Assembly (NCBI GenBank): GCA_029259535.1
Contig: JAPHEF010000004.1
Coordinates: 5,408 to 69,407, forward strand
DNA length: 64,000 nt
Direction of reading: 5' to 3'
DNA from: Candidatus Alkanophaga liquidiphilum
GTDB lineage: Archaea; Halobacteriota; Syntropharchaeia; Alkanophagales; B39-G2
Part shown: in pieces, positions 1 to 64,000 of the stretch
How the letters are laid out: each line of letters opens with the position of its first letter
Position numbering within the stretch: position 1 is the first letter of the stretch
Translations under genes and position numbers: made by a program
The notes under the pieces: generated by a model
Told to the model about the DNA's origin: nothing
The model's database searches: none
Seen by the model: only the letters and a program-made list of their open reading frames with translations

Positions 1-619
1 CAATGTATTCTTTCAAAATGTCGTTCTGGACGGTGCCGCCGATTTGCGTTGACGGCACGCCTTGCTTCTCCGCCACTGCTATATACATCGCAAGAAGGAC
101 GTTCGCCGGCGAGTTTATCGTCATCGATGTCGTCACCTCGCCCAGCGGGATGCCGTCGAAGATTATTTCCATGTCCTTGAGCGAGTCGACGGCGACACCA
201 CACTTCCCCACCTCGCCACGAGAAAGCGGATGATCGGAATCACGCCCCATGAGTGTCGGGAGGTCGAAAGCTACGCTCAAGCCAGTTTGTCCGTTCTCCA
301 AGAGGTATTTGTAGCGCTCGTTGGTGTCTTCGGCGGTCCCGAAGCCCGCAAACTGCCGCATCGTGAACAGACGTCCTCGATACATCGTCGCATGTATGCC
401 TCGGGTGAACGGGTATTCGCCGGGGAAGCCGATGTCCCGCAGATAATCAATGTCTGCAACATCTAACGGCGTGTAGAGCCTTTTTACTTCTCTACTCGAT
501 GTCGTGGACGTGAACTTCTTCTTGCGCTCCGATTTTGCTCTTAACGCCCCTCTGAGACACGTCTCTTCCCATGCCCGCAATTTCCTCTCTATTTCTTTTA
601 AGTCCGTCTCGCTTAACAC
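1..619 (-). CDS. methylmalonyl-CoA (acyl-CoA) mutase, catalytic N-terminal part; 3' end runs off the window
   Basis: Absent from the ORF track because there is no stop in the window. Reverse-strand translation from GTG (619-617) gives [14 protein letters not shown]...[70 protein letters not shown]...[13 protein letters not shown]. These are the classic B12 acyl-CoA mutase motifs. Confidence 0.85.
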
Positions 620-706
620 GACGCACCCCCTCGCTTAGCTCTTCTCATGTTAGACGCCGCCGCTTATAAAACTTCGGAGATGCAAGCGGCGGGTTTGATG
701 CCTTAG

Positions 707-1363
707 CTACCCGGGGCGAAGAATATCCAAAAGTTCTTCAAGGCTCTTTATCACGAACGTTCCGCACCTTTCGTCTCGTCTGTCCAAGAAAAAGGCATTT
801 ATTCCCACTTTTCTCGGATTCAAGAAATCGAAGACCCAGTGGTCGCCGACGTGCACGACCTCCTGCGGCTTGACCTTTAAAATTTCGCAGACTCTCAAGT
901 AGAAGCCGTTAGATTTTTTCACCTGCCTGAAGTCTGAAACTGCCGAGAATATTCTTGAAAAGTAATGCTTCACGTCGGCTATCTGCACATTTATGAATTC
1001 TCTTGCGGCGTTCGAACACACGATCAGCTCATAGCCAGCTGCGCTAAGCTCCTGAAGCACGCCCTCGACCTCCGGATACACCCGTATCTCATGCTTAAAC
1101 CTCTCAAAAATCTTCTCGTAGCTCACATCCAACTGGAAACGCCGCAGCCAGTAATCTATGAGATACCACTCTATCGAGTTCTCTCCTACCTCCTCATACG
1201 CACTCATCACCATTTTAAGGGCGTCCTCAAAGCTCGTATTATGCGTCTCTGCGTAGATTTCTGGAATGCCCCGCAGCCACACTGCGTCCACGAACTTCTT
1301 GTCGGTCAAAGTGCCGTCAACGTCGAACGACACGACACGCACGCCCCTGAGCCGCTCATGCAT
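707..1363 (-). CDS. HAD-superfamily hydrolase
   Basis: ORF 707..1405. The DxDGT motif (VVSFDVDGTLTD) follows the Met at 1363, and a late GDHWVFD motif is present. The Met at 1363 is preferred because 1405 would overlap the hisH stop. Confidence 0.7.
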   Translation of the reverse strand: MHERLRGVRVVSFDVDGTLTDKKFVDAVWLRGIPEIYAETHNTSFEDALKMVMSAYEEVGENSIEWYLIDYWLRRFQLDVSYEKIFERFKHEIRVYPEVEGVLQELSAAGYELIVCSNAAREFINVQIADVKHYFSRIFSAVSDFRQVKKSNGFYLRVCEILKVKPQEVVHVGDHWVFDFLNPRKVGINAFFLDRRDERCGTFVIKSLEELLDILRPG

Positions 1364-1382
1364 AGCCGTCTCTCCTAAGCGT

Positions 1383-2003
1383 CTAACTCCGACACACTCG
1401 TACAAAGTTCTCCAAAACCCTCAATCCCTTCCTCCCAGACTTCTCGGGGTGGAACTGCGTTGCGTAGACGTTCTTCTCTTGGATCACCGCCACGACGGTG
1501 CCACCGTAGTCGGTGACTGCGACGACGCACCGCGCATCCTCAGGAATACAGTGGTAGGAGTGGACAAAGTAAAAATAGTCCCCATCTTTTATCCCACCCA
1601 AGATTGGCGTCTCTTTCAAAATACGTAGCGAGTTCCAGCCCATGTGCGGCGTCGTCACGTCGCTTGGCAACCGCACCACGCTCCCCTTCAGCACGGAAAG
1701 ACCGTGACCGCCGCTTTCCTCGCTGCTTTCGAAGAACATTTGCATGCCGAGGCAAATCCCAAGCACGGGCGTCCCCGAGCGCAGCATCTCAAAGAATACG
1801 TCTTCAAAAACTTTGAAATTTTTAACACCGTCGCCGAAGGCGCCAACTCCCGGAATAACAATGCCGTCTGCCTCTCTAAGTCTTGCGACTGCGGAGCCGT
1901 CCACGAGCACGGGCTCGCCGCCAGCCTTTTTGATGCCGTTGTATATGCTGAAAAGGTTACCCATCTTGTAATCTATTATTGCTATCATATTTCTCATCGC
2001 CAC
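1383..2003 (-). CDS. hisH: imidazole glycerol phosphate synthase, glutamine amidotransferase subunit
   Basis: Motifs IAIIDYKMGNL, PGVGAFG, GICLGMQ (nucleophile Cys), HMGWN, FVHSY and ATQFHPEKSG; length 206 aa. Confidence 0.9.
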   Translation of the reverse strand: MAMRNMIAIIDYKMGNLFSIYNGIKKAGGEPVLVDGSAVARLREADGIVIPGVGAFGDGVKNFKVFEDVFFEMLRSGTPVLGICLGMQMFFESSEESGGHGLSVLKGSVVRLPSDVTTPHMGWNSLRILKETPILGGIKDGDYFYFVHSYHCIPEDARCVVAVTDYGGTVVAVIQEKNVYATQFHPEKSGRKGLRVLENFVRVCRS

Positions 2004-2104
2004 TGATGACTTTCTGCGGTTAAGGCTTTTCGGTCTCGCTTCGTCCCGTAGATGCCCTCGACGTGGATAACTAAGATTAATAATGATAATAAATCCGAGG
2101 TGGT

Positions 2105-3259
2105 ATGATGAACTTCGAGCTTACTGATGAACAGAAAGAGGTGAAGAACGCCGCTCGTGAGTTTGCGGAGAAGGAGTTTTCGAGGGAGCTTGCGCTCGAG
2201 TGTGAGGAGCAAGGGCGTTTCCCGCACGGGCTTTGGAAGAAGGCAGCGGACCTCGGCTTCATCGGCATAAACATACCTGAGGAATACGGCGGGCAGGGCA
2301 TGGGGCTTCTTGAGAAGGTTCTCGTGCTGGAGGAGTTTTTCAGGGCAGACCCCAGCCTCGGCTTCATATATATTACGACGTTCGGCTCGGAGCTAATCCT
2401 GAACAACGGAACCGAGGAGCAAAAGAAAAAATACATTACGCCCATCGCACGAGGCGAGGCGATGATGGGCATGGCGGTCACTGAGCCCGAGCACGGCTCT
2501 GATATCCTAAAGCTCGACACAGTCGCCGTTAAAGATGGTGACGAGTGGGTGATTAACGGCACGAAAACGTTTATTTCGAACGGACCCGTAGCCGATTGGC
2601 TCGTGGTCGTGTGCCAGACCGACCCCGAAGCGAAGCCTCCTTATCGAGGGCAAAGCATGTTCATCGTAGAGACAAACTGTGATGGCTTCGAGGCTGTGGA
2701 GCTTAAGGGCAAGATGGGCATGCACCTCATAAAAACCAGCGAACTTTATTTTAACGATGTGAGAGTGCCTGCGGAGAACTTGCTTGGCGAAGAAAACAAG
2801 GGTTTCTACCAGCTGCTCGGCATGCTTAATGAGACGAGGACGGGCTTGGCGGCGAGGTGCATCGGCATCGCCCAAGGCGCCTTAGAGCGTTCCGTCAGAT
2901 ACGCGCGGCAAAGGAAGCAGTTCGGACGCCCGATCATAGAGTTCCAAGCGATACAGCACAAGCTTGCGGAGATGGCAACGAAAGTCGAGGCGGCTCGCCT
3001 CCTGACATATCAGGCAGCGTGGTTCTTCGACCAAGGGAAGCCCGACCCCATGCTGACGTCAATGGCTAAGTATTATGCATCGAGAACCGCAGTTGAAGTG
3101 AGCAACGATGCAATCCAAGTGCACGGCGGCTACGGCTACTTCGCAGAATACGACGTCGAGCGCTGCTTCCGCAATGCAAGAATCGCAGAAATCACCGAAG
3201 GAACCTCAGAAATCCAGAAAAACACGATTGCTTCGATGCTTAAGAAGAGAATACGTTAG
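2105..3259 (+). CDS. acyl-CoA dehydrogenase
   Basis: 384 aa. Motifs GMAVTEPEHGSD, TFISNG, QVHGGYGY and AEITEGTSEIQ are typical ACAD signatures. Confidence 0.9.
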   Translation: MMNFELTDEQKEVKNAAREFAEKEFSRELALECEEQGRFPHGLWKKAADLGFIGINIPEEYGGQGMGLLEKVLVLEEFFRADPSLGFIYITTFGSELILNNGTEEQKKKYITPIARGEAMMGMAVTEPEHGSDILKLDTVAVKDGDEWVINGTKTFISNGPVADWLVVVCQTDPEAKPPYRGQSMFIVETNCDGFEAVELKGKMGMHLIKTSELYFNDVRVPAENLLGEENKGFYQLLGMLNETRTGLAARCIGIAQGALERSVRYARQRKQFGRPIIEFQAIQHKLAEMATKVEAARLLTYQAAWFFDQGKPDPMLTSMAKYYASRTAVEVSNDAIQVHGGYGYFAEYDVERCFRNARIAEITEGTSEIQKNTIASMLKKRIR

Positions 3260-3316
3260 CGGTCTGATGTCGACGGCGTAGCTCCTTATCTGAAAACTTC
3301 GACCCAGCCCAGAACT

Positions 3317-4618
3317 TCAGCTCAATTTAAAAAACTTTTTTGCAGCTTCGAGCAGGACGCCGTCGCCGTTAATGGCTGCCTCCTTTAACGATGCTGTCGT
3401 GTTTGCGAGGAGCTTGTAAACGAGGGAATGTGTCAACCCCTCTATTATTTCCCTGTATTTTTGCTCTTGTGAAGGTGAGTTTCCTACGGTGCACAGCTTT
3501 TTCAAAGCCTTCTCAGCTTCTTGCGTCCTTATCTCCTCAGCAAGCCTGTAAATATGCTTCAGCAGCCTCTCAGCTTCCCTCTTCCGGTATTCCTCCTCCA
3601 AAAGCTCCAACTCTCTCTTTATTATCGCTTCGACCCTCGGCACCTCTTGCAGTCTCATCTTCAAGTTCTGCTCGCTCACGCCCCGCAGGGCATCAATGTT
3701 GTAAAGCTCGACGTTTTCGATGAGCGAGACACTTTCCTCCACGTCTCTTGGGTTTGCTATGTCTATGATGATGAGCTTCTTTCCCCCCCTCCGTGACATC
3801 GCTTTTCTCACCATCTCCTCTTTTATGACGGTGTGCGGGGCGCCTGTTGCGCTTATGACGACGTTTGCGACCTCCAAATACTTTTCAATATCGTCAAACC
3901 TGACGGCGTAGCCGCCAAGTTCCGCAGCGAGCGCTTCTGCTCTTGAGAACGTCCTGTTCGCAACGTATATTGCGCTCAGAGCCTCCTCCGACAGCGCCTT
4001 TGCCACAAGCGTCCCCATCTCGCCGGCGCCGACCACGAGGATGTCCCGTCCGTGTAAATCGCCGAGGACGTCCTTCGCAAGCTCGACCGCCGCCGAGCCT
4101 ATGGAGATGGCGCCCTCGTTGATCTTTGTCTCGGAGCGCGCCCTCTTGCCGGTGCGTATCGCTCGGTTGAACGCTACGCTCAGCGTCTCGCCGACAGTCC
4201 CCGCAGCCCTCGCCTCCTCGAAGCACTGCCTCACCTGCCCTAATATCTGGTCTTCCCCCACAATCATGGCTTCCAGCCCAGCAGCGACTCTCAACAAGTG
4301 CTCAGCGGCACCTCGCCCCTCCTTTATCTCTGTCTTCTGGCGGACGCTCGTGACAGCTGCAAGCCTTTCAAGAGCGTTTTTGCATTTTGGGCCGGCGGCG
4401 TAGATTTCGAGACGGTTGCAGGTGTGCAGCACGACGCACTCCTCTACACCGTCAAACGCCGCAAAATAACGACAAAGCCGTTGCAGGACGCTTGCGTCCT
4501 CACCACTTGTCTCTTTTTCTGCGAGAGCCCGCAAGTTGAAAAAGGCTGTTTCTATCTCAGGAAGCGTCGCTCTTTTGTGCGTTATGAGCAGGCACGCCAG
4601 CTCCATCATACGCTTCAC
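3317..4618 (-). CDS. hemA: glutamyl-tRNA reductase
   Basis: HTCNRLEIY active-site motif, Rossmann ILVVGAGEMG, 433 aa. Confidence 0.9.
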   Translation of the reverse strand: MKRMMELACLLITHKRATLPEIETAFFNLRALAEKETSGEDASVLQRLCRYFAAFDGVEECVVLHTCNRLEIYAAGPKCKNALERLAAVTSVRQKTEIKEGRGAAEHLLRVAAGLEAMIVGEDQILGQVRQCFEEARAAGTVGETLSVAFNRAIRTGKRARSETKINEGAISIGSAAVELAKDVLGDLHGRDILVVGAGEMGTLVAKALSEEALSAIYVANRTFSRAEALAAELGGYAVRFDDIEKYLEVANVVISATGAPHTVIKEEMVRKAMSRRGGKKLIIIDIANPRDVEESVSLIENVELYNIDALRGVSEQNLKMRLQEVPRVEAIIKRELELLEEEYRKREAERLLKHIYRLAEEIRTQEAEKALKKLCTVGNSPSQEQKYREIIEGLTHSLVYKLLANTTASLKEAAINGDGVLLEAAKKFFKLS

Positions 4619-4619
4619 G

Positions 4620-5375
4620 CTATCCGATGTAAGAAAATTCCTCCTTTTTCCTCTCAGTTTTCAGCCTTTCAGCCATATATCTCTCAAACTCCTCATCAAG
4701 CTTATCACTCTCAGCTTTTATCTCTTTTAAATCCAGCTCTATGCCTATTATTTCAACAAGCTTCTCTAAGACGACTTTTGCGCCCTTGGGGTCGGGGTAT
4801 GCGCCGTGCGTCTCGCCGAGCAAGCAAATTACCTCGAAGCCACGCTCCTTGCCGAGCCCGAGGAGGACGCCGGTGATGCCGAAGACGTTGCCACTGCTCC
4901 CCACTTTTAAGCCGTATCTTCGCATCTCTTCGACGAGTTCGTCGCTCGTCGCAATGACGTAGACGCCCGGATTCTTCAAATACCGCCCGGTCGTGTAACC
5001 GCCGAGCGTGAAAATCCTCGAAACTGAAAACTCGGCGCACAAGTCCAAAAGCGTATCCGCATATTTGTAATAGTTCTCGGGGCGATAGCCTTGGTAGTAG
5101 CCCGTCAGGATTATCAAATTGCTCTTTTCGTCATAAAAAAGCTCATCTTTTAGGAGCTCAGCGACGCCCTGCTCGTATTTTACGCCCGGGATGAGGAGCG
5201 GCGGCATCGCAAAAAACTGCGAATATACGTCGGCGAGCTTCTTCCCGTGCAGCTTTCTTATCAGATACTCAGCGGCGAGCCTCCCGACATCGCCCACGCC
5301 GCTCAGCCCTTCTATGAAAATCGGGTTTTTGAGGCGAGGCTTCTTAGTCCTGTATTTTATTACGGTTTCTTCCAT
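4620..5375 (-). CDS. PAC2 (proteasome assembly chaperone-like) family protein, paralog 1
   Basis: ORF 4620..5471; likely start is MEETVIKYRTKKPRLKNPIFIEGLSGVGDVG. It is a paralog of 28972..29769 (shared GLLLGLGKERGFE..CLLGETHG.YPDPK). Confidence 0.7.
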   Translation of the reverse strand: MEETVIKYRTKKPRLKNPIFIEGLSGVGDVGRLAAEYLIRKLHGKKLADVYSQFFAMPPLLIPGVKYEQGVAELLKDELFYDEKSNLIILTGYYQGYRPENYYKYADTLLDLCAEFSVSRIFTLGGYTTGRYLKNPGVYVIATSDELVEEMRRYGLKVGSSGNVFGITGVLLGLGKERGFEVICLLGETHGAYPDPKGAKVVLEKLVEIIGIELDLKEIKAESDKLDEEFERYMAERLKTERKKEEFSYIG

Positions 5376-5795
5376 TATTTTGTTTTTTGAATCGAATTGA
5401 CTAAAATTTGACGGGCATGGGCTTGGCATGACTAGTGCAACGTAACCCCGGGCGGATAGGCGAGACATCATATTTTACCGTCCGGGATTCCAGTTGGTGA
5501 TAAAGTGTTGTTCAAGGACGTCAGGGAGCGTCAGAGGGGGCATCTAAAGCTGGAGACAGATGGAAAGATATCTCATGCCCTACGGAGGAGCTTGAGAGAG
5601 TTGGAAATCGTGGGCGGGAGGGACGCCGTCCGCTCATCGGGCAGGTGGCTGTAAGACCGCACCGCATCGGGCTGGAAAACTGGCATAAAGAAAGCCGCTC
5701 CAGCCCATCGAGACAAAAATAACTACGGAATACATAAAACTTCCCCCCTCATTTAAACCATAAGCTTGGCGGGGGGAGGGTGAGGCGTGAGATTT

Positions 5796-6115
5796 CTAAG
5801 ATTGGAATAGCATGTCCCCCTTTTGTTGGCAGATGTCTTCCTTTAACCTCTTCACAGCCAATTCACAATATTTTCTGCTGATTTCCATGCCTATCCCTTT
5901 CCTCCCTTTAGCTTGTCTAAAGGGATGTTTAAACACATCCTTCCGTCAGGCTTGATCCGCTCAAGGCACCTTTCCAGCCATTTCTCAGTAAACTCAAGGT
6001 ATTTTTCGTAGGGTATGTCGTCACGAGAGCCCTCGTATTACATCATAAGGCGGGGAAGTGACTATTAGGTCTCGTGCTTAGGCAGGAACTTGCCACAAGC
6101 AGGATGCCGTCGAAT
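5796..6115 (-). pseudogene. decayed N4/N6 DNA methyltransferase relic
   Basis: Reverse-strand fragments lie in different frames. They read RDLIVTSPPYDVIRGLS* (SPPY motif IV at 6046-6060), DDIPYEKYLEFTEKWLERCLERIKPDGRMCLNIPLDKLKGGKG*, then IGMEISRKYCELAVKRLKEDICQQKGDMLFQS* (stop at 5796-5798). The AdoMet-binding FxGxG segment is missing. Confidence 0.6.
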
Positions 6116-6132
6116 TACACAGAAAAGCCTAT

Positions 6133-9100
6133 ATGCGGGCGTGGCAACCTATTTTCATGTCTTCAGAGACGAGAGTCATCCCTGTGAGTGTCGAGGACGA
6201 GATGCGCACTTCTTACCTTGATTATGCGATGAGTGTCATCGTCGGAAGGGCGATTCCAGATGTGCGTGATGGTTTGAAGCCAGTACACCGCCGCATCATC
6301 TATGCAATGTATGAGATGGGGCTGACCGCTGATAAGCCGCACAAAAAGTGCGCAAGGGTCGTCGGCGAGGTTCTCGGCAAGTATCATCCGCACGGCGACG
6401 CTGCCGTCTACGACACGCTCGTCAGGATGGCGCAGTCGTTCTCGTATCGCTACCCGCTGATTGACGGGCAAGGGAACTTCGGCTCGGTGGATGGCGACGC
6501 GCCAGCGGCAATGCGCTATTGCCTTACCGGGGAGACGCTGATTGTTACAGAGAGGGGTTTGATGCGGCTTGAGGACGTGGTGCCGAGGTCGAAGGAATGC
6601 TCCGAGCACGAGATTTCGCTCGGCGTTCTCTCTCATTTAGGAGAAGCGCTTGCAGACTGCTTTTTCAACTCAGGTCGCCACCCAGTCCTGCGTGTCGAGA
6701 CCGAGATGGGGCAGAGCTTTTCCGGAACGAGCAACCATCCCGTCCTCGTGTGGGTGCGTGGCGAGGACGGTCGGCCGACGCTCGCTTGGAAGCTTCTTGG
6801 GGATTTGAAGCCCGGGGACTGGCTCGTGGTCCAGAGGGGTTTCCCCTCCGCCAAAGAGCGTTACAAGACGGGATGCCCCCTCGCCCCAGAAGTGACGGAG
6901 GGGCTTGCCTTCCTCCTCGGCGCCCTCCTCGCAGGAGGCTACGTCTCTGAAGGGAAAGTAGGCTTCAACAACACCGACCCCAACTTCGTGGCTGCTGTCG
7001 AAAACGAGCTTCAGAAGCTCATAGATGCCCGCTACTGCCGCTACGTTCACACGCTCCCCAACGGAAAGAAGGTGATAGAGCTTCAAATCTACGTGAGAGA
7101 ATTTCTCTCCCTGGTGGAGGCGCTCGGCTTCGTCGAGAAGAGTTGGGAGAGGAGGGTTCCGAAGGCTGTCTTAGCTTCGCCGAAAGAGGTTCAGAGAGCC
7201 TTTTTGAAAGCCCTCTTTGGGGGAGGCGGCTCAGTCTCTAAAGGAAAGAATACAGTACTCCTCGCCTACCGCTCGAAGAGCAGGAGGCTTCTTGAGGACC
7301 TTCAGGTTCTTCTCCTTTCCTTCGGCGTGGTCTCCAAGCTCCACAGAGATGGAAAAAATTGGAGACTGTTCATCTCAGGAATTAAAAACGTGGCAACGTT
7401 CGCCAGGGAAATAGGCTTTGCTGGAAAGAAGCAAGGAAAGCTTGAAGCACTTCTCACGGAGTTTAGGGGGGAGGCTCTCAGCAAGACTGATTTCATCCCC
7501 TTCCTCGCAGATTACTTGCGCGAACGTTACAAAGGTCGAGGCTGGGACATATGGCTACAAAAGCACAATATAGACCGCTACGAGCGTCTCTCAAGATACC
7601 TCCCAGAGCTTGAGAAGTTTTTAGAGCCTGAAGACTTTATTTTTGTCCTTTGGCTCCTCGAAAGGCACTTCTACTTCACGAAAGTCTCGGCAGTCCATTA
7701 TGATGGACAACAGACCGTTTACTCCCTGCGCGTCCCGGGACCGAACTCCTTTGTCGGGAATGGCTTCATACATCACAACACCGAAGCTCGCCTCTCCAAA
7801 ATTGCTGGGGAGCTGATAGCGGACATCCAGAAGAACACTGTTGGCTGGATGCCAAACTTCGACAACACGCTGAAAGAGCCGGTGGTGCTGCCCGCACGCC
7901 TCCCGAACCTCCTCGTGAACGGCACCTCCGGCATTGCAGTGGGCATGGCGACGAACATGCCGCCGCACAACTTGAGCGAAGTCGTGGATGCCATCGTAAG
8001 GTTCATAGACGAGCCTGAGGTGAGCATCGAGGAGTTGATGCAGGCGATAAAAGGTCCGGACTTCCCGACGGGCGGCGTGATTCTCGGGACTGAGGGGATA
8101 AAAAAAGCATATGAGACGGGGCGTGGCACCATAAAGATAAGAGCCGCCGTGGAGATAGAGGAGTCACGGCGGCGAGCCCGTGTAATAATCAAGGAAATCC
8201 CGTATCAAGTGAACAAGAGTGCGCTCGTCGAAGAGATTGCGAATCTCGTGCGGGAGCGGCGCATAGAGGGCATTGCCGACTTGCGGGACGAATCAGACCG
8301 CCGAGGACTGAGGATAGTCATCGAGCTCAAGCCCGGTGCGAATCCTGAGGTTATTTTGAACAATCTGTATAAGCACACGCCGCTTGAAGTCTCATACGGT
8401 ATCATAAACCTTGCACTCGTCAACGGCGAGCCTCGAATCCTTACGTTGAAGGATTTGATTAGGCATTACGTAGAACATCGCAAAGAAGTCGTGCGCCGTC
8501 GCCTTAACTACGAGCTTGAGGTCTCAGAGCGTAGGAAGCACGTCCTCGAGGGGCTTCTTGTGGCACTGGACAACATAGAGGAGGTTGTAAGAATAATAAA
8601 GTCAGCAAGGAAGACCGAGGACGCAAGAAGAATTTTGGTTTCGAGGTTTCGGCTTAGCGACGTGCAGGCAAAGGAAATACTTGAGATGCGGCTGTCAAGA
8701 CTTAGCGCTCTGGAGAGGGAGAAAATAGAGACGGAGGCGAGGGAGCTTGAGGGGAAGGTGGCGGGCATAAAGGAGACGTTAGCGAGCGAGCTACGAATAC
8801 TTGATGTGATAAAAGGGGAACTGAGGGAGATTAGGGAGAAATACGGCGACGAGAGACGGACTAAAATAGGAGAATACGTGGAGATAAAAGAGATTGATTT
8901 GATAGAGCGGCGGAACGACATTGTTATCGTTACTGCGGGCGGCTACATAAAGCGAATGCCAGAGGCGGCTTTCAGGAAACAAGAGCGTGGCGGGAAGGGC
9001 AGGAATGCGATGGCGCGGAAAGAAGAGGACATTATAAAGAGTCTTGCGTTCTCTTCGACGCTCGATTACTTGCTAATACTCACGAAGGACGGTAGGGCTT

Positions 9101-9852
9101 ACATGATCAGGACGTATGAAGTTCCGGAGGGGGGATGGCACGCTAAGGGGCGTCCACTAAGGAGCGTTTTGGGGACAGAGGTCGGAACTGAGATTGCCAC
9201 GCTCCTCTCTGTTCCGAGAAGGTTTTTGGGCGAGGAAAGGTATTTGGTGCTCGTGACGAGAAAGGGTGTCGTCAAGAGACTGCGGCTGGCGAATTTTAAA
9301 AGCGTCAGGCGGAGCGGCATGCTCGCCGTCCGTGTTCTTGAGGGCGATGAGCTCGTGGCAGCGATGCTGACAAGCGGCAGCGATGACGTGCTCATCGCTA
9401 CAAGGAAGGGCAAAGTAATACGGTTTTCGGAAGAGGAGCTGCGGGAGATGGGCAGGTATGCAAGGGGCGTCCGCGGCATCAGGCTTGACGGCGGCGACGA
9501 GGTCGTTGCTGCGGATACGCTACATTCAGATATAGTGCAGGAGAAAAGGGCTGCGGTTTTTATAGTCACAGAAAAAGGATATGGCAAGAATACGAACATT
9601 GAAGAATTCAGGAAGACAAGAAGAGGTGGAAAGGGGGTCATGGGAATAAGAGTAAGTGAAAAGAGCGGCGGCGTAGTCTCGATAAAAGAAGTGCGAAGCA
9701 GTGATGAGATGCTCCTGATGACCTCAGGAGGAATGGCAATAAAGATTGCAGCGAAGAGCATACCTCGGCATAAGCGGGGCGCACGTGGCGTCAAGCTCAT
9801 GGACGTGGATGACAAAGAGCGGGTTACTGCCGTGGTGGTTGTTAGGAAGTAG
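6133..9852 (+). CDS. gyrA: DNA gyrase subunit A (intein-containing precursor)
   Basis: [25 protein letters not shown] and GKYHPHGD motifs. AAMRY is followed by the intein and then [10 protein letters not shown]-terminal beta-pinwheel repeats are present. An alternative start lies at 6157. Confidence 0.95.
6520..7779 (+). mobile_element. GyrA intein (420 aa) with LAGLIDADG homing-endonuclease domain
   Basis: N-extein ends AAMRY and the intein starts CLTGETLIV (Cys codon 6520-6522). Block B is GTSNHPVLV. The LAGLIDADG motifs are [17 protein letters not shown] and [13 protein letters not shown]. The intein ends GFIHHN (Asn codon 7777-7779), with +1 residue Thr of TEARL. Confidence 0.9.
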
Positions 9853-9934
9853 CGGCGGCGAGCAAACGTTCCGAAAGTCTTTTAAGTCGTAAGTTCTCAA
9901 ACCTTTTCGGATTATCGTCAAGGAGGTGCGTGAG

Positions 9935-10123
9935 ATGCCGGCTGTTGTTGATAAGGAGAAGTGCACGGGCTGTGGGGACTGTGTGGAAGAGTGCCCTGTG
10001 GAGGCGATAAGCCTCGTAGAAGAGGGAGACAAGAAATATGCCGTCGTGAATGAGGAGGAGTGCACGGAGTGCGAGGTTTGCATTGACACCTGCGAGCAAG
10101 GAGCCATAAGCATGAAGGAGTGA
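9935..10123 (+). CDS. 2x[4Fe-4S] ferredoxin
   Basis: Motifs CTGCGDCVEECP and CTECEVCIDTCE. SD GGAGGTG lies 7 nt upstream of the ATG at 9935; the ORF track starts at GTG 9926. Confidence 0.85.
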   Translation: MPAVVDKEKCTGCGDCVEECPVEAISLVEEGDKKYAVVNEEECTECEVCIDTCEQGAISMKE

Positions 10124-10138
10124 GCGAGGGCGCGGAGC

Positions 10139-10651
10139 ATGGCTGCGGGCGTTAAAATGGCGGAGGGCTTGGAAATCGAGGTCGTGCGTATAAAAAATGA
10201 TGAGAAGCAAGTGATCATAGGGCAGGGGAACTTCACGATTTTCGCATGCGACGACATCTTCAAGACGTTGCTCACTTGTGTCCCGGGCATAAAAGCGGCG
10301 GTCGCCATGAATGAGGCGGCGCCGAAGCTCACGAGAGTCACAGGAAACGACGAGATGCTCAAAAAGCTGGCGGCTGAAAACTGTTTGAGCATCGGGGCGA
10401 GCCACGTTTTCGTCATCGTCTTCGAAAATGCATTTCCGATAAACGTGCTCCCCGTCTTAAAAATGCATCCCGCAGTCGCCAATATCTACGTGGCAAGCGC
10501 CAACCCCATAGAGGTGCTTGTTGCGAAGACCGAGCTTGGAAAGGCTGTGCTTGGCGTCGTGGATGGCACCGCAGTTACGAGAATCGAAAACGATGAAGAG
10601 AGGGCAGAGCGCAGGAAGATCGCCGAAGAATTGGGCTACCGAATTGAATAA
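10139..10651 (+). CDS. adenosine-specific kinase family protein (PF04008-like)
   Basis: The pattern GASHVFVIVFENAFPINVLPVLKMHPAVANIYVASANPIEVLVA...LGVVDG matches my recollection of this archaeal family. Confidence 0.6.
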   Translation: MAAGVKMAEGLEIEVVRIKNDEKQVIIGQGNFTIFACDDIFKTLLTCVPGIKAAVAMNEAAPKLTRVTGNDEMLKKLAAENCLSIGASHVFVIVFENAFPINVLPVLKMHPAVANIYVASANPIEVLVAKTELGKAVLGVVDGTAVTRIENDEERAERRKIAEELGYRIE

Positions 10652-10688
10652 TTTTTATTTTTCCGCTTTTAGGCTTATGCTGTTGTTG

Positions 10689-11108
10689 TTATGGCGTACT
10701 GAGTTTTAGACGGCTAAAGTTTAGGTTTGACATTTTGAAGGCGTTTTCGAACTCAGGGCGTTTGGCGAAGAAGAGGTGGCTTTCGCAGCGGCAGTCGCTG
10801 GCGCCGAAACGCTCGACGTGGGGGAAGCGTCCGTTTAGGAATTGCGCAACGTCGCACTCCGGGGCGTCGAGGAGGAGGACCGCCTCGACGCTCACGCCGT
10901 CGGCGTTCAGGAAATGGTCGATGTGCCAGCGCAGCTTCTTCTCCTTACGCAGATGCCTTCTAACGCGGGCTTCCAAATTCCGCTTCGCAGAGCCGACGTA
11001 GGCGTAATACCCCCTTTTGAAGAAAAGCACGCCGAGGCTGCCAATTCGAACTTCGGCGTCGGCAGCGTTCCTTATTATGAGAACGTATGTCCTCGCAAGG
11101 GTGCGCAT
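10689..11108 (-). CDS. GIY-YIG-like DUF123 family protein
   Basis: YVLIIRNA...GYYAYVGSAKRNLEARVRRHLRKEKKLRWHIDHF is a typical DUF123/GIY-YIG-like core. Confidence 0.55.
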   Translation of the reverse strand: MRTLARTYVLIIRNAADAEVRIGSLGVLFFKRGYYAYVGSAKRNLEARVRRHLRKEKKLRWHIDHFLNADGVSVEAVLLLDAPECDVAQFLNGRFPHVERFGASDCRCESHLFFAKRPEFENAFKMSNLNFSRLKLSTP

Positions 11109-11322
11109 CTAAATCTTTGGGGATGATACATTTATTACAATGGATATAGCAGCAAAACAGCACATGCGGCGGCACCTCTCTCCAAATCTGGCTACATACC
11201 AAGTGGCATAAGCTCCATGATTAAGGGTGCGAAGTGAGTCTTTATGAAAGCTGACCAAAGCTCTGCCGCATCCAAAACTTTAAATATGTTGGAATCCGAT
11301 AGGCAGAAAGGATAAGTTTTCA

Positions 11323-11961
11323 TTGCTCAACCGAGCAGGTGGGAAAGTGGTCAGGAAAGACAAGTGGAGGGCAAAGCAGTGGTATGAAGTAGTGGCGCCG
11401 GAGATGTTTGGCAAGATAAAGGTAGGAGAGACGCTCGCCGACGACCCCAAGAAGCTAATGAGTAGGAAAGTGGAGATGTTGCTCAGCGACCTCACGAACG
11501 ATATAAAGAACCAGAACTTAAAGCTCATCTTGCAGATATGTGATGTGGATGGCAACGTTGCCCACACGAAGCTCGTCGGGCATGTGATAAGCAGAGACTA
11601 CCTGCGAAGCCTCGTCCGGCGGCGCAGCTCGAAGGTGGACACCTACATCAACGTCACGACTAAGGACGGCTATATCGTCAGGATTAAAGCCTCCTGCTTC
11701 ACGCTGAGGCGTGCGAGACGCTCGCAGGAAGAGCTGATACGGAAGATAGCAGCGGAGACCATAAGTGAAAGGGCGAAAAAGCTCGAATTTTCAAAATACA
11801 TGCAGGAGGTCATTCTTGGGAAACTCGCCTCCGACATTTATAAGAATGCAAAAAAGATTTATCCTTTGCGGCGAGTAGAAGTATTTAAGAGCGAGGTGCT
11901 GTCCGAGGGCGGCGGCGCAGCGCTCGCTATCAAGGAAAAAGCGAAGGCACAAGCGAGTTAG
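11323..11961 (+). CDS. rps3ae: 30S ribosomal protein S3Ae (eS1)
   Basis: KDKWRAKQWYEVVAPEMFG signature, about 200 aa, TAG stop at 11959-11961. Confidence 0.9.
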   Translation: MLNRAGGKVVRKDKWRAKQWYEVVAPEMFGKIKVGETLADDPKKLMSRKVEMLLSDLTNDIKNQNLKLILQICDVDGNVAHTKLVGHVISRDYLRSLVRRRSSKVDTYINVTTKDGYIVRIKASCFTLRRARRSQEELIRKIAAETISERAKKLEFSKYMQEVILGKLASDIYKNAKKIYPLRRVEVFKSEVLSEGGGAALAIKEKAKAQAS

Positions 11962-13215
11962 GGGGTATCGAAAATCGAAATAAGGTTCCTTGGCGGCTGC
12001 AACGAGGTAGGGCGTTCGGCAATCCTAATCGATGGGAAAGTTCTGCTGGACTATGGGATGAAGCCTGCCGACGTGCCGGAGTTCCCGGTTGGTGAGGCTT
12101 TCCCCGAGGTTGTTGTGGTATCGCATGCGCACCTTGACCATTCGGGCGTCGTGCCGAACCTCATGCGCTCGTCGCCGAGTGTTTATATGACGCCTGTCAC
12201 GAGGGAGCTGCTCTACATCCTATGTAAGGACACTCTGAAGCTGGGGAAGGAGCAGGGCATCTGCGTGTTTGATAAGAGGGACTTGAACGACCTGATGAAC
12301 TATGCGTTCATGATGCCGTATCGAGAGCGTTTCTGGTCGTCGGGCTACGAGTTCGAGCTCTACGATGCCGGACACATCCCCGGCAGCGCCTCGGTACACG
12401 TGCGCAGCGAGCGGGACGACCTAAATCTGTTCTACACAGGCGACATTAAATTAGAGGACACACGTCTGTTAAAAGGGGCGGACATAAACCCGCCGGAAAC
12501 TGACGTCCTGATAATAGAAAGCACATACTTCGGGGAAAAACACCCCGACCGGCGAGAGCTGGAAGAGCGTTTCGTGGCGTCCGTCGAGGAGACGCTGGAC
12601 GCCGGCGGCAACGCCATCGTGCCGTGCTTCGCAGTCGGGCGGACGCAGGAGATGGTAATGATTCTGCATGCGCACGGGATTACGCCATATGTTGACGGTA
12701 TGGGGCTGAGCGTGCTCCGCAAGATTAAAAAGCACCTGTCGTTCATGAGGGACGGAGAGGCGCTTGTCGAGGCTTTCAAGGATGCCCGCTTCGTCACGCC
12801 GAAGAGCAGGAAGAAAGTTCTTTCGGAGCCGTCCGTCGTGGTAACGACGGCAGGCATGCTGAACGGCGGACCCGCGCTCTACTATCTTGAGAGGATAAAA
12901 GACGACCCTCGCAGCAAAATCTTGCTCACCGGCTACCAAATCGAAGGCACTAACGGGCGAAGGCTGCTTGAAGAGGGTGTCATCGAGCTGAACGGCGGCA
13001 CAGTCAAAGTGAAAGCACAGGTGGAGCAATATGACTTCTCGGCGCATGCCGACGACTCAGACCTGAAGATGCTCATCGAACGCTTCTGCGAGCGAGGCGT
13101 CGAATACGTGTTCACGGTGCATGGCGAAAATGCGGCGGCGTTTGCAGCGTGGATTCGAGAGAACTTTGACTGCCAGAGCTTTGCTCCTAACCTCGGAGAG
13201 TCGTTTGTGATTTAA
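11962..13215 (+). CDS. beta-CASP / metallo-beta-lactamase-fold ribonuclease-like protein (aCPSF2-like); start codon unresolved
   Basis: Motifs VVVSHAHLDHSG, DAGHIPGSA, YTGD, ESTYF and C-terminal VHGE. The first canonical start is 12058. The conserved first strand KIEIRFLGGCNEVGRSAILIDGKVLLDYG is encoded at 11971-12057, in the frame that opens right after the S3Ae TAG. Confidence 0.75.
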   Translation, partial: GVSKIEIRFLGGCNEVGRSAILIDGKVLLDYGMKPADVPEFPVGEAFPEVVVVSHAHLDHSGVVPNLMRSSPSVYMTPVTRELLYILCKDTLKLGKEQGICVFDKRDLNDLMNYAFMMPYRERFWSSGYEFELYDAGHIPGSASVHVRSERDDLNLFYTGDIKLEDTRLLKGADINPPETDVLIIESTYFGEKHPDRRELEERFVASVEETLDAGGNAIVPCFAVGRTQEMVMILHAHGITPYVDGMGLSVLRKIKKHLSFMRDGEALVEAFKDARFVTPKSRKKVLSEPSVVVTTAGMLNGGPALYYLERIKDDPRSKILLTGYQIEGTNGRRLLEEGVIELNGGTVKVKAQVEQYDFSAHADDSDLKMLIERFCERGVEYVFTVHGENAAAFAAWIRENFDCQSFAPNLGESFVI

Positions 13216-13273
13216 GACGCACGAGCAGGACGAGGCGATTCGGATTCAGCAAGGTAAGTTGAAAACGCAAGGC

Positions 13274-14494
13274 TCAGAGTTGCCTTGACAGAGCCACAAG
13301 GTAATCGCTTTTCCTTTTAAAGCCGTGCTGCTTTGCGAGTTTTTTGAGTGCCTTGTCGAAGCCGCTGCCGTATTGTGCTGCCCTTTTTCTGCGTAGCGCC
13401 ACCGCCTCATTCACGCCGACGCTCGCGGCAACGAGCCGCAGGATGTATTTGCTCACGACGCCACTACTATCGATGTCGCAATGCAGCTTCCACGCCGCCG
13501 GCAACCCTAAGGCAAAGGTCACGAGCCGCCTGTCGAGGAACGGCAGCCGTAGCTCTAAACCCTGCGCCGCTGCCACTACGTAGTCCCTGTAAAGGTCGCG
13601 CTCATGCATCGAGAGCAGTCCCTCTAAGCACGCTTCGTTCAGCCTTTCCAAGCCTGCAGCCCTGTGCCGCTCGTAGCCCGCAAACAGCTCTTCGGAACCG
13701 AGCCCCGAAAACACAACGCTCACGTCCCTCGCCGCAAGACGGCAGGCGGCGAGCAGCGGAAGCGCCACGCCGACCTTGACGACGTCCGGCTCCTCAAGGA
13801 TTTTTAAAACCTCCTTCACGAGCGGCTCGACCTCGTCGAAACGCACAACCGCCTCCTCAAGCTCGAAGCCATGTAGCTCGGCAGATGCCCGTGCCCACCT
13901 CAGGTCCTCAGCCTCAGTTCCGCTCCAAGAAACGCCAGCGGCGTAACACACAAAGTCCGCACCTAAATGCTTGCAAATCATCGCGAGAAGTGTAGAGTCC
14001 ACACCGCCAGAAAACAGGACGCCGACACGCCTCCCCTGCTCAAGCCGCTTTGCAACAGCGTCGAAAAGCAACTCTCTTAGCCGCTCTTTCGCAACTTCAA
14101 AGTCCGACGGTGGCGACAACGCTTCGAAAAAGCGACGACGCACCGTCCTCATTTCCCGCTCCCGAAAATTAAAAAGCAGCAACTCCCTTGGGTTAAGCGC
14201 CTTCACCTCAGCAGACACCGGCAGACGCCGCCGCAGCTCGCCACGCAGCGACGAAAAGTAAATACAATAGTCGTGGACGGTATACCAAAGCGGTCTGACG
14301 CCCAGCACGTCCCTCACAAGAACGACGACGCCGCCGTCGCTGAACGCAAAGGCGTAGTCGCAATCTAAGTCGAGAGCTTCAATCCTCCCCGCTTTAACCT
14401 CCTCGAAGAGCGATTTTAGGTCGGGAACGCCCTCGTAGCAAGTAATGTCTGCGCGGACGCCCGCCTCCCCCTCGCAAAAATGCCCTGAAATCAC
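13274..14494 (-). CDS. asparagine synthase-like PP-loop ATPase with truncated glutaminase domain
   Basis: PP-loop VGVLFSGGVDSTLLA. RDVLGVRPLWY is a remnant of the Ntn domain. There is no N-terminal Cys nucleophile (the protein starts MISGHF). Confidence 0.7.
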   Translation of the reverse strand: MISGHFCEGEAGVRADITCYEGVPDLKSLFEEVKAGRIEALDLDCDYAFAFSDGGVVVLVRDVLGVRPLWYTVHDYCIYFSSLRGELRRRLPVSAEVKALNPRELLLFNFREREMRTVRRRFFEALSPPSDFEVAKERLRELLFDAVAKRLEQGRRVGVLFSGGVDSTLLAMICKHLGADFVCYAAGVSWSGTEAEDLRWARASAELHGFELEEAVVRFDEVEPLVKEVLKILEEPDVVKVGVALPLLAACRLAARDVSVVFSGLGSEELFAGYERHRAAGLERLNEACLEGLLSMHERDLYRDYVVAAAQGLELRLPFLDRRLVTFALGLPAAWKLHCDIDSSGVVSKYILRLVAASVGVNEAVALRRKRAAQYGSGFDKALKKLAKQHGFKRKSDYLVALSRQL

Positions 14495-14671
14495 AAAATA
14501 AAGATTAGCGTCTCTGATTTAGCAGTTACGCTTACTTCGCGAGACCGCCTCATGGAAGTAATAGCGTTTGCCATTCCCGCCGTAAGGGCCACTTTTGAGG
14601 TCAGAAAAAAGTGCCGAGTGCGTGCCACATCACAATTAAGAATAGTAGAGTGGATTAAGATATTCTACAGA

Positions 14672-14910
14672 AGTCAACTACCCCTCCCTGACGGAAGGGG
14701 CTTGTAGGTGATTCCAATGTGGAACCCCTACATCAGGCCGGTTGACCGCGGCCCTGCGGACAGGAGCCCGCTCCCGTCCACAAGCATCATCGCCCTCGAA
14801 GCGTCCGGGTGCCTTAGGGCTTCCGCTTAAGCAATGTTAAAACATAAGTTTAAAAAGTTAACGGAGGTGAGAAGCCCGCTTTCCTTCCCACCCTTACGGA
14901 TGGGGTCTCC
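14672..14910 (+). repeat. copy A of an unclassified structured non-coding element (see 34391..34642)
   Basis: It aligns block by block with the reverse complement of 34391..34642. Shared blocks: agtcaactacc, ggcttgtaggtgatt, aacccctacatcagg, ggagcccgctcc, agcatcatcgcc, gggtgccttagggcttccgcttaa, tttaaaag, taacggRggtgagaa, ggtctcc. Indels of 7 and 5 nt argue against coding. Confidence 0.75.
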
Positions 14911-14932
14911 AGCGGGCGCGTGAGGTGAAAAG

Positions 14933-16243
14933 ATGGAAGGGCACGTCCCTAGGACGCATTACTCCAAAGAGATACGCCCGGAGATGGACGGCGAGGAGGT
15001 CGTGGCGGCGGGCTGGGTGCACGAGCGCCGTGATCTCGGCGGCTTGCTCTTTTTGATACTCAGGGATAGGGAGGGCTTCGTCCAAGTAACGCTGCGCAAG
15101 GACCGGACGAGCGAGAAGCTTCTTGAGTGTGTTAAGCGGCTGAGCAAAGAGTCGGTCGTCTCGGTGCGTGGCATCGTGCGCAGCGACAAAAGGGCGCCGA
15201 ATGGATGCGAGCTCATCCCCAAGGAGATAAAGGTGCTGAGCGTAGCCGAGACGCCGCTACCGCTCGAAGTTTCAGGTCGCATAAGGTCTGAACTTGATAC
15301 GAGGCTCGACGTTCGGTTTCTGGACCTGCGAATCCCGCGTAACCGGGAAATCTTCAGAATACGGAGCGAAGTTCTGAAGGAGATAAGAAGGTTTTTGGAC
15401 GGGCGGGGCTTCATTGAGGTGAATACCCCGAAAATCGTGGCGGCGGCGACCGAAGGTGGCACCGCCCTCTTCCCAATTTCGTATTTTGAGCGGGAAGCCT
15501 TCCTGAGCCAGAGCCCGCAGCTCTACAAGCAAATGTTGATGGCGACCGGACTCGACAGGGTTTACGAGATTGCGCCGATTTTCAGAGCCGAGGAGCACGA
15601 CACGACGAGGCATTTGAACGAGGCGACGTCCGCCGACATCGAAGCGGCGTTCGCCGACCACGAATGGGTGATGCGCACGCTGGAAGCGCTTATCGCCTCC
15701 GTTTACGAGAACATCCGGGAGAATTCCAGCGGAAGCCTTGAGGTTCTAGGGGTAGAGCTGCCGGAGGTGAAGCCGCCATTCGAGCGGATAACCTATACCG
15801 AAGCTTTAGAGCTGCTGGCGGAGCGTAGCGTCGAGCTTGAGTGGGGGGAAGACCTGAGCACCGCCGCCGAGAAAACGCTCGGTGAAATCATGGGCGCCCA
15901 CTATTTCATCGTAGAATGGCCGACGAGCGTCAAACCCTATTACACGATGCCTTTCGAGGGTCGTGAAGAAGTCTGCAAAGCGTTCGACCTCATGCATCCA
16001 AGAATGGAGCTTGCCTCGGGATCGCAGAGGATTCATGACTATGAAATGCTACGTGCGAGCATAGAGCGGTGCGGGCTGAGCCCTGAAAGCTTCAAGTTCT
16101 ATCTGGATGCGTTCCGCTACGGCATGCCGCCGCATGCCGGCTGGGGGCTCGGCGTCGAAAGACTCCTGATGACCATGCTCGAAATCGAGAACATTAGAGA
16201 GGTCATCCTCTTCCCCAGAGACCGCAAAAGGCTCGTGCCGTAG
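14933..16243 (+). CDS. aspS: aspartyl-tRNA synthetase (archaeal type)
   Basis: OB-fold N-terminus (GWVHERRDLGGLLFLILRD) and class II motifs FRAEEHDTTRHLNE and GLGVERL; 436 aa. Confidence 0.95.
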   Translation: MEGHVPRTHYSKEIRPEMDGEEVVAAGWVHERRDLGGLLFLILRDREGFVQVTLRKDRTSEKLLECVKRLSKESVVSVRGIVRSDKRAPNGCELIPKEIKVLSVAETPLPLEVSGRIRSELDTRLDVRFLDLRIPRNREIFRIRSEVLKEIRRFLDGRGFIEVNTPKIVAAATEGGTALFPISYFEREAFLSQSPQLYKQMLMATGLDRVYEIAPIFRAEEHDTTRHLNEATSADIEAAFADHEWVMRTLEALIASVYENIRENSSGSLEVLGVELPEVKPPFERITYTEALELLAERSVELEWGEDLSTAAEKTLGEIMGAHYFIVEWPTSVKPYYTMPFEGREEVCKAFDLMHPRMELASGSQRIHDYEMLRASIERCGLSPESFKFYLDAFRYGMPPHAGWGLGVERLLMTMLEIENIREVILFPRDRKRLVP

Positions 16244-16386
16244 CACGTTGCCGCAGCGTCTCCCTGCGGCCGGCGATTTTTGTCTCCATTTTCACCAAAT
16301 AGAGCAGTCCAAAACAAAAAAGCTCTTCGTATATAGTCGCTTTCAGTCGCTTCATAATACCTCTGCAATCAAAACACATCGTTAAA

Positions 16387-16395
16387 TTTATATAA
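16387..16395 (+). promoter_or_regulatory. TATA box candidate for the gar1-tfb unit
   Basis: TTTATATAA lies about 40 nt upstream of the TTG start at 16436, and SD AGGAGGGG sits just before the start. Confidence 0.4.
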
Positions 16396-16435
16396 TAAGT
16401 TGCGCAAATAATGATGAACTGAAAAGGAGGGGACT

Positions 16436-16723
16436 TTGAGGAAGATAGGAAACGTGCTTCACGTGTTAGATAAGACTTTAGTAGTGAGGGGCGGAAGGGA
16501 AGTTGTTGCTTCTAAATTAGTTGGTTCTTTTGTTGCTGTGGGAGACGGCATCATGGGGAGGATTAGCGACGTATTTGGACCTGTAAAGAAGCCGTATATG
16601 AGCGTGCGTATTTTAGAGGGGGTTAACCGTGTAGAGGCGTTGAGGTTGTGCGGGAAAGCTGTGCATCTTAGGGCAAGGAAGGGAAGAAAAGAGCGGAAAG
16701 AGGGGCGGCAATGGAAAAAGTAA
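16436..16723 (+). CDS. gar1: H/ACA RNP component Gar1
   Basis: LVVRGG...VGSFV...IMGRISDVFGPVKKPYMSVR is a Gar1 beta-barrel signature. TTG start, basic tail. Confidence 0.8.
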   Translation: MRKIGNVLHVLDKTLVVRGGREVVASKLVGSFVAVGDGIMGRISDVFGPVKKPYMSVRILEGVNRVEALRLCGKAVHLRARKGRKERKEGRQWKK

Positions 16724-17424
16724 GCATGAAAACAGGCGGGCGGACGGACGAAGAGCGGGCTCGTTTGTATAAGCTGAGCAAGTGGCATCGAAAAATGCGG
16801 ATGAGTGAGACGATGCGAAGGAATTTGGCAATAGCGGAGCCGGAGATAGAGAGAATGGCTTCTGAGCTTTCGATTCCTGCGGATGTTAAAGAGCGTTGTC
16901 TTGAGATATATAAGATGGCGGTGGAGCGAGGTTTGATAAAAGGGCGAAGCATAGAAGGCGTGGTCGCAGCCTCCATATATATGGCGTGTCGGGAGTGCGG
17001 CATGCCCCGGACGCTGGACGAGATTGCAGCAGCATCCCTCAGCAAGAAGCAGGTTAAAAACAAAAGAGCCATACTGGAGACGAAAGTCGAGGTGGGGAAG
17101 ATATACAGGTTCCTGCGTAAGGAGCTTGAGATAAAATTGCCAGTGGTGTCTCCCATGGAATACATAAACAGGTTTTGTAAAAGGCTCAAGCTGAAGGACG
17201 AGACCAGAGAGAAAGCTATGGAGATAGTAAGTGAAGCGTCGGAAAGGGAATTAATCAGCGGGAAGGGTCCGATAGGGATAGCAGCCGCCGCCATTTACAT
17301 TGCTTCAATCTTATGCAACGATAAGAGGACGCAGAAGGACGTCGCCAACGCTACGGGCGTCACGGAAGTTACAATACGCAACCGGTATAAGGAACTTGTG
17401 AGCAAGTTGCGTATTAAGTTTTGA
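16711..17424 (+). CDS. TFB-like protein: cyclin-fold core only, no Zn ribbon or B-reader
   Basis: LSKWHRKMRM...RRNLAIAEPEIERMASELSIP..VKERCLEIYKMAVERGLIKGRSIEGVVAASIYMACRECGMPRTLDEIA plus a second cyclin repeat with HTH (TQKDVANATGVTEVTIRNRYKEL). The frame is closed by TAG at 16669-16671, so no upstream N-terminal domain is possible. Confidence 0.85.
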   Translation: MEKVSMKTGGRTDEERARLYKLSKWHRKMRMSETMRRNLAIAEPEIERMASELSIPADVKERCLEIYKMAVERGLIKGRSIEGVVAASIYMACRECGMPRTLDEIAAASLSKKQVKNKRAILETKVEVGKIYRFLRKELEIKLPVVSPMEYINRFCKRLKLKDETREKAMEIVSEASERELISGKGPIGIAAAAIYIASILCNDKRTQKDVANATGVTEVTIRNRYKELVSKLRIKF

Positions 17425-17426
17425 CA

Positions 17427-18839
17427 ATGCAAGAAGAGCACAAGCAATTGAAATTATTTTTTGAGCCTCGAGCTGTTGCGTTTGTAGGCATTTCCGCGAA
17501 AACGGGAGCCCTTGCGTTCAACGCCCTTGAGAATCTACTGGCATGTGGCTACGAGGGGCGAATATACCCGGTGAATCCGAATGCCGACGACATTTTAGGC
17601 TTAAAGGCGTATCCCGACGTCAAGAGCTTGCCGGGGCCCGTGGACCTTGCGGTCATCTCGACGCGGCGGTCCTTGGTTCCAGAAATCGTTAAAGAGTGTG
17701 TGGAAGAAGGGATAAGAGCAATAATCGTGATAGGGCAGGGCTTTTCGGATGCTGGCGATGAGGAGGGGCGGCAGCTGGAGGAGAAGGTTGTGAGAATTGC
17801 GAGGGCTGGTGGCGCAAGAATCCTCGGACCGAACACCATTGGCGTGACGAATCCTTTTTTTAATTTTACAACGTCGTTCTTGAGACAACTACGTATTGAG
17901 AAGCTACCTATTGCGCTGATATGTCAGAGCGGCATTTTCTTTGGTGGTTTCTGCGACGGGCTGCGGTTGCTGGGCAAGGGCATTGATATTGGGAATGCGA
18001 GCGACGTGGGCGTTGCGGACTGCCTTGAGTATTTCGAAGATGACGAGGACGTGCGGCTCATCGTCGTGCACATCGAGGGCGTTCGCCGCTCAGGCGAGGG
18101 ACGCCGCATCCTCGAAGTTGCGGGGCGTGTTTCAAAGCGGAAGCCTATAATCGTATTTAAGACGGGGCGTGGGCGGCAGGCGGCGTCCGCAATACGCTCG
18201 CACACCGCATCACTCGTTGGCGACGACGATGTCTGGGATGCTGCGTTTGGGCAGTGCGGTGTGCTCCGAACACGCGACCTTGATGAGCTTCATGACCTCG
18301 TACGAGCGTTCTGCAACTTGCTGCCGACGAAAGTCGAAAACGTAGCCATCGTCACACTCAGTGGCGGCATGGGCGTCATGGCGCTCGACGCCTGCGACGA
18401 ATATGGATTAAGGGCGGCGACACTCTCTGCGGAAACGCTCCAAAAGCTCAGAGAATTGCTGCCAGCATGGCTTGAGGTTAAGAATCCTGTGGATATATTT
18501 CCTGCGATAATGTCAGCAGAGGAGAAAGGTGAAGTTTTGATGCGGAGCGTCGAAGCTGTCTTGTCGGATGAAAATGTTGATGCGCTCTTGTTGGTTGCGG
18601 GCACTTGGCTTGAGGTGGTTGCGCCGCCACTTTCCGATGTTTTGAAGGCTGCGGGCAGCTTCGGGAAGCCTGTTATTTGGTGTCCTTATTTGGACTGGGC
18701 GTTTAACGTTTCCGTCGAGGACGTGGAGCAAAAGTTAAAAGAAAAGGGCGTGGAGAACGTTGCGGTCCTCCCAACGCCGGAGCGTGCCGTGCGGGCGCTG
18801 GCAGCGCTCCAAAAGTATGTGGAATTCAGAAAAAATTAG
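17427..18839 (+). CDS. CoA-binding / ADP-forming acyl-CoA synthetase alpha-like protein
   Basis: FFEPRAVAFVGIS...YPVNP CoA-binding start, followed by succinyl-CoA-ligase-like flavodoxin domains. No ATP-grasp domain is present. Confidence 0.7.
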   Translation: MQEEHKQLKLFFEPRAVAFVGISAKTGALAFNALENLLACGYEGRIYPVNPNADDILGLKAYPDVKSLPGPVDLAVISTRRSLVPEIVKECVEEGIRAIIVIGQGFSDAGDEEGRQLEEKVVRIARAGGARILGPNTIGVTNPFFNFTTSFLRQLRIEKLPIALICQSGIFFGGFCDGLRLLGKGIDIGNASDVGVADCLEYFEDDEDVRLIVVHIEGVRRSGEGRRILEVAGRVSKRKPIIVFKTGRGRQAASAIRSHTASLVGDDDVWDAAFGQCGVLRTRDLDELHDLVRAFCNLLPTKVENVAIVTLSGGMGVMALDACDEYGLRAATLSAETLQKLRELLPAWLEVKNPVDIFPAIMSAEEKGEVLMRSVEAVLSDENVDALLLVAGTWLEVVAPPLSDVLKAAGSFGKPVIWCPYLDWAFNVSVEDVEQKLKEKGVENVAVLPTPERAVRALAALQKYVEFRKN

Positions 18840-18972
18840 CTCCAAGGGACTTTTCGCCTACTCCTACAACGTATCACATTAGAGCGTGCGTTTCCGTGAG
18901 CCGGTATGATTGCAAAGGGGTTTACGGGAATGAACAGAAAGCTTTTCTTTCTTCAAAACATCTAATCCGTTG

Positions 18973-20103
18973 ATGAACCCCGATTTAGCTCTCGCACTCC
19001 TCGGCTTCGGGCTGGCTGGTGTCACTACATACATCTTAACACACCTTAAGCATCTGGAGGCCTTACCTTCAAGTGATGAGTGTGAGGAATATCTGAGGGT
19101 ATCAATAGTTATTCCAGTTAGGAACGAGGAGGATACTATAAAGGAGTGTCTTGACTCCATCATAAACTTGGATTATCCTGATTATGAGGTCATAGTGGTG
19201 GAAGGTAGCTCGACGGATGCTACAAGGCGCATCCTAAAAAGGTACGAAGGGCGCATAAAAATCCTCGACGAAGGCAGGCTCCCAGAGGGCTGGATAGGGA
19301 AAAACTGGGCCTGCTACAAGGGATATACGGTGGCTGATGGCGATCTACTTCTCTTCACAGACGGCGATACCATACATAGCACTGATAGCCTTAGAAGAGC
19401 TGTATGCGTATTAATGCGGGAAGGGGCTGGGCTCTTAACTTTGATGCCGAAAGCTCGTGTGAGGAGTTTCTGGGAAGCCCTAATACTCCCATTACTAGCT
19501 TTCTTAATAATAGTCTACACTAAGGCATGGCGCATAAACAGGGATCTGCATGATGCTTTTGCGAATGGACAATATCTTCTCTTTAGCCGTGGGGTTTATG
19601 AAGCAATTGGGAGGCATGAAGCTGTTAGAGATATGCTTGTAGAAGACTACGCGTTGGCGCAATTGGTGAGAAAGCATGGATATAAATTAAGGTTTTACTG
19701 GGCGCCTGAAACGCTCAAAGTTCAAATGTATAGAAACTTCACCGAGTTGTGGGAGGGGTGGATCAAAAACATATATCTCGGAATTGGAAATCCATCGTCC
19801 GCTGCCCTGGCAATTACAGAAATCATCATATTAGGAGTTGCGCCATTCATCATCACCCTCTATGGTGTCATAACTACAAATCTGGGTATCACTTTACTCG
19901 GTGCCCCTTCATCAATCCTCATGCTCTGTGCGGGCTTCATAATTCAGAAAGAAGCGGGATCAAAGCCACTCTTGACATTTCTAACACCTGTGGCCATAAT
20001 CATCGTGGCGACCATAATACTCGTGTCTATGATCTGCTATCACAAGGGGGTAGTTAGATGGAAAGGACGGACATATAAGCCTAAAGTTGTAAGAATACGA
20101 TAA
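18973..20103 (+). CDS. family 2 glycosyltransferase with membrane-spanning ends
   Basis: VSIVIPVRNEE, DYEVIVVEGSSTD and FTDGD (DxD) motifs, with hydrophobic N- and C-terminal segments. Confidence 0.8.
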   Translation: MNPDLALALLGFGLAGVTTYILTHLKHLEALPSSDECEEYLRVSIVIPVRNEEDTIKECLDSIINLDYPDYEVIVVEGSSTDATRRILKRYEGRIKILDEGRLPEGWIGKNWACYKGYTVADGDLLLFTDGDTIHSTDSLRRAVCVLMREGAGLLTLMPKARVRSFWEALILPLLAFLIIVYTKAWRINRDLHDAFANGQYLLFSRGVYEAIGRHEAVRDMLVEDYALAQLVRKHGYKLRFYWAPETLKVQMYRNFTELWEGWIKNIYLGIGNPSSAALAITEIIILGVAPFIITLYGVITTNLGITLLGAPSSILMLCAGFIIQKEAGSKPLLTFLTPVAIIIVATIILVSMICYHKGVVRWKGRTYKPKVVRIR

Positions 20104-20113
20104 GCGCCCGCAT

Positions 20114-20129
20114 GCTCCCCTCGGGGAGC
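20114..20129 (+). terminator. hairpin after the glycosyltransferase gene
   Basis: gctcccc-tc-ggggagc forms a perfect 7-bp stem 11 nt after the stop, followed by tttgtttt. Confidence 0.3.
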
Positions 20130-20730
20130 AATCTCACACTTTGTTTTCAAGGTTCTTTATTCCTATGGTGTTTTATTCCTTTTCAAATAAGCTTCTCACG
20201 AAGCCTAGACCTCATATCCCCTACTATTCCTATTCCTCTCAAGACGCCACGTCCCGTGATTGTAATTACAATATTTAAATATTTTCAGCTCGATCTAATC
20301 CGGGATGCCAGCTGGATGTTTGACTTGGACGCTTTCACAGAGAGAGGGAATAAAACCGATATATTTTAAAGACTGAGAATAGGAGAACAGAGAAGAAGGT
20401 AGCTTCTTTTGATTTGCCTGCATTTACTCTGCCTAAACTAATCCTCTGTTAGCTACCTAAATTTAATCTACCTTTGCCCGATTTTAGCTCAGCTCAAAAA
20501 AGGAAAAATTAGATGTTACGACGCTATGGACGTGGTTGATTGCCCCTCTGGAATAATAGCAACTATAATAACAATAGTTGTTCTCATAATTATTTCACGT
20601 CCACTTCCAGAACTCAATGGGATTCCGTCCACGTAGTTCTTGATCGTAGGTATATTGCTTGCTATTATGATCATTGTTGCGGCTATTTCGTCACTTCCGA
20701 GAAGATGATAACTCTATTGTTGCTTTTTGC

Positions 20731-22152
20731 TTATTTCCCTTTTAAAGCTGTTAAAATTCTCTTTTTTTTCTTAATAGCGTTTTCTGCGGCAGCTTTAACC
20801 TTCTGCCGCAATTCTTCAAAGTTCTGAGGCTTGCTTTCGCCTACGACCTTCTTGACGGGCGTGTATGCCGACTCTCTAAATCTCGGGACGAAAGGCATCC
20901 GTCGTCCGTCGACGATTAACTCGGCGCCTTTGCCCCGTTCGACGAAACCCACCTCATCTATCTCGACGCCGGCGGCGCGCACCGCCCTTTTGACAACGTC
21001 CGCAACACCTTCCTCGCAAATCACGAGCAGTGCGTCCAAAGAAACCCCCAAATAATCAATTTGGTGCCGCTCAAGCATTTCTAAAACCTTTGGGTTCGTT
21101 AACTTCCTTATTCTATTCTCATAAAATACAAGCTTCACGTTGGAGACCTTTGCGATCTCGTGGGCGTCGCCGCGCACGCCTCCGTTCGTAACATCGGCCA
21201 TCACATGAATTTTTCCGCTCTTTAAAGCTTCGACCATGTCGTCATCATGCAACAGCGCTTTACATGCGTTTATGAACCTTAAGTTGAGTGTTTCGTAGAC
21301 GACGTTGAAGTCGCCGTGGTAGAGAGCGGCGGTTGCAACGGTGCCCCCGCCTGCACCTTCGGTCATTAAGATGACGTCCCCCTCCTTCGCATTTTTTCTC
21401 GTGAGGATGAAGTCCGCGATACCGACGGCGCCGACGCAGCCGGTCATGCGTTCGCCGATGACGAGGTCGCCGCCGATGCGGAGCGTCGAGCCGGTGATAA
21501 GTGGAACGCCTGAAAGCTCGGAGACGACAGAGATTCCAGCAACGTGCTCGAAGATCTTGGCGACGTCGCCGTCGTCCGCAACGTGTATGTCCGAGAAAAG
21601 CGCAACGGGCTCCGCTGCCATCACGTAAACGTCTCGAAGCGCTGCACGGGCGACATGGAAGCCAGCAAGGAGCGGGAAATCACTGAGCCGTGAGTGCATG
21701 CCGTCCACGGTCACCACCAAGTATTTCGGCGAAGTGGCGTTGCTATGGGCATCGCCGCCTTCAGCGTCATCGCTCACGCCACTGTTGTCGAGTTGCACGA
21801 CGCCGGAATCGCTGAGGCTTGAGGAATCCACGACTGCGCTTGTCCTCCCTATGATTCCTGCAATCTTCTCATGGACGTAGAAGTCGCCCAAGCCACGGGA
21901 GCCGACACCGAACTCTCCCATCATCACGCCTGAAGGTTCGAAGCACAGCACGCCGAGCGGGTCGTCCACCTCGCCGGCACGGAGCGTCGTCCTCGCCTCC
22001 TCAAGGATGGCAGCGGCGAGACGTTCAGCATACTCCGCCGGAATTTTCTTAATTTCTATAATGCGGCGGCTCATTTCCGAAATTATCTCAGCCGCAGGGA
22101 CGCCCTCCCGCAAGCACCGCTTCGCAAAGCCCTCCAAGTCCATACTCCACAA
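20731..22152 (-). CDS. AIR-synthase-related (PurM/HypE/SelD superfamily) protein
   Basis: VVTVDGMHS..., DVYVMAAEPVALFSDIHV and ADVTNGGVRGD motifs in a two-domain PurM-like layout. It may be the methanogenesis-marker-2-like family (uncertain). Confidence 0.65.
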   Translation of the reverse strand: MWSMDLEGFAKRCLREGVPAAEIISEMSRRIIEIKKIPAEYAERLAAAILEEARTTLRAGEVDDPLGVLCFEPSGVMMGEFGVGSRGLGDFYVHEKIAGIIGRTSAVVDSSSLSDSGVVQLDNSGVSDDAEGGDAHSNATSPKYLVVTVDGMHSRLSDFPLLAGFHVARAALRDVYVMAAEPVALFSDIHVADDGDVAKIFEHVAGISVVSELSGVPLITGSTLRIGGDLVIGERMTGCVGAVGIADFILTRKNAKEGDVILMTEGAGGGTVATAALYHGDFNVVYETLNLRFINACKALLHDDDMVEALKSGKIHVMADVTNGGVRGDAHEIAKVSNVKLVFYENRIRKLTNPKVLEMLERHQIDYLGVSLDALLVICEEGVADVVKRAVRAAGVEIDEVGFVERGKGAELIVDGRRMPFVPRFRESAYTPVKKVVGESKPQNFEELRQKVKAAAENAIKKKKRILTALKGK

Positions 22153-22341
22153 TTTAACTCCATTTAAGGCATTTTTTTTGATGAACTGATGCTGACTACT
22201 GAGGTTTTATATAAAGTAATCTCAATCGGGCGAGTTTCATCAGGGAGAAGGGCAGTGGAAGGGGTGGATGCTTCCCGTGCGGGTTGAAGTTCGATTTCAC
22301 TGAGGCAATTAAAATGCTTGGAATTAAACGTAACGCCTGTA

Positions 22342-23478
22342 TCATGTCTTCAAAACCGCCTTTATCTTCCCATCGGCAATCCTGACAACCTTCTCTTTTA
22401 CCTCTTTGAAACTAGCCTCTATTTCGTCTTTGCCGTCAAAGACTTCCGTCTTGATTTTCTCGCCAACGATGTCGTCGCTTTCAGGTTCAAGTCTCAAAAC
22501 GAAACTACCACTCGGCAAAAATTTCCTGAGGCTCTCGAGGGAACCGTCGTAGCCCTCGACGAGGCAGTCGGCGTCGCCGTCCGTAATCCCGATGATCGGC
22601 ATGCCAAACCTCTTGAAAATATCGCCGATGATGCACGTTGTGTCGTCGCCGACGGTCACCGCGGCGTCCACGCTTTCTATCCTTGAGAAAACGTGCTCAG
22701 CATCGTAAAAGTATGCGACCCTGCGGACTTCCCGCTGTGCTGCCGCTTTCAAGACTCGTGGCGGCGTTGTCCGCCTGAAAACACGAGCGGACTTCACCAT
22801 TGCACGCTTTAAATCAATTTTGCCAAGCTTCACGAGGTTATGAGCGATGAGCATGCCCCCTCGCAGCTCCACGATTTTCCCCTCCTTTGCAACAATGGTC
22901 ACGTCGTCGGAGTTAGAAATGCCTATGACGACGCCGTTTACTATTATCTTCTCATCAGGAAGCACGCCACGCACACGGCGTAGCTCTAAGCCGTCTTTAC
23001 TGATTATATCGTCTGCAAGCAGCTCCGCAGGGGCTATCTCGAAGCCTAAGGGCTCTAAAATACGCAGAAGAGTCTCAAGCTCCGCTGCTTCGGCACGCCA
23101 CGGTATCAAGCGCCTGCCCTGAAACTCGACCTGCACGAAGTTCGGCACGTTTGCACGCTTGAAGACCTCGGCGCCGAGCGAGATCCCGCTCTCCAGAGTT
23201 TTTGCGTGGTTTGCGAAGATTATAAGGTCTGCACCCTCCTCATGGAGGCGTCTGACGACCTCTGACGGGCGTAGGTCCATACTGATGTCGATGACGTGCT
23301 GCAAACCCGCATCGATTACGGCGGTTTTCCCGGTAATGCCGCCGAGCGCCGCCCTCACCTCAAAGCCGGAGAGAGCCTCGAGTAGCAGAACAGCCCCACC
23401 ACCATCTATTACTTCAGGACCATGGAACACCAGCGCTAACCGCTTCATCTTTTCTAACTTCATTTCCTGGCGTGGCAA
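22342..23478 (-). CDS. conserved hypothetical protein, same strand as and just downstream of the DHPS-like gene
   Basis: 378-aa ORF with good coding character and no motif I can name. It sits between the DHPS-like and AIR-synthase-like genes. Confidence 0.5.
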   Translation of the reverse strand: MPRQEMKLEKMKRLALVFHGPEVIDGGGAVLLLEALSGFEVRAALGGITGKTAVIDAGLQHVIDISMDLRPSEVVRRLHEEGADLIIFANHAKTLESGISLGAEVFKRANVPNFVQVEFQGRRLIPWRAEAAELETLLRILEPLGFEIAPAELLADDIISKDGLELRRVRGVLPDEKIIVNGVVIGISNSDDVTIVAKEGKIVELRGGMLIAHNLVKLGKIDLKRAMVKSARVFRRTTPPRVLKAAAQREVRRVAYFYDAEHVFSRIESVDAAVTVGDDTTCIIGDIFKRFGMPIIGITDGDADCLVEGYDGSLESLRKFLPSGSFVLRLEPESDDIVGEKIKTEVFDGKDEIEASFKEVKEKVVRIADGKIKAVLKT

Positions 23479-23496
23479 ATAACTCTTCTGCTTGCA

Positions 23497-25032
23497 TTAA
23501 AACGTCTCGTCCTGCACGTAGCTTCTCGAAAACCGCAATGAAAGCTCAGCCTTCAAAAGCTCACGCCCGAGATAGGCAGCGTGCTCAAGCGAGGAGACGA
23601 GCCCAAACTTCAGAATCGTATCAAGGACATCCTTTGCCGTCTTTCCTTTAATGACGACCTTCGAAGAGTGTTTTGCGTAAATCTCGTCGTCGAACGTTGC
23701 TATTTCAAAACAGCCTTTCGGGTCAGGCGTCCACGTTTCGGATGCGCTCGCATTTACAACATTAACGGCGTCGCCGAGAATCAGTCGTCGAAGTTCGGCG
23801 TCGGGCGGCGTTCTCCGCCGTTTTTCTTTCACGACGAGCAAATCCAACCCCAAGTCCTTAGGCGGCATGTTGCGACGCCTCGCAAGGAGCGTCATCTCCG
23901 CTGCCTGTCGCAACTCTTTAATGCCACCTCTCGTCTTAGGGCTGTGCTCCGTCGTGAAGAGTATGTCGACGTCGAGTTCGGCGGCGACGCATGCGAGCAC
24001 AGCGTTCACGCCGACAGAATCCGCATCCAGAAGCTCAGTTACGTTCCCCACGCCAAACAACAAAGGCGTCTTTTTGTCCTTCGCTCTGAAAAAATAGTAT
24101 GTCAACAGCGAGCCCAAAATGCCCCTGCCGACGAGTGGCGGACTCAGCACAGGGTCTGCGATTATTTTGCGAACGCCTATTTTCCTTGCAGTTTTAATGT
24201 TCGCTAGCAAGCTTCTTACCCTATCTTCTGCGGATACCAGCTTGTTTTCACCCACGGCATCGGGCTCGTCAGGAATCAAGACGGCAGCAACGTCGTGCGC
24301 TGCGACGTGCTCGCTCACAGTCTCCAAATTTTTGCCACTGAGACTCATTATCATATCCACACCAGCATTCAATGCAGCTGCGATTTGTGGCGGCAAGAAG
24401 GTATCGATGCTGAGCGGCACGCCGAAGTCAGAGGCGACTCGCACCACCTTTTCCACGTCTGCGGGCTTTGCATCCAGCGGCACACCCAAATCCACGATGT
24501 CGGCGCCCTTTTCCACATAGTCCTCAATGCGGCGGCGAAGCTCGGTTTCCTCGAGCCTCGTCGCATCCACCACTTCTGCGCAAATCTTCATGCGTCCGCC
24601 GCCTATCTTCAAGCCCTTTATGCTGAAGCTCGCCGTCGCCGCCCTCTCCGCTTCTTCTAACTCCTTAAGCGCCACTTCAAGGCGGCGACTCGCCACAAGC
24701 TCGTCGGCGGCGCGCTCGCCCGAAAGCGGCGCGCCCTCCTTAAGTAACGGCAATAAAAGCGGAATGTCATAGGCGTTCTTTGTTCCTTTCCTCGTCGTTG
24801 CCACGCCATCCAAAATGCTGAAGTCCGAGCCGCACAAGCCCGATACCAGCACTAAATCGTATTCGTCGTCAAGCGTCTTCAAAAACTCCCTGAGCATCTC
24901 AGGCGTGATGAACGCCGCAACATCGACGTCCAAAACGGCGACATCGCATTCCACACCCTCTGCCCTTGCAGCCTTCGCCGCCTCCCTTACAAGCTTTTCC
25001 GCTCTCCTTCCGGTTATCAAGAGCACCCTCAT
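23497..25032 (-). CDS. dihydropteroate synthase-like pterin-binding protein (methanopterin-pathway type)
   Basis: Central TIM-barrel region with EKGADIVDLG and SIDT motifs of the DHPS fold, plus extra N- and C-terminal domains, as in the long archaeal DHPS-like proteins. Confidence 0.65.
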   Translation of the reverse strand: MRVLLITGRRAEKLVREAAKAARAEGVECDVAVLDVDVAAFITPEMLREFLKTLDDEYDLVLVSGLCGSDFSILDGVATTRKGTKNAYDIPLLLPLLKEGAPLSGERAADELVASRRLEVALKELEEAERAATASFSIKGLKIGGGRMKICAEVVDATRLEETELRRRIEDYVEKGADIVDLGVPLDAKPADVEKVVRVASDFGVPLSIDTFLPPQIAAALNAGVDMIMSLSGKNLETVSEHVAAHDVAAVLIPDEPDAVGENKLVSAEDRVRSLLANIKTARKIGVRKIIADPVLSPPLVGRGILGSLLTYYFFRAKDKKTPLLFGVGNVTELLDADSVGVNAVLACVAAELDVDILFTTEHSPKTRGGIKELRQAAEMTLLARRRNMPPKDLGLDLLVVKEKRRRTPPDAELRRLILGDAVNVVNASASETWTPDPKGCFEIATFDDEIYAKHSSKVVIKGKTAKDVLDTILKFGLVSSLEHAAYLGRELLKAELSLRFSRSYVQDETF

Positions 25033-25601
25033 AGGATGCCACTCCTCAAAACTGCTCTTGCGAAAATCCTTGCAACTCTTAGTGGTTCTGGAACCTTTCC
25101 ATGCGTCGTGAACTTGTTTAAGAGCGTTCTTGCTTCTCTGATTGTCATCCCAAGTGCCCGCACGAAGACTGAGTGCCCGTTGCGCAGCCTCACCGGCGTG
25201 CGTTCGCCCAAACTTTTGTAAATAGCTACTCGTTGCTCCCAGTCATCAAAGTGCGCTTTAAAGTGTTCTTCAAGCCCTTCCGACGGCTCGTAAGTGACAC
25301 AGAGCACCGGGATGCCTAAAGCATCATGAACCTTGTTTATGTCAATGATGTTGAACCAGCTGATGATACAACCGTTAAGCATGATGGCGTTGAGGTCGTT
25401 TCTTTGAAGCGATTCAAAGATTTGGAGGACGCCCGCTGTTGCATCCATACCGCCTACCGTGATTTTCGTGACGGCGACGCCGTCTATCTGCAAATCAGGG
25501 CGCATGACCACGCCCGCCAGCACTGACACGTTGCGACGCCGCACGAAGCTCTCGGCAACGCCGAGCACCCGTATGCCTCTCTTGCTTAAGTGAAGTTCCA
25601 T
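25029..25601 (-). CDS. UPF0215/DUF99 family protein
   Basis: MELHLSKRGIRVLGVAESF start, about 190 aa. The 4-nt overlap with the downstream DHPS-like gene suggests an operon. Confidence 0.6.
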   Translation of the reverse strand: MELHLSKRGIRVLGVAESFVRRRNVSVLAGVVMRPDLQIDGVAVTKITVGGMDATAGVLQIFESLQRNDLNAIMLNGCIISWFNIIDINKVHDALGIPVLCVTYEPSEGLEEHFKAHFDDWEQRVAIYKSLGERTPVRLRNGHSVFVRALGMTIREARTLLNKFTTHGKVPEPLRVARIFARAVLRSGIL

Positions 25602-25635
25602 CTTAAGATTTAAGGCGGGAGACGAGAAAAAAGCA

Positions 25636-25929
25636 TTGATGCTTGCAGAGTTCGAAGTGAGCTTCAACGAGGACGAAGACGGTAAGGAGCTTGCGAGAAT
25701 AATTTACGAGGCGGTGCGTAAGGAAGCTGAGGAGCCGCTGCGGCGGGCGAGCGTCACGCTCTCGCTGGAGATTAGCAAGGGCGAAGACGAAGAGAAAAAA
25801 AGCACGCCTTGCATTCTTATTCGCATCCACGCCGACGACATCGTCATGCTCAGGGCGCTTTCCAATACTTGGCTCAGGTTGATAAAAACGTCAAAAGAGG
25901 CTTTAGACGTGATTCGTAATAGTAGCTAA
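25636..25929 (+). CDS. KEOPS subunit Pcc1-like protein
   Basis: Small protein with ...ARIIYEAV..E...ILIRIHADDIVMLRALSNTWLRLIKTSKEALDVI, a Pcc1/CTAG pattern. Confidence 0.6.
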   Translation: MMLAEFEVSFNEDEDGKELARIIYEAVRKEAEEPLRRASVTLSLEISKGEDEEKKSTPCILIRIHADDIVMLRALSNTWLRLIKTSKEALDVIRNSS

Positions 25930-25980
25930 AAATTACCGCCATTTTGAACTGGTGCATCCACGACATAACTCCATGACATT

Positions 25981-28920
25981 TCAGGCAACCACGAAAATCG
26001 CAGGTCTTGTGGGCATTGCCGCCTTGCTTTTGCCCTGCGGGTCGAGCTTTTTGCGTTCGTCGCCGCTCAGCCCCTCAAGTTCCTCAGCCTCGTAAATCTT
26101 AAACTCGCATGAGAACTCCCTCTCAAAGAATTCTTTCTCCTCCAAAAACAACTTCTTCTCATCTATTTCAAAGAAATCCTTCTTCTCCATTCCCTTATCC
26201 TTAATCAGCTCCACTGCCTTCCTCACGAAGTCCGCAGTCTCCTTACCTCGCAGCCGCATCTCTTCCGCTCTCATCACTATGGGCATTACTTCCCTAAGCC
26301 CCTTACCCGCCTTTACTTCGTTTAAAATCTTCGAGAACGCTCGCCTCTTCCATTCAGGTGTCACATACAAAATGATTTTCTGCGGCTTCACGTTTATGAC
26401 TCTCAGAATTTCGGAAATGTCGTCGCAGACCCACTCTATAAGCTCCTCGGCAGCCTCTGCTTTTTTGTCCACGAGTGTTTCGTCGACCTCTGGGAACGGC
26501 GCAAGCGACACGTAGCCCTCACGCTCGGAAAAGCCCCAACGCTCCCAAACCTCCTCGCAGACGTGCGGGATGAAGGGCGCGAGCAGCCGCACCCAAACAT
26601 GAAGCAGCTTCTTCAATATCCACTTCGCTCCCTCCCTCTCGATAGACGTTCGCTTCCTATACCAACGTAGGTCGCCGTCAATCTCGTAGTAAGCGTGCTG
26701 TAACGCCCTCCTGCACTGGAAGTTTTCTAACGCCTCGTTTACCTCCTTAACGTGCCTCTGAAGCTTGCTTAGCAGCCACCTGTCTATGCTTTTTAACTCT
26801 ATTTCCCTCTTTGCCTCCTTTAAGCTCTTTCTGAAATCCACAGCGCACTCCATGTCAATTACCTCATTGGCGAAGCTCAGAAATCGCTCTATCTGCCTTC
26901 TCGTTGAGAATACAAGCTCGTCACGCCAGTCGAAGTCCTGCCACGGCTCCGCAGCGCCTATGAGGAACATGCGGACGGCATCTGCTCCGTATTTCTCGAT
27001 GGCATCTTTCAGGAGGACAACGTTGCCTTTCGAGCTGCTCATCTTACGTCCTTGGAGCGTCGCCATCCCGAAGACCACCATGCCTCTCGGCCAGAGGTTT
27101 TCCGGGAAGATTGCGACGTGATGGAAAAGCTGGAACGTCAGGTGGTTCCCGACGAGGTCTCTCGCCGAAAGCCGGTAGTCGTAGGGATACCAATACAAAA
27201 ACTCCCTACGCATCTCGTCAAGCAACCTCAGCTCCTCATTGCTCAGCTTTTTCCTCTTCTCCTCAGGAAGCGAAGCTCCCAAAAATATGTAGTCAAACAC
27301 CTCGGGCTCCAGAATTTCAGGACGCAATTCACGTAGCTTGTATGAGATTGTGTAATACGCCATGTAGATAGTGGAATCGCTGAGCGGCTCGATAATCCAT
27401 TCTTTATCCCAAGGCAAGTTCGTGCCGAGTCCGATTCTACGGGTGCACGCCCACTCTCTTAGCCACTCCACGACTTGCTTGAACTCTGCAAAAATCTCGG
27501 GCGGCACCACGTTCATCCTCGACAAGCACGCGCGCACCTGATCTTTCCATGCTTCGTCGCTGTAGTCCAAAAACCATTGGTCCTTCAGCACCGAAATTAC
27601 CACGGGAGTGTTGCACCTACATACCACGGGACGCTCGCTGAACTCATACATCAACGCAGCCTTGCCGTCCGCAAGAAGCGTCTCCTTCACGGTTTCACGG
27701 GCGTCTTTCACCGACACGCCTGCTAACCCCATCGCATCAACCTTCATCCGCCCCTTGTTGAACTCTGCGGTGTAAAGCTCGGTGGTGGCGTCTTCGAGCC
27801 GTTTGTCGTTCTGGTTTTCGATGCCCATCCTCATGACGACAGTCTCTGCGGGTATTTCGCCGTAGCCCTCAATCTCGATTATCGGGATAGGCAAAACGTT
27901 CAAGTATTTGCCCTGCCTATGCAAATCTCGGAGAGCGGCAAAGTCGAACGGCGCGTGCGCAGGCACACTCATCACGACACCCGTCGCAAAATCAGGGTCA
28001 ACAAAGCTTGCGGGCAAGATTTTCACGGTGCGTCCATCAACCACGTTCAACGCTTGCCTGTCCACGAAGTCCGAGCCTCCCACCCGCCCCTCCACTTCCA
28101 CCTCGTAGCCTTGATTTTTCAACTTCTCAGCGGCAGGCTCGCTCACCAACCAACGCTCAAACTCCCCAGAACCCCTCTTAACCTTAGCAATTACGTAAGA
28201 AGCCTCATCATTTATCCAAAGGTTAGTGACGCCGAAAACGGTTTCGGGACGTAAGGTTGCAGTCGGCAAGATAAGCTCCTCACCCTCAAGGACGAATTTT
28301 AGCAACACAAACTCATTAATGCTGGCACCCTCGCCCGCAAGGAGGTCGTGGTCGCCGACTGGATTCTTGCACGACGGGCAGTATCTTATCGGATGCTCGC
28401 CCTTAACAACATAGCCCCTCTCGCGGAGCTTCAAAAACTGCCATTCTATGAATTTTTTATAGTGCTGGTCCACGGTGGTGAAGCGCCGCCGCCAATCAAT
28501 GGAGTAGCCGAGGGCGTCCATGACCTCCTTATACTCATTGCTGAAATACGAGACGATTTCATAGGGGTCAGAAAACTTCTTTAACGTCTCCTCCGGAACC
28601 TTATACAAATCTCGGTAAAGCCTTATGGCGTCAGGGTCGTTTTTTGCGATTCTTCGTGCGATGCCAATGACCGGCGCACCAGTGACGTGAAACGCCATGG
28701 GGAACAGCACGTTCCGCCCCTTCATCCGCTGGAAGCGGGCAATGACGTCAGGAACCGTGTAGGTGCGCCCGTGCCCAACATGCATCGCCCCCGACGGGTA
28801 AGGGTATGCGACATTCACGTAGAACTTTGAAGCGTCGTCACGCACGTGCGCCTCGTAAATCTTGTGGTGCTGCCAGCGGCGCTGCCATTTTTTTTCTACC
28901 TCGATGGCGTCAATGCCCAT
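25981..28920 (-). CDS. leuS: leucyl-tRNA synthetase (archaeal type)
   Basis: [16 protein letters not shown] (HIGH region), KMSSSKGN (KMSKS), 979 aa. Confidence 0.95.
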
Positions 28921-28971
28921 CTATTATGCTACGGGTTTAGAATATTTAAATGGGTAACAAATGTTGGAACG

Positions 28972-29769
28972 ATGGAGAAGAAAATAGACTTCTTAAAAGT
29001 GAGGATAGAGCTGGAAAAGGAATTGCCCCAATTAGAGAAGCCAGTGTTCGTGCAAGGGTTAGGCGGCTTGGGCAACGTCGGCATGCTCGCCGCCACGCAC
29101 TTGATAAGGGAGTTAGATGCGATAAAACTTGCTAATGTATATTCGCCGTATTTTGTTAGAGCTACATCGCCCCTCCCTGGAATAATGTATGCGGATGGCG
29201 TCGTGGAACTTTTAAAAGACGAGATTTATTACGACCCTGAGGAGAGCCTCATGATTTTCGTCGGACCTTACCAGGGCAGCACGCTGGAATCCTACTACAT
29301 GTTTGCGGAGGTCATTCTTGACTTTTGTGCCAAGTGCGGCGTCCGCCGCGTCTTCACTCTCGGAGGCTACGGCACCGGTCGCCACGTCGCAGAGCCGAAA
29401 GTCTATGGCGTCGCCACCGACGCCCGCCTCGTCGAGGAGATAAAAAAGCACGGCGTCCACGTGGAGCGGGGCTACCACGGTCCGATAACCGGGATGGCGG
29501 GACTCCTCCTCGGGCTCGGCAAGGAGCGTGGCTTCGAGGGCGTTTGCCTCCTCGGCGAGACGCACGGCGAATACCCCGACCCAAAGGCGGCAAAGGCGGT
29601 ATTCAAGGCGCTAACGAGTATCCTTGGCATAAAAGCCAGCACTGATGCGCTTGATAAGGAGATAAAGATTATAGAGGAGGAAATGCGAAGGATGGCAGAG
29701 CAGGAAAGAAGGGGGGAGCAAAGACCTACGTTCATGCCGTTTGATGACAGGTATGTGGGTTACGTTTAG
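28972..29769 (+). CDS. PAC2 family protein, paralog 2
   Basis: MEKKIDFLKV...KPVFVQGLGGLGNVGMLAATHLI. TATA-like AATATTTAAA at 28941-28950 lies about 22 nt before the ATG. The track ORF 28846 is an over-extension. Confidence 0.7.
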   Translation: MEKKIDFLKVRIELEKELPQLEKPVFVQGLGGLGNVGMLAATHLIRELDAIKLANVYSPYFVRATSPLPGIMYADGVVELLKDEIYYDPEESLMIFVGPYQGSTLESYYMFAEVILDFCAKCGVRRVFTLGGYGTGRHVAEPKVYGVATDARLVEEIKKHGVHVERGYHGPITGMAGLLLGLGKERGFEGVCLLGETHGEYPDPKAAKAVFKALTSILGIKASTDALDKEIKIIEEEMRRMAEQERRGEQRPTFMPFDDRYVGYV

Positions 29770-29897
29770 CTTTACACTCGCATGGGCTAAGGAGCATAGC
29801 GGCTCTACCATTGGTAGCAAAACTATGCGCTTGTGTTGCGGTCTGCTACCGAGGTGAAAAAGAAAAGAAAGTAGCTTTAATGGAAAAATAAAGGGAA

Positions 29898-30713
29898 ATG
29901 AGAGTGGGCATTATTGGCTGTGGCGCCATAGGAACGGAGATAAGCAGAGCTGTGGATGAAGACAGGCGTATGGAGCTTGTCTTCTTGGTGGACAGGCATC
30001 CCGAGCGGGTGGAAAAGCTCTGCAGCATGCTCAGGAAGAAGCCAAAGTTCATTAAGTTTAGTGGTGAGGGATTTGAAGAGCTTTTACCGCACATAGATTT
30101 GCTCGTGGAGTGTGCGTCACAGTCTGCGGTCTGTGAGTTCGTGCTTCCAGCGCTAAGGGCGGGGAAAGATGTCCTGATTTTAAGCGTCGGCGCCTTAGTG
30201 GACGCAGAGCTGCTTGAGGAGGTGGAGCGGCACGCTAAGGAGAAAAATTGCCGTGTTTACATTCCCTCGGGGGCGGTCGTTGGGATAGACGGCTTGAAGT
30301 CGGGGGGTATCGGTAAGATTCATTCTGTCCGCCTACGCACGAGGAAGCCGCCGTGCGGCTTCGAGGGCAACAAGCACGTGAATTTTGAGGAGCTGAACGA
30401 GGCGAGCGAGCCGAAAGTCCTGTTCCGAGGAAGCGCAAAAGAAGCGGTGCGGCTGTTCCCCGAAAACGTGAACGTTGCAGCTTCCTTAAGCCTTGCGGGC
30501 ATCGGCGTCGAGAAGACTGAGGTAGAAGTCGTCGCCGATCCCACGATTGACAAGAACATCCACGAGGTCGAAGTCCGTGGCGAATTCGGGAGGTTCGTGA
30601 CGCTTGTCGAAAACGTGCCGTCGCCGTCGAACCCCAAGACCAGCTATCTTGCGGCGCTCTCCGCCATCGCAACCCTCAAAGGCATCGTCTCAAACGTAAG
30701 GGTCGGAACATAG
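29898..30713 (+). CDS. nadX: L-aspartate dehydrogenase
   Basis: MRVGIIGCGAIG Rossmann start, IPSGAVVGIDGLK, about 270 aa. Confidence 0.8.
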   Translation: MRVGIIGCGAIGTEISRAVDEDRRMELVFLVDRHPERVEKLCSMLRKKPKFIKFSGEGFEELLPHIDLLVECASQSAVCEFVLPALRAGKDVLILSVGALVDAELLEEVERHAKEKNCRVYIPSGAVVGIDGLKSGGIGKIHSVRLRTRKPPCGFEGNKHVNFEELNEASEPKVLFRGSAKEAVRLFPENVNVAASLSLAGIGVEKTEVEVVADPTIDKNIHEVEVRGEFGRFVTLVENVPSPSNPKTSYLAALSAIATLKGIVSNVRVGT

Positions 30714-30719
30714 CTTGTA

Positions 30720-31508
30720 ATGCAGGCTGAGATAGGAGAGGAAATAGAAATAATCGGCGGCTACCCCGCTTTATACTTGCGGGATAGCGACGCCGTCTGC
30801 ATTGCGGACCTCCATTTAGGCTACGAGGAGGCTTTAGCTGAAAGCAGCGGCATTACGATGCCGAGTCGGCAACTCGAAGAGGTGAAAAGGCGGCTGCTCG
30901 CAGTTGCCGCCACAGTGCTGGAATGCAAGGCAGGAGCCTGCAGCGGGGGAGAGAAAATCTCGAAGCTGATAATAAATGGCGACCTGAAGCATGTTTTTTC
31001 AAGGGCGAGCTTTCAGGAGTGGCGGGAGGTCCCGATGTTCATGGAGTTTGCGTCCAGCCTTTTCGAGGAGATAATCTTGGTGCGGGGGAACCACGACACG
31101 AAGCTCTCGCCGTTGCGCCGCCACGCCGTAAAGGTCGTAAGTTCGCACACCGAGGGCGACACTCTTCTCTCGCACGGACACCTCACATTAAATGCTGAAA
31201 ACTTCGAAAACGTGATAATCGCACACGAGCATCCTGTGCTCGTTCTGGGTGACCGCGTCGGCGCTAGAGTGAAACTCCCGTGTTTTCTACGAGGTGCCCT
31301 CGACAACGCAAACCTGATAGTGATGCCGGCGTTCTCCCCGCTCGCCGGCGGCACGCCCGTGAACCTTGCGAGTGCTGAAGAGCTTTTATCGCCGATATTA
31401 AAGGAGATAGGTCTGGAGGAGATGGAGGTCTTCGCCGTGGATGAGGAGGCTGGAGTCCTGAGTTTCCCAAGGCTCAAGGAGTGGCGGGCAGTGTCCCTGC
31501 GGCTTTAG
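30720..31508 (+). CDS. calcineurin-like metallophosphoesterase
   Basis: Motifs IADLHLG, NGDLKH, RGNHD and SHGH. Confidence 0.7.
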   Translation: MQAEIGEEIEIIGGYPALYLRDSDAVCIADLHLGYEEALAESSGITMPSRQLEEVKRRLLAVAATVLECKAGACSGGEKISKLIINGDLKHVFSRASFQEWREVPMFMEFASSLFEEIILVRGNHDTKLSPLRRHAVKVVSSHTEGDTLLSHGHLTLNAENFENVIIAHEHPVLVLGDRVGARVKLPCFLRGALDNANLIVMPAFSPLAGGTPVNLASAEELLSPILKEIGLEEMEVFAVDEEAGVLSFPRLKEWRAVSLRL

Positions 31509-31514
31509 CCTAAA

Positions 31515-32666
31515 ATGCGGGCGGAATTCTTGCTTAAGCAGGAAGGAACCACGAAGCTAAAGGTTCCGGCGGAAATAAAGCGTTCAGCATTCTATAATCC
31601 GAAGATGGAGCTTTGTCGGGATGTGGATATTGCCTGCCTTGCCGCATTCTCACGCATCGCTCCCAAAAAAGAGCGCAGATATGCAGACGCGCTTGCGGGG
31701 ACGGGTGTGCGAGGTGTTCGTGCTGCGAACGAGCTTGGCATCGCCGCCGAGATAAATGACCTTAGCGCTGAAGCTTACATGCTCATAAATGAAAACATCA
31801 AGCTTAACAATGTGGAGAAGCTTGCGAGGGCACACAACAAGGACGCTAACGTCTTCCTTTCCGAGCGCCGCTACGAAATCGTGGACCTGGACCCCTTCGG
31901 CTCGCCGGTCCCATTTCTTGACTCAGCGTGCCGCAGCGTCACCGAGCTCTTGCTCGTCACCGCTACGGACACTGCGCCGCTCTGCGGCGCTCACCCCGCA
32001 GGCACGAGGAAATACGAAGCGAGACCGCTGAAGACCGAATACCACCGGGAGATGGGCGTCCGCATCCTGCTCGGCACCGTAATTCGAAGGCTGGCGGCGC
32101 ACGAGAAAGCGGCGACGCCGCTCCTTGTATATGCAAAAAAGCACTTCATCCGCCTCGTGCTGAGAGTTGAGCGGGGCGCACGGCAGGCTGATGCATCATT
32201 AAAACAGCTCGGCTTCGTCGCCCACTGCTTTGGCTGCGGCAACCACCTCCTTTTCAATTGCAAGGACTTCTTAGAGTTTAGAGGGGCGGGGCGCTGCTCT
32301 CATTGCGGCAGCAGGATGAAGGTCGCAGGTCCGCTCTATTTAGGCTCAATAAAGAACAAAACGTTCTGCGAGGAAGCTCTACACGCAGCAAATAGGTTTG
32401 AACTCGGTATGAAAAAGCAGGTCGAAAAAATCCTTAAGACGAGTAGGGACGAGCTTGACATCCCTTTCTACTACGAGCATCATGCGTTATGCAAACGGCT
32501 TAAAATCACTCCTCTGCCTTTAGTGTCCGTTTTAGAAGCTTTAAGGGCTGCCGGCTTCTCAGCATCGAAAACAGTATTTTCTGACACCGGCTTCAAGACG
32601 GACGCGAACATCAAGGAAATACATGAAGTTCTGACCTGTTCAGAGCATATGCCCCCTCATTTTTGA
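31515..32666 (+). CDS. trm1: tRNA (guanine26-N2)-dimethyltransferase
   Basis: FYNPKMELCRD, DALAGTGVRG, DLDPFGSP and a C-terminal Cys cluster CFGCG...CSHCG. Confidence 0.85.
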   Translation: MRAEFLLKQEGTTKLKVPAEIKRSAFYNPKMELCRDVDIACLAAFSRIAPKKERRYADALAGTGVRGVRAANELGIAAEINDLSAEAYMLINENIKLNNVEKLARAHNKDANVFLSERRYEIVDLDPFGSPVPFLDSACRSVTELLLVTATDTAPLCGAHPAGTRKYEARPLKTEYHREMGVRILLGTVIRRLAAHEKAATPLLVYAKKHFIRLVLRVERGARQADASLKQLGFVAHCFGCGNHLLFNCKDFLEFRGAGRCSHCGSRMKVAGPLYLGSIKNKTFCEEALHAANRFELGMKKQVEKILKTSRDELDIPFYYEHHALCKRLKITPLPLVSVLEALRAAGFSASKTVFSDTGFKTDANIKEIHEVLTCSEHMPPHF

Positions 32667-32693
32667 CAAAAGCTAACTTTCGAGCTAAGGACT

Positions 32694-33689
32694 TCAGAGT
32701 TCCAGCAGTCTCGCCGTCGCGTATGCCGGGAACACTTTTGATATTTCTTTGCCAAAAACCTCCGAGATCGAGGTGCGTTTTAGGTTGAGGCGACGAGCCG
32801 CCTCCGCAACGAGGAACTCGCCGACGCCAGCGGAGACGACCGTGCGCAGTTGAAAACGCCTGCTCAGCCACCTCATACTCTCCATCAGCTCGTTTAGCTG
32901 CGCCTCCCTCGCTTGCCTTGCGACCTCCAAAATTTCCCCCTTACTTAATTCCTCAAGGTCGCAGCAGAGCAACCTTGCAAGCCGCCGTAGTGCGGCGGTC
33001 TCGCTCTTAGCGTCAGCGTTGTCGGTGTATGCGTAGCCGTCAGGGCATTCGCAGGTGTAGTCCGCATGCCGCAAATCGCCTAAAAGGAGATAAACGTCGG
33101 CGGCAACTGCAAAAAGCTCCGCTGAGATTTTATAGCGGCGCCGCTGTAGCCACACCTCCCGCAGAATCGTGGCAACGCTTGTCCTGAGGACGCCGCTATA
33201 AATAAGCTCACCGGTCCGCAAGCGTTCCAAGTCGGACTTCCAGCTCATGCCCTCTTTAACGGGAAGGATGTCGGTGGTCGTGCTGCCGACGTCCACGAAG
33301 AGCGTTTCTCCGAAAGTGCGGCGGACGAGCGTGGCAGACGCCAGCCAATTCGTCGAAGCGAAGGAAGGCTCGTCGCCCTCATCTATTTCTCTAAAGTTGC
33401 CGCTTTTATCGAAGAACAGCGCTTCGGGGAACGCCGAGCGGACAACGCTCTCGATATAGCGGACGCCCTCCCGCTTAGTCCTGAAGCAATCGCAGAGCTC
33501 GCCAGTCATCACTACGCCTACCATCTCTACCTCGCCGAACCGCTCCTCCACCTCCGCCCGCAACTCCAACAACGTCCGCCGCAGCTCCTCCTTCTTTCTC
33601 CAAAGCGGCAAATACACTGACTCCACGAACTCCCCGCCAGAGGAGGCTACCTTCGTGTTCGCACCGCCCACGTCTATGCCGAGAATCAT
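32694..33689 (-). CDS. H4MPT-linked C1-transfer-pathway protein (ASKHA/hydantoinase-A-like)
   Basis: MILGIDVGGANTKVA and LFVDVGSTTTD phosphate-binding motifs of the ASKHA fold, about 330 aa. Confidence 0.6.
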   Translation of the reverse strand: MILGIDVGGANTKVASSGGEFVESVYLPLWRKKEELRRTLLELRAEVEERFGEVEMVGVVMTGELCDCFRTKREGVRYIESVVRSAFPEALFFDKSGNFREIDEGDEPSFASTNWLASATLVRRTFGETLFVDVGSTTTDILPVKEGMSWKSDLERLRTGELIYSGVLRTSVATILREVWLQRRRYKISAELFAVAADVYLLLGDLRHADYTCECPDGYAYTDNADAKSETAALRRLARLLCCDLEELSKGEILEVARQAREAQLNELMESMRWLSRRFQLRTVVSAGVGEFLVAEAARRLNLKRTSISEVFGKEISKVFPAYATARLLEL

Positions 33690-33758
33690 ATTTTCAGATT
33701 GACCGCTTAGAATTAACTGGTATTATATCTCCCACTGCCAGTCACCCCATCCCGTCGC

Positions 33759-34358
33759 CTAAAGTCTCTTCTGGTAGATTCGAGAGGCAACGCCAAGAAC
33801 GGCAGCGAGCACCGCCGCCACGAATGCGAGCGTGAGCGTCATGCGGACGGGGGCGGAGAAGCGGGCGTTCGCCAACTCGATGACGACGCTGCCCTCGCCA
33901 TAAAAGTAAGGCAAGGCGCTTCGTAGCTGGAGCGGGGCGCCGCCTATTAAGGCGCCGAAAGCCTCGGAGGAATAATTTAGGAGCACGGTAAGGAAGAGCA
34001 ACGCCGCAACGAACGCCATAACGAGCCAGAGGAGCTTTCTTGCGCTGAAGAGGACAAGCGTTTCCGCAGCCGTCGCTCGCCGTTCTGAGGCGGTGAGGAT
34101 CGAGCCTACGAGGAGAAGCATGCCCAAGTAAACGACGACGAGCTTGAGCGCAAGGCAAATCCACCAGAACAGTGGCGAGTGCACCACCTCACTGCCAAAG
34201 AACCACACCTCCACCTCAAACGGTGACACCGCCATGATTACGGCTCTGTCGCCAAGCGTGAGCCGCCACCACGCACCCATGAGCGGCAAAGCCAGCGTGA
34301 ACAAACCCGCAACTACTCCCAGCCAGTTTATTCTACGCCACACCTTCTCCTCAGACAT
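33759..34358 (-). CDS. multi-pass membrane protein, unknown function
   Basis: Five or six hydrophobic segments. It lies directly downstream of repeat copy B on the same strand. Confidence 0.5.
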   Translation of the reverse strand: MSEEKVWRRINWLGVVAGLFTLALPLMGAWWRLTLGDRAVIMAVSPFEVEVWFFGSEVVHSPLFWWICLALKLVVVYLGMLLLVGSILTASERRATAAETLVLFSARKLLWLVMAFVAALLFLTVLLNYSSEAFGALIGGAPLQLRSALPYFYGEGSVVIELANARFSAPVRMTLTLAFVAAVLAAVLGVASRIYQKRL

Positions 34359-34390
34359 TAAAATCCCCTAATTCATAGCTCTTGGTGGCA

Positions 34391-34642
34391 GGAGACCACC
34401 CGACGGGTGGAGGAATGCCGCCTTTCTCACCCCCGTTAGCTTTTAAAGTCGGGCTCCAATATTACTTTAAGCGGAAGCCCTAAGGCACCCTTTGGGAAAC
34501 CGCTGTGGGGCGATGATGCTTGAAACTGTGTGGATAGGAGCGGGCTCCCGTCCACAGGGCTGCTGTCAACCAGCCTGATGTAGGGGTTGTCCTGCATGGC
34601 AATCACCTACAAGCCTCCCGTTTCAACGGGTGGTAGTTGACT
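34391..34642 (-). repeat. copy B of the structured non-coding element (see 14672..14910)
   Basis: Its reverse complement aligns with copy A. Its 5' end overlaps the last codons and TGA stop (34623-34625) of the upstream gene. Confidence 0.75.
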
Positions 34643-35108
34643 CCCACACTTCCAGAATTATCCCACTAACGTTTATCCTCATGGATGCGCTGCGAAGCGT
34701 CAACTGCTCTGAGGATTTGGCGTTTTCAAGAGCTTCTGCTGGTAGCTTCCCTTCCAGCCGCAAATTAGCCGAGCCTTTTGCTGGAACTTCAACGGCATTC
34801 GGCAGACTCACAACGCTCGTGCTTTCTCCTACGGCAACTTCCACCGAAAGCTCTTCTACCTGCACGGGCACGCTCAGCAGCGAATTCAACTTCAGCTCAA
34901 GAACGAATGTCCCATCTTCAGAGAGTTCGAAGCTCGCAACTTCCAAAAATTTCGCTTCGGCGTCGAGCTTGAAAGGCATGAGCCGCTTTACAGTCTTTGT
35001 CAGGTCTTCGGGAAAAAGAGCTGCCCGCCAACCATGCGTTGCGAACGCCGCCACAATGCACATGATTAATATGACCGTTGGAGCGGTAGAGAGGACGGCT
35101 TTTAGCAT
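34623..35108 (-). CDS. membrane-anchored hypothetical protein
   Basis: Start MLKAVLSTAPTVILIMCIVAAF (TM anchor), with TTTATAAA about 20 nt upstream (reverse strand near 35130). The remainder appears beta-rich. Confidence 0.5.
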   Translation of the reverse strand: MLKAVLSTAPTVILIMCIVAAFATHGWRAALFPEDLTKTVKRLMPFKLDAEAKFLEVASFELSEDGTFVLELKLNSLLSVPVQVEELSVEVAVGESTSVVSLPNAVEVPAKGSANLRLEGKLPAEALENAKSSEQLTLRSASMRINVSGIILEVWESTTTR

Positions 35109-35261
35109 CACACCAACATGATTCTCTAACTTTATAAATCGTTTGCGAGCTGCCCCTCGACAGCATAATCTCCATACGCGCCGCATCCAAGCGATGGGCA
35201 ACAACCACAAACCGAAAAGCTTAATTACTTATTAACATTAAACTCAACAAGGAGCTTAAGG

Positions 35262-35510
35262 ATGCACGGAGCCGTCGGGAGCGGGGACGTGAAGAAGCGA
35301 ATCATGAAATTGCTGGCGAACGAGGCGCAGCCGATGACAATTTCGGAGATTGCAAAGAAAGTGGGCGTGAGCTGGGCGACTGCGAAAACGCACGTGCTTG
35401 AGCTGTCGCAAGCGAATTTGTTGAAGGTGAAGAAGTTCGGGCGCAACTGGATAGTGTGGAAAGAGTTTGAGAAGCGGGAGCGGAGGACGTGCTCCGTGTT
35501 TAAGAGGTGA
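35262..35510 (+). CDS. winged-helix (ArsR-like) DNA-binding protein
   Basis: KKRIMKLLANEAQPMTISEIAKKVGVSWATAKTHVLELSQANLLKV. Confidence 0.7.
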   Translation: MHGAVGSGDVKKRIMKLLANEAQPMTISEIAKKVGVSWATAKTHVLELSQANLLKVKKFGRNWIVWKEFEKRERRTCSVFKR

Positions 35511-35514
35511 GAAA

Positions 35515-36627
35515 ATGGTGGAGGAGAAAGGGAACATTACCGACCTTGAGTCGAAAGTGGTGTATGCGGACCTTTGCTGCTACTGTGGCGCCTGCGGGGC
35601 GTTCTGCCGTGAGTATATCACGTATGAGGACGAGAAGCCGACGACGAAGGAGAAGTGTTACGAGTATCACGGCGCCTGCTACGATTTCTGCCCGAGGACG
35701 TTCTTCGCACCGTTCGACGTCGAACGTGCGGTCTTCGGCGAAGTCCGCGAAGACAACGTGCTCGGCTACTACAAGGAGATCCTGACAGCGAGGGCAAAAG
35801 ACCCCGAAATCCAAAAGCGGGCGCAGGACGGCGGCGTCGTCACCGCGCTCCTCTCCTACTTGTTGGAGAGTGGGAAAATAGACGCTGCAGCGGTGGCGAA
35901 GACCGCTGAGAGCGACGCTTGGAAGCCGGAGCCCTTCGTCGCAACGAGTAAGGATGACGTCCTTGCGGCAGCAGGCTCGAAATACACACAGTGCCCCGTG
36001 CTGCTCGGCGTCGGCGACGCAATACTCGACGGGAAGAAGAGCTTGGCGCTCGTCGGACTTCCGTGCCACGTGCAAGCGATGCGCAAGATTCAACTTTCCG
36101 AGAGCTTCGACGTCGGCGCTGACAAGGTCACGGCGGTCATCGGGCTCTTCTGCATGGAAACCTTCGACATGGAAGCGCTGAAGCAGAAGCTCGCCGAGAT
36201 TGATGTGAAGATTGAGGACGTGGAGAAATTCAACATAAAGAAGGGCAAGTTCCTGATAACCGTGAAAGGCGAGGAGAAGAGCATCCCTATAAAGGACATG
36301 AAAGGAGCAATGCGCCCCGCCTGCCGGGTCTGCTACGATTTCGCTGCAGAGTTCGCAGACGTGAGTGTCGGTAGCGTTGGCTCCGAGCTCGGCTGGAACA
36401 CTGTGATTGTGCGCAGCGAGCGTGGTGCGGAACTTGTGAAGGAAGCCGTCGAGAAAGGATATCTGGAGACACAGCCGCTCTCTGAGGAGGGAATAAATGC
36501 GGTGAAGACGCTCGCCACCCGGAAGAAGAAGGAGAACATGAAGAACATAGAGGCACAAGCGGGCAAGCTCAAGCTGCTGAACATGCTCGTCGAGCCGGAG
36601 CTGCTCTCGTTGCTCCTCCTCGAATAA
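35515..36627 (+). CDS. coenzyme F420 hydrogenase/dehydrogenase beta-subunit family protein
   Basis: SD AGAGGTGA precedes the ATG at 35515. N-terminal Fe-S motif CCYCGACGAFC. FrhB-like core includes GLPCHVQA and a later CRVC motif. Confidence 0.8.
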   Translation: MVEEKGNITDLESKVVYADLCCYCGACGAFCREYITYEDEKPTTKEKCYEYHGACYDFCPRTFFAPFDVERAVFGEVREDNVLGYYKEILTARAKDPEIQKRAQDGGVVTALLSYLLESGKIDAAAVAKTAESDAWKPEPFVATSKDDVLAAAGSKYTQCPVLLGVGDAILDGKKSLALVGLPCHVQAMRKIQLSESFDVGADKVTAVIGLFCMETFDMEALKQKLAEIDVKIEDVEKFNIKKGKFLITVKGEEKSIPIKDMKGAMRPACRVCYDFAAEFADVSVGSVGSELGWNTVIVRSERGAELVKEAVEKGYLETQPLSEEGINAVKTLATRKKKENMKNIEAQAGKLKLLNMLVEPELLSLLLLE

Positions 36628-36654
36628 TTATTTTTTCTTTTTCGAACTCGAGTG

Positions 36655-37266
36655 ATGCGTAAGCTGCAGGGCGACGAGCTGGTAAAAAAAGCTGTTAAGG
36701 CTATAAAAGCCGGCAACCTCGTAATATACCCAACGGAAACCGTTTACGGCATTGGAGCTGATGCATTTTCTAAGAGCGCCATAGTGAAGGTTTACGAGGT
36801 GAAAGGGCGGGATTTCCGCTCACCGATTTCCGTAGCGGTTTCTGACTACGAGATGCTGGAGGAGGTCGCCATCGTGGAAACGGCGGAGGAAGAATTCTTC
36901 ATAAAGCAGCTCTTGCCAGGACCTGTGACGCTGCTTCTGCGGCGCCGCCCCTCACTCCCAGATATCCTCACGGGGGGCTCCGAGCTTGTCGGCGTGCGGC
37001 TCCCCGAGCACGAGCTGGCACGGAAAATAATAAATGCTACGGGTCCGATAACCTCAACGAGCGCAAACATTTCAGGAAGGAAGCCGCCGACTCGCATTGA
37101 GGAGGTCGATGAGGGACTGCGACGTAAGATTCACGTCGTCATAGATGGTGGCATTTCCAAATACGGAAAGCCCTCGACCATCGTCGACCTCAAGTCCAAG
37201 AAAATAATAAGGAGGGGAGCAGGTTATGGAAAAGCACTGCATCTCTTGCAACGTGAGGCTCGTTGA
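36655..37266 (+). CDS. tsaC: L-threonylcarbamoyladenylate synthase (Sua5/TsaC family)
   Basis: Motifs YPTETVYGIGADA, LLPGPVTLLL, TSTSANISG and STIVDL. Confidence 0.85.
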   Translation: MRKLQGDELVKKAVKAIKAGNLVIYPTETVYGIGADAFSKSAIVKVYEVKGRDFRSPISVAVSDYEMLEEVAIVETAEEEFFIKQLLPGPVTLLLRRRPSLPDILTGGSELVGVRLPEHELARKIINATGPITSTSANISGRKPPTRIEEVDEGLRRKIHVVIDGGISKYGKPSTIVDLKSKKIIRRGAGYGKALHLLQREAR

Positions 37267-37387
37267 ACGTGGCTTTACGACGTTCCTGTGCCCGAACTGC
37301 GGCGAATACGAGATTCGAAGATGCGTGCGTTGCCGAAAGCTCAGTAACCCCTACGTATGCCCACAGTGTGGCTTCGTTGGTCCTTAG
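37226..37387 (+). CDS. small zinc-ribbon protein with four CxxC motifs (COG2888-like)
   Basis: Not in the ORF track (53 aa): MEKHCISCNVRLVERGFTTFLCPNCGEYEIRRCVRCRKLSNPYVCPQCGFVGP. SD GGAGGGG lies 8 nt upstream. It overlaps the tsaC 3' end by 41 nt. Confidence 0.65.
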   Translation: MEKHCISCNVRLVERGFTTFLCPNCGEYEIRRCVRCRKLSNPYVCPQCGFVGP

Positions 37388-37636
37388 CTTAGCTTAGGCA
37401 TTACAGCACGAAGTCCCACTCTACGCGGTCCTCGCTCACGAATCTGATTTCCGGCTCGTAGAGCATGACGTGCTAGCGGGCGTCGAAACTTACGGGAAGG
37501 GTGGGAAGCTTCAGCCGCAGCATGAACGTCCTATCGAAGCCTGCGGGTAACGTTAGCCGCCCAACGAGCAGCGTCCCTGTTGAGCCCGCATTCTGGGGCT
37601 TCGAAGTTTCAGACGAGTGGCACTGCGGCTCCTTTA

Positions 37637-37975
37637 GATTTCTCAGCGTGAGCAGTCGGCGGATATCTCGACGCTCGTCTTCAGCAAGTTCCCGTTCGTG
37701 GGCGAGCTGAAGGCTGAGAAAGGACGTTTTCAAGAGGCGCCGCGCGAGGGCACGCTCCCGGACGCTGCCGCTGTGCGCCTCGTCGTCCTGCAGCGCTTTC
37801 GTGAACAAGACGTTGCAGGAACTCCTTGAGCTGAGCGGCGGCTTCACCGTAGTCGCCGGCCCGAGCACGCCCCTTTCCAAGATCCTCTTCGAATACGGCG
37901 CCGATGCCCTCGCCGGCATCACCACGAACGCCGCTCATCTCAACGACGTGATAAGGCGGCGCAGGAAGAGCTGAA
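37637..37975 (+). pseudogene. frameshifted C-terminal relic of a DUF364-like (Rossmann-like) protein
   Basis: One frame reads ADISTLVFSKFPFVGELKAEKGRFQEAPREGTLPDAAAVRLVVL. The next frame reads SAFVNKTLQELLELSGGFTVVAGPSTPLSKILFEYGADALAGITTNAAHLNDVI. The frame switch lies near 37790, and no start or N-terminal domain is present. Confidence 0.4.
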
Positions 37976-38094
37976 TGCCTGCCTGTGTCTCTGTGTCTCA
38001 TAAAGTGAGAGAGAGAAAAGCGCATACCAACGCTCTTTGCGGAAGGCGGCGCCTTCCGTTACTATCAAATTTTACCGTCTCACAAATAGGAATA

Positions 38095-38883
38095 ATGGTA
38101 ACCGTAGCCGAAGTCAACGAAGTATTTGAGAAACAAGGTTTAAAGATAAAGCTGCCGTATCCGGCGGACTGGGAGGTCGCTGACATAAAAATCGTGGAGA
38201 AGAAGGAGTTTGCGAACGTCGTTCGGGTGCTGCTGGCGTTGCGGCTCATCGACAGCGAAGGTCGAGAAATTTCCGACCTTTATTACGGAGAGAGCGAGGT
38301 GAAGCGGGAGCCGAAAGTGAAGCGGGTGGTTGAGCCCTTGGAGGGGCTGAAGAAGGAGTTGCTGCCAGAGCGGGAGTCCGTGAGCTTTGAAAGCGAGGGG
38401 GATGCTCTTCAATATCTAAAAAACGCATTTTCGCATCTGCTTATGGACAAAGGCTACACGCTCGTTGCCGATAAAGAGGAAAGCAAGCACGTTGACATCT
38501 ACGCGGAGAAGGGGCGCCGCAAATTTTTTGCGAGCGTAGGTTTGCGAGCGGATGAGACTCTTGCGAGTATTGGCGAGCGGATGATAGAGCTTCGGGGGAA
38601 ATACGGCGGCGAGCATGACTACGCCGTCGTTGTCCCAGCTTTCCAAGAGCAGTTCGGCGTCACGCTTAACGACTTCGAAAACTGGCTTACAAGCTCCGGC
38701 GATCGCCTCACAAGATACAAAATCGGCGTCTACGCCGTGGACAACAAAAACCCGAACATCATATATCCGTTGACGGCATATCCGAAGGAGCGAGACCTGA
38801 TGGTTTACTTCATGCGGACAACGAGGCACTGGGAAATGATGAAGGAGCAGAGGATGCTAAAGAGGCGGGCTTTTAAGAGCTGA
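38095..38883 (+). CDS. hypothetical protein (possible degenerate PD-(D/E)xK-like core)
   Basis: Start MVTVAEVNEV. The middle segment LLMDKGYTLVADKEESKHVDIYAEKGRRKFFASVGLR resembles an Mrr-like nuclease core but lacks a clear E/QxK. It is the first gene of a four-gene plus-strand cluster. Confidence 0.45.
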   Translation: MVTVAEVNEVFEKQGLKIKLPYPADWEVADIKIVEKKEFANVVRVLLALRLIDSEGREISDLYYGESEVKREPKVKRVVEPLEGLKKELLPERESVSFESEGDALQYLKNAFSHLLMDKGYTLVADKEESKHVDIYAEKGRRKFFASVGLRADETLASIGERMIELRGKYGGEHDYAVVVPAFQEQFGVTLNDFENWLTSSGDRLTRYKIGVYAVDNKNPNIIYPLTAYPKERDLMVYFMRTTRHWEMMKEQRMLKRRAFKS

Positions 38884-38939
38884 AGCGAGACGCAAGGCTT
38901 ATGTAGCTCGCACTCGGCGAGCAGCGGCAGTGCAGCCGG

Positions 38940-39593
38940 ATGAGGAAAAAGGAGCTTGAAATAATTTTAGAGGGGGTTGAGGACCTAAGCGAGGCGGACG
39001 TGCGTAGCGAGCAGTATATGACGCCTGCAGTGGTGGCGGCGGAGCTCCTACACTTCGCATTCATGCGTGGCGAGCTAAGCGGCGTTGTTTACGATCTCGG
39101 CTGCGGTACCGGCATCCTTGCCATCGGCGCAAAGTTGCTTGGCGCAAAGAAAGTCGTCGGCGTGGACAAAGATGCCCGCTGCATCGAGGTTGCGAGGAAA
39201 AACGCAAAGAAGCTTGGCGTCTCCGTCGAATTTCTGTGTTGCGACGTTCGAGACGTGCGAGCGATGGCAGCGGACGTCGTTGTGATGAACCCTCCTTTTG
39301 GCGCCCAGCGCAGCAACAGGCGGGCGGACCGCATCTTCCTCAAAAAAGCGCTTGAAATTGCACCCATCGTCTATACCATACATAACGCAGGCTCCGAACC
39401 TTTCATCAGAAAGTTTATCTCGCCCCACGTCATAACGCACAAGATAAACGCCAAATTCCCGCTAAAACGCAGGTTCCATTTCCACAAGAAGGACGTGAAG
39501 GTCATAGAGGTGGAAATTTACAGGCTGGAAGGACGAAAAGAGCGTGAAAAAGAGCTGCGACAAGGCTTTATATCAAGAAAACTTTCTAATTAA
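38940..39593 (+). CDS. METTL5-like (COG2263) methyltransferase
   Basis: EQYMTP, VYDLGCGTGILAIGA (motif I) and MNPPFG (NPPF motif IV). Confidence 0.7.
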   Translation: MRKKELEIILEGVEDLSEADVRSEQYMTPAVVAAELLHFAFMRGELSGVVYDLGCGTGILAIGAKLLGAKKVVGVDKDARCIEVARKNAKKLGVSVEFLCCDVRDVRAMAADVVVMNPPFGAQRSNRRADRIFLKKALEIAPIVYTIHNAGSEPFIRKFISPHVITHKINAKFPLKRRFHFHKKDVKVIEVEIYRLEGRKEREKELRQGFISRKLSN

Positions 39594-41038
39594 TGATGGA
39601 AAAAAGAATGCCCCCTGAGCTTGTAGAGGCATTATCTTCGGACAGGGGCTTCTCATTACTGATAAAGGGGGCGCCGGGCACCGGGAAGACGATGCTCGCC
39701 CTTGAGATACTCAAGGAGTTTGGCGATTCTAATGGCGTTTATCTTTCGACAAGGGTGTCGCCCTCGTCGCTCTACGAGCAGTTCCCGTGGCTCGAAGACA
39801 GCATCCCCCCGCTCAACATTATAGACGCGACGAAGCTTTACGTCTCGGCGGATGCGCCGTTCGGCATACAATCCTTTCCCGAGGTCCTGTATTCGAGGCT
39901 TGGCAAAATAAAGAGACCGGCGACCATCGTGATAGACAGCTGGGACGCCGTGATAGCGCAAGTTGAGGATGAGAAGAGGGTTGTTGCGCTCGAAGGGGCA
40001 ATTGCCGAGCTCGTGCGGCAAGCCCGAATAAACCTCGTGCTCGTCTCCGAAAATATGAGCGTAGGCACTCTTGATTACATGGTTGATGGCATAGTCGTAA
40101 TGCGGAGTTTTGACATGGATTACAGGATGATACGGGAGCTGGAGATAAAGAAGCTGCGGGGCATCAGGATTCTGCGACACAAGTATCCGTTCACGCTGCA
40201 CGGCGGCAGGTTCCGAAGTTTCCCCGAATTCCGCTTCTACAAGGTCAAAAACCCAAGAACCAAGGTGCTTTCTAACACCGAGGGCTACGTCTCAACAGGT
40301 ATAAAAGAATTCGACGAGCTGCTTGGCGGCGGCTACAGACGAGGAGGCTTCATCGTCTTTGACGTGGGTAGCGACATTTCTGCATGGGGCGGCTTGACGA
40401 TATTCGGTTTTTCGATCGTGAACGCCGTCAAAAATAAGAATTACGTCGTCTGTCTACCGTTCTCGGGTAGGGGCGAACGCTACGTGCGCTCGCACATCAT
40501 GTCGTTCGTCGGCGAGGATGCATACAACAGATACGTGACCGTTTTCGAGATATGCGAGCTGGAAAAGACCGAGAGCGGGGACGAGGTGCTGTGCGAAGAG
40601 GTAAAGAAAGAGGTAGAGCTGGGCGTAAGAGGTGGAAACGTCATCCCCTTGATGGGAGAGTCCATAGAGGACGACCTTTCGATGGTTCGTAAATATATCG
40701 GTGGGCTCGACCCGCCCGTGCTCACGATAATAGGGACGGACGTCATAGAGCACCTCTACAGGCTTGAGGAACGGGGGAAGCTAAGCGATGCGATTAAAGA
40801 GCTGACGGCATATGCCTTGCAGACAAGGGCGAGAGGCGACGTCACGCTCGTCCGCATCACGCCCGAGCTCAAGATGGCGCCGCAAATCATGGAGATGGCG
40901 AGCGCCTGCTTCAGGATAACCACGATCGACCGCACGGTAGTCCTCTACGGTATCCGCCCCGAGACCGGGCATTACTGCCTGAGCACTGAACTTGTTGAAG
41001 AGGACTGCATAATGCCAAAGCTTACTCCTTATGCCTGA
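39593..41038 (+). CDS. KaiC/GvpD-like RecA-superfamily ATPase with two domains (second lacks a P-loop)
   Basis: Walker A is LLIKGAPGTGKTMLALE and Walker B-like is TIVIDSWD. A second RecA-like half begins STGIKEFDELLGGGYRRGGFIVFDVGSD. The ATG overlaps the TAA of the methyltransferase (TAATGATG). Confidence 0.7.
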   Translation: MMEKRMPPELVEALSSDRGFSLLIKGAPGTGKTMLALEILKEFGDSNGVYLSTRVSPSSLYEQFPWLEDSIPPLNIIDATKLYVSADAPFGIQSFPEVLYSRLGKIKRPATIVIDSWDAVIAQVEDEKRVVALEGAIAELVRQARINLVLVSENMSVGTLDYMVDGIVVMRSFDMDYRMIRELEIKKLRGIRILRHKYPFTLHGGRFRSFPEFRFYKVKNPRTKVLSNTEGYVSTGIKEFDELLGGGYRRGGFIVFDVGSDISAWGGLTIFGFSIVNAVKNKNYVVCLPFSGRGERYVRSHIMSFVGEDAYNRYVTVFEICELEKTESGDEVLCEEVKKEVELGVRGGNVIPLMGESIEDDLSMVRKYIGGLDPPVLTIIGTDVIEHLYRLEERGKLSDAIKELTAYALQTRARGDVTLVRITPELKMAPQIMEMASACFRITTIDRTVVLYGIRPETGHYCLSTELVEEDCIMPKLTPYA

Positions 41039-41055
41039 GCGATGGTGAAGAAGCG

Positions 41056-41259
41056 ATGAGCGATGATGACGAGCAGAGGCGGCTTGGGATGGAGATTGAC
41101 GTGCAGCCGATGGTCGGTGGAAACATAATAATCACGTTCGGGCGTGTGGACGTTGAGCTGACGAAGGAGCAGGCGGAACACTTAAAAGTACTTCTTATAG
41201 ATGCCCTTGAGCGGTGTGAGCGTGACCCGTTCCTCAGAAGGGTCCACGAACGCCAGTAA
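41056..41259 (+). CDS. small hypothetical protein P1
   Basis: 67-aa ORF beginning 18 nt after the KaiC-like stop. Weak resemblance to domain X (IDVQPMVGGNIIITFGRVDVELTKEQ). Its 3' end overlaps P2 by 78 nt. Confidence 0.4.
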   Translation: MSDDDEQRRLGMEIDVQPMVGGNIIITFGRVDVELTKEQAEHLKVLLIDALERCERDPFLRRVHERQ

Positions 41260-41430
41260 CGTGCGCTCCGTCAGTAGGAAAAAATCGTCGCCACACCTCT
41301 CTTTTATCTCTTCTATGCTCTTGCTGTCGAAATAGATGCGCTTGCCCCGCTCGTTGCCCGCCCGCTGCACCGAGACCACAAGCTCCAAGACCTCCTTCTC
41401 AGCAGCCTTCGTTTCCTTCTTCTCAGTCAT
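41182..41430 (-). CDS. small hypothetical protein P2 (domain X)
   Basis: 82 aa, beginning 9 nt downstream of the AAA+ gene on the same strand. ELVVSVQRAGNERGKRIYFDSKSIEEIKE is paralogous to the P3 N-terminus. Confidence 0.5.
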   Translation of the reverse strand: MTEKKETKAAEKEVLELVVSVQRAGNERGKRIYFDSKSIEEIKERCGDDFFLLTERTLLAFVDPSEERVTLTPLKGIYKKYF

Positions 41431-41438
41431 GCCTACCC

Positions 41439-42320
41439 CTACGCATACCCAAATACCTTCTCCTCGCTCGCTCCCAGCTCCTTAAAATATTCAAAAAGCT
41501 CAGGAAAAAACTCCTCCATCTTCCTTTCCACAATCTTCAGCTTCGCCACCCGCAGCCAGTATAAGAGCGATGAGCGGCGGCTTTTTATCGCTTTAAGGAA
41601 ATCTTCCATGCAAATCTCCCGTGGCGGCTTGCCCTGTAACGCCTCCTCCAGCGGGAAGGTCGCCGCATCGTTGCAAATTTCACGAATATCCGCCCCGGAG
41701 TGGCCGTCGGTGAGCCTTGCCAGCTCCCGCAAGTCCACATCCTCAGCCACGGGTCTACCTTGGAGATGAATCTTAAAAATTTCAACCCGTGCCTTGAATC
41801 CTGGCGGCGGCACGAACAACAGCTTGTCGAAACGCCCCGGACGCATGAGCGCCGGGTCTATGCTCCACGGGGAGTTCGTAGCCGCGAGAATCATCACGTC
41901 CCCCCGGTCCTCAAAACCGTCAAGCTCCGTCAAAAACGCATTCAAGACCCGCCGCTCGTGGTGTTCGGCGTCCTGATGCGAGCCAATACTATCGATTTCG
42001 TCGAAAAATAGGATTGCCGGGGAGTTTTTCCGTGCTTCCTCGAAGACGAACTGGATGTTCTTGTCAGTCTCGCCATACCACTTGCTCAGCAAGTCTGCGG
42101 TCTTAATGTTGTAGAACTTCGCCTGCACCTCGCCGGCGGTCGCCCGTGCGAGTAGGGTCTTGCCGCAGCCCGGCGGACCGTAGAGCAGGATGCTGCTTTT
42201 CAGCCCCCTTTTGTAAAGCTCGTATAAATCGGGGCGTTTTAACGGATAAATGATAGAGAGCATGATTTCCCGCTTTATCCGCTCGAGGTCGCCGACGTCG
42301 GCGAAGGTGACCCTTTTCAT
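41439..42320 (-). CDS. single-domain AAA+ ATPase (classical Cdc48/FtsH-type AAA clade)
   Basis: VTFADVGDLE, Walker A LLYGPPGCGKTLLA, Walker B ILFFDEIDS, SRH ATNSPWSIDPALMRPGRFD. The track start 42386 would place a TATA box inside the codons (ATGGCATATAAAAC), so Met 42320 (MKRVTFADVGD) is preferred. Confidence 0.85.
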   Translation of the reverse strand: MKRVTFADVGDLERIKREIMLSIIYPLKRPDLYELYKRGLKSSILLYGPPGCGKTLLARATAGEVQAKFYNIKTADLLSKWYGETDKNIQFVFEEARKNSPAILFFDEIDSIGSHQDAEHHERRVLNAFLTELDGFEDRGDVMILAATNSPWSIDPALMRPGRFDKLLFVPPPGFKARVEIFKIHLQGRPVAEDVDLRELARLTDGHSGADIREICNDAATFPLEEALQGKPPREICMEDFLKAIKSRRSSLLYWLRVAKLKIVERKMEEFFPELFEYFKELGASEEKVFGYA

Positions 42321-42373
42321 CAGATATACTGGGCGGCACCACAATAAATGCTTTTCCACATGTTCACCGAAAG

Positions 42374-42383
42374 TTTTATATGC
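42374..42383. promoter_or_regulatory. candidate shared bidirectional TATA box
   Basis: TTTTATATGC reads as a TATA box on both strands (GCATATAAAA). It lies about 35-40 nt from the P3 ATG (42416) and about 55 nt from the AAA+ ATG (42320). Confidence 0.45.
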
Positions 42384-42415
42384 CACTGGTTACATATGTT
42401 ACACTGGGGACACCG

Positions 42416-42922
42416 ATGGAGCGGGATGAGCCTCTCGTCGTGAGCGTGCATGAAAAGGGCGAAAAGCGGGGCCTATCTTTATATTTCGGCAGTAAAGAGC
42501 TTAAGCAGCTCGAAAAGATGGGAATACGCCTCAAGGACGTGAGAAAGTTTGTAGTATTCGTCCGGAACAACAAGATGTGCTTGATACCCCTCTCCGACGT
42601 TGCGAGGCGTGAGCACGAGGACATCGGTGTCCTCTTCGAGATAACAAGCCGCTTGGACGACGTGATGGCGCTAGGCGACGGCGAGCTTGAGGAGCTGAGC
42701 GAGGAGTTGCTCTCGATAATTGTGGAGAGCGGCGTGAGGCTGGCGGCGTCCGAGAAGACTGCGATAATGCGGATGATGAAGGGCGTGCGCACGAGGGACG
42801 TGATGAAAAGCGTGCTCAGCATTTGTGCACGAGCGAACTCTAAGGAAACTCTCGCCGTCATAAATCGGCTTGTTATCTCGAGGTCTAAAGAAAAAGGAGG
42901 TGATGAGGAAGATGGAATCTGA
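42416..42922 (+). CDS. hypothetical protein P3 (domain X + domain Y)
   Basis: The N-terminus PLVVSVHEKGEKRGLSLYFGSKELKQLEK is paralogous to P2. The C-terminus GELEELSEELLSII...AIMRMMKGVRTRDVMKSVL is paralogous to P4 and to the Mer N-extension. Confidence 0.55.
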   Translation: MERDEPLVVSVHEKGEKRGLSLYFGSKELKQLEKMGIRLKDVRKFVVFVRNNKMCLIPLSDVARREHEDIGVLFEITSRLDDVMALGDGELEELSEELLSIIVESGVRLAASEKTAIMRMMKGVRTRDVMKSVLSICARANSKETLAVINRLVISRSKEKGGDEEDGI

Positions 42923-43238
42923 AAAGGAAAGAGAGGTAGAAAGAGGCGAGCTGGAGTTCGAGCTGAAGCCCGTAGAGTTCGAGGACGAGGCGGAGCGGCT
43001 GATGGAGGCGGTGCTTGAGCGGGTTGCCGAGATGAGTGATGCCGAACTTCGAGATTTGAGCGACGAGCTTGTAGAGCTTGCCGCTGAGATTGATACGGAA
43101 CTTGACCGCAGGGCTGCGAACACGCTCATGGCGCTTATAAAGGGGCATTACACCGCTTACGCCTTCCGAAATGCCATTGGGACATGCCTAAAGGTAGCCC
43201 CTGATAAGACGCAAGAGGTATTGAGAAGACATACGTGA
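42912..43238 (+). CDS. hypothetical protein P4 (domain Y)
   Basis: SD GGAGGTGA lies 9 nt before the ATG at 42912, and the gene overlaps the P3 stop by 11 nt. AELRDLSDELVELAAE...LMALIKGHYTAYAFRNAI. Confidence 0.5.
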   Translation: MESEKEREVERGELEFELKPVEFEDEAERLMEAVLERVAEMSDAELRDLSDELVELAAEIDTELDRRAANTLMALIKGHYTAYAFRNAIGTCLKVAPDKTQEVLRRHT

Positions 43239-43241
43239 GGG

Positions 43242-44528
43242 ATGGAAATGGCTGAAATCACGAGGAATGGCGTGGAAAGGATGTTAAAGCGGCTGGAGAG
43301 GTTCGGGAAAGAGGCGATGGACGAGCTGCTCGACGATATCCTCGCAATTCTGACGAGCGAAGACGTCGAGCGTGCGGCGCTGACGCCGAGAGAGCGAGCG
43401 GACATAATAGCGCTGATAAAGGGGAGATACACGCCGCAGGCGTTCTTCAACGCATTGCAGGTGGCGGCACGCATCTTAGAAGACCAGCGGAAGGCACTTC
43501 CCGCGCGGGAGGTCCTGAAGCCTGTTGAGCGGCGGGTGCAGTTCGGCGTGGAGCTCGTGCCTTCGATGTCGCTGGACAAGGTTGTGGAGTATGCGAGGCG
43601 GTTCGAACTCGGCGGCGCCGACTTCGTCTGGATTACCGACCACTACACGAACAGAGACCCATACGTGACACTCTCCTTGATTGCGAGGGCGACTGACGTC
43701 ATGAACCTCGGCGTCGGCGTCACGAACCCTTACACGCGCCACATCGCTTCGACGGCGTCGGCGGTCGCCTCTCTAGACGAGCTTTCAGAGGGGCGAGCGG
43801 CTCTCGGCTTAGGTCCCGGTGACCGCTCCACACTCGCAGCTCTGAACATCGAGCTGGAGAAGCCGCTGACGCGGGTGAAGGAAACGGTTCTGGCGTTGAG
43901 GGCGTTGTGGAGTGGAGAGCCCGTGAGGTTCGACGGGAAGACAGTGCGGCTCGAGGGGGCAAGGATGAGCTTCAGACCGCCTAACGAAATACCCATCTAC
44001 ATCGGGGCGCAAGGCCCGAAGATGCTCAGGCTCGCAGGGGAGATTGGCGATGGCGTCCTGATAAACGCCTCCAACGAAAAAGATTTCGAACTGGCGTCAA
44101 AGAACATAAAAAGCGGCGTGGAGGCGGCGAACCGCAAGCTCAAAGACGTAGACGTCGTCGCTTACACATGCTTCTCCGTCGCAGAGAGCGAGGCGGACGC
44201 AAAGAAGGCGGCAACGCCAGTTGTAGCCTTCATCGCCGCAGGTTCGCCAGAAAACGTCCTCGAAAGGCACGGGCTCGACGTCGAAAAGGCTAACAAGATG
44301 AAAGAGCTCATCTCGAAGGGTAAAATACCCGACGCCTTCGCCCTCGTGGACGACGACTTCATAGAGGCGTTCTCGGTCAGCGGAACGCCAGAACAGTGCA
44401 TAAACAAGATTGAGACCCTACTCAAAGCTGGCGTCACGCAGTTCGTCTTCGGCTCGCCCCTAGGCAAGAAGAAAAAAGATGCCCTACAATTGATTACTGA
44501 GAAGGTGATGCCTGCGTTCACCGCTTAA
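43242..44528 (+). CDS. mer: 5,10-methylenetetrahydromethanopterin reductase (F420-dependent) with a 98-codon in-frame N-terminal extension (domain Y)
   Basis: From codon 99 (GTG 43536) the sequence VQFGVELVP...WITDHYTNRDPYVTL...VTNPYTRH...GLGPGD...IYIGAQGPKMLRLAGEIGDGVLINAS...AFIAAGSP...GVTQFVFGSP is collinear with Mer. The upstream 98 codons read ...MDELLDDILAIL...IIALIKGRYTPQAFFNAL. Confidence 0.85.
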   Translation: MEMAEITRNGVERMLKRLERFGKEAMDELLDDILAILTSEDVERAALTPRERADIIALIKGRYTPQAFFNALQVAARILEDQRKALPAREVLKPVERRVQFGVELVPSMSLDKVVEYARRFELGGADFVWITDHYTNRDPYVTLSLIARATDVMNLGVGVTNPYTRHIASTASAVASLDELSEGRAALGLGPGDRSTLAALNIELEKPLTRVKETVLALRALWSGEPVRFDGKTVRLEGARMSFRPPNEIPIYIGAQGPKMLRLAGEIGDGVLINASNEKDFELASKNIKSGVEAANRKLKDVDVVAYTCFSVAESEADAKKAATPVVAFIAAGSPENVLERHGLDVEKANKMKELISKGKIPDAFALVDDDFIEAFSVSGTPEQCINKIETLLKAGVTQFVFGSPLGKKKKDALQLITEKVMPAFTA

Positions 44529-44876
44529 TTTTTCCTATTTTTCGGTTTTAACTTCTAAATTTTTAGGATGATTATATTTGCCCTCTATGAATATGTGACG
44601 AAGCTGCGGGTATATCCTGCGGTCAGGGGCAGCGTGCCCAGCCCGACGGGGGCGGTTCGTTCTGAACCACACCCCCCAACCTCATGCATCCGGTGGATGC
44701 CCCTTACTTCAGTGCGGGAAGGAGGTCACGTATATCCCAAATGTATCTATTCTTAAGCAATTTTTTCATCATAGCCTTGTCCAGCCACTTCTCTTTATGG
44801 TTGGCTAAAGACGCGGGAGTTAGCAGCGACACATTCTTAAAGATGAAACCAAAAGTTAAGGAGGCGGTAGGTCGAG

Positions 44877-46526
44877 ATGCCGGTAGTGAAACTGTATTAT
44901 GACGACTTGGAGCGGCTGACAGGCGTGAGCAAAGACGTGATTTTAGAGCGTCTGCCTATGCTCGGCGCCGACATCGAGCGTATCGAGGAGGATCATGTTG
45001 CGGTGGAGTTCTTCCCGAACCGTCCGGACCTTTTTAGCGTGGAGGGCGTCGCCCGTGCGATGCGGGGCTTCCTCGAGCTTGAGGCGGGGCTTCCGAGGTT
45101 TGAGGTCAAGCAGTCCGACATTAAAATGCTCGTGGATGCTTCGGTAAAGGGCGTGCGTCCTCATGTTGTTTGTGCGCTTGTCCGCAACTTAAAATTAGAT
45201 TCGAGGGCGATAGAGTCGCTAATGCAGCTCCAAGAGCACTTGCACTGGGGCTTGGGGCGGAATCGTGCCAAGGTTTCTGTCGGCGTGCATGATTTCTCGA
45301 GAGTAAAGCCACCGTTTCACTACTTGGCGGCGTCGCCAGATTTTAAGTTCGTGCCGCTGGACTTCAACGAAGAGATGAGCATGCAGGAAATTCTGGAGCG
45401 ACACCCGAAAGGTATAGCGTTTAGCTTCATCCTCGAAGGCTTCGACCGCTACCCGCTGATTCAGGACAATGAGGGCAATGTGCTCTCTTTTCCGCCGATA
45501 ATCAACGCTGAGCTAACAAGAGTTACAGAGGAGACGAGAGACATTTTCATAGAGGTGACGGGCACCGAAGAGGCGGGAATTTCGCTTGCGCTGAACATAA
45601 TCGTGTGTGCGTTGGCGGAGCGTGGCGGCGAGATTCACAGCGTCGCAGTTCACGATTCGACAACGAAAATCACGCCGAACCTCGAAGCAAGGAAAATGCG
45701 GGTGAGCGTCAGCGCCGCTACAAGGCTTATTGGCGTTCGGCTGACTGCGGAGACTGCGAGGGAGTGCTGCGAGCGCTTGCGGCTCGGCGCTGAGATTTTG
45801 GGCGACGATGAGCTTGAGGTCAGCATTCCTGCATACAGGACGGACATCATGCACTCTTGGGATATTATTGAGGACATAGCCATCGGCTACGGCTACGAGA
45901 ACATCGGCGGCGAGCTTCCAAGCACGGTGACGGTCGGCGAGATTCATCCGACGGAGGAGTGGAAGGCGCTCGCCCGGGATGTCATGACCGGCTTGGGGTA
46001 TTTAGAGGTGATGACATTCACGCTGGCGAGCGAGGAGAGGCAGTTTTTGAGGATGCGGCGTCCGCAGCCACCGTCGTTGCTCAAAGTTGCGTCGCCGATA
46101 ACTACCGAGCATACGATGTTGCGGGTTTCGCTGTTACCGAGCCTGCTCGAAGTGCTTTCATTGAACAGGCATTACGAGCTACCGCAACGCATTTTTGAAG
46201 TCGGAGCCGTTTTCCCGCCGCCGTCGCTGCAGGAGCGTCAGAGTCTTGCGGCGGTCTCGATGCACGTAGACGCCGACTTTGCCGAGGTTAGGGCGGTGGT
46301 GGACGCCGTGCTCGAGGAGCTTCTGGCGGCGCCGGCATCTGTAAAGTTTGTGCCTTCCGACGATAGCGCGTTCTTAGAAGGGCGCAGAGGTGATATAATA
46401 ATAGGTGGCGTGAATGTCGGCGTCTTCGGTGAGCTCCATCCTGAAATATTAGAGAATTTCGAGCTTGTCCACCCGGTCGTCGGCTTCGAACTCGACCTTG
46501 ATGCAATTTTCGGAGATGGGCGGTAA
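44877..46526 (+). CDS. pheT: phenylalanyl-tRNA synthetase beta subunit (archaeal)
   Basis: Start MPVVKLYYDDLERL. B3/4 and B5 domain pattern, with FPNRPDLFSVEGVARA motif; 549 aa. Confidence 0.9.
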   Translation: MPVVKLYYDDLERLTGVSKDVILERLPMLGADIERIEEDHVAVEFFPNRPDLFSVEGVARAMRGFLELEAGLPRFEVKQSDIKMLVDASVKGVRPHVVCALVRNLKLDSRAIESLMQLQEHLHWGLGRNRAKVSVGVHDFSRVKPPFHYLAASPDFKFVPLDFNEEMSMQEILERHPKGIAFSFILEGFDRYPLIQDNEGNVLSFPPIINAELTRVTEETRDIFIEVTGTEEAGISLALNIIVCALAERGGEIHSVAVHDSTTKITPNLEARKMRVSVSAATRLIGVRLTAETARECCERLRLGAEILGDDELEVSIPAYRTDIMHSWDIIEDIAIGYGYENIGGELPSTVTVGEIHPTEEWKALARDVMTGLGYLEVMTFTLASEERQFLRMRRPQPPSLLKVASPITTEHTMLRVSLLPSLLEVLSLNRHYELPQRIFEVGAVFPPPSLQERQSLAAVSMHVDADFAEVRAVVDAVLEELLAAPASVKFVPSDDSAFLEGRRGDIIIGGVNVGVFGELHPEILENFELVHPVVGFELDLDAIFGDGR

Positions 46527-46938
46527 AGAGGTCATAATAGATACGAATGCTCTTTTCATACCTGCGCAGTTCCACGTTGACATTTTCAGCGAGCTCGAGC
46601 GGCTCGGCTACACGAGGGCGCTGGTGCCGAAAGAAGTGATGTGCGAGCTTGAGCGTGTGCGGAAGAAGCTTAAAGGTCGCCATAAGATCGCGGCGGAGTT
46701 AGCATTGGAGCTATTGCGGAAATATCGTGCTGAGGGGCGTTTGCTGAGCGTTAAAGTGGAGGAGTGCAACGCTGCCGATGTTAGTGCGGTGAGCGTCGAC
46801 GAAGCGCTAATACGGCTCGCAAAGCAGCGGGGGGCGGCGGTGTTCACTAATGATTCCAATCTGAAACGAAGATTGTTGAGAGAAAGTGTCACCGTCGTCT
46901 ATTTAAGGGGGAAAAATAGGCTTGAGGAAAGGAGTTGA
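46516..46938 (+). CDS. PIN-domain protein (Fcf1/Utp24-like)
   Basis: MGGKEVIIDTNALFIP...TNDSNLKRRL. The start overlaps the end of pheT. Confidence 0.7.
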   Translation: MGGKEVIIDTNALFIPAQFHVDIFSELERLGYTRALVPKEVMCELERVRKKLKGRHKIAAELALELLRKYRAEGRLLSVKVEECNAADVSAVSVDEALIRLAKQRGAAVFTNDSNLKRRLLRESVTVVYLRGKNRLEERS

Positions 46939-47107
46939 GTTACTCCTTCTTCGCAGCTATACCGAGGACCCCCCATCAGGACTAAGATTCCACCGGCAAG
47001 ACTAAGAGCAAAAGCCGCCATATTTCCCCCTTCCTCGTTTACCATTTTTATCAATTATTTAGCCGTTACAATCTTAGTTAAGGTATCCCTACGTAAATCT
47101 GAGGGGG

Positions 47108-47929
47108 GTGTTAGGAATCATAGATATACACTGCCATCTCACGTTCAAGCAATACGACGAGGACCGTGAGAAAGTCATTGAAGACGCGAAAATGGTGTTA
47201 CGGGCGGTGGTAGTCAGCGGAACTGAACCTGAGGACTCAGAGAATGCTTTAAGGCTTGCTGCCGAGCACGAGGGCTTTATTTTCGTGACCGCGGGGCTAC
47301 ACCCGATTCACGTCGAGGAGCTCGGCGACAAGGACATAGAACGGTATCAGGAGTTCATCGCCGAGAACAAGAAGAAAATCATAGGCATAGGTGAGATAGG
47401 GTTGGACTACCACTGGATTAAGGAGCCTTTGAAGATAAGGAAAACTAAGGAAGTTTTCCTCGAATTTTTGCGGCTTGCTAAGGAGTTGGATTTGCCTGTC
47501 GTGCTACACTTGCGGAACGCCGTCGAGGAGGGCTTCAAGCTCGTCGTGGACGAGGACGTTCGCAAGGCGGTTTTCCACTGTTACACTGGGAAGCCACAGC
47601 TCGCCTCTGAAATCTGGGACGAGGGTTACTACATCTCGCTGCCGACGTCCATCGTGCGGAGCAAGACGATGAAGAAGGTGGCGAAGATAGCACCTTCGTC
47701 GCTTCTGCTTGCGGAGACGGACGCCCCCTACTTATCGCCATTCGAGGGCGAGGAGCGGAACGTCCCGCAGAATGTGCGCATCGTCTACGAAAAGATTGCG
47801 GAACAGCGAAAAACCGATGCTGATTCTTTAGAGACGACACTACTACGAAACTTCGAGGAGCTTTTCGGCGTCGTGCCCGAAAACGTGCCGAGGCTTAGAA
47901 GAAGAGAAAAGAGAGAGGAGGAAGAGTAG
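47108..47929 (+). CDS. TatD-family metal-dependent hydrolase
   Basis: IIDIHCHL, GEIGLDYHW, VLHLRNA and ETDAPYLSP motifs; GTG start. Confidence 0.85.
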   Translation: MLGIIDIHCHLTFKQYDEDREKVIEDAKMVLRAVVVSGTEPEDSENALRLAAEHEGFIFVTAGLHPIHVEELGDKDIERYQEFIAENKKKIIGIGEIGLDYHWIKEPLKIRKTKEVFLEFLRLAKELDLPVVLHLRNAVEEGFKLVVDEDVRKAVFHCYTGKPQLASEIWDEGYYISLPTSIVRSKTMKKVAKIAPSSLLLAETDAPYLSPFEGEERNVPQNVRIVYEKIAEQRKTDADSLETTLLRNFEELFGVVPENVPRLRRREKREEEE

Positions 47930-47947
47930 TGCGGCGCGCCCTTAAGG

Positions 47948-49114
47948 CTACACTCCCTCTAACATCCTCTCAAGCCTTTGCAGCCCCTCCTTAATGCTTT
48001 CTGTGGACGTAGCGTAGGAGAAGCGGACGTAGCCGCTGCAGGAAGGACCGAAGGCAGAGCCGGGCGTTGTCGCCACGTAAAGCTCCCTCAACGACTTCTC
48101 CGCGAACGTCATGCCGTCCATACCTGCCGTCTCGACATTTACAAAGACGTAGAACGCACCTTCAGGGCGCTCGCAATGCAAGCCGAGCTTTTGCAGCCCC
48201 TCAACTATCAAGTCTCGTCGCCGCCTGAATTCCGCAACCATCTCCCTCAAGCTTTCTCTCGACCGCTCGTCCCGGAGGGCGGCGAGCGCCCCGAACTGCG
48301 CGAATGACGTTGCGCACGTCACGGAGTGCTGTTGGACTTTGAGCATTGCGTTCAGAATTTCGGGCGGCGCTACAGCGTAGCCGATTCGCCATCCTGTCAT
48401 CGCATATGTCTTCGAAAAGCCGTCCACGAGAATCGTGCGCTCCGCCATCCCTTCGAGCGTCGCAAAACAGATATGCTCACGCCCGTAGATTATTTTACTG
48501 TATATTTCATCCGAAAGGACGAGCAGGTCCTTATCCTTTGCGAACTCTGCAACCTCTTCAAGCTCCTTCTTGCTGAGGACGTAGCCGACTGGGTTGTTCG
48601 GGCTATTTATGACTATAAGTTTGGCTTTCGGCGTGAAGACTTTCTCAAGACACTCGTAAGTTACCTTCTCGCCCCTGTCCGCAAACCGCTTCGTCCAGAC
48701 GACCTCGCCGCTTGCGAGCTGCGCAGCCGCCGCATAGCTCACCCACGCCGGCTCCACAAGAATAACGGCATCGCCAGCGTCCAAAGTCGCCATGAAAGCC
48801 TCGTAAATCGCATGCTTCGCCCCCGGCGTCACGAGAACGTCATCAGCACGCACGTCAAGCCCGTATTCCTCGCCAAGGCGGGCGGCTATTTCTCCCCGCA
48901 GCTCAGGAATGCCGGCAGCCTGCGTGTAGTGCGTGCGTCCTTCGTCTAAAGCACGCTTCGCCGCCTCGCAGATGTGCGACGGCGTGTCAAAATCCGGCTC
49001 GCCGAGCGTGAAGTCCACGACCGGTTTTCCTTGCGCTCTCAACTCCTTTGCCAGCTTCCCCATTTTTAGCGTTGCCGACTCCTTTACCCCGCTAAACCTC
49101 CGCGAAACCATCAA
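47948..49114 (-). CDS. class I PLP-dependent (aspartate-type) aminotransferase
   Basis: INSPNNPVG and the PLP-lysine motif FSKTYAMTGWRIGY; 388 aa. Confidence 0.85.
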   Translation of the reverse strand: MMVSRRFSGVKESATLKMGKLAKELRAQGKPVVDFTLGEPDFDTPSHICEAAKRALDEGRTHYTQAAGIPELRGEIAARLGEEYGLDVRADDVLVTPGAKHAIYEAFMATLDAGDAVILVEPAWVSYAAAAQLASGEVVWTKRFADRGEKVTYECLEKVFTPKAKLIVINSPNNPVGYVLSKKELEEVAEFAKDKDLLVLSDEIYSKIIYGREHICFATLEGMAERTILVDGFSKTYAMTGWRIGYAVAPPEILNAMLKVQQHSVTCATSFAQFGALAALRDERSRESLREMVAEFRRRRDLIVEGLQKLGLHCERPEGAFYVFVNVETAGMDGMTFAEKSLRELYVATTPGSAFGPSCSGYVRFSYATSTESIKEGLQRLERMLEGV

Positions 49115-49160
49115 GGTTAAATGAGGTTGAGCATATTTAACTGTGAAGATGCCGCATGAC

Positions 49161-49234
49161 GCCCCGGTAGCTTAGCCCGGAAGAGCGGCTGACTTGTAAT
49201 CAGCAGGTCGGGGGTTCAAATCCCCCCCGGGGCT
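49161..49234 (+). tRNA. tRNA-Thr (anticodon UGU)
   Basis: The cloverleaf was read by hand. Acceptor gccccgg/ccggggc, D arm gctt-agcccggaa-gagc, anticodon stem gctga/tcagc with loop cuUGUaa, T arm ggggg-ttcaaat-ccccc, discriminator t. No CCA is encoded. Confidence 0.9.
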
Positions 49235-49299
49235 TGATTACAAAATTGCAAATCCCTCGGAAAAAGAAGATAAACAACGCTTTTGACATCAAAGAACAA

Positions 49300-49521
49300 A
49301 TGAGGAGGCTCGGCTTTTACTGGGCAGGCGAGACAGGTTTGCTTTGGGAACTGGAGGGCGTTTTGAGCGAGAACAAACTAAAAGAGCTCGCAGAGCTTGA
49401 TCCTGAAGAGGCGGTGCCGAAGGCATTTCCGCTGATAAAAAAGGTGCAAGACTCAAAACCGAGGGGGAGCGATGAAAGAGCTGAGAGAATGAAGAGAGCT
49501 ACTCGGGGAGCTCGTTCGTAG
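49300..49521 (+). CDS. orphan hypothetical ORF just downstream of the tRNA
   Basis: MRRLGFYWAGETGLLWELEG..., with lower GC than the surroundings. Coding status is uncertain. Confidence 0.3.
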   Translation: MRRLGFYWAGETGLLWELEGVLSENKLKELAELDPEEAVPKAFPLIKKVQDSKPRGSDERAERMKRATRGARS

Positions 49522-49734
49522 GTTTTCATGGGACCATGTCATCAGTAATATTGCTAGTTCCGCCAAGAACTCCACACGTGTTCTTCGCTACTCTGAACTT
49601 ATGAGTCATGACGCCGTTAAAGTCTTTAGCAGGAGATTTAAAAATTTAACACCAGCCATAGACCTCGTAACGTAGTTAAAAGTAACATTCGAGGTTCTTA
49701 GAAAAATGAAAATTAAAAAATTGATTTTCTTGCT

Positions 49735-50526
49735 TCAGGCAGAGCCTTCCCTTAACTTATTAATGACGATCTCAGCGGCTTTTTTCCCTGAGAGGAGCAT
49801 GCCGCCGAAGACGGCGCCCATGCGGTGGGCGCCGGCGACGGCGTTCGCCGCCATGCCCGTGACGAGCAGCCCGGGATAAATCTCACGGGTATTTTCCAAA
49901 ACTTCCTGTTCCGCTTGTTTTGCGAACATCGAGCGTTCGCCGACGACGTCGCCGGTTTTCGTGGCGAGTCGTCCGACTTTCTTCGCGACGAGCTTGCAGA
50001 CGTTGCACTCATGTCCCGTGGCGTCAATCACGAACTCAGAGCGGAACGCTAAGGGATCCACGTGCAAGCCTGCGAGCTCAACAGCAGTCCAATTCACGAC
50101 GACGCCCCGCACTCTTTGTTGATCATCGACGACGACGTCCTCGACGCTTAGCCCGTTGAGAATTTTGACGCCTGCCCTTATTGCACCCAGACAGAGACAG
50201 GCGGCGGTTTCGATGGCGTCAGCCACGTAAAGCGTTTCACCACCGCTCGCCGCCACCTCTTCGAAGCGCACGCCGAGTTCCTTAAGAATAGGAGTCGCCG
50301 CCGCCTCTATAACGATTTTCGGGAGCATCATGCCGCCGCCCCAGATGCCACCGCCGATGTTGAGCCGCCGCTCGAAGACCACGACGCGCAAGCCGGCGCA
50401 CCCAAGGAAATACGCAGCGGTTAGTCCTGAAGGTCCGGCGCCTACCACCGCCACGTCCGCTTCCAAGCAGCTCAAAAAATCCTCAAAAGACTTTTTTAGT
50501 ATGGCTCTCGACGTCTCAAGCTCCAT
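49735..50526 (-). CDS. thi4: thiazole synthase Thi4 family (archaeal sulfide-dependent type)
   Basis: DVAVVGAGPSGLTAAYFL dinucleotide motif and GMMLPKIV; about 260 aa. Confidence 0.85.
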   Translation of the reverse strand: MELETSRAILKKSFEDFLSCLEADVAVVGAGPSGLTAAYFLGCAGLRVVVFERRLNIGGGIWGGGMMLPKIVIEAAATPILKELGVRFEEVAASGGETLYVADAIETAACLCLGAIRAGVKILNGLSVEDVVVDDQQRVRGVVVNWTAVELAGLHVDPLAFRSEFVIDATGHECNVCKLVAKKVGRLATKTGDVVGERSMFAKQAEQEVLENTREIYPGLLVTGMAANAVAGAHRMGAVFGGMLLSGKKAAEIVINKLREGSA

Positions 50527-50632
50527 AAATCACCCTCCTTGCAGAGTGTCTCTGCTTACCCAGTCTCCGCTTACGCATCACCCTCTATATAGCGACAATT
50601 TTATAAAAGTGGGAGCATAGGGGTGTGATAAT

Positions 50633-51433
50633 ATGTCGAAGATAGGTAAAGATATCAGGGTCGAGAGGATTATCGATAGAGAGAGTGGGAAGACTGTCAT
50701 CGTGCCGATGGACCACGGCGTCACCTCAGGACCGATAAAAGGGCTGGAGGACATGAAAATTGCGGTGAACGCCGTTGCTGAAGGCGGTGCGAATGCTGTC
50801 ATCCTGCACAAAGGAATTGTCAGGGCGGGGCACCGGGGTTATGGTAAAGACATTGGGCTCATCATTCATCTCTCTGCAAGCACCTCGCTCGGTCCCGACC
50901 CGTTGAACAAGGTCCTAGTAGCGACGGCCACAGAGGCAATAAAGCTCGGCGCCGACGCCGTCTCCGTGCATGTGAACGTCGGTGCCGAGAACGAGGCTGA
51001 GATGCTCAGGGAACTCGGCGCCGTCGCTCGTGAGTGCGAGGAGTGGGGCATGCCGCTCGTTGCGATGATGTATCCTCGCGGCAAGAAAGTGACGGACGAG
51101 CACGCCGTCGAATACGTAAAGCATGCGGCTCGTGTTGGTGCGGAACTCGGCGCCGACATAATAAAGACAAATTACACTGGTGACCCCGACACCTTCAAGG
51201 AGGTTGTTAAAGGTTGTCCAGTTCCCGTGGTCATTGCGGGTGGTCCGAAGATGAGCAGCGACGAGGAAGTCTTTGAAATGATAAAGGGGGCTATGAGTGC
51301 TGGCGCGACTGGCGTTTCCATCGGACGTAATATCTTCCAACATGACGACCCCAAGAAGATGACGAGAGCCATTTCGATGATAGTCCACGAAGATGCATCC
51401 GTGGAAGAGGCTTTAAAGTTCTTAAGGTCTTGA
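50633..51433 (+). CDS. 2-amino-3,7-dideoxy-D-threo-hept-6-ulosonate synthase / class I aldolase (DhnA family)
   Basis: VIVPMDHG, a Schiff-base lysine context (IIKTNYTG) and [10 protein letters not shown]. It lies adjacent to 3-dehydroquinate synthase II. Confidence 0.8.
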
Positions 51434-51451
51434 TTTGATGGAAGTGAAAAT

Positions 51452-52615
51452 ATGGACAAGGAGGTCTGGGTAAGAGCCGATGAGGGGGGGTGGGAGGAGA
51501 AAAAAATAAGAATAACAACAGCCCTCGAATCGGGCGCAGATTTCGTTCTTGTTGACGTTGAGGACGTGCCGAGGGTAAAAGAGCTCGGTATGATAAAGAC
51601 GGCAGCGTTTGTCGCAGGAGACGCCGGCTTAGACGAGTTAGAAGACGTGGCGGCAGAGCTAATCGTGTTCGGCAAGGGCTGCGAGGGCGACGGCACCACA
51701 CCTTTACTTTTCGATTTTAGCCAGTCAACGCTCTTCAAATCGCTTGAAAGTGCCAAGGACGTTGTAGGGAAGGAGCGGTTGGGCGCCTACATCGAGATTC
51801 GCGGGAAGGAATATGAGCGGCTGGCGGTGGCGCTTGCAAGCTTCTGCCGTTACCTCGTTGTAGTAGGAACCGATTGGAAAGTAATCCCGCTTGAGAACTT
51901 GATAGCTGAGTTGCAGAAATACGACGTGAAGATAATCACCGGCGTGAAGGACGTTGCGGAGGCGAGGACTGCCTTCGAGACGCTGGAGCACGGCGCCGAC
52001 GGCGTTTTACTCGACACGGACGACCTCAACGAAATAAAAAAGACGGTGGGACTGAAGGAGCTGCTTAGGCAGGAGCGTTTGCCGCTGACTATCGCCAGAG
52101 TTACGAAAATCGAGCCGCAAGGCATGGGCGACCGTGTCTGTGTGGACACATGCTCCTTAATGCGGCGTGGCGAAGGCATGCTCGTCGGCTCTTTCTCGGG
52201 TGCGTTCTTCCTCGTGCATTCCGAGACCGAGGAGAGCCCGTATGTGGAGGCTCGCCCTTTCAGAGTGAACGCCGGCGCCGTGCACTCTTACATACTCGTC
52301 GGCGAGAAGACGAAATACCTCGCTGAACTCTCGGCGGGCGATGAGGTTCTGATTGTGAACTCGGAGGGCGTCACGAGGAAAGCAACCGTAGGACGCGTGA
52401 AGATCGAGCGGCGCCCGCTGATACTTGTGGAGGCGGAGGCTGAGGGGCGCAGGTTCAGCATAGTCCTGCAGAACGCCGAAACCATAAAGCTGATGGGTAA
52501 GGAGCGCCCGATTTCCGTGGCGGAACTCAAGGAGGGCGACGAGGTTCTGGTGCACCTCTCCTCAGAGGCGAGACACTTCGGAATCTCGATAGACGAGACG
52601 ATAATCGAGAAGTAG
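51452..52615 (+). CDS. 3-dehydroquinate synthase II (archaeal)
   Basis: KEVWVRAD start and the length and pattern of archaeal DHQS-II. It pairs with the preceding ADH synthase gene. Confidence 0.8.
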   Translation: MDKEVWVRADEGGWEEKKIRITTALESGADFVLVDVEDVPRVKELGMIKTAAFVAGDAGLDELEDVAAELIVFGKGCEGDGTTPLLFDFSQSTLFKSLESAKDVVGKERLGAYIEIRGKEYERLAVALASFCRYLVVVGTDWKVIPLENLIAELQKYDVKIITGVKDVAEARTAFETLEHGADGVLLDTDDLNEIKKTVGLKELLRQERLPLTIARVTKIEPQGMGDRVCVDTCSLMRRGEGMLVGSFSGAFFLVHSETEESPYVEARPFRVNAGAVHSYILVGEKTKYLAELSAGDEVLIVNSEGVTRKATVGRVKIERRPLILVEAEAEGRRFSIVLQNAETIKLMGKERPISVAELKEGDEVLVHLSSEARHFGISIDETIIEK

Positions 52616-52619
52616 CGAA

Positions 52620-53186
52620 CTAGTCCGCAACGACCCCCGAATGCAAAACCGCCGCCTCCTTGAACATCGTCCACACGTAGATCTGAGCCCGATAGTAGAG
52701 GAGACCCACCGCACAGGCGACAACCACCGCTGCGATTGCGAGGAAGACAAAAGAGAATAAGGGATAATCGGGAAGCAATACTTTTGTGAACAATGTCCAG
52801 AGCGGCTTTGTGCTCTCCCTTACTGTTGTTTCCATCATTTCTTCCCCTACCAATGTCAAGGCGATATCCAGTATGACCGACAGGGCGGTCACGCCGAAGC
52901 CCGTCAGCAGCGACAGGGAGGTCATGTAGATTCTCGCCCGTGCGATTCTGTCGTCGCAGACTCGGAGGAACCTCCGCAGTTCGTCCTTGTTGTCGAAGGC
53001 GAAGTCCGAGAGTTTCAGCCGTGAGCCGCTGATGCGTCTAATTCCGCTCTCGTCGGCTTCGACCCAGCGGAACGACAAGCTCAAGAGGAGAAGCTTGAAG
53101 TACTCCGACCAAATTCTCGGGCTCCGCAGGGGTCTAGGGCTTACGACCTCGCCGCACTTCCGCACGAGCTCTTTCGCAAAGCTCAT
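52620..53186 (-). CDS. hypothetical membrane protein
   Basis: 188-aa ORF with three or four hydrophobic segments in the C-terminal half. Confidence 0.4.
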   Translation of the reverse strand: MSFAKELVRKCGEVVSPRPLRSPRIWSEYFKLLLLSLSFRWVEADESGIRRISGSRLKLSDFAFDNKDELRRFLRVCDDRIARARIYMTSLSLLTGFGVTALSVILDIALTLVGEEMMETTVRESTKPLWTLFTKVLLPDYPLFSFVFLAIAAVVVACAVGLLYYRAQIYVWTMFKEAAVLHSGVVAD

Positions 53187-53211
53187 AAGCCGCCCGTAAC
53201 AACATTGCCTT

Positions 53212-53583
53212 ATGAAGGTTATTAAGGTTTACGTGGCGGGACCGTTTTTCACGCAGGCGGAAGAGAGGTTCATGCGGGGGGTCAAAGAGGAGTTGAGTGT
53301 CGCCGGCGTTGAAGTCAAAACGCCGCTGGACATAGGTTATGTTGCCGGCGGCTCCGCCGAGGTCTTTGAGGCGGATTTACAAGCGATTCGGGAGTGCGAC
53401 GTGCTCGTTGCGATACTTGATGGGCACGACGCCGGGACGATGTGCGAGGTCGGCTACGCACGTGCGCTCGGGAAGCGCATCATTGGACTATGGACCGACA
53501 AGGAGCGGCGGCTTGACCCCTTCGTGCAGTGGCTGTGCGACGAGGTCGTCACGAGCTTAAAGGAGCTGAGAAAGAAGGTCTGA
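53212..53583 (+). CDS. nucleoside 2-deoxyribosyltransferase-like protein
   Basis: VYVAGPFF...CDVLVAILDGHDAGTMCEVGYARALGKRIIG. Confidence 0.6.
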   Translation: MKVIKVYVAGPFFTQAEERFMRGVKEELSVAGVEVKTPLDIGYVAGGSAEVFEADLQAIRECDVLVAILDGHDAGTMCEVGYARALGKRIIGLWTDKERRLDPFVQWLCDEVVTSLKELRKKV

Positions 53584-53760
53584 CCGGCTCGTGCGTTGCG
53601 TCCGCACGTGCAAGGCTCCGAGGCGGCATGCCTCAATTCAAGCTCGTCAAGACGAGCTGAGAGCAGCGCTTCCCTGCAAGAGGTTCTAATCTCCTCTTAG
53701 GCTTTTCACACCTTATTTTACGACCGGCTCTGCAGAGTTGAGTTTCGCCAAAGCTCGTCG

Positions 53761-54141
53761 TTACACCAGCAGTTCTGCGTTTATCACGCCGCCCTGCCCG
53801 GGGCGGTTCGTGACGACCGCATCTCCGAGCTCCGTTTCGATGATCGCGCCCTTAGTTATGATGTTTCGCCGTGAAAACAGTGGGTTCGCCGGATTTTCCT
53901 TCACCCTCAGAATCTTGGCTTTCACGGTTACGCCCTTCCGTGGGTCTGAGACGTTTGCGACGTCGCATCGTAGGAGCCGCACCTTGCGGTTGCCGCCCCG
54001 CACCCTTATGACCTTACGGACGGTCTCGCCGAGCGCCGTCTCGGACGGCGGACGCCCCAACTCGTACTTTCTCTTCTTCCTGTGCTTGTGGTACCTGCCA
54101 CCCGAGGGCTTCCTCCTCGCCCTCCCGTGCCACACCGCCAT
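53761..54141 (-). CDS. rps8e: 30S ribosomal protein S8e
   Basis: [30 protein letters not shown]. The track ORF is over-extended to 54243. Confidence 0.85.
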
Positions 54142-54457
54142 GCAAAATGAGTTGGTAACCCCATTAAAAATGCTTTCGCTCGCAAGAGGGGTGCCGAGAG
54201 TTACGTGTGGATTTGAAGCTTGAGCCGCATGCCGCCACCGCACTAGCGAGCTGAGATGTGAAACTAGAGCTGGGCGTTAGGGTCAAGGAGAGCTGCGCTC
54301 AACCGACTTAGTGAACATTGAACTCGGCGTGGGCGGCAATAGCTTAATCCTCCCTGCGACGTTCCGTGTCGATCAAGCTCGCTCACATGCAGTTTCGAGT
54401 TTCCGGTTGGGAGAATTTCAGAGTCTTGTGTGCGTGTTGGTTGAGTTACCGTCAAGT

Positions 54458-55216
54458 TTACATAAACTTAACAGCAGGTCGTTTCAGTCGAGGACTATAG
54501 TCATCTGCCCGTATGTCATATTCACTCCAAAGCTTTTTCTGTATGCTCTCAAATTCTTTTTTCAGTTTGCGTCCCGCATCTTCGAGCTGTTTACGGCGAC
54601 GCTCCACTTTATCCATTTCAGCCAGAAAGTTCTCCCGAAGGGAGTCGGCGACGTCGGGATTTTCTTTGTAAAAGCTGTAGTCACGGCGACCACGACGTAG
54701 CTCATAGCTATGCTTTGCAATGAGCTCATAGCTATGCTTTGCAATGTTCTGAGCCAATTTCTCTATGTCTGACCAGTCCCTCCGCTGGGCATATTCCTCC
54801 AGTTTTGCCCTGTGTTCGCTAAGGAGGGTTTTAACCATGTCTTCTTCGAGAGGCTCAAGAGCTTCTGCGTAGCGCTTGCCGAGGTTATCGTATTCCTCCA
54901 CTTTTCTCCAAGCATCTGGAAACTTCTCTTTGAACTGGTCGAAAGCCAACTTTGCTCGGTCGCTGTCGTCCCACTCTGAAGGCTCCCCCAGAGGCTTGAA
55001 GCTTGGCCAAACGTCTCTGGGCATTTCCTCGATTTCACGAAGGAAGGGGGCTATGACGTACCTTATCAGGTCCAAAATTGCTGGCTTCTCGCTTTGCTTC
55101 CGCATGTGTTTGAATTGCCGTTGTGTTTGCTTGTACTGTTTGCCGATGAAATATGCCATTGCACATGTGCCTCCAGCCATCACCCAAGTCCCGACTACCA
55201 TCCAATCAACACCCAA
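54458..55216 (-). CDS. hypothetical protein with N-terminal TM anchor and charged helical body
   Basis: MGVDWMVVGTWVMAGGTCAMAYFIG followed by a Lys/Glu-rich helical sequence. It contains the tandem duplication at 54699-54746. Confidence 0.5.
   Translation of the reverse strand: MGVDWMVVGTWVMAGGTCAMAYFIGKQYKQTQRQFKHMRKQSEKPAILDLIRYVIAPFLREIEEMPRDVWPSFKPLGEPSEWDDSDRAKLAFDQFKEKFPDAWRKVEEYDNLGKRYAEALEPLEEDMVKTLLSEHRAKLEEYAQRRDWSDIEKLAQNIAKHSYELIAKHSYELRRGRRDYSFYKENPDVADSLRENFLAEMDKVERRRKQLEDAGRKLKKEFESIQKKLWSEYDIRADDYSPRLKRPAVKFM
54699..54746. repeat. perfect 24-nt x2 in-frame tandem duplication
   Basis: agctcatagctatgctttgcaatg occurs twice back to back, encoding the repeated peptide IAKHSYEL IAKHSYEL. 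Confidence 0.9.
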
Positions 55217-55437
55217 TCAGCTCCCCTCCAAAACTCTTTACTTGTTTTGCCTATCTTGCCATTTAAGTTCCCTCACGCTCGTGGCTGCTCGGCGGATCCT
55301 CATTTCTCCTCCTCAGCTGCTAGGCGACGCTGCAAGGTGTCGAGGGGCGGCGTTGATGGGAGAGGTGCCGTCGTGCGTCAGCGTCCGGTGGCGGCGATGA
55401 CGAAACAAATATTTAGGTCGGAAAAGCTCTTAGTTAC

Positions 55438-56553
55438 ATGGCGAAAATTACAATAAGCCTGATAAAGGCGGACGTTGGTGGATATCCCGGACATGCTTCG
55501 GTTCATCCTAAGCTCAAGGAGAAGGCAAAGGAATGCCTGAAGCAAGCTAAAGAGTCAGGACTTCTTGTGGATTTTCACGTCATGGGCGCAGGCGACGACC
55601 TTCAGCTTCTGATGAGTCACGAGCGTGGCGTGGATGACGAGGAGATACACCAGCTTGCGTGGGACACCTTCGTCGAGGCGACGCAGGTTGCGAAGGAGCT
55701 GAAGCTTTACGGCGCCGGTCAAGACTTGCTTAAGGATGCGTTTAGCGGTAACATCCGTGGTATGGGTCCAGGCATCGCCGAGATGGAGTTTACGGAGCGT
55801 GAGGGCGAGCCGCTCATCGCATTCATGATGGACAAGACCGAGCCCGGAGCGTTCAATCTCCCGATATTCAAGATGTTCGCCGACCCGTTCAACACCGCAG
55901 GGCTCATCATCGACCCCACGCTCCACGACGGCTTCGTCTTCGAAATCTGGGACATCATGGCACACCGCAAAGTCCTCATGCGGGCGCCCGAGGAGCTTTA
56001 CGACATCCTCGCTCTCATCGGCGCAAAGTCCAGATACGTGATAAAGCGAGTGTATCCGAAGGAGACACACCCGAAGCTCCCAAGCGACGAGCCTGTTGCC
56101 GTTATAAGCACGGAGAAACTGTATCAAATCGCCGAGAAATATGTGGGTAAGGACGACCCCGTGGCGCTCGTACGGGCGCAGTCAGGACTGCCAGCGCTCG
56201 GCGAGGTTCTTGAAGCTTTTGCTTTCCCGCACCTCGTTTCAGGCTGGATGCGAGGCTCGCACAACGGTCCTGTCATGCCTGTTTCTTTCAGGTATGCGCA
56301 GTGCACCCGCTTCGACGGTCCGCCGAGAGTCGTGGCTGCCGGCTTCCAGATTGCGAACGGCAAGCTCGTCGGACCCGTAGACCTCTTCGACGACCCCGCC
56401 TTCGACTACACGAGACAAAAGGCGCAAGAAATAACCGAATACATGCGGCGGCACGGCCCCTTCGAGCCGCACCGACTGCCGCTCGAAGAAATGGAATATA
56501 CAACGCTGCCAGAAGTCCTCAAAAAGCTTGAAAGCCGATTCGAAAGCGCCTAA
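55438..56553 (+). CDS. fbp: bifunctional fructose-1,6-bisphosphate aldolase/phosphatase (class V FBPase)
   Basis: MAKITISLIKADVGGYPGH start; 371 aa. Confidence 0.9.
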   Translation: MAKITISLIKADVGGYPGHASVHPKLKEKAKECLKQAKESGLLVDFHVMGAGDDLQLLMSHERGVDDEEIHQLAWDTFVEATQVAKELKLYGAGQDLLKDAFSGNIRGMGPGIAEMEFTEREGEPLIAFMMDKTEPGAFNLPIFKMFADPFNTAGLIIDPTLHDGFVFEIWDIMAHRKVLMRAPEELYDILALIGAKSRYVIKRVYPKETHPKLPSDEPVAVISTEKLYQIAEKYVGKDDPVALVRAQSGLPALGEVLEAFAFPHLVSGWMRGSHNGPVMPVSFRYAQCTRFDGPPRVVAAGFQIANGKLVGPVDLFDDPAFDYTRQKAQEITEYMRRHGPFEPHRLPLEEMEYTTLPEVLKKLESRFESA

Positions 56554-57186
56554 GCCGAACGTGCTTTTTCTAATTCTTCTTATTTTTTTAACGGCTTTTT
56601 AATGTTTTCAAATGCGCTACAGCAACGTTTCGCCGCTCGCCTCATGGTTCTGCTAAACGTTCCGTGCGGACGTGCCAGAGGTGGGGCGGGAGATAAGAAG
56701 CGAGAGCCGATTGCGAGCGCCTCTGCACGGGCAAGACGAGAAATCAAAACGCCGACGATGCCGTTAATAAGTTCCATGCCCCTATTTATGATGGCAGTAG
56801 GCTTAAGCAAACGGCAGGAGGGGGAAAATAGACCGCTGTGGCGTTTGCGGTTTTTATAATTTGCCTGAGGATAGCGGGAACGAGGCACGTAATAACCAAG
56901 GCTACTCAGACGAACAGGATTCAAGTGGCGGTCATAGGAACATTGCTGGCAATGCCGTTGGTCGTGGCAATGACTTTGATTTTCGACGATATGGACTGGT
57001 TGCGGCGTTAGGATTCTGTGTGCTGACTGACGTCGGTTCTGCGCTCCTCACGCGGGAAATTAGCCTGAAAGTTGGGCGTGAGATGCTGATAATAGCAATT
57101 TTCGTGATTCTCGGCGTGCCGTGCGGCGTCGCTCGTTTCGAACTGGTTACCATGAGCCTATAATTTATCATAACCAACGATTTTGT

Positions 57187-57990
57187 ATGCGGTTTGTCGT
57201 GTGCGTAAAACAGGTGCCCGACCCGAGGCATTTTCACGAAATTTCTTTAGACGCGGAGACGAAGCGAATTCAGCGGGAGGGCGTGCCGTCGGTGGTAAAC
57301 CCGACGGACGAGAACGCCGTCGAAGAGGCTTTACGACTGCGAGAACGCCACAGCGGCACAGTAACGGCGATAAGCATGGGACCGCCACAGGCCGCCTCCG
57401 CTTTAAGAAAAACGCTGGCGATGGGCGTGGACACAGCCGTCCTCCTCTCAGATGCAGTTTTCGCCGGCGCCGACGCCCTCACAACAGCTTTCACGCTCGC
57501 AAAGGGCATAAAGAAGCTTGGCGGTTTTGACTTGGTGCTTTGCAGCGCCGAGTCTGCGGACGGCGGCACGTCGCAAGTCCCGCCGACGCTTGCGGAATTT
57601 CTCGGCGTGCCGCATGCCGTTTTCGTCAGCGAAGTCGAGCATTTAAACGCTGAAAAAAAGGAGCTTGTGGTCAAGAGAGAGTTGGAAAACGGTTACATGC
57701 GGGTGCGTCTTAAGTTGCCTGCCGTCATCTCTGTAACTTCGGAAATAAACACGCCAAGGTTGCCGCCTGCAGCCAGCATCATGGAGGCGGCAAGGAAAGA
57801 GGTAAAAGTGTGGGATGCAGTGGCTTTAGGCGTTAAGCGTGACGAGGTCGGGCTTCAAGGCTCGCCGACGAGGGTTTTGGAAATTTTCAAGCCTGAGATT
57901 GAGAGGCACCGCATCATCTTGCGGGGCGACGCCGAGGAGGTTGTGGAAAGGGCAGTTGAGCTTCTCGAAGCGTGGGGCGCATTGGTTTAG
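57187..57990 (+). CDS. etfB: electron transfer flavoprotein beta subunit
   Basis: MRFVVCVKQVPD start, with VNPTDENAVEEALRL and TAISMGP motifs. Confidence 0.85.
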   Translation: MRFVVCVKQVPDPRHFHEISLDAETKRIQREGVPSVVNPTDENAVEEALRLRERHSGTVTAISMGPPQAASALRKTLAMGVDTAVLLSDAVFAGADALTTAFTLAKGIKKLGGFDLVLCSAESADGGTSQVPPTLAEFLGVPHAVFVSEVEHLNAEKKELVVKRELENGYMRVRLKLPAVISVTSEINTPRLPPAASIMEAARKEVKVWDAVALGVKRDEVGLQGSPTRVLEIFKPEIERHRIILRGDAEEVVERAVELLEAWGALV

Positions 57991-58029
57991 CGCAACATAC
58001 TTCCCGTATTACGGTTGCGTTACGGTTAG

Positions 58030-58267
58030 CGCTCTTCGCTCCTTGTTCTCGCTCACATCCCAACCCTCGCAGCCTTTTTCTCCCACTCCGCCGCCACAAA
58101 GCGCTCTCTTGAAAATACGAAATGGAAAAAGAGCCCGATGCCTCGGCCGTCGAGCCCTCACGGAAACCACAAATACTCGGGCGAGTGTAAAAATTAATGA
58201 AAGTGAGAAAGGCATTGACGATGACGTAAACAGCGAGATGCGCCAGAAACCCGCCTCGCCTTCTCAA
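58030..58267 (-). pseudogene. disrupted 2TM-domain protein gene
   Basis: The reverse strand reads RRRGGFLAHLAVYVIVNAFLTFINFYT in one frame. It continues in another frame as SPEYLWFP*GLDGRGIGLFFHF...AAEWEKK, with a frameshift near a T5 run plus an in-frame TGA. Confidence 0.45.
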
Positions 58268-58421
58268 CCTCTAATTCCCTCCCTCCATACCCGCTTGAAG
58301 TCCTCCGAGGTGCCAATGCTCTATATCAGTTACCTCATATAAAACGTTGCAGAACAACAAGGTCTTTTCCCAAAAATAGTTAGCAGAACGGTTAAATGTT
58401 AAAGGGGAAACTTGTAGTGAG

Positions 58422-61127
58422 ATGATTATAAGAAGCGTGGAGCTCAGAAATTTCATATCGCACGAGCGCACGAGGGTGCATTTCCCGCTCGGCGTCACTG
58501 TCATCGTAGGACCAAATGGTGCGGGTAAAAGCTCGATTCTGGACGCTATGCTTTTCGCTCTTTTCAGGGAACGTGTCCGAGGCGAGCGGCTGGAGGATTT
58601 GATACGGCGGGGTGCCGACACCTCACAGGTGAAGCTCACTTTCGATGAGGGTGGCGTCGAATACGTGGTCGAGCGGACGCTGAGCCGTAAGAGCAAAGGT
58701 AGGGGCGGTGGCGAGGCACAGTTCCGCCGCTTGGGCGTGGGCGGCAAGCCCGTCGAGGGGCAGCGGGCTGTTTCTGAAGAAATACTTAAAACACTCGGCA
58801 TGGACAAAGACGAAATACTGAACTCCGTATTTGTGAGGCAGGGAGAAATCGCCGCAATCATCGAGGCTGAGCCTTCAAAGCGCAAAGAGCTCTTCGGAAA
58901 GCTACTCGGCTTGGAAAAGCTGGAAAATGCCTACGATGGCATGAAAACCGTCATAGATCATTTTAAAAGCAAGCTCGAAACATATACGGCGCCGCTTGCC
59001 GAACTTAAATCTTTAGAAGAGCGTAAGGCGCAGCTCGACAATGAAATAAAAGAGCTTGAGCAGGAAGTGAAGAGGCTTGCGGCGGATTTTAAAGGATGTG
59101 AGGGGAGGTTTAAGGCTGCAAAAGCCGCCCTCGACGACGAGGAGGCGAGAAGGAAGAAATATGAGGAGATTAAAAGCGAGTTGCGGGTGCTCGAGGAGCG
59201 AGCAGCGCTACTGCATCGGAATACGGAGCAGCTCGCTAAGGAATTAGAAGATGCGGAGACTGCTTCGAGGAGGGCTGAAGCTCTCGAACCCGAAATATCA
59301 AAAATTCAGACGCTTGAGAACCTCCTTCTCGCTAAAGCCGCTGCAGATAACTTGCGCACGAAAGAGAAGGCTCTCGCAAAGGAGCTTGAAAAGGTGGAGA
59401 AGCTTGCTAAAGAGCTTGAAGCAACTAAAAACGCTTACGAAAAATTTTTAGAGCTTCAAGCAGCTCTTGAGAAGAAAGAAGCTGAAAAGAAAAATTTGGA
59501 GACGTATCTATTAGAGGAAGGACGCCTGAAATACGAAATTTCATCCTTAGAGGTTCGTATTTCTGAGACGGAGCAGGAACTCAGCAAGTTGGAAGCTTTT
59601 GCCGTTGGGGTCTTAGGGGAAATTTCGGCGGAGGCGAAGGGGCGCTTGATTAAAGATTTGGAGACGGAGCGAGTTAGGGCGAGGGATGAAATTTTCTCAC
59701 TCGAGCGGCGGCGTGGCGAGGCTATTGGTAGAATAGCTGAAATAGAAGAAACCCTAAAGAAAATAGAGGGGGCGAGCGAGTGCCCTGTCTGCGGCAGGGA
59801 GCTGGACGACGCTCATAAGCAACAGCTTATCAGTAGGCTTAAAGCTGAGAAGTCGAGCTTAGAGGCTCTTGCTCAAGCGTTCTACGACGAAATAGGAGCG
59901 TTAAAGGCAGAAATAAAGCAAATAGACAGTAGGATAAAAGAAGTTTCCAGCGTGAATGTCGAGTATATCGAGAAGAGCAGGCGTGAGCTTGAAAGGGCGA
60001 AGAAAGAGCTTTCAGCGAAGAATAATAAGCTCATAGAAATAACGCCGATGTTGAAGGCGTTTGAAAACATCGTGAACAGCATAGACAGGCTTAAGGGCGA
60101 GCTGGAAGCCCTACATGGCGATTACCAGCAGTATATTGGCGCTTTGAAGGCGCTCGAAGCCGAGCGGGCGGAGGCCGAGGTGAAAAGAGAGCTCGAAGAT
60201 GTGAAAAACAAGCTTTCTGAAAAGCTTTTTGAGGTTAAAAGGCTCGAATCAGAGCTTGGCTATATGCCTGAGGACCCTGAGATGGAGCTTAGGAAGCTTA
60301 GGCTTAAAAAATTAGAATACGATAGGTTTAAGTCCATTGCGGAGCGCATAGAAGAGTTGAAGGCGCGACTTGAGGACGTTAGAGCGGAGTTAAGGTGCAC
60401 AACGGAGGAGCACGAGCGGCTAAATGTGAGGCTTGAGGCGCTCGGCTTCAGCGAAGAAGCCTACGAGCTTGCGAGGCAAAAGTTCGAGAAACTTAGAGCC
60501 GAGCTTGAGAATCTTAACATCAAGCTGAGGACTGCAAAGAACCGCAAGGAGGACAAAGTCGAGGAGCGACGCCGCTTATCTGGGAGGATCGAAGAGCTTG
60601 TGAGATTGAAGGTGGAGACGGAAGTCATGCGGAAGTTCGTTGGTGATTTGGAAAAAATAAGATGGGCGTTCTCGAAGGACGGCGTGCAGCGGCTGCTCAG
60701 GGAGTTTGCGCTCCCGCTAATCTCCGAGCATGCCGGAGAATATCTGGAGAAGTTTAACATCGGCGTTTCTGGCGTGCGGATCGACGAGGATTTCAATATT
60801 TATGTGATGACCGCTGTCGGCGAGCTTCCCATAAAGTCCATAAGCGGCGGGCAAAAGGTGGCAGTGGGCATCGCCCTGCGACTCGCCATCGCAAGCGCCC
60901 TCGTCGGGAAAGTCTCCACAGTCGTTATGGATGAGCCCACCGCTTTCCTCGACGAAGAGCGGGTCAGAGAACTCGTGGATGCCATGCGCAGCTTCTTCAT
61001 GGGCGGCGCCTCAATTCCACAGATGATACTTGTATCGCACCACAGAGAGCTTGAGGACGTCGCCGACGAAGTCTACGTCGTCGAGAACGCCGGCGGCATC
61101 TCTAAAGTCATGCCGGCAGCGAGGTGA
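58422..61127 (+). CDS. rad50: DNA double-strand-break repair ATPase Rad50
   Basis: Walker A VIVGPNGAGKSS, long coiled coil, central zinc hook ECPVCGRE, signature SGGQK and Walker B VVMDEP. Confidence 0.9.
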   Translation: MIIRSVELRNFISHERTRVHFPLGVTVIVGPNGAGKSSILDAMLFALFRERVRGERLEDLIRRGADTSQVKLTFDEGGVEYVVERTLSRKSKGRGGGEAQFRRLGVGGKPVEGQRAVSEEILKTLGMDKDEILNSVFVRQGEIAAIIEAEPSKRKELFGKLLGLEKLENAYDGMKTVIDHFKSKLETYTAPLAELKSLEERKAQLDNEIKELEQEVKRLAADFKGCEGRFKAAKAALDDEEARRKKYEEIKSELRVLEERAALLHRNTEQLAKELEDAETASRRAEALEPEISKIQTLENLLLAKAAADNLRTKEKALAKELEKVEKLAKELEATKNAYEKFLELQAALEKKEAEKKNLETYLLEEGRLKYEISSLEVRISETEQELSKLEAFAVGVLGEISAEAKGRLIKDLETERVRARDEIFSLERRRGEAIGRIAEIEETLKKIEGASECPVCGRELDDAHKQQLISRLKAEKSSLEALAQAFYDEIGALKAEIKQIDSRIKEVSSVNVEYIEKSRRELERAKKELSAKNNKLIEITPMLKAFENIVNSIDRLKGELEALHGDYQQYIGALKALEAERAEAEVKRELEDVKNKLSEKLFEVKRLESELGYMPEDPEMELRKLRLKKLEYDRFKSIAERIEELKARLEDVRAELRCTTEEHERLNVRLEALGFSEEAYELARQKFEKLRAELENLNIKLRTAKNRKEDKVEERRRLSGRIEELVRLKVETEVMRKFVGDLEKIRWAFSKDGVQRLLREFALPLISEHAGEYLEKFNIGVSGVRIDEDFNIYVMTAVGELPIKSISGGQKVAVGIALRLAIASALVGKVSTVVMDEPTAFLDEERVRELVDAMRSFFMGGASIPQMILVSHHRELEDVADEVYVVENAGGISKVMPAAR

Positions 61128-61132
61128 GAATA

Positions 61133-62182
61133 ATGCGTCGTGCGTTACTCTTTACGCTATTGGGCGTAATAGCGGTCATCGTCGCCACATACCTCCTCTT
61201 AGGAATGCCGAGGGGGCGGATGGTGAATGTATACAACTGGGAAGACTATTTCGGAGCGACAACTCTCTCGGACTTCGAAAATGAGACGGGTATAAAAGTG
61301 AACCTCTACACCTTCGAGGATGAAGATTTCATGGTCTCGGACGTGCGGTCTAATCCCGGGAAGTATGATGTGGCGGTAGCGAGCAACGACGTCGTAGTGG
61401 ACATGATCGAGATGCGCCTCCTCGAAGAGATAAATCTGGGGAATATTCCGAACTTTAAATTCATTTCAGAAAAGTTCAAAAACCGAGATTACGACCCCAA
61501 GAACGAGTATTCGGTGCCATACCTGTGGGGAACTACAGGGATAGCATTTAACAAAAAATACGTGAGCCCCGAAGATGCTAAGAGCTGGGCGATCCTATGG
61601 GACGAGCGTTACGCAGGTAGGATAGGAATGTTGAATAATCCAGATGAAGTGATCGGAGCTGCTCTGAAGTGCCTTGGCTACTCCATAAATTCCGAAAATG
61701 AAAGCGAGCTTGAGGAGGCAAGGCAGCTCTTGCTAAGGCAAAAAGAGCTGGTCCGTGGTTATTATGACCCCATAACCATAGAGGAGCTTCTCATTTCAGA
61801 GGAGTTATGGGTGGCTCACTGCTACAGCGGCAGCGCCATGTATGCCGCCTCAGAAAATGAAAATATAAGCTACGTAATCCCGGAAGAGGGGGCTCCTATC
61901 TGGGTGGACAATTTCATCATCCCTGCGGGTGCCCCACATAAGCGCGAGGCTGAGGAGCTCATAAACTTCATACTTAGACCCGATGTCAATACGGAAATCG
62001 TGGAATACCAGTTCTACCCGAGCGCCAACGGAGAGGCAATGAAGCTCGTGAGCGAAGAAATCCGTAGCCTTTTGTATCCACCTGAAGATGTCCTGAAGAG
62101 GTGCGAATATTTCAAAGAGCTGAGCGAAGAAGCGGTCAGGACGAGAAATAAGATATGGGCGGAGTTGATGCAAGAGTCTTAA
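61133..62182 (+). CDS. PotD-like (polyamine-type) extracellular solute-binding protein, membrane-anchored
   Basis: SD GAGGTGA lies 5 nt before the ATG at 61133. N-terminal TM LLFTLLGVIAVIVATYLLL. VYNWEDYF...YSVPYLWGTTGIAFN is a PotD-family pattern. Confidence 0.8.
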   Translation: MRRALLFTLLGVIAVIVATYLLLGMPRGRMVNVYNWEDYFGATTLSDFENETGIKVNLYTFEDEDFMVSDVRSNPGKYDVAVASNDVVVDMIEMRLLEEINLGNIPNFKFISEKFKNRDYDPKNEYSVPYLWGTTGIAFNKKYVSPEDAKSWAILWDERYAGRIGMLNNPDEVIGAALKCLGYSINSENESELEEARQLLLRQKELVRGYYDPITIEELLISEELWVAHCYSGSAMYAASENENISYVIPEEGAPIWVDNFIIPAGAPHKREAEELINFILRPDVNTEIVEYQFYPSANGEAMKLVSEEIRSLLYPPEDVLKRCEYFKELSEEAVRTRNKIWAELMQES

Positions 62183-62195
62183 TTAAGGTGAGCCC

Positions 62196-63950
62196 ATGTT
62201 CAAAAGAATCCGCACTAAGATGACTGGTGTATTCCTCGCCGTAACGCTCATACCGACAATAATCGCTGCCTTCCTCGTCATATTACAAACGGAAAGCGCA
62301 TTGACGGATGATGCGTGCAAGCTGCTCTGCGGAGTCTCTGAAAACGTCAAAGACGACTTGGAGAGGTTTGTCTCGGAAAGAATGAGCGACGTCCATGCAT
62401 TGGCAAGAGGGGTGGCGTTAGCAGGTGGAAACGCCTCAAAAATCTCAGAGGCGATAAACAGCTTTTATGAAAGCGGCATCTACGACGACGTAACTGTCGT
62501 GAATGCGGATGGGAACGTCGTCGCATCAATAAAATACAAGTATGTGGGAGAATGGGCATCCAACAACTGGTTTGTACGGGCAAGAGAGGGGCAGGACGTC
62601 ATTTCCGACGTATATTTTCTCTTTGGAGAGCCGGTGATATCTTTTTTCTCACCAGTGGTCATGGATGACAAGGTGGTTGCCGTCGTCACAGCTCAGATGA
62701 GTATGAAGTATATCTGGGACATTGTGGACGCCGTAAAGGTTGGAGAAAGCGGCTTCGTCTACCTGATAGACAAGAACGGGAGGATAATTTCACATCCTGA
62801 TAAACAAATGATTTTCAATCGTGCTTATATCGAACATCCAAGCGACGACCACGGATTTTTAACGCAAGACGGGCTCCTCTGCGGATATTCAGCGATGTTC
62901 AATGGCTCTTGGATAGTCGTCGCGGCTCAACCCGAAGACGAAGCGCTCGCTATCCTTTTCTCGCTCAAAAGAAGCATTGCCGCTACACTTTCTATCATAT
63001 CGTTATTTTCGGCGATCGGGGTGTTCCTCCTTGCGAGAGGCATAACAAAACCTATAACTGAACTTACAAGCGGTATTGAAAGTGTCGCTGCCGGCGATTT
63101 GAGTTGGAAGGTGGACGTTAGGAGTGAGGACGAACTCGGCACGCTCGCAGCATCCTTTAACAAGATGACTGAAGAGCTGATGCGTGCAAGGGCTGAGATA
63201 GAGAGATATGCAAGGGCTCTTGAGGAAAAGGTTGAGGAGAGAACACGGGATTTGAGGCGGGCGTATGAGGAGCTGAAAAGACTTGATGAAGCTAAGACGA
63301 GGTTTATAAGCATCGCAGCTCATGAACTGAGGACGCCGCTCACGGTGATTATGGGCTACATGGATGTGCTTAAGGGCGCAGATGGCGAAGACGTCATGAT
63401 AAAGGCGATGAAAAATGCCGCGAAAAGGCTGGCGGATGCCATCGACCACATCGTGCTGCTCACGATGCTTGAGTTAGAGGAGTATGAGCTAACCAAAGAG
63501 GAGTTAGCGCTCGCAGATATGGTCAAAGAGACTTATGAGAGGTTCAGAGACTTAGCTGAAAAGAAAAACCAAAAAATATCTTTTGAGCTGGAGGACGCTA
63601 AGGTAAAAGCAGACAGGGAGGCGATGATGCGAATAATTTACAACTTGCTCTCAAACGCTGTGAAATTTACACCGGATGGCGGTTTGATAAAAATAAGCGT
63701 GAAGGAGTGTGACGATACAGTGCTACTCATGGTCGCAGATACCGGCATTGGGATCCCAGATGATGAAAAAGAGAGGATATTCATGCCATTCCATCAAATG
63801 GAATATCCCCTGACAAGGTCGCATGGCGGTCTCGGTCTCGGGCTCCCCACAGTGCGGCGGCTCGTAGAGTTACACGGCGGCAAAATCTGGGTTGAGGATA
63901 ACCCCAAGGGGGGGAGTATATTTTTCGTGGAAATACCTAAGAGTAAATGA
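62196..63950 (+). CDS. sensor histidine kinase (TM - Cache-like - TM - HAMP - HisKA - HATPase)
   Basis: Extracytoplasmic domain between two TM segments, HAMP (ITKPITELTSGIESVAAGDL), H-box AAHELRTPL, N box LLSNAVKFT, and G boxes DTGIGI and GGLGLGL. Confidence 0.85.
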   Translation: MFKRIRTKMTGVFLAVTLIPTIIAAFLVILQTESALTDDACKLLCGVSENVKDDLERFVSERMSDVHALARGVALAGGNASKISEAINSFYESGIYDDVTVVNADGNVVASIKYKYVGEWASNNWFVRAREGQDVISDVYFLFGEPVISFFSPVVMDDKVVAVVTAQMSMKYIWDIVDAVKVGESGFVYLIDKNGRIISHPDKQMIFNRAYIEHPSDDHGFLTQDGLLCGYSAMFNGSWIVVAAQPEDEALAILFSLKRSIAATLSIISLFSAIGVFLLARGITKPITELTSGIESVAAGDLSWKVDVRSEDELGTLAASFNKMTEELMRARAEIERYARALEEKVEERTRDLRRAYEELKRLDEAKTRFISIAAHELRTPLTVIMGYMDVLKGADGEDVMIKAMKNAAKRLADAIDHIVLLTMLELEEYELTKEELALADMVKETYERFRDLAEKKNQKISFELEDAKVKADREAMMRIIYNLLSNAVKFTPDGGLIKISVKECDDTVLLMVADTGIGIPDDEKERIFMPFHQMEYPLTRSHGGLGLGLPTVRRLVELHGGKIWVEDNPKGGSIFFVEIPKSK

Positions 63951-64000
63951 CTGAATTTTAATTTACGGGCTTTAAATTAGTAAAAACCTATCACGAGGAT

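Follow-up and report, generated by a model that had tools for sequence, protein, structure and literature searches.

A probable mini-transposon of a known kind, with both end hairpins and the omega-RNA scaffold of a lost tnpB nuclease gene, beside aspS in Candidatus Alkanophaga

The term PATE originates from haloarchaeal elements. PATE-like IS200/IS605 elements that have no open reading frame (ORF) and encode omega-RNAs have already been described in Geobacillus stearothermophilus (Meers et al. 2023, PMC10055086), and TTCAT is a transposon-adjacent motif (TAM) reported for Geobacillus elements of the IS605 family (PMC10055086). The omega-RNA of ISDra2 TnpB contains a guide-adjacent pseudoknot (Nakagawa et al. 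2023, PMC10097598), and the sotRNAs of Halobacterium, as they are described where PMC10055086 cites them, are sense-overlapping transcripts of IS1341-type tnpB genes. We analyzed a 64,000-nt stretch of the genome of Candidatus Alkanophaga liquidiphilum (hereafter, the window), in which an initial annotation had taken two related segments, copy A upstream of aspS and copy B about 20 kb away, for an unclassified new sRNA followed by a shared promoter and leader. Our results identify them instead as a mobile element of a described kind, a mini-transposon with both end hairpins and the omega-RNA scaffold of a lost tnpB nuclease gene, hosted in the present example by an alkane-oxidizing archaeon. 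Copies A and B are very probably non-autonomous, ORF-less derivatives of TnpB-type IS200/IS605 elements, that is, PATE-like mini-transposons with an omega-RNA scaffold.

Like the PATE-like elements of Geobacillus (PMC10055086), they contain no protein gene, have subterminal hairpins at both ends, adjoin a TTCAT-type target that is not duplicated, occur in several copies per genome and retain an omega-RNA scaffold usable only by a TnpB encoded elsewhere. They differ in their host, an uncultured thermophilic archaeon, in forming two subtypes that are 18% apart and whose left- and right-end hairpins co-vary, and in having an archaeal TATA box directly before the scaffold, while mobility by TnpA and use by TnpB are predictions here; they thereby extend the known ORF-less IS200/IS605 elements with a retained omega-RNA scaffold by a thermophilic, archaeal example. 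As in the omega-RNA (reRNA) of ISDra2, the scaffold covers the 3′ end of tnpB together with the right end, and it combines several stems with a putative pseudoknot that would join the 3′ nucleotides next to the guide to a loop further upstream; the predicted guide is likewise the 16-nt flank 3′ of the right end, and the TAM a T-rich pentamer at the left end. By contrast, no sequence similarity to ISDra2 can be detected, the distance of the pseudoknot partner from the 3′ end is ~70 nt and not ~104 nt, and, with the tnpB ORF deleted, the RNA cannot arise by processing of a tnpB mRNA. With the sotRNAs, going by their description, the predicted RNA shares its archaeal host and its derivation from a tnpB 3′ end, but sotRNAs are described as overlapping an intact tnpB gene.

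The similarity between the two copies, already recognized in the initial annotation, is real and far above chance. Aligned globally, the corrected elements agree at 200 positions and differ at 43, with 31 gap columns, which amounts to 82% identity among the aligned bases, and the 24-nt block GGGTGCCTTAGGGCTTCCGCTTAA has exactly two occurrences in the window versus an expectation of 0.00. The extent first proposed, ~240 nt, was too short, since the true elements measure 252 and 265 nt and are followed by GTGAA and ATGAA, respectively; their alignment gaps range from 1 to 8 columns, and not only 7 and 5 nt as had been proposed. On the top, tnpB-sense strand (window minus for copy A, window plus for copy B), the order is a TTCAY motif, 19 nt, the left-end hairpin, a TATA-like box, ~165 nt of tnpB 3′-end remnant that corresponds to the omega-RNA scaffold, the right-end hairpin, TAGTTGAC and host flank, with a short variable spacer between the BRE-like/TATA box and the remnant (Table 1).

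Table 1. Window positions of the parts of copies A and B and of the adjoining genes
Feature	Positions	Strand	Remarks
aspS, neighbor of copy A	14933..16243	+	Pfam tRNA-synt_2 and OB anticodon domain; ATG 8 nt from left-end boundary of copy A
199-aa ORF without Pfam match, neighbor of copy B	33759..34358	-	ATG 18 nt from left-end boundary of copy B, 13 nt after TAM
Copy A, whole ORF-less mini-element, 252 nt	14673..14924	-	A-D similarity stops exactly at both ends; CM R1 121 bits on minus strand
Copy B, whole mini-element, 265 nt	34377..34641	+	CM R1 140 bits on plus strand
Target motif (TAM) TTCAC, copy A	14925..14929	-	outside the element; GTGAA on + strand, part of aspS Shine-Dalgarno GAGGTGA; TTCAT at same position in B, C, D
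Target motif TTCAT, left end of copy B	34372..34376	+	
Left end, copy A	14887..14924	-	19-nt linker 14906-14924; left-end hairpin CCCCATCCGTAAGGGTGGG 14887-14905
Outer stem of left end, copy A	14874-14880 with 14911-14917	-	three compensatory changes, A vs B
Left end, copy B	34377-34395 (linker); 34396-34410 (hairpin)	+	left-end hairpin CCACCCGACGGGTGG
TATA-like box and preceding motif, copy A	14849..14873	-	TATA-like box TTTTTAAA 14849-14857, preceded on top strand by TTCTCACCTCCGTTAA; both conserved in A and B
TATA-like box, copy B	34440-34447	+	
24-nt block, copy A	14807..14830	-	TTAAGCGGAAGCCCTAAGGCACCC on top strand; identical in all copies
24-nt block, copy B	34467-34490	+	
Core omega-RNA scaffold/right end, copy A	14673..14785	-	consensus fold, CM matches at tnpB right ends, covariation, remnant ORF ...RAAVNRPDVGVPHWNHLQAPSVREG*
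Scaffold stem 1, copy A	14756-14782	-	
Pseudoknot hairpin (putative), copy A	14736-14753	-	loop GUCAAC
Long stem, copy A	14703-14732	-	
Right-end hairpin, copy A	14681-14700	-	CCCCTTCCGTCAGGGAGGGG on top strand
Terminal UAGUUGAC, copy A	14673-14680	-	
Core scaffold, copy B	34527-34641	+	pseudoknot hairpin 34558-34575; right-end hairpin CCTCCCGTTTCAACGGGTGG 34614-34633
Predicted 16-nt guide, copy A	14657..14672	-	UUCUGUAGAAUAUCUU; host flank 3′ of scaffold; by analogy with TnpB omega-RNAs (PMC10097598)
Predicted guide, copy B	34642..34657	+	UCCCACACUUCCAGAA; host flank

No third copy was found within the window. Public metagenomes contained further copies from this organism at different loci, which brought the independent loci to four: A, B, C (L133/L131) and D (L134). 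Contigs identical to that of the window are present in the runs SRR222147xx-SRR222148xx. Similarity among the four stops at GTCAAC on one side and after ATGAA or GTGAA on the other. Assemblies are interrupted within the element, which is what a repeat would lead one to expect. Excision of copy C in silico after TTCAT restored ...RVREEEF|INIHPIQAGGRL, and the motif REEEFINIHPIQAGGRL that is regained in this way is invariant in SepCysS homologs spanning the junction at 95-97% coverage.

Both ends carry subterminal imperfect hairpins on the same strand, the top strand, as is typical of IS200/IS605 elements, and terminal inverted repeats are absent (CTCACG... or AGCTCT... at one end versus ...GTAGTTGAC at the other). 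In both subtypes, each left-end hairpin resembles the right-end hairpin of its own copy, and the spacing is fixed, the left-end hairpin standing 19 nt from the boundary and the right end lying 8 nt past the foot of its hairpin. In IS608, studied by Barabas et al. in 2008, the cleavage site reportedly lies 19 nt from the hairpin at the left end and 10 nt from it at the right end. TTCAT (copies B, C and D) or TTCAC (copy A) directly adjoins the left end and the right end shows no repeat, indicating that there is no target-site duplication. Inspection by eye for TnpA-style 'DNA guide' pairing between hairpin-adjacent bases and TTCAY or TTGAC gave no convincing case. Two of the hairpins in the initial annotation belong to these ends: the one at the GTCAAC side is that of the transposon right end, and 'CCACCC-loop-GGGUGG' is that of the left end. 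Movement of the element as single-stranded DNA into TTCAY sites would be the work of a Y1 TnpA encoded elsewhere; no Y1 tnpA was seen in the 64-kb window and ~60 kb of its flanks.

The relatives of the element connect its interior with tnpB. A pattern scan of viral contigs for the 5′ module, GTCAACTACC-N14-18-GGCTTG, returned at least 120 loci. Nearly all of those listed have a hairpin in the module gap, and 40 have on the opposite strand a long ORF (306-511 aa) that ends within ~210 nt of the boundary, in most cases with a TnpB-like zinc-ribbon C-terminus; the three that were tested are TnpB (PF07282 and PF01385). The first ~90-115 nt of the element match the right ends of the TnpB genes in these ~40 loci, and the best nhmmer matches to the window element are loci with tnpB on the opposite strand. 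Consistent with this, the model CM R1, built on the tnpB-sense strand, gave full-length matches at tnpB right ends (58 bits for L044, 55 for L008 and 54 for L061) and only 20-29 bits on IscB-type loci. The scaffold therefore coincides with the 3′ end of tnpB and the right end, on the tnpB-sense strand. Translation of the strand opposite to that of the initial annotation yields ...ERAPV(R/H)RAAVN(R/Q)PDVGV...HLQA, where RAAVNRPDVG is the C-terminal tail of TnpB, and the TnpB of L115 ends in a matching tail, ...RARAAVNRPNG. The remnant spans 52 codons in copy A and is frameshifted in copy B; the parent TnpB would be expected to end ...AAVNRPDVGVPHWNHLQAPSVREG.

Searches for that parent with the 51-52-aa remnant gave nothing with a word index and, in an exhaustive HMMER search, a low-complexity protein, a second low-scoring match and a fusion of vapC to a right-end relic, none of them recognized as a TnpB. 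A scan of a genome collection with a 20-mer produced only a chance match in Bradyrhizobium, itself without an Rfam match, a scan of viral contigs with a 16-mer produced five chance matches, and 'distant' blastn against plasmids and phages produced nothing relevant, its single match being 33 nt to a Bacillus phage. The window contains neither an intact tnpB nor a tnpA with matching ends, and the tnpB fragments seen in the same and related genomes (L144, L140) belong to other subfamilies.

The folding of the two strands points in the same direction. The tnpB-sense strand folds at -87.3 kcal/mol (z -4.53) in copy A and -80.1 kcal/mol (z -2.82) in copy B, versus -64.5 (z -1.97) and -71.7 (z -1.47) for the strand on which the RNA had been read at first; if an RNA is made, it most likely comes from the former. 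The hairpins that had been listed, with their compensatory changes, were all present, and the initial description is borne out in that the element is duplicated, non-coding and composed of several hairpins, with compensatory changes preserving its helices. Covariation, proposed at that stage as a check, was computed on an alignment of 55 distinct sequences that was fitted to the model and in which most rows had been picked by a pattern fixing the terminal bases: 92.1% of the cells were paired, 35 of the 38 pairs had changed on both sides, and the covariation score was 0.522 versus 0.119 for shuffles and 0.04-0.06 for slid partners, with 120 G.U versus 51 A.C pairs. On this model-fitted alignment, four helices covary within a conserved multi-stem fold. 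At the level of sequence, the loop GUCAAC could also form a 6-bp pseudoknot with the 3′ terminal GUUGAC, and a third mini-element of the same genome (L144, 4945-5037) has GUGAAC/GUUCAC instead, a compensatory change. The pseudoknot hairpin, which had been the first of the annotated hairpins, is also the reverse complement of the codons AAVN(R/Q)P of the tnpB 3′ end.

Some details of the fold stand apart. A single-nucleotide change in copy C, GGCTG to GGTTG, keeps its pair only on the strand read at first, which runs against the tnpB-sense reading, and A and B fold differently around the 24-nt block. The ACA after the fourth annotated hairpin has no H/ACA meaning, that hairpin being scaffold stem 1 on the other strand.

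The TATA-like box noticed in the initial annotation is indeed present in the element. It is probably the former tnpB promoter, now placed before the omega-RNA scaffold; in L144, a full-length relative in the same genome, TTTTTATAC lies ~20 nt before the tnpB ATG. Read on the + strand, 14849-14873 appears as a TATA box plus the SD-like GGAGGTGA. The 18-19 nt between the TATA box and the 24-nt block are conserved in length but not in sequence between A and B, and the block itself may be the 5′ part of the omega-RNA. The internal TATA box would drive an omega-RNA of ~180-200 nt on the tnpB-sense strand, the 3′ 16 nt of which would be the flank-derived guide, and a TnpB encoded elsewhere could use this RNA in trans and cut the empty TTCAY+flank site, whereupon the element would be restored. 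Within the window, guide A has no second target and guide B no perfect second site. A scan for sigma-70 promoters and terminators was uninformative, the host being an archaeon.

Considering that an intact cognate TnpB was found neither in the window nor by the searches with the remnant peptide, that the neighboring tnpB genes of the same genome (L144) are fragments, that the omega-RNA is a prediction from sequence and that a 73-nt solo right-end relic occurs in related metagenomes, the mini-elements might be inert, derived from IS200/IS605 but without a functional omega-RNA, their helices being kept only as DNA hairpins for TnpA and through recent tnpB-coding ancestry. We regard this as unlikely. 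Copies A and B are 18% apart, yet they share an identical internal deletion, all four helices are kept in both, including stem 1 and the long stem, which are dispensable for TnpA, and the 24-nt block and the TATA box are kept at a fixed distance. The B subtype is moreover present at at least three insertion sites, and its lineage therefore stayed active after loss of the ORF. The end helices, for their part, would be kept as single-stranded DNA hairpins for TnpA even without an RNA. As a compact editor, the scaffold paired with a cognate thermophilic TnpB could be of interest, provided that the RNA is expressed.

At gathering thresholds, Rfam matched only a tRNA elsewhere in the window, so that the claim of no match to a known RNA family held at threshold; below threshold, however, HEARO (RF02033), the omega-RNA of IscB, was the top match for both copies, with 24.0 bits (E 0.0046) for copy A and 18.8 bits (E 0.08) for copy B against a gathering score of 83. 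The alignment covers only model positions 1-52 for copy A and skips the model interior for copy B. Otherwise, Rfam 15, including SRP, RNase P, riboswitches and C/D and H/ACA RNAs, gave only chance-level matches (HgcC, 13 bits; c-di-GMP-I-GGC, 11 bits). What the element has in common with HEARO is the initial ~50 nt, namely GUCAACUACC, then a hairpin, then GGCUUG and finally GUUGAC, which closes the stretch; together these are the common IS200/IS605 right end on the other strand; it differs in its sub-threshold score, in the unaligned remainder of the model, in lacking an IscB gene and in its likely functional strand, which is opposite. The weak matches arise from this right end, which IscB elements have in common with TnpB elements, and since the first ~50 positions of HEARO are a generic IS200/IS605 right end, TnpB-type right ends give weak HEARO matches on the wrong strand. 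A standalone IscB-type omega-RNA on the strand read at first, with its guide 5′ of GUCAAC and used in trans by IscB, would account for this top rank and for the occurrence of the same 5′ module before true IscB genes, such as that of L021 (RRXRR and HNH), but it is highly improbable: the aligned part is common to TnpB elements and scores far under 83, no IscB ORF (RRXRR/RuvC/HNH) lies within ~500 bp downstream, where aspS and the 199-aa ORF are found, whereas L021 does have one, IscB loci score lowest with CM R1, the interior translates into a TnpB tail, and that strand folds much less well. We dropped this reading because, in the closest relatives, it is tnpB that lies on the other strand.

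TnpB-type mini-transposons also account for the position beside aspS, which is an insertion site and not a conserved aspS leader. In the closest relative (89% identical AspS; L140), two other tnpB fragments are found at the aspS site instead of the element; an empty site was sought in relatives and not found in this closest one, where a different IS relic occupies it. A host regulatory cassette, in which a conserved promoter with a structured 5′ leader, or else a novel cis-regulatory RNA, was duplicated before aspS and a membrane-protein gene, has very little chance of being correct: the TATA-like box and the SD-like GGRGGUGA do face the downstream genes, and at three of the four loci a gene that reads away from the element has its start codon 0-18 nt from the left end, but copy C lies in the opposite orientation within a coding gene, which it splits, the genes downstream have no relation to one another (aspS, the 199-aa ORF without a Pfam match and an uncharacterized 395-aa ORF), a different IS relic stands at the same place before aspS of the closest relative, and the boundaries and target motif are those of a transposon. 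Recognizing the apparent new structured sRNA or regulatory cassette as a transposon relic of a described type removes a false lead.

As a side effect of insertion, the element would have replaced everything upstream of position -8 of aspS, which would therefore now have to be transcribed from within or through the element. A more far-reaching proposal, which as a whole we hold to be quite unlikely, is that the mini-elements are self-contained omega-RNA genes, with archaeal promoter, scaffold and flank guide, that persist and spread without a protein gene by means of borrowed TnpA and TnpB and, in three of the four loci, have become the obligatory promoter or 5′ leader of the adjacent host gene, including the essential aspS. 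The insertion, 8 nt from the aspS start codon, offers a clean natural case for studying the transcription of an essential gene from a transposon or through it. The Shine-Dalgarno sequence of aspS, GAGGTGA, is assembled from the last bases of the element and the target motif, and donation of a promoter to aspS is compatible, as a by-product, with the mini-transposon reading.

Window positions 14600-14960 could be aligned with the reverse complement of 34340-34700, and with corrected ends copies A and B shared 200 identical positions, with 43 mismatches and 31 gap columns. A 24-nt block, GGGTGCCTTAGGGCTTCCGCTTAA, was present at exactly two places in the window, where 0.00 occurrences were expected, indicating that the similarity between the two spacers reported in the initial annotation is real. 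The hairpins listed there and their compensatory changes were all present in A and B. Short ORFs traverse the region, and because the two copies differ by gaps whose lengths are not divisible by three, it is not coding in its present form. The earlier description was thus right about the structure, the lack of coding, the duplication and the compensatory constraint, but not about the strand or the class, a new sRNA or a promoter and leader cassette. Our analysis shows the element to be an ORF-less IS200/IS605 derivative in which both ends and the scaffold proximal to tnpB persist; it belongs to an already described kind of mobile element.

Copies of the element and other features by position (window coordinates unless a locus handle, L, is given; ends of copies A and B as corrected)
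Feature	Location	Strand	Length	Left-end hairpin	Right-end hairpin	Predicted guide (16 nt of flank)	Remark
Copy A	14673-14924	minus	252 nt	CCCCATCCGTAAGGGTGGG	CCCCTTCCGTCAGGGAGGGG	UUCUGUAGAAUAUCUU	
Copy B	34377-34641	plus	265 nt	CCACCCG-A-CGGGTGG	CCTCCCG-TTTCAA-CGGGTGG	UCCCACACUUCCAGAA	
Copy C	L133/L131						inside coding gene
Copy D	L134						directly 5′ of a 395-aa ORF, whose ATG is part of ATGAA
SepCysS-like gene at copy C	L133 1200-1989						also L147, GCA_053996935.1
HEARO (RF02033) match	14673-14746						
HEARO (RF02033) match	34540-34641						
tRNA gene	49161-49234	plus					69.5 bits
ORF at copy B right end	34623-35210	minus	195 aa				no Pfam match
ORF at copy B right end	34630-35121	plus	163 aa				no Pfam match
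Long ORF	6133-9852	plus	1239 aa				

At Rfam gathering thresholds the window contained a single match, a tRNA gene. In a permissive scan, HEARO, the RNA nowadays known as IscB omega-RNA, was the top family for both copies, scoring 24 bits in A (E 0.0046) and 18.8 bits in B (E 0.08), where the gathering score is 83. The copy A alignment was confined to model positions 1-52, comprising GUCAACUACC, a hairpin, GGCUUG and a closing GUUGAC. A pattern scan of viral contigs (GTCAACTACC-N14-18-GGCTTG) returned at least 120 loci, and a hairpin occupied the gap of nearly all matches listed, indicating that the module is a real, widespread motif. At some of the listed loci, such as L021 (RRXRR and HNH), an IscB gene followed the module on the same strand. 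The best nhmmer matches to the window element were L114, L088, L061, L087, L081, L044, L115 and L098. Among those with readable flanking sequence, L081, L087, L098, L114 and L115 carried an opposite-strand ORF of 350-400 aa ending 5-55 nt from the GTCAAC boundary; the three checked were TnpB (Cas12f1-like_TNB, PF07282, and OrfB_IS605, PF01385). A long opposite-strand ORF also lay near the boundary in at least 40 viral-contig loci, with a TnpB-like tail in most. Since the nearest relatives of the window element bear tnpB on the opposite strand, the IscB/HEARO identity is rejected, and the module is an IS200/IS605 right end as seen on the bottom strand. The weak HEARO match cannot separate the IscB type from the TnpB type. 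HEARO positions 1 to ~52 represent a generic IS200/IS605 right end, so that TnpB-type right ends give weak HEARO matches opposite their omega-RNA strand, a possible source of mis-annotation at low bit-score cut-offs.

The reverse-strand translation of copy A ended in ...GRERAPVRRAAVNRPDVGVPHWNHLQAPSVREG*, and that of copy B, past a frameshift, read ERAPVHRAAVNQPDVGVVLHGNHLQA...; TnpB C-termini at homologous loci were ...RARAAVNRPNG, ...GRAAVNPPYV and ...SRAVVNQPIV. Given this resemblance to TnpB tails, the previously noted hairpin at 14736-14753 (GGCCGGTTGACCGCGGCC) is the reverse complement of the tnpB 3′-end codons AAVNRP. On the top, tnpB-sense strand both copies start with TTCAY, 19 nt, the left-end hairpin, a conserved TTCTCACCYCCGTTAR and TTTT(T)AAA, and continue with 18-19 non-conserved nt, the 24-nt block, ~140 nt more of scaffold, the right-end hairpin and TAGTTGAC. 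Within each subtype the left-end hairpin is similar to its own right-end hairpin, the sequence pattern that would be expected if one TnpA recognises both ends. The left-end spacing equals that of IS608, where it is reportedly 19 nt (Barabas et al. 2008).

In the tnpB-sense orientation, the final 113-115 nt form four helices in the consensus fold: stem 1, a GUCAAC-loop hairpin, a long stem and the right-end hairpin. The covariance model R1, built on this right-end scaffold, matched the right ends of tnpB loci over its full length (58 bits at L044, 55 at L008, 54 at L061), but gave just 20-29 bits for IscB-type loci. In an alignment of 55 distinct sequences fitted to R1, most rows of which were selected by a pattern fixing the terminal bases, 92.1% of cells were paired and 35 of 38 pairs showed both-sided changes. 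The covariation score was 0.522, compared with 0.119 after shuffling and 0.04-0.06 with slid partners, and 120 G.U pairs were counted against 51 A.C combinations. Independently of this alignment, the same region was folded on both strands: the tnpB-sense strand reached −87.3 kcal/mol (z −4.53) in copy A and −80.1 kcal/mol (z −2.82) in copy B, whereas the other strand reached −64.5 (z −1.97) and −71.7 (z −1.47), respectively. The strand opposite to that originally read therefore folds much better. Judging from its sequence, the GUCAAC loop can pair with the terminal GUUGAC beside the predicted guide. In a third mini-element of this genome (L144 4945-5037, ~8 kb upstream of the window start), GUGAAC and GUUCAC occupy the corresponding places, a compensatory change. 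This possible pairing resembles the guide-adjacent pseudoknot of the ISDra2 omega-RNA, which has a 116-nt scaffold with four stems and a 16-nt 3′ guide (PMC10097598).

A 20-mer scan of metagenomes returned six contigs from two JGI samples, among them the orthologues of loci A and B and two further loci, those of copies C and D. The sequence shared among copies starts at GTCAAC, with nothing similar just before it; its opposite limit lies just past ATGAA, or GTGAA in A (top strand TTCAT/TTCAC), and TTCAT is a TAM reported for Geobacillus IS605-family elements (PMC10055086). When copy C was deleted in silico (after TTCAT through GTTGAC), the product read ...RVREEEF joined to INIHPIQAGGRL. SepCysS homologs cross this junction with 95-97% coverage, and R-EEEFINI-PIQA-GRL is invariant in them. 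The empty site was thus reconstructed exactly and without target duplication, a signature of IS200/IS605 transposition. These results show that the B subtype has inserted at at least three sites. Contigs of several independent assemblies (Logan SRR222147xx/SRR222148xx, JGI Ga0164311) end inside the element (L001-L004, L131, L132, L134 and L135, some beginning 180 nt upstream of aspS), as expected of a repeat, and these repeated ends would fit a genomic copy number above the four loci recovered. The SepCysS-like gene of Ca. Alkanophaga is split by copy C at codon ~75; its downstream part also ends early (…AHYGSIES*) relative to homologs, and this paralog may therefore be a pseudogene.

The left end of copy A lies 8 nt from the aspS ATG, and the aspS SD, GAGGTGA, consists of the last bases of the element (…GTGAG) and the target GTGAA. 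In copy B the distance is 18 nt, measured to the start codon of a 199-aa ORF that lacks any Pfam match. With left ends 8, 18 and 0 nt from ATGs, the adjoining genes must be transcribed from within or through the element, whose quasi-symmetric TATA box could, from its sequence, act as their promoter. Copy C splits its gene in the other orientation, so the association with start codons is not a rule. In the closest relative (L140, AspS 89% identical), two other tnpB fragments occupy the same place within a rearranged gene order, indicating that the aspS upstream region is a repeated landing site, not a conserved leader; together with the gene split by copy C, this contradicts the earlier "promoter and leader" interpretation. 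These L140 fragments (5741-6282, ERZ26872903 NODE_4) are C-terminal (PF07282), lie just 5′ of aspS on its strand and have a different right-end type (…GGAGGTCAC); the gene call fuses one of them to the N-terminus of AspS (529 aa), and the genes surrounding aspS run in inverted order compared with the window. Two overlapping ORFs surround the copy B right end, and the minus-strand one extends 19 nt into the copy before its stop codon.

We propose that the element is mobilised by a Y1 TnpA encoded elsewhere. The TATA box, flanked on the top strand by conserved sequence before it and a non-conserved spacer of conserved length after it, may be the former promoter of tnpB; in a full-length relative from this genome, TTTTTATAC stands ~20 nt ahead of the tnpB ATG. 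This promoter would now initiate transcription near the 24-nt block, yielding a putative omega-RNA of ~180-200 nt whose 3′ 16 nt would derive from the flank. A TnpB encoded elsewhere would then use it to cut the vacated TTCAY-plus-flank site. PATE elements "often encode omega-RNAs", which are necessarily used in trans (Meers et al., PMC10055086), so this mode has already been described. No second target for either predicted guide was found within the 64-kb window, which also contained neither an intact cognate tnpB nor a tnpA. Protein searches with the remnant peptide recovered no TnpB; tnpB was seen only as fragments of other subfamilies (L144, L140).

The window has a G+C content of 53%, and its AspRS is 60-66% identical to ANME-1, Methanocellales and Methanoperedens counterparts. 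A protein at locus C, on MAG GCA_053996935.1, is 99% identical to a Candidatus Alkanophaga liquidiphilum protein; Ca. Alkanophaga belongs to the order Ca. Alkanophagales, Methanomicrobia. On L144, a 416-kb contig of the same organism, IS200/IS605 debris is clustered at 2850-5200, ~5-8 kb upstream of where the window starts; each strand bears a frameshifted tnpB, and the right end GGTAATTGAC at 2850 scores 36 bits with R1. The other ORF-less mini-element there (4945-5200, ~255 nt) is the one with GUGAAC/GUUCAC as pseudoknot partners. At L137-L139 (e.g. L138 305-467), downstream of an AF2212-like antitoxin gene, a 51-aa ORF combines the start of a PIN/VapC toxin gene with the terminal ~73 nt of a related right end (…INQPNVGVPHWNHLQTPSLRG*), a solo relic truncating vapC. 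The 1239-aa ORF of the window has a counterpart on L144 in which an intein bearing a LAGLIDADG endonuclease domain interrupts DNA_topoisoIV/gyrase A domains.

Follow-up and report, generated by a model that had tools for sequence, protein, structure and literature searches.

The locus raises the question of what a group of small genes might do that stand, with two ATPase genes, beside the gene of the methylene-H4MPT reductase Mer. The window is the whole stretch of DNA analysed, 64,000 nucleotides of Candidatus Alkanophaga liquidiphilum, an alkane-consuming archaeon in which Mer is a central enzyme of carbon oxidation. A first-pass annotation had seen here a dedicated 'regulatory, assembly or turnover system' for Mer; that is the right family of hypotheses, and the evidence tilts to regulation. 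The ORFs it described were found in their places, and the linkage of the X/Y genes to the ATPases and mer proved to be conserved among related genomes. The locus is an undescribed, conserved module composed of small proteins from two unassigned domains (X and Y) and of two ATPases, and it is found in Syntrophoarchaeia and in a small number of further uncultured archaea. Our preferred reading, put forward tentatively as plausible but short of probable, is that these genes form a regulatory module, restricted to certain lineages, for a single step of the oxidative Wood-Ljungdahl pathway, that of the methyl-/methylene-H4MPT reductase. No mention of the X and Y domains, of the AAA partner or of a tie to Mer or MetVF was found in the literature searched.

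The small ORFs are real genes, since synonymous codon changes exceed non-synonymous ones between the window and locus L004 (P2 22:5, P3 48:24, Mer N-terminus 35:12, P1 17:12). Domain X, first described with 45 aa, is common to P2 and the N-terminus of P3 over a length of about 60 aa. The Smith-Waterman comparison gave z = 7.9, with 0 of 2000 shuffles matching the observed score, and hhalign on the family alignments placed P2 residues 17-79 against P3 residues 10-67 (93% probability, E = 2.5e-7), so that X spans nearly all of P2. P2 (41182..41430, minus strand) is 82 aa long and has no domain but X, plus an acidic/lysine-rich tail. The AF2 model of P2 (pLDDT 80) shows the predicted topology beta-beta-alpha-(alpha)-beta-beta-alpha. 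Its homologues form 132 clusters with 65-89% identity, ANME-1/Methanophagales among them. The antisense 3' end of P2 overlaps by 78 nt the 3' end of P1 (41056..41259, plus strand), a small acidic protein of 67 aa from an unassigned family. P1 had been taken for a weaker copy of X, which did not hold (z < 1 against every partner; hhalign < 1% against X and Y). It is a real gene, with 62-84% identity over 10 loci and 29 invariant columns, and had no match in Pfam, PDB sequences or NCBIfam.

Domain Y occurs, as proposed, at the C-terminus of P3, in P4 and in the ~96 N-terminal residues of Mer, with a length of about 75-80 aa instead of 60. Shuffle z and hhalign E were 9.3 and 7e-14 for P3C-P4, 8.6 and 1.2e-12 for P4-MerN, and 5.9 and 2e-6 for P3C-MerN. 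The homology of X and Y among the four genes, and the evidence that these are real genes, favour the regulatory reading. Domain Y is all-helical and acidic to neutral. P3 (42416..42922, plus strand; 168 aa) does join both domains in a single chain, a basic X (aa 1-66, pI 9.7) and a helical Y (aa ~78-160); its alignment comprises 7 homologues, and its AF2 model has a pLDDT of 75 overall and ~90 in Y. An alternative P3 start at ATG 42380 was rejected, as this ATG lies inside the TATA box. P3 is the leading gene of the P3-P4-Mer operon. Its 3' end is overlapped by P4 (42903..43238, plus strand), an acidic Y-domain-only protein of 111 aa if started at 42903 or 108 aa if started at 42912; the latter, with better Shine-Dalgarno spacing, is probably the start. 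The pI of 4.7 of P4 against that of the P3 X domain argues for regulation. Orthologues of P4 are present in all Syntrophoarchaeia loci.

The Mer start is 43248, as in the deposited OD815_000385 of Ca. A. liquidiphilum, to which the window Mer sequence is identical. Its N-terminal Y domain (43248..43535, plus strand) is of a 'Mer-proximal' subtype, with a 3-residue insert, the motif LTPRER...IKGRYTP and no last Y helix, and is followed by a linker. The catalytic core of the F420-dependent 5,10-methylene-H4MPT reductase (43536..44528, plus strand) was assigned through NCBIfam equivalogs, residues 100-426 scoring 441.9 bits with PRK02271 (cut-off 276) and 424 bits with TIGR03555 (cut-off 349). 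OD815_000385 is the strongly regulated 'canonical' mer, whose level in the various alkane cultures ranges from 0 to about 3900 FPK (Zehnle 2023), which is in line with a dedicated regulator. The Mer-proximal subtype adjoins the Mer core in P0138, P0140, P0148, P0156, L019, L020, L022 and L023, and in L019, L020 and L022 P4 is itself part of Mer, as the first Y domain of a fused pair. Such Rosetta-stone fusions, in which Y copies of the P4 type and of the Mer type are joined to Mer, speak for the regulatory reading. Other Mer proteins begin with 2, 6 or 8 repeats of Y. The arrays of 6-8 repeats look more scaffold-like than feedback-sensor-like, an observation that goes against regulation.

A P3-type X-Y gene lies directly upstream of Mer (7 loci) or MetV-MetF(-HdrA) (4 loci), that is, in 11/11 distinct loci, and this adjacency spans lineages down to 30% P3 identity, which favours a regulatory link. 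Alkanophaga-type genomes have Mer as the reductase; in Syntrophoarchaeum-type genomes its place is taken by MetV-MetF(-HdrA), which is not homologous to it. A system specific to Mer, as originally envisaged, is not supported, because the same module fronts MetV-MetF-HdrA in loci where Mer is absent. It is most likely the metabolic step of Mer/MetVF that is controlled by the accessory gene set, since related archaea keep this set beside MetVF, an unrelated enzyme with the job of Mer. Locus L022 points the same way: an X-fusion protein leads its FlpD-MetV-MetF operon and P3 leads its Y-Mer operon.

A single palindromic TATA element had been proposed to serve both divergent units. This was not supported: the conserved TTTATAT (42375-42381) belongs to P3, and the AAA gene has its own box. 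The latter, a TATA-like TTTATT (42344..42349, minus strand), is the putative promoter of the AAA-P2 unit; it stands 24-29 nt before the AAA ATG, a spacing that suggests a leaderless or near-leaderless mRNA, and an ATAAAT/TTAAAT column is kept at this place wherever a locus has the AAA gene and P3 in divergent orientation. The P3 promoter (42370..42415, plus strand) consists of a BRE-like AAAG, the TATA box and an operator-like element, with the perfect palindrome ACATATGT (42392-42399) and GACACC right before the ATG. It has 40 invariant columns over 7 loci, including L003 with a different upstream gene, and is non-coding, because changes are not third-position-biased and the ATG at 42380 is absent in 3/7 loci. 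In MetVF-type loci a second copy of the element precedes P4, and P4 always has its own copy in front when it is a separate transcription unit; a search through 218 kb found no copies beyond the P3 and P4 upstream sites. A related GTCACCTGTGAC is present in L017, in the spacer of the KaiC-like gene and MetV. The retention of the element in L003, its second copy before P4 and this L017 sequence favour regulation. The conserved element could bind a different factor, which would count against the regulatory reading.

The first ATPase is a GvpD-like member of the KaiC family (39593..41038, plus strand; 481 aa), with the Walker A motif GAPGTGKT in the first RecA-like domain and no Walker A in the second. 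It matched Pfam GvpD_P-loop (71.8 bits, consistent with a regulatory role) and KaiC ATPase (66.8 bits), and in the PDB it came closest to KaiC (E = 1e-14). Its orthologues adjoin P1 and P2 in at least 9 loci, and in ANME-1 and L017 its gene lies near PAS kinases and response regulators. This ATPase with P1 and P2 is a wider core, ANME-1 included. The second, an AAA ATPase (41439..42320, minus strand), is a single-ring classic AAA of 293 aa, Cdc48/p97 D2-like and without an N-domain. Its pore loop reads KWYG, its arginine fingers lie in RPGRFD, and its C-terminus has an invariant G-Y-[AVI]. Its start is 42320; a GTG start at 42386 was rejected. It matched Pfam AAA (145.7 bits) with AAA_lid_3, and p97/VAT D2 in the PDB (E = 1e-121). 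The first-pass annotation had placed it at the centre of the system, a position that it loses: the gene is missing in L017, L019, L020, L022 and L023, which retain Y-Mer (P3-P4-Mer among them) and/or KaiC-P1-P2, and it is a lineage-specific addition. Since L019 and L022 keep P3-Y-Mer without the ATPases, the functional coupling of these rests on adjacency in some lineages, which weakens the regulatory reading.

X and Y lie outside named families, as first noted, being without match in Pfam-A, NCBIfam, PADLOC, PDB sequences and Foldseek/PDB. The suggested likeness of X to AbrB is compatible with its topology and with weak matches, but reached no significant sequence, profile or structure score. 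The predicted order is beta-beta-alpha-beta-beta (AF2), and MazE, VapB and Sso7c4 were among the top weak Foldseek matches of two independent X models (all E > 0.4); order and matches favour regulation, the E-values do not. Searches against AbrB, MazE and SpoVT in Pfam gave nothing significant (E > 1), hmmsearch of X against the PDB gave no matches, and an hhalign comparison with true AbrB N-domains, those of PhoU proteins encoded nearby, gave 2%; these results count against the regulatory reading. Like the swapped hairpins of AbrB, MazE, SpoVT and VapB (including Sso7c4 and AbrB-PhoU), X is small and N-terminal with varied C-terminal domains behind it, and its first hairpin is Gly/Arg-rich; it differs by one more short helix, at P2 residues 51-54, and by the motif YF-x-SK, conserved in X and not seen in AbrB. 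A barrel dimer of X is putative. X is always N-terminal, followed by nothing, by Y or by an uncharacterised 200-aa domain, which is a one-component-regulator architecture and favours regulation. So does the setting of the P2 genes in ANME-1, whose neighbours include PAS histidine kinases, EarA regulators and response regulators. Against regulation, the X core of P2 lacks the basic character of that of P3 and is neutral.

In the mechanism that we propose, the basic X of P3 would be a DNA-binding/dimerising domain of AbrB/MazE-like topology that binds the promoter element, giving autoregulation of the P3-P4-reductase operon. Y would be a protein-protein interaction domain, and P4 and the Mer-fused Y copies might hetero-oligomerise with the Y of P3 and titrate it, by analogy with SinI/SinR; through its own Y the enzyme product would then feed back on its regulator. 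P2 could form mixed dimers with P3 or compete with it. The GvpD-like ATPase, with P1 and P2, may act post-translationally on the small proteins, as GvpD does on GvpE, and so might the AAA ATPase where present, which may unfold them or deliver them to the proteasome via its conserved penultimate tyrosine.

In SinR/SinI-type antagonism, a truncated paralogue of the oligomerisation domain of a regulator titrates that regulator. Likewise, the C-terminal domain of P3 recurs on its own in P4 and as a fusion at the N-terminus of Mer, the N-terminal domain of P3 recurs on its own in P2, the paralogues are encoded side by side, and P3 and P4 share a promoter element. The folds and families are other ones, however, the interactions here are putative, and one 'antagonist' copy sits on a metabolic enzyme, in up to 8 tandem copies. 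GvpD acts after translation to reduce the amount of the activator GvpE. As in the GvpD/GvpE system of haloarchaeal gas vesicles, a KaiC-superfamily GvpD_P-loop protein stands by small regulatory proteins and a presumed target operon; in contrast, the loci examined have neither gvp genes nor a GvpE homologue, the GvpD_bR2 (basic region 2) match of the window protein (24.5 bits) is under its cut-off, the partners P1, P2 and P3 belong to families unrelated to those of that system, and the target is an enzyme of C1 catabolism. A further comparison is with KaiC-like ATPases as archaeal signal-transduction hubs (Makarova, Galperin and Koonin 2017, cited in PMC5847659): here too a two-domain KaiC-like protein, its second domain probably inactive, is encoded with small partners.

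Rather unlikely, in our judgement, is a pure scaffold or assembly function, with X and Y as docking domains and no transcriptional role. Y-Y contacts would tether Mer to P3/P4, several times over if Mer has repeats of Y, and X-X contacts would join P2 or X-fusion proteins into a higher-order complex or metabolon round the methylene-H4MPT reductase, coupled for example to Hdr-type electron-bifurcating partners; the two ATPases would assemble or remodel it. The tandem 2, 6 and 8 Y copies recall scaffoldin/carrier-domain architectures, the all-helical, acidic to neutral Y has no DNA-binding signature, X has no significant match to DNA-binding families, and HdrA-like genes stand behind MetVF and, in L019, behind Y2-Mer. 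Yet MetV, MetF, HdrA, FrhB and FlpD proteins carry no X or Y copy in any locus, so that the scaffold would have no docking partner in MetVF-type genomes, and Mer is known as a simple, soluble enzyme with no need of assembly factors. The basic X of P3, the operator-like element and the operon-leading place of P3 would also stay unexplained, and P2 is kept in ANME-1 by signalling genes with no Mer/MetF nearby.

Turnover, the unfoldase-with-adaptors view of the first-pass annotation, is distinctly improbable. Here Y on Mer would be a handle or degron, and P3, P4 and P2 adaptors that pass Y-tagged Mer, or one another, to the AAA unfoldase and from there to the 20S proteasome, setting the Mer level on Mer/MetF shifts. 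Mer and MetF are both encoded and expressed by Alkanophaga (Zehnle 2023). The AAA protein resembles the unfoldases Cdc48/VAT and PAN in its D2-like domain, with intact Walker A and B, arginine fingers and aromatic pore loop, and P2 is co-transcribed with its gene in Alkanophaga; because a substrate-binding N-domain is lacking, adaptors in trans would be required. Its invariant penultimate tyrosine recalls HbYX and GQYL, which are proteasome-docking motifs. It is, however, a single ring without coiled coil, it scores far under the NCBIfam cut-offs of CDC48 (245 bits), PAN (235) and CdvC (219), and its G-Y-x end falls outside the HbYX definition, since the antepenultimate residue is Gly and not hydrophobic. 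Against turnover stand also the five loci named above that lack the AAA gene, the Syntrophoarchaeum-type loci that have it without Mer or any Y-tagged enzyme, and the multiple Y copies, of which a degron has no need.

That the genes are unconnected neighbours, a mobile, defence-like or unrelated island kept beside mer/metVF by shared ancestry, with X and Y similarities from local duplications without a C1 role, is highly improbable. In its favour, gene order in the module is shuffled among lineages, the small proteins are all without functional annotation and the AAA protein matches IetA/TRIP13 defence models (PADLOC) at sub-family level, but this view is largely refuted by the covalent Y-Mer fusions in at least 5 divergent lineages and by the constant P3-reductase adjacency in loci elsewhere rearranged, while the module tracks function (Mer or MetVF) and not one gene family, and the small genes are under strong purifying selection. 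The PADLOC matches are weaker than the generic CDC48/PAN ones and cover the AAA core only.

Seven genes make up the locus, within 39.6-44.5 kb of the window. The forward strand encodes a two-domain GvpD-like KaiC-family ATPase (39593-41038; KaiC-like below) and the small protein P1 (41056-41259), the reverse strand P2 (41182-41430) and a single-ring AAA ATPase of 293 aa (41439-42320), and the forward strand again P3 (42416-42922), P4 (42903 or 42912 to 43238) and Mer, the F420-dependent methylene-H4MPT reductase (43248-44528), the catalytic core of which starts at about residue 100. Residues 100-426 of Mer matched PRK02271 with 441.9 bits (cut-off 276) and TIGR03555 with 424.1 bits (cut-off 348.7), that is, at equivalog level over the full catalytic domain. 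The source data of Zehnle et al. 2023 (PMC10322722) contain the identical protein as 'Aph_liquidiphilum_mer_OD815_000385'; in the available passages of that paper OD815_000385 is the canonical mer, its expression spans 0 to ~3900 FPK across the cultures, and mer was most strongly expressed by Ca. A. liquidiphilum on alkanes C10 and longer. The N-terminal extension (MerN, the first ~96 residues) is already contained in the deposited OD815_000385 protein, and no mention of it was found in those passages.

P3 shared 87% identity with its homologue from Ca. Alkanophaga volatiphilum. Between the window and L004, one of the related loci compared (L001-L023), synonymous codon changes outnumbered non-synonymous ones in P2 (22:5), P3 (48:24), MerN (35:12) and P1 (17:12), and the corresponding genes are therefore under purifying selection. 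P1 has 29 invariant columns among 10 loci. P1 and P2 are convergent, the final ~26 codons of each lying on opposite strands of one 78-nt stretch (window 41182-41259), so that their transcripts would be antisense to each other; this overlap is retained across distant lineages (L004 6464-6535, L006 5029-5097, L013 8217-8282 and L017 8184-8231). Where the two genes are apart (L002, L007, L009, L015 and L023), an antisense 'ghost' of the C-terminus of the partner persists. At L001 1772-3216, equivalent to window 39593-41038, the KaiC-like gene is frameshifted into two near residue 64, a strain variation or an assembly error in a JGI contig that is 99-100% identical to the window elsewhere.

The first-pass annotation had proposed that two small domains, X and Y, recur among these proteins. 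Local alignment scores within the window were compared with 2000 shuffles, and family alignments from seven or eight loci were compared profile to profile. Both tests bore out domain X as common to P2 and the N-terminus of P3 (z = 7.9; residues 17-79 against 10-67, 93%, E = 2.5e-7) and domain Y as common to the C-terminus of P3, P4 and MerN (P3-P4, z = 9.3, residues 78-154 against 32-108, 98%, E = 7e-14; P4-MerN, z = 8.6, 97.8%, E = 1.2e-12; P3-MerN, z = 5.9, 89.5%, E = 2e-6). P1, which had been read as a weaker copy of X, gave z < 1 and hhalign values < 1% against every partner and is no longer counted as one. A Y-like half in the C-terminus of P2, suggested by MAFFT placement and by a KG-x-Y likeness seen by eye (hhalign 0.2% against MerN and 2.5% against P4), was also rejected, since P2 aligns end to end with the X domain of P3. 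From the aligned residues, X covers ~60 residues, the whole of P2 minus its charged tail, with a Gly, an Arg-Gly, a Tyr-Phe and another Gly invariant across P2 and P3. Y covers ~75-80 residues and has one nearly invariant Gly within a K-G-H-Y-T-like turn.

Neither domain could be placed in a named family, as had been claimed at first reading. P1, P2, P3, P4 and MerN had no match in Pfam-A, NCBIfam or PADLOC, and the X, Y and P1 profiles had none at E <= 0.2 among 177,635 PDB sequences (for Y, nothing below E = 0.26). When 38 Y copies were scanned singly against Pfam, no family matched more than one copy. AlphaFold (AF2) models were obtained for P3 (pLDDT 75) and P2 (pLDDT 80, core 81-93), with Y helical at pLDDT ~90, and Foldseek searches of them against the PDB returned nothing below E = 0.4. 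Two identities for Y were discarded: an MCM5 C-terminal winged helix, matched with 31.7 bits in the database homologue P0138 alone (one of the 38 copies), and a LuxR/GerE-type helix-turn-helix, suggested by an LTPRER..G likeness seen by eye and a lone match at E = 0.027, which did not recur and has a different spacing to the conserved Thr.

The guess that X is AbrB-like stood as far as predicted topology goes and failed in sequence and profile comparison. X is predicted (AF2) as beta-beta-alpha-beta-beta, in the order of the AbrB/MazE/SpoVT monomer (~50 residues), with strands at 8-14, 17-23, 45-50 and 53-58 and a helix at 26-34 in P3, where the domain is basic, and with strands at 19-23, 30-34, 58-63 and 68-73 and helices at 36-46 (and 51-54) in P2 (pLDDT 81-93). 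The AbrB superfamily was the only theme recurring among the weak Foldseek matches, all with E > 1: MazE 2mrn (probability 0.44, rmsd 4.0 over 57 columns) and 1ub4_C for P3, VapB 6nkl_C (TM 0.45-0.49) and Sso7c4 5itj/5itm (TMt 0.54-0.60) for P2. Against this, Pfam, including MazE_antitoxin/AbrB, gave no match at E <= 1 for the X region of P2 or P3, the X profile found no AbrB-type match at E <= 10 among PDB sequences, and four genuine AbrB N-domains, from neighbouring PhoU proteins of other loci, showed no profile similarity to X (hhalign 2%). An AbrB-like identity of X remains a lead from the predicted models; an interleaved, DNA-binding beta-barrel homodimer, as in that superfamily, would find indirect support at most, from the basic X of P3 and the conserved palindromic element of its promoter.

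The linkage expected in related genomes was found. In 11 of the 11 distinct loci with a P3-type gene, this gene lies directly upstream of the genes for methylene-H4MPT reductase, either Mer or MetV-MetF(-HdrA), the non-homologous genes for the same step. The order P3-P4-(Y)Mer occurs in the window, L004/L005 (A. volatiphilum), L003 and L023, P3-Y2Mer in L019, L020 and L022, and P3-MetV-MetF-HdrA-FrhB... in L002, L006 (Ca. Syntrophoarchaeum sp.), L007 and L009-12. In L022 both arrangements occur, divergently on either side of one spacer, with an X-fusion gene as the first of FlpD-MetV-MetF and P3 as the first of Y-Mer. The KaiC-like gene, P1 and P2 travel as a set, together with P3 in the Syntrophoarchaeia loci and L023, without the P3 set and divergent from MetV-MetF in L017 (a Halobacteriota MAG), and near genes for PAS kinases, response regulators and EarA in ANME-1. 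Chance adjacency is very unlikely, given that the module goes with a metabolic function and not with a single gene family, and that one of the two enzymes carries one of the module's domains as a fusion.

That MetF has taken the place of Mer in ANME-1 and Syntrophoarchaeum is unexplained, and the role of MetF there is only inferred (Chadwick et al. 2022). Orthologous P3 and its module precede Mer in Alkanophaga and MetV-MetF-HdrA in Syntrophoarchaeum-type loci, and a third group has both, which is independent evidence from genomic context that Mer and MetVF fill one functional slot. The locus also supplies candidate proteins and a promoter element that might decide whether Mer or MetVF is used. 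In the Methanophagales MAGs (L013/L014 4500-9800 and L015/L016 1400-8300), P2 lies amid a PAS histidine kinase, a response regulator and two EarA-family regulators, with Mrp/Fpo-like antiporter subunits also nearby; the KaiC-like gene adjoining P2 in L013 is in two pieces. In the AT-rich lineage without a nearby AAA gene, AbrB/MazE-PhoU genes consistently flank the P3-Y2Mer operon (L019 8128-9222; L020 6767-7855 and 10308-11384; L022 6373-7443), and their products may stand in for the ATPases of the module.

The DNA 5' of P3 is conserved far above neutral expectation at 50-60% protein identity. It reads, in order, a BRE-like AAAG, TTTATAT (42375-42381), CAC-N-GT-N-ACATAT(G/A)T-TACA...GACAC and the ATG, with 40 columns invariant among seven loci. 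A perfect palindrome, ACATATGT, lies at 42392-42399 in the window, downstream of the TATA box and ahead of the predicted transcription start (about 42402-42408). The element is kept in L003, which has the KaiC operon, not the AAA gene, as its upstream neighbour, and recurs 5' of P4 wherever P4 forms its own unit (L002 position 4709, L007 position 8507); no further occurrence was found in 218 kb of loci. L017, which has only the KaiC-P1-P2 set, carries GTCACCTGTGAC in the KaiC-MetV spacer. A single TATA element had been proposed for the AAA and P3 units; this was not upheld, since a separate conserved ATAAAT box precedes the AAA gene (42344-49, minus strand), 24-29 nt away from the ATG, and the units stand back to back. 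The stretch before the P3 ATG (window 42380-42415) was also considered as a coding N-extension and rejected: the upstream ATG sits in the TATA box and is ATA/ATT in three of seven loci, changes do not fall at third positions, and the same element recurs 5' of P4 without an ORF. Public gene calls P0001 (180 aa), P0007, P0009 and P0015 begin P3 at the TATA-box ATG, which yields a spurious 'VTYVTLGTP' N-extension from the promoter element.

From the homologies, fusions, synteny and conserved DNA element described, we tentatively prefer, at slightly less than an even chance, a regulatory circuit around methylene-H4MPT reductase. P3 would bind its own promoter element through its basic N-terminal AbrB-like X domain, and Y would mediate hetero-association of P3 with P4 and with Mer-borne Y copies, a SinI/SinR-like titration by which the enzyme would feed back on its own regulator; P2 would be the X-only counterpart. 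By analogy with GvpD/GvpE, post-translational action on the circuit proteins would come from the GvpD-like ATPase (acting with P1 and P2) and, where present, from the AAA unfoldase. The module would be an archaeal KaiC-centred regulatory set with paralogue antagonists, from unassigned domain families. If this regulatory model is true, the circuit would be among the few described for the reverse-methanogenesis/alkane-oxidation pathway and would represent a new use of KaiC-like ATPases; no paper was found tying KaiC/GvpD-like genes, P1-P4 or the Mer N-domain to ANME or alkane-oxidising archaea in a literature search that did not cover Makarova 2017. A more extensive reading, unlikely when taken whole, places X and Y as two new families in an enzyme-coupled, ATP-driven control circuit of undescribed kind. 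Mer would bear copies of the interaction domain of its own regulator, X dimers would serve the KaiC-like ATPase (with P1 and P2) and an N-domain-less Cdc48-like unfoldase as detachable substrate-recognition N-domains, the ATPases would reset the circuit by unfolding or degrading X/Y proteins, and the circuit would have been kept while the controlled enzyme was swapped from Mer to MetVF-Hdr.

P1, X and Y define three conserved archaeal families without annotation. P3 homologues formed only 7 clusters among 5.8 billion proteins, and the Y profile gave 18 matches. P2 has a broader range: its 132 clusters (65-89% identity) span methane- and alkane-oxidising archaea and include Methanophagales/ANME-1 and 'Methanospirareceae' MAGs. 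When 1.84 billion representatives were scanned exhaustively by HMMER with the combined X+Y profile, just 34 proteins were recovered, further X-Y proteins among them. Three database homologues, P0160, P0162 and P0168, join a P2-like X to a conserved ~200-residue C-terminal domain without a Pfam match, and genes for such fusions also occur at L022 7567-8349 and L019 7015-7932. The scan also brought up Mer enzymes carrying as many as eight N-terminal copies of an unassigned domain: P0138 (1079 aa) has 8 tandem Y copies, P0140 (886 aa) 6, and P0148 (543 aa), encoded on a 1.48-Mb contig of GCA_019058315.1, 2. Such 6-8-fold arrays would suit X and Y as scaffold or metabolon domains, the main rival to the regulatory circuit; it is somewhat unlikely, as neither domain was seen on MetVF or Hdr proteins. 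No copy of X, Y or P1 was found on other proteins of the compared loci or elsewhere in the 64-kb window.

The Y copy adjoining the Mer core is, in every fusion, of the MerN subtype of the window (a three-residue insert, an LT-x-RE motif and the last helix absent), so the Y-Mer fusion is old, and some lineages have gained P4-type copies on it. At L003 6757-6759 an in-frame TAG stands between the Y domain and the Mer core, at the very linker that joins the two in the Alkanophaga fusions, with no suitable start codon ahead of the first Mer strand; a true split, a sequencing error and read-through are the candidate explanations.

The KaiC-like ATPase matched GvpD_P-loop PF07088 (71.8 bits, cut-off 24; residues 16-184) better than KaiC; GvpD basic region 2 PF20440 reached 24.5 bits in the window, short of its cut-off of 27.9, whereas the record of this domain in the L017 orthologue was not marked weak. 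It is not the circadian KaiC equivalog (NCBIfam KaiC 57 bits, cut-off 408), no Walker A motif is seen in the sequence of its second domain, and Gvp domains (gas-vesicle cluster, GvpE) were absent from the called neighbours in the loci compared. The nearest relative of the AAA ATPase is the D2 ring of p97/Cdc48/VAT. Walker A and B, a KWYG pore loop and RPGRFD fingers are present, the protein starts ~40 residues ahead of Walker A and has no N-domain, and only the core and lid aligned in the NCBIfam full-length models, below their cut-offs (CDC48 245/803, PAN 235/500, CdvC 219/650).

These features of an adaptor-less unfoldase fit a dedicated Mer-turnover machine centred on the AAA ATPase, and the patchy distribution of its gene, present among the loci compared only in Alkanophaga and Syntrophoarchaeum-type loci, makes such a machine distinctly improbable. 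The AAA C-terminus is F/S/Y-G-Y-A/V/I, with the penultimate Tyr invariant in 8 orthologues. HbYX and GQYL tails, which dock to the proteasome, are characterised above all by a penultimate tyrosine; the Gly before the Tyr of the AAA departs from HbYX, and the G-Y-[AVI] tail is therefore taken only as a hint of docking. The KaiC-like protein likewise ends in P-Y-[AV] in Alkanophaga-type orthologues (window 41036-41038), with F, I or V for Tyr in Syntrophoarchaeum-type loci, so that this tail is less conserved than the AAA tail. A defence system was dismissed, PADLOC giving only generic matches of the AAA core to IetA and TRIP13. A tRNA-Thr (TGT) at window 49161-49234 was the sole Rfam/ARAGORN match in the 64 kb.
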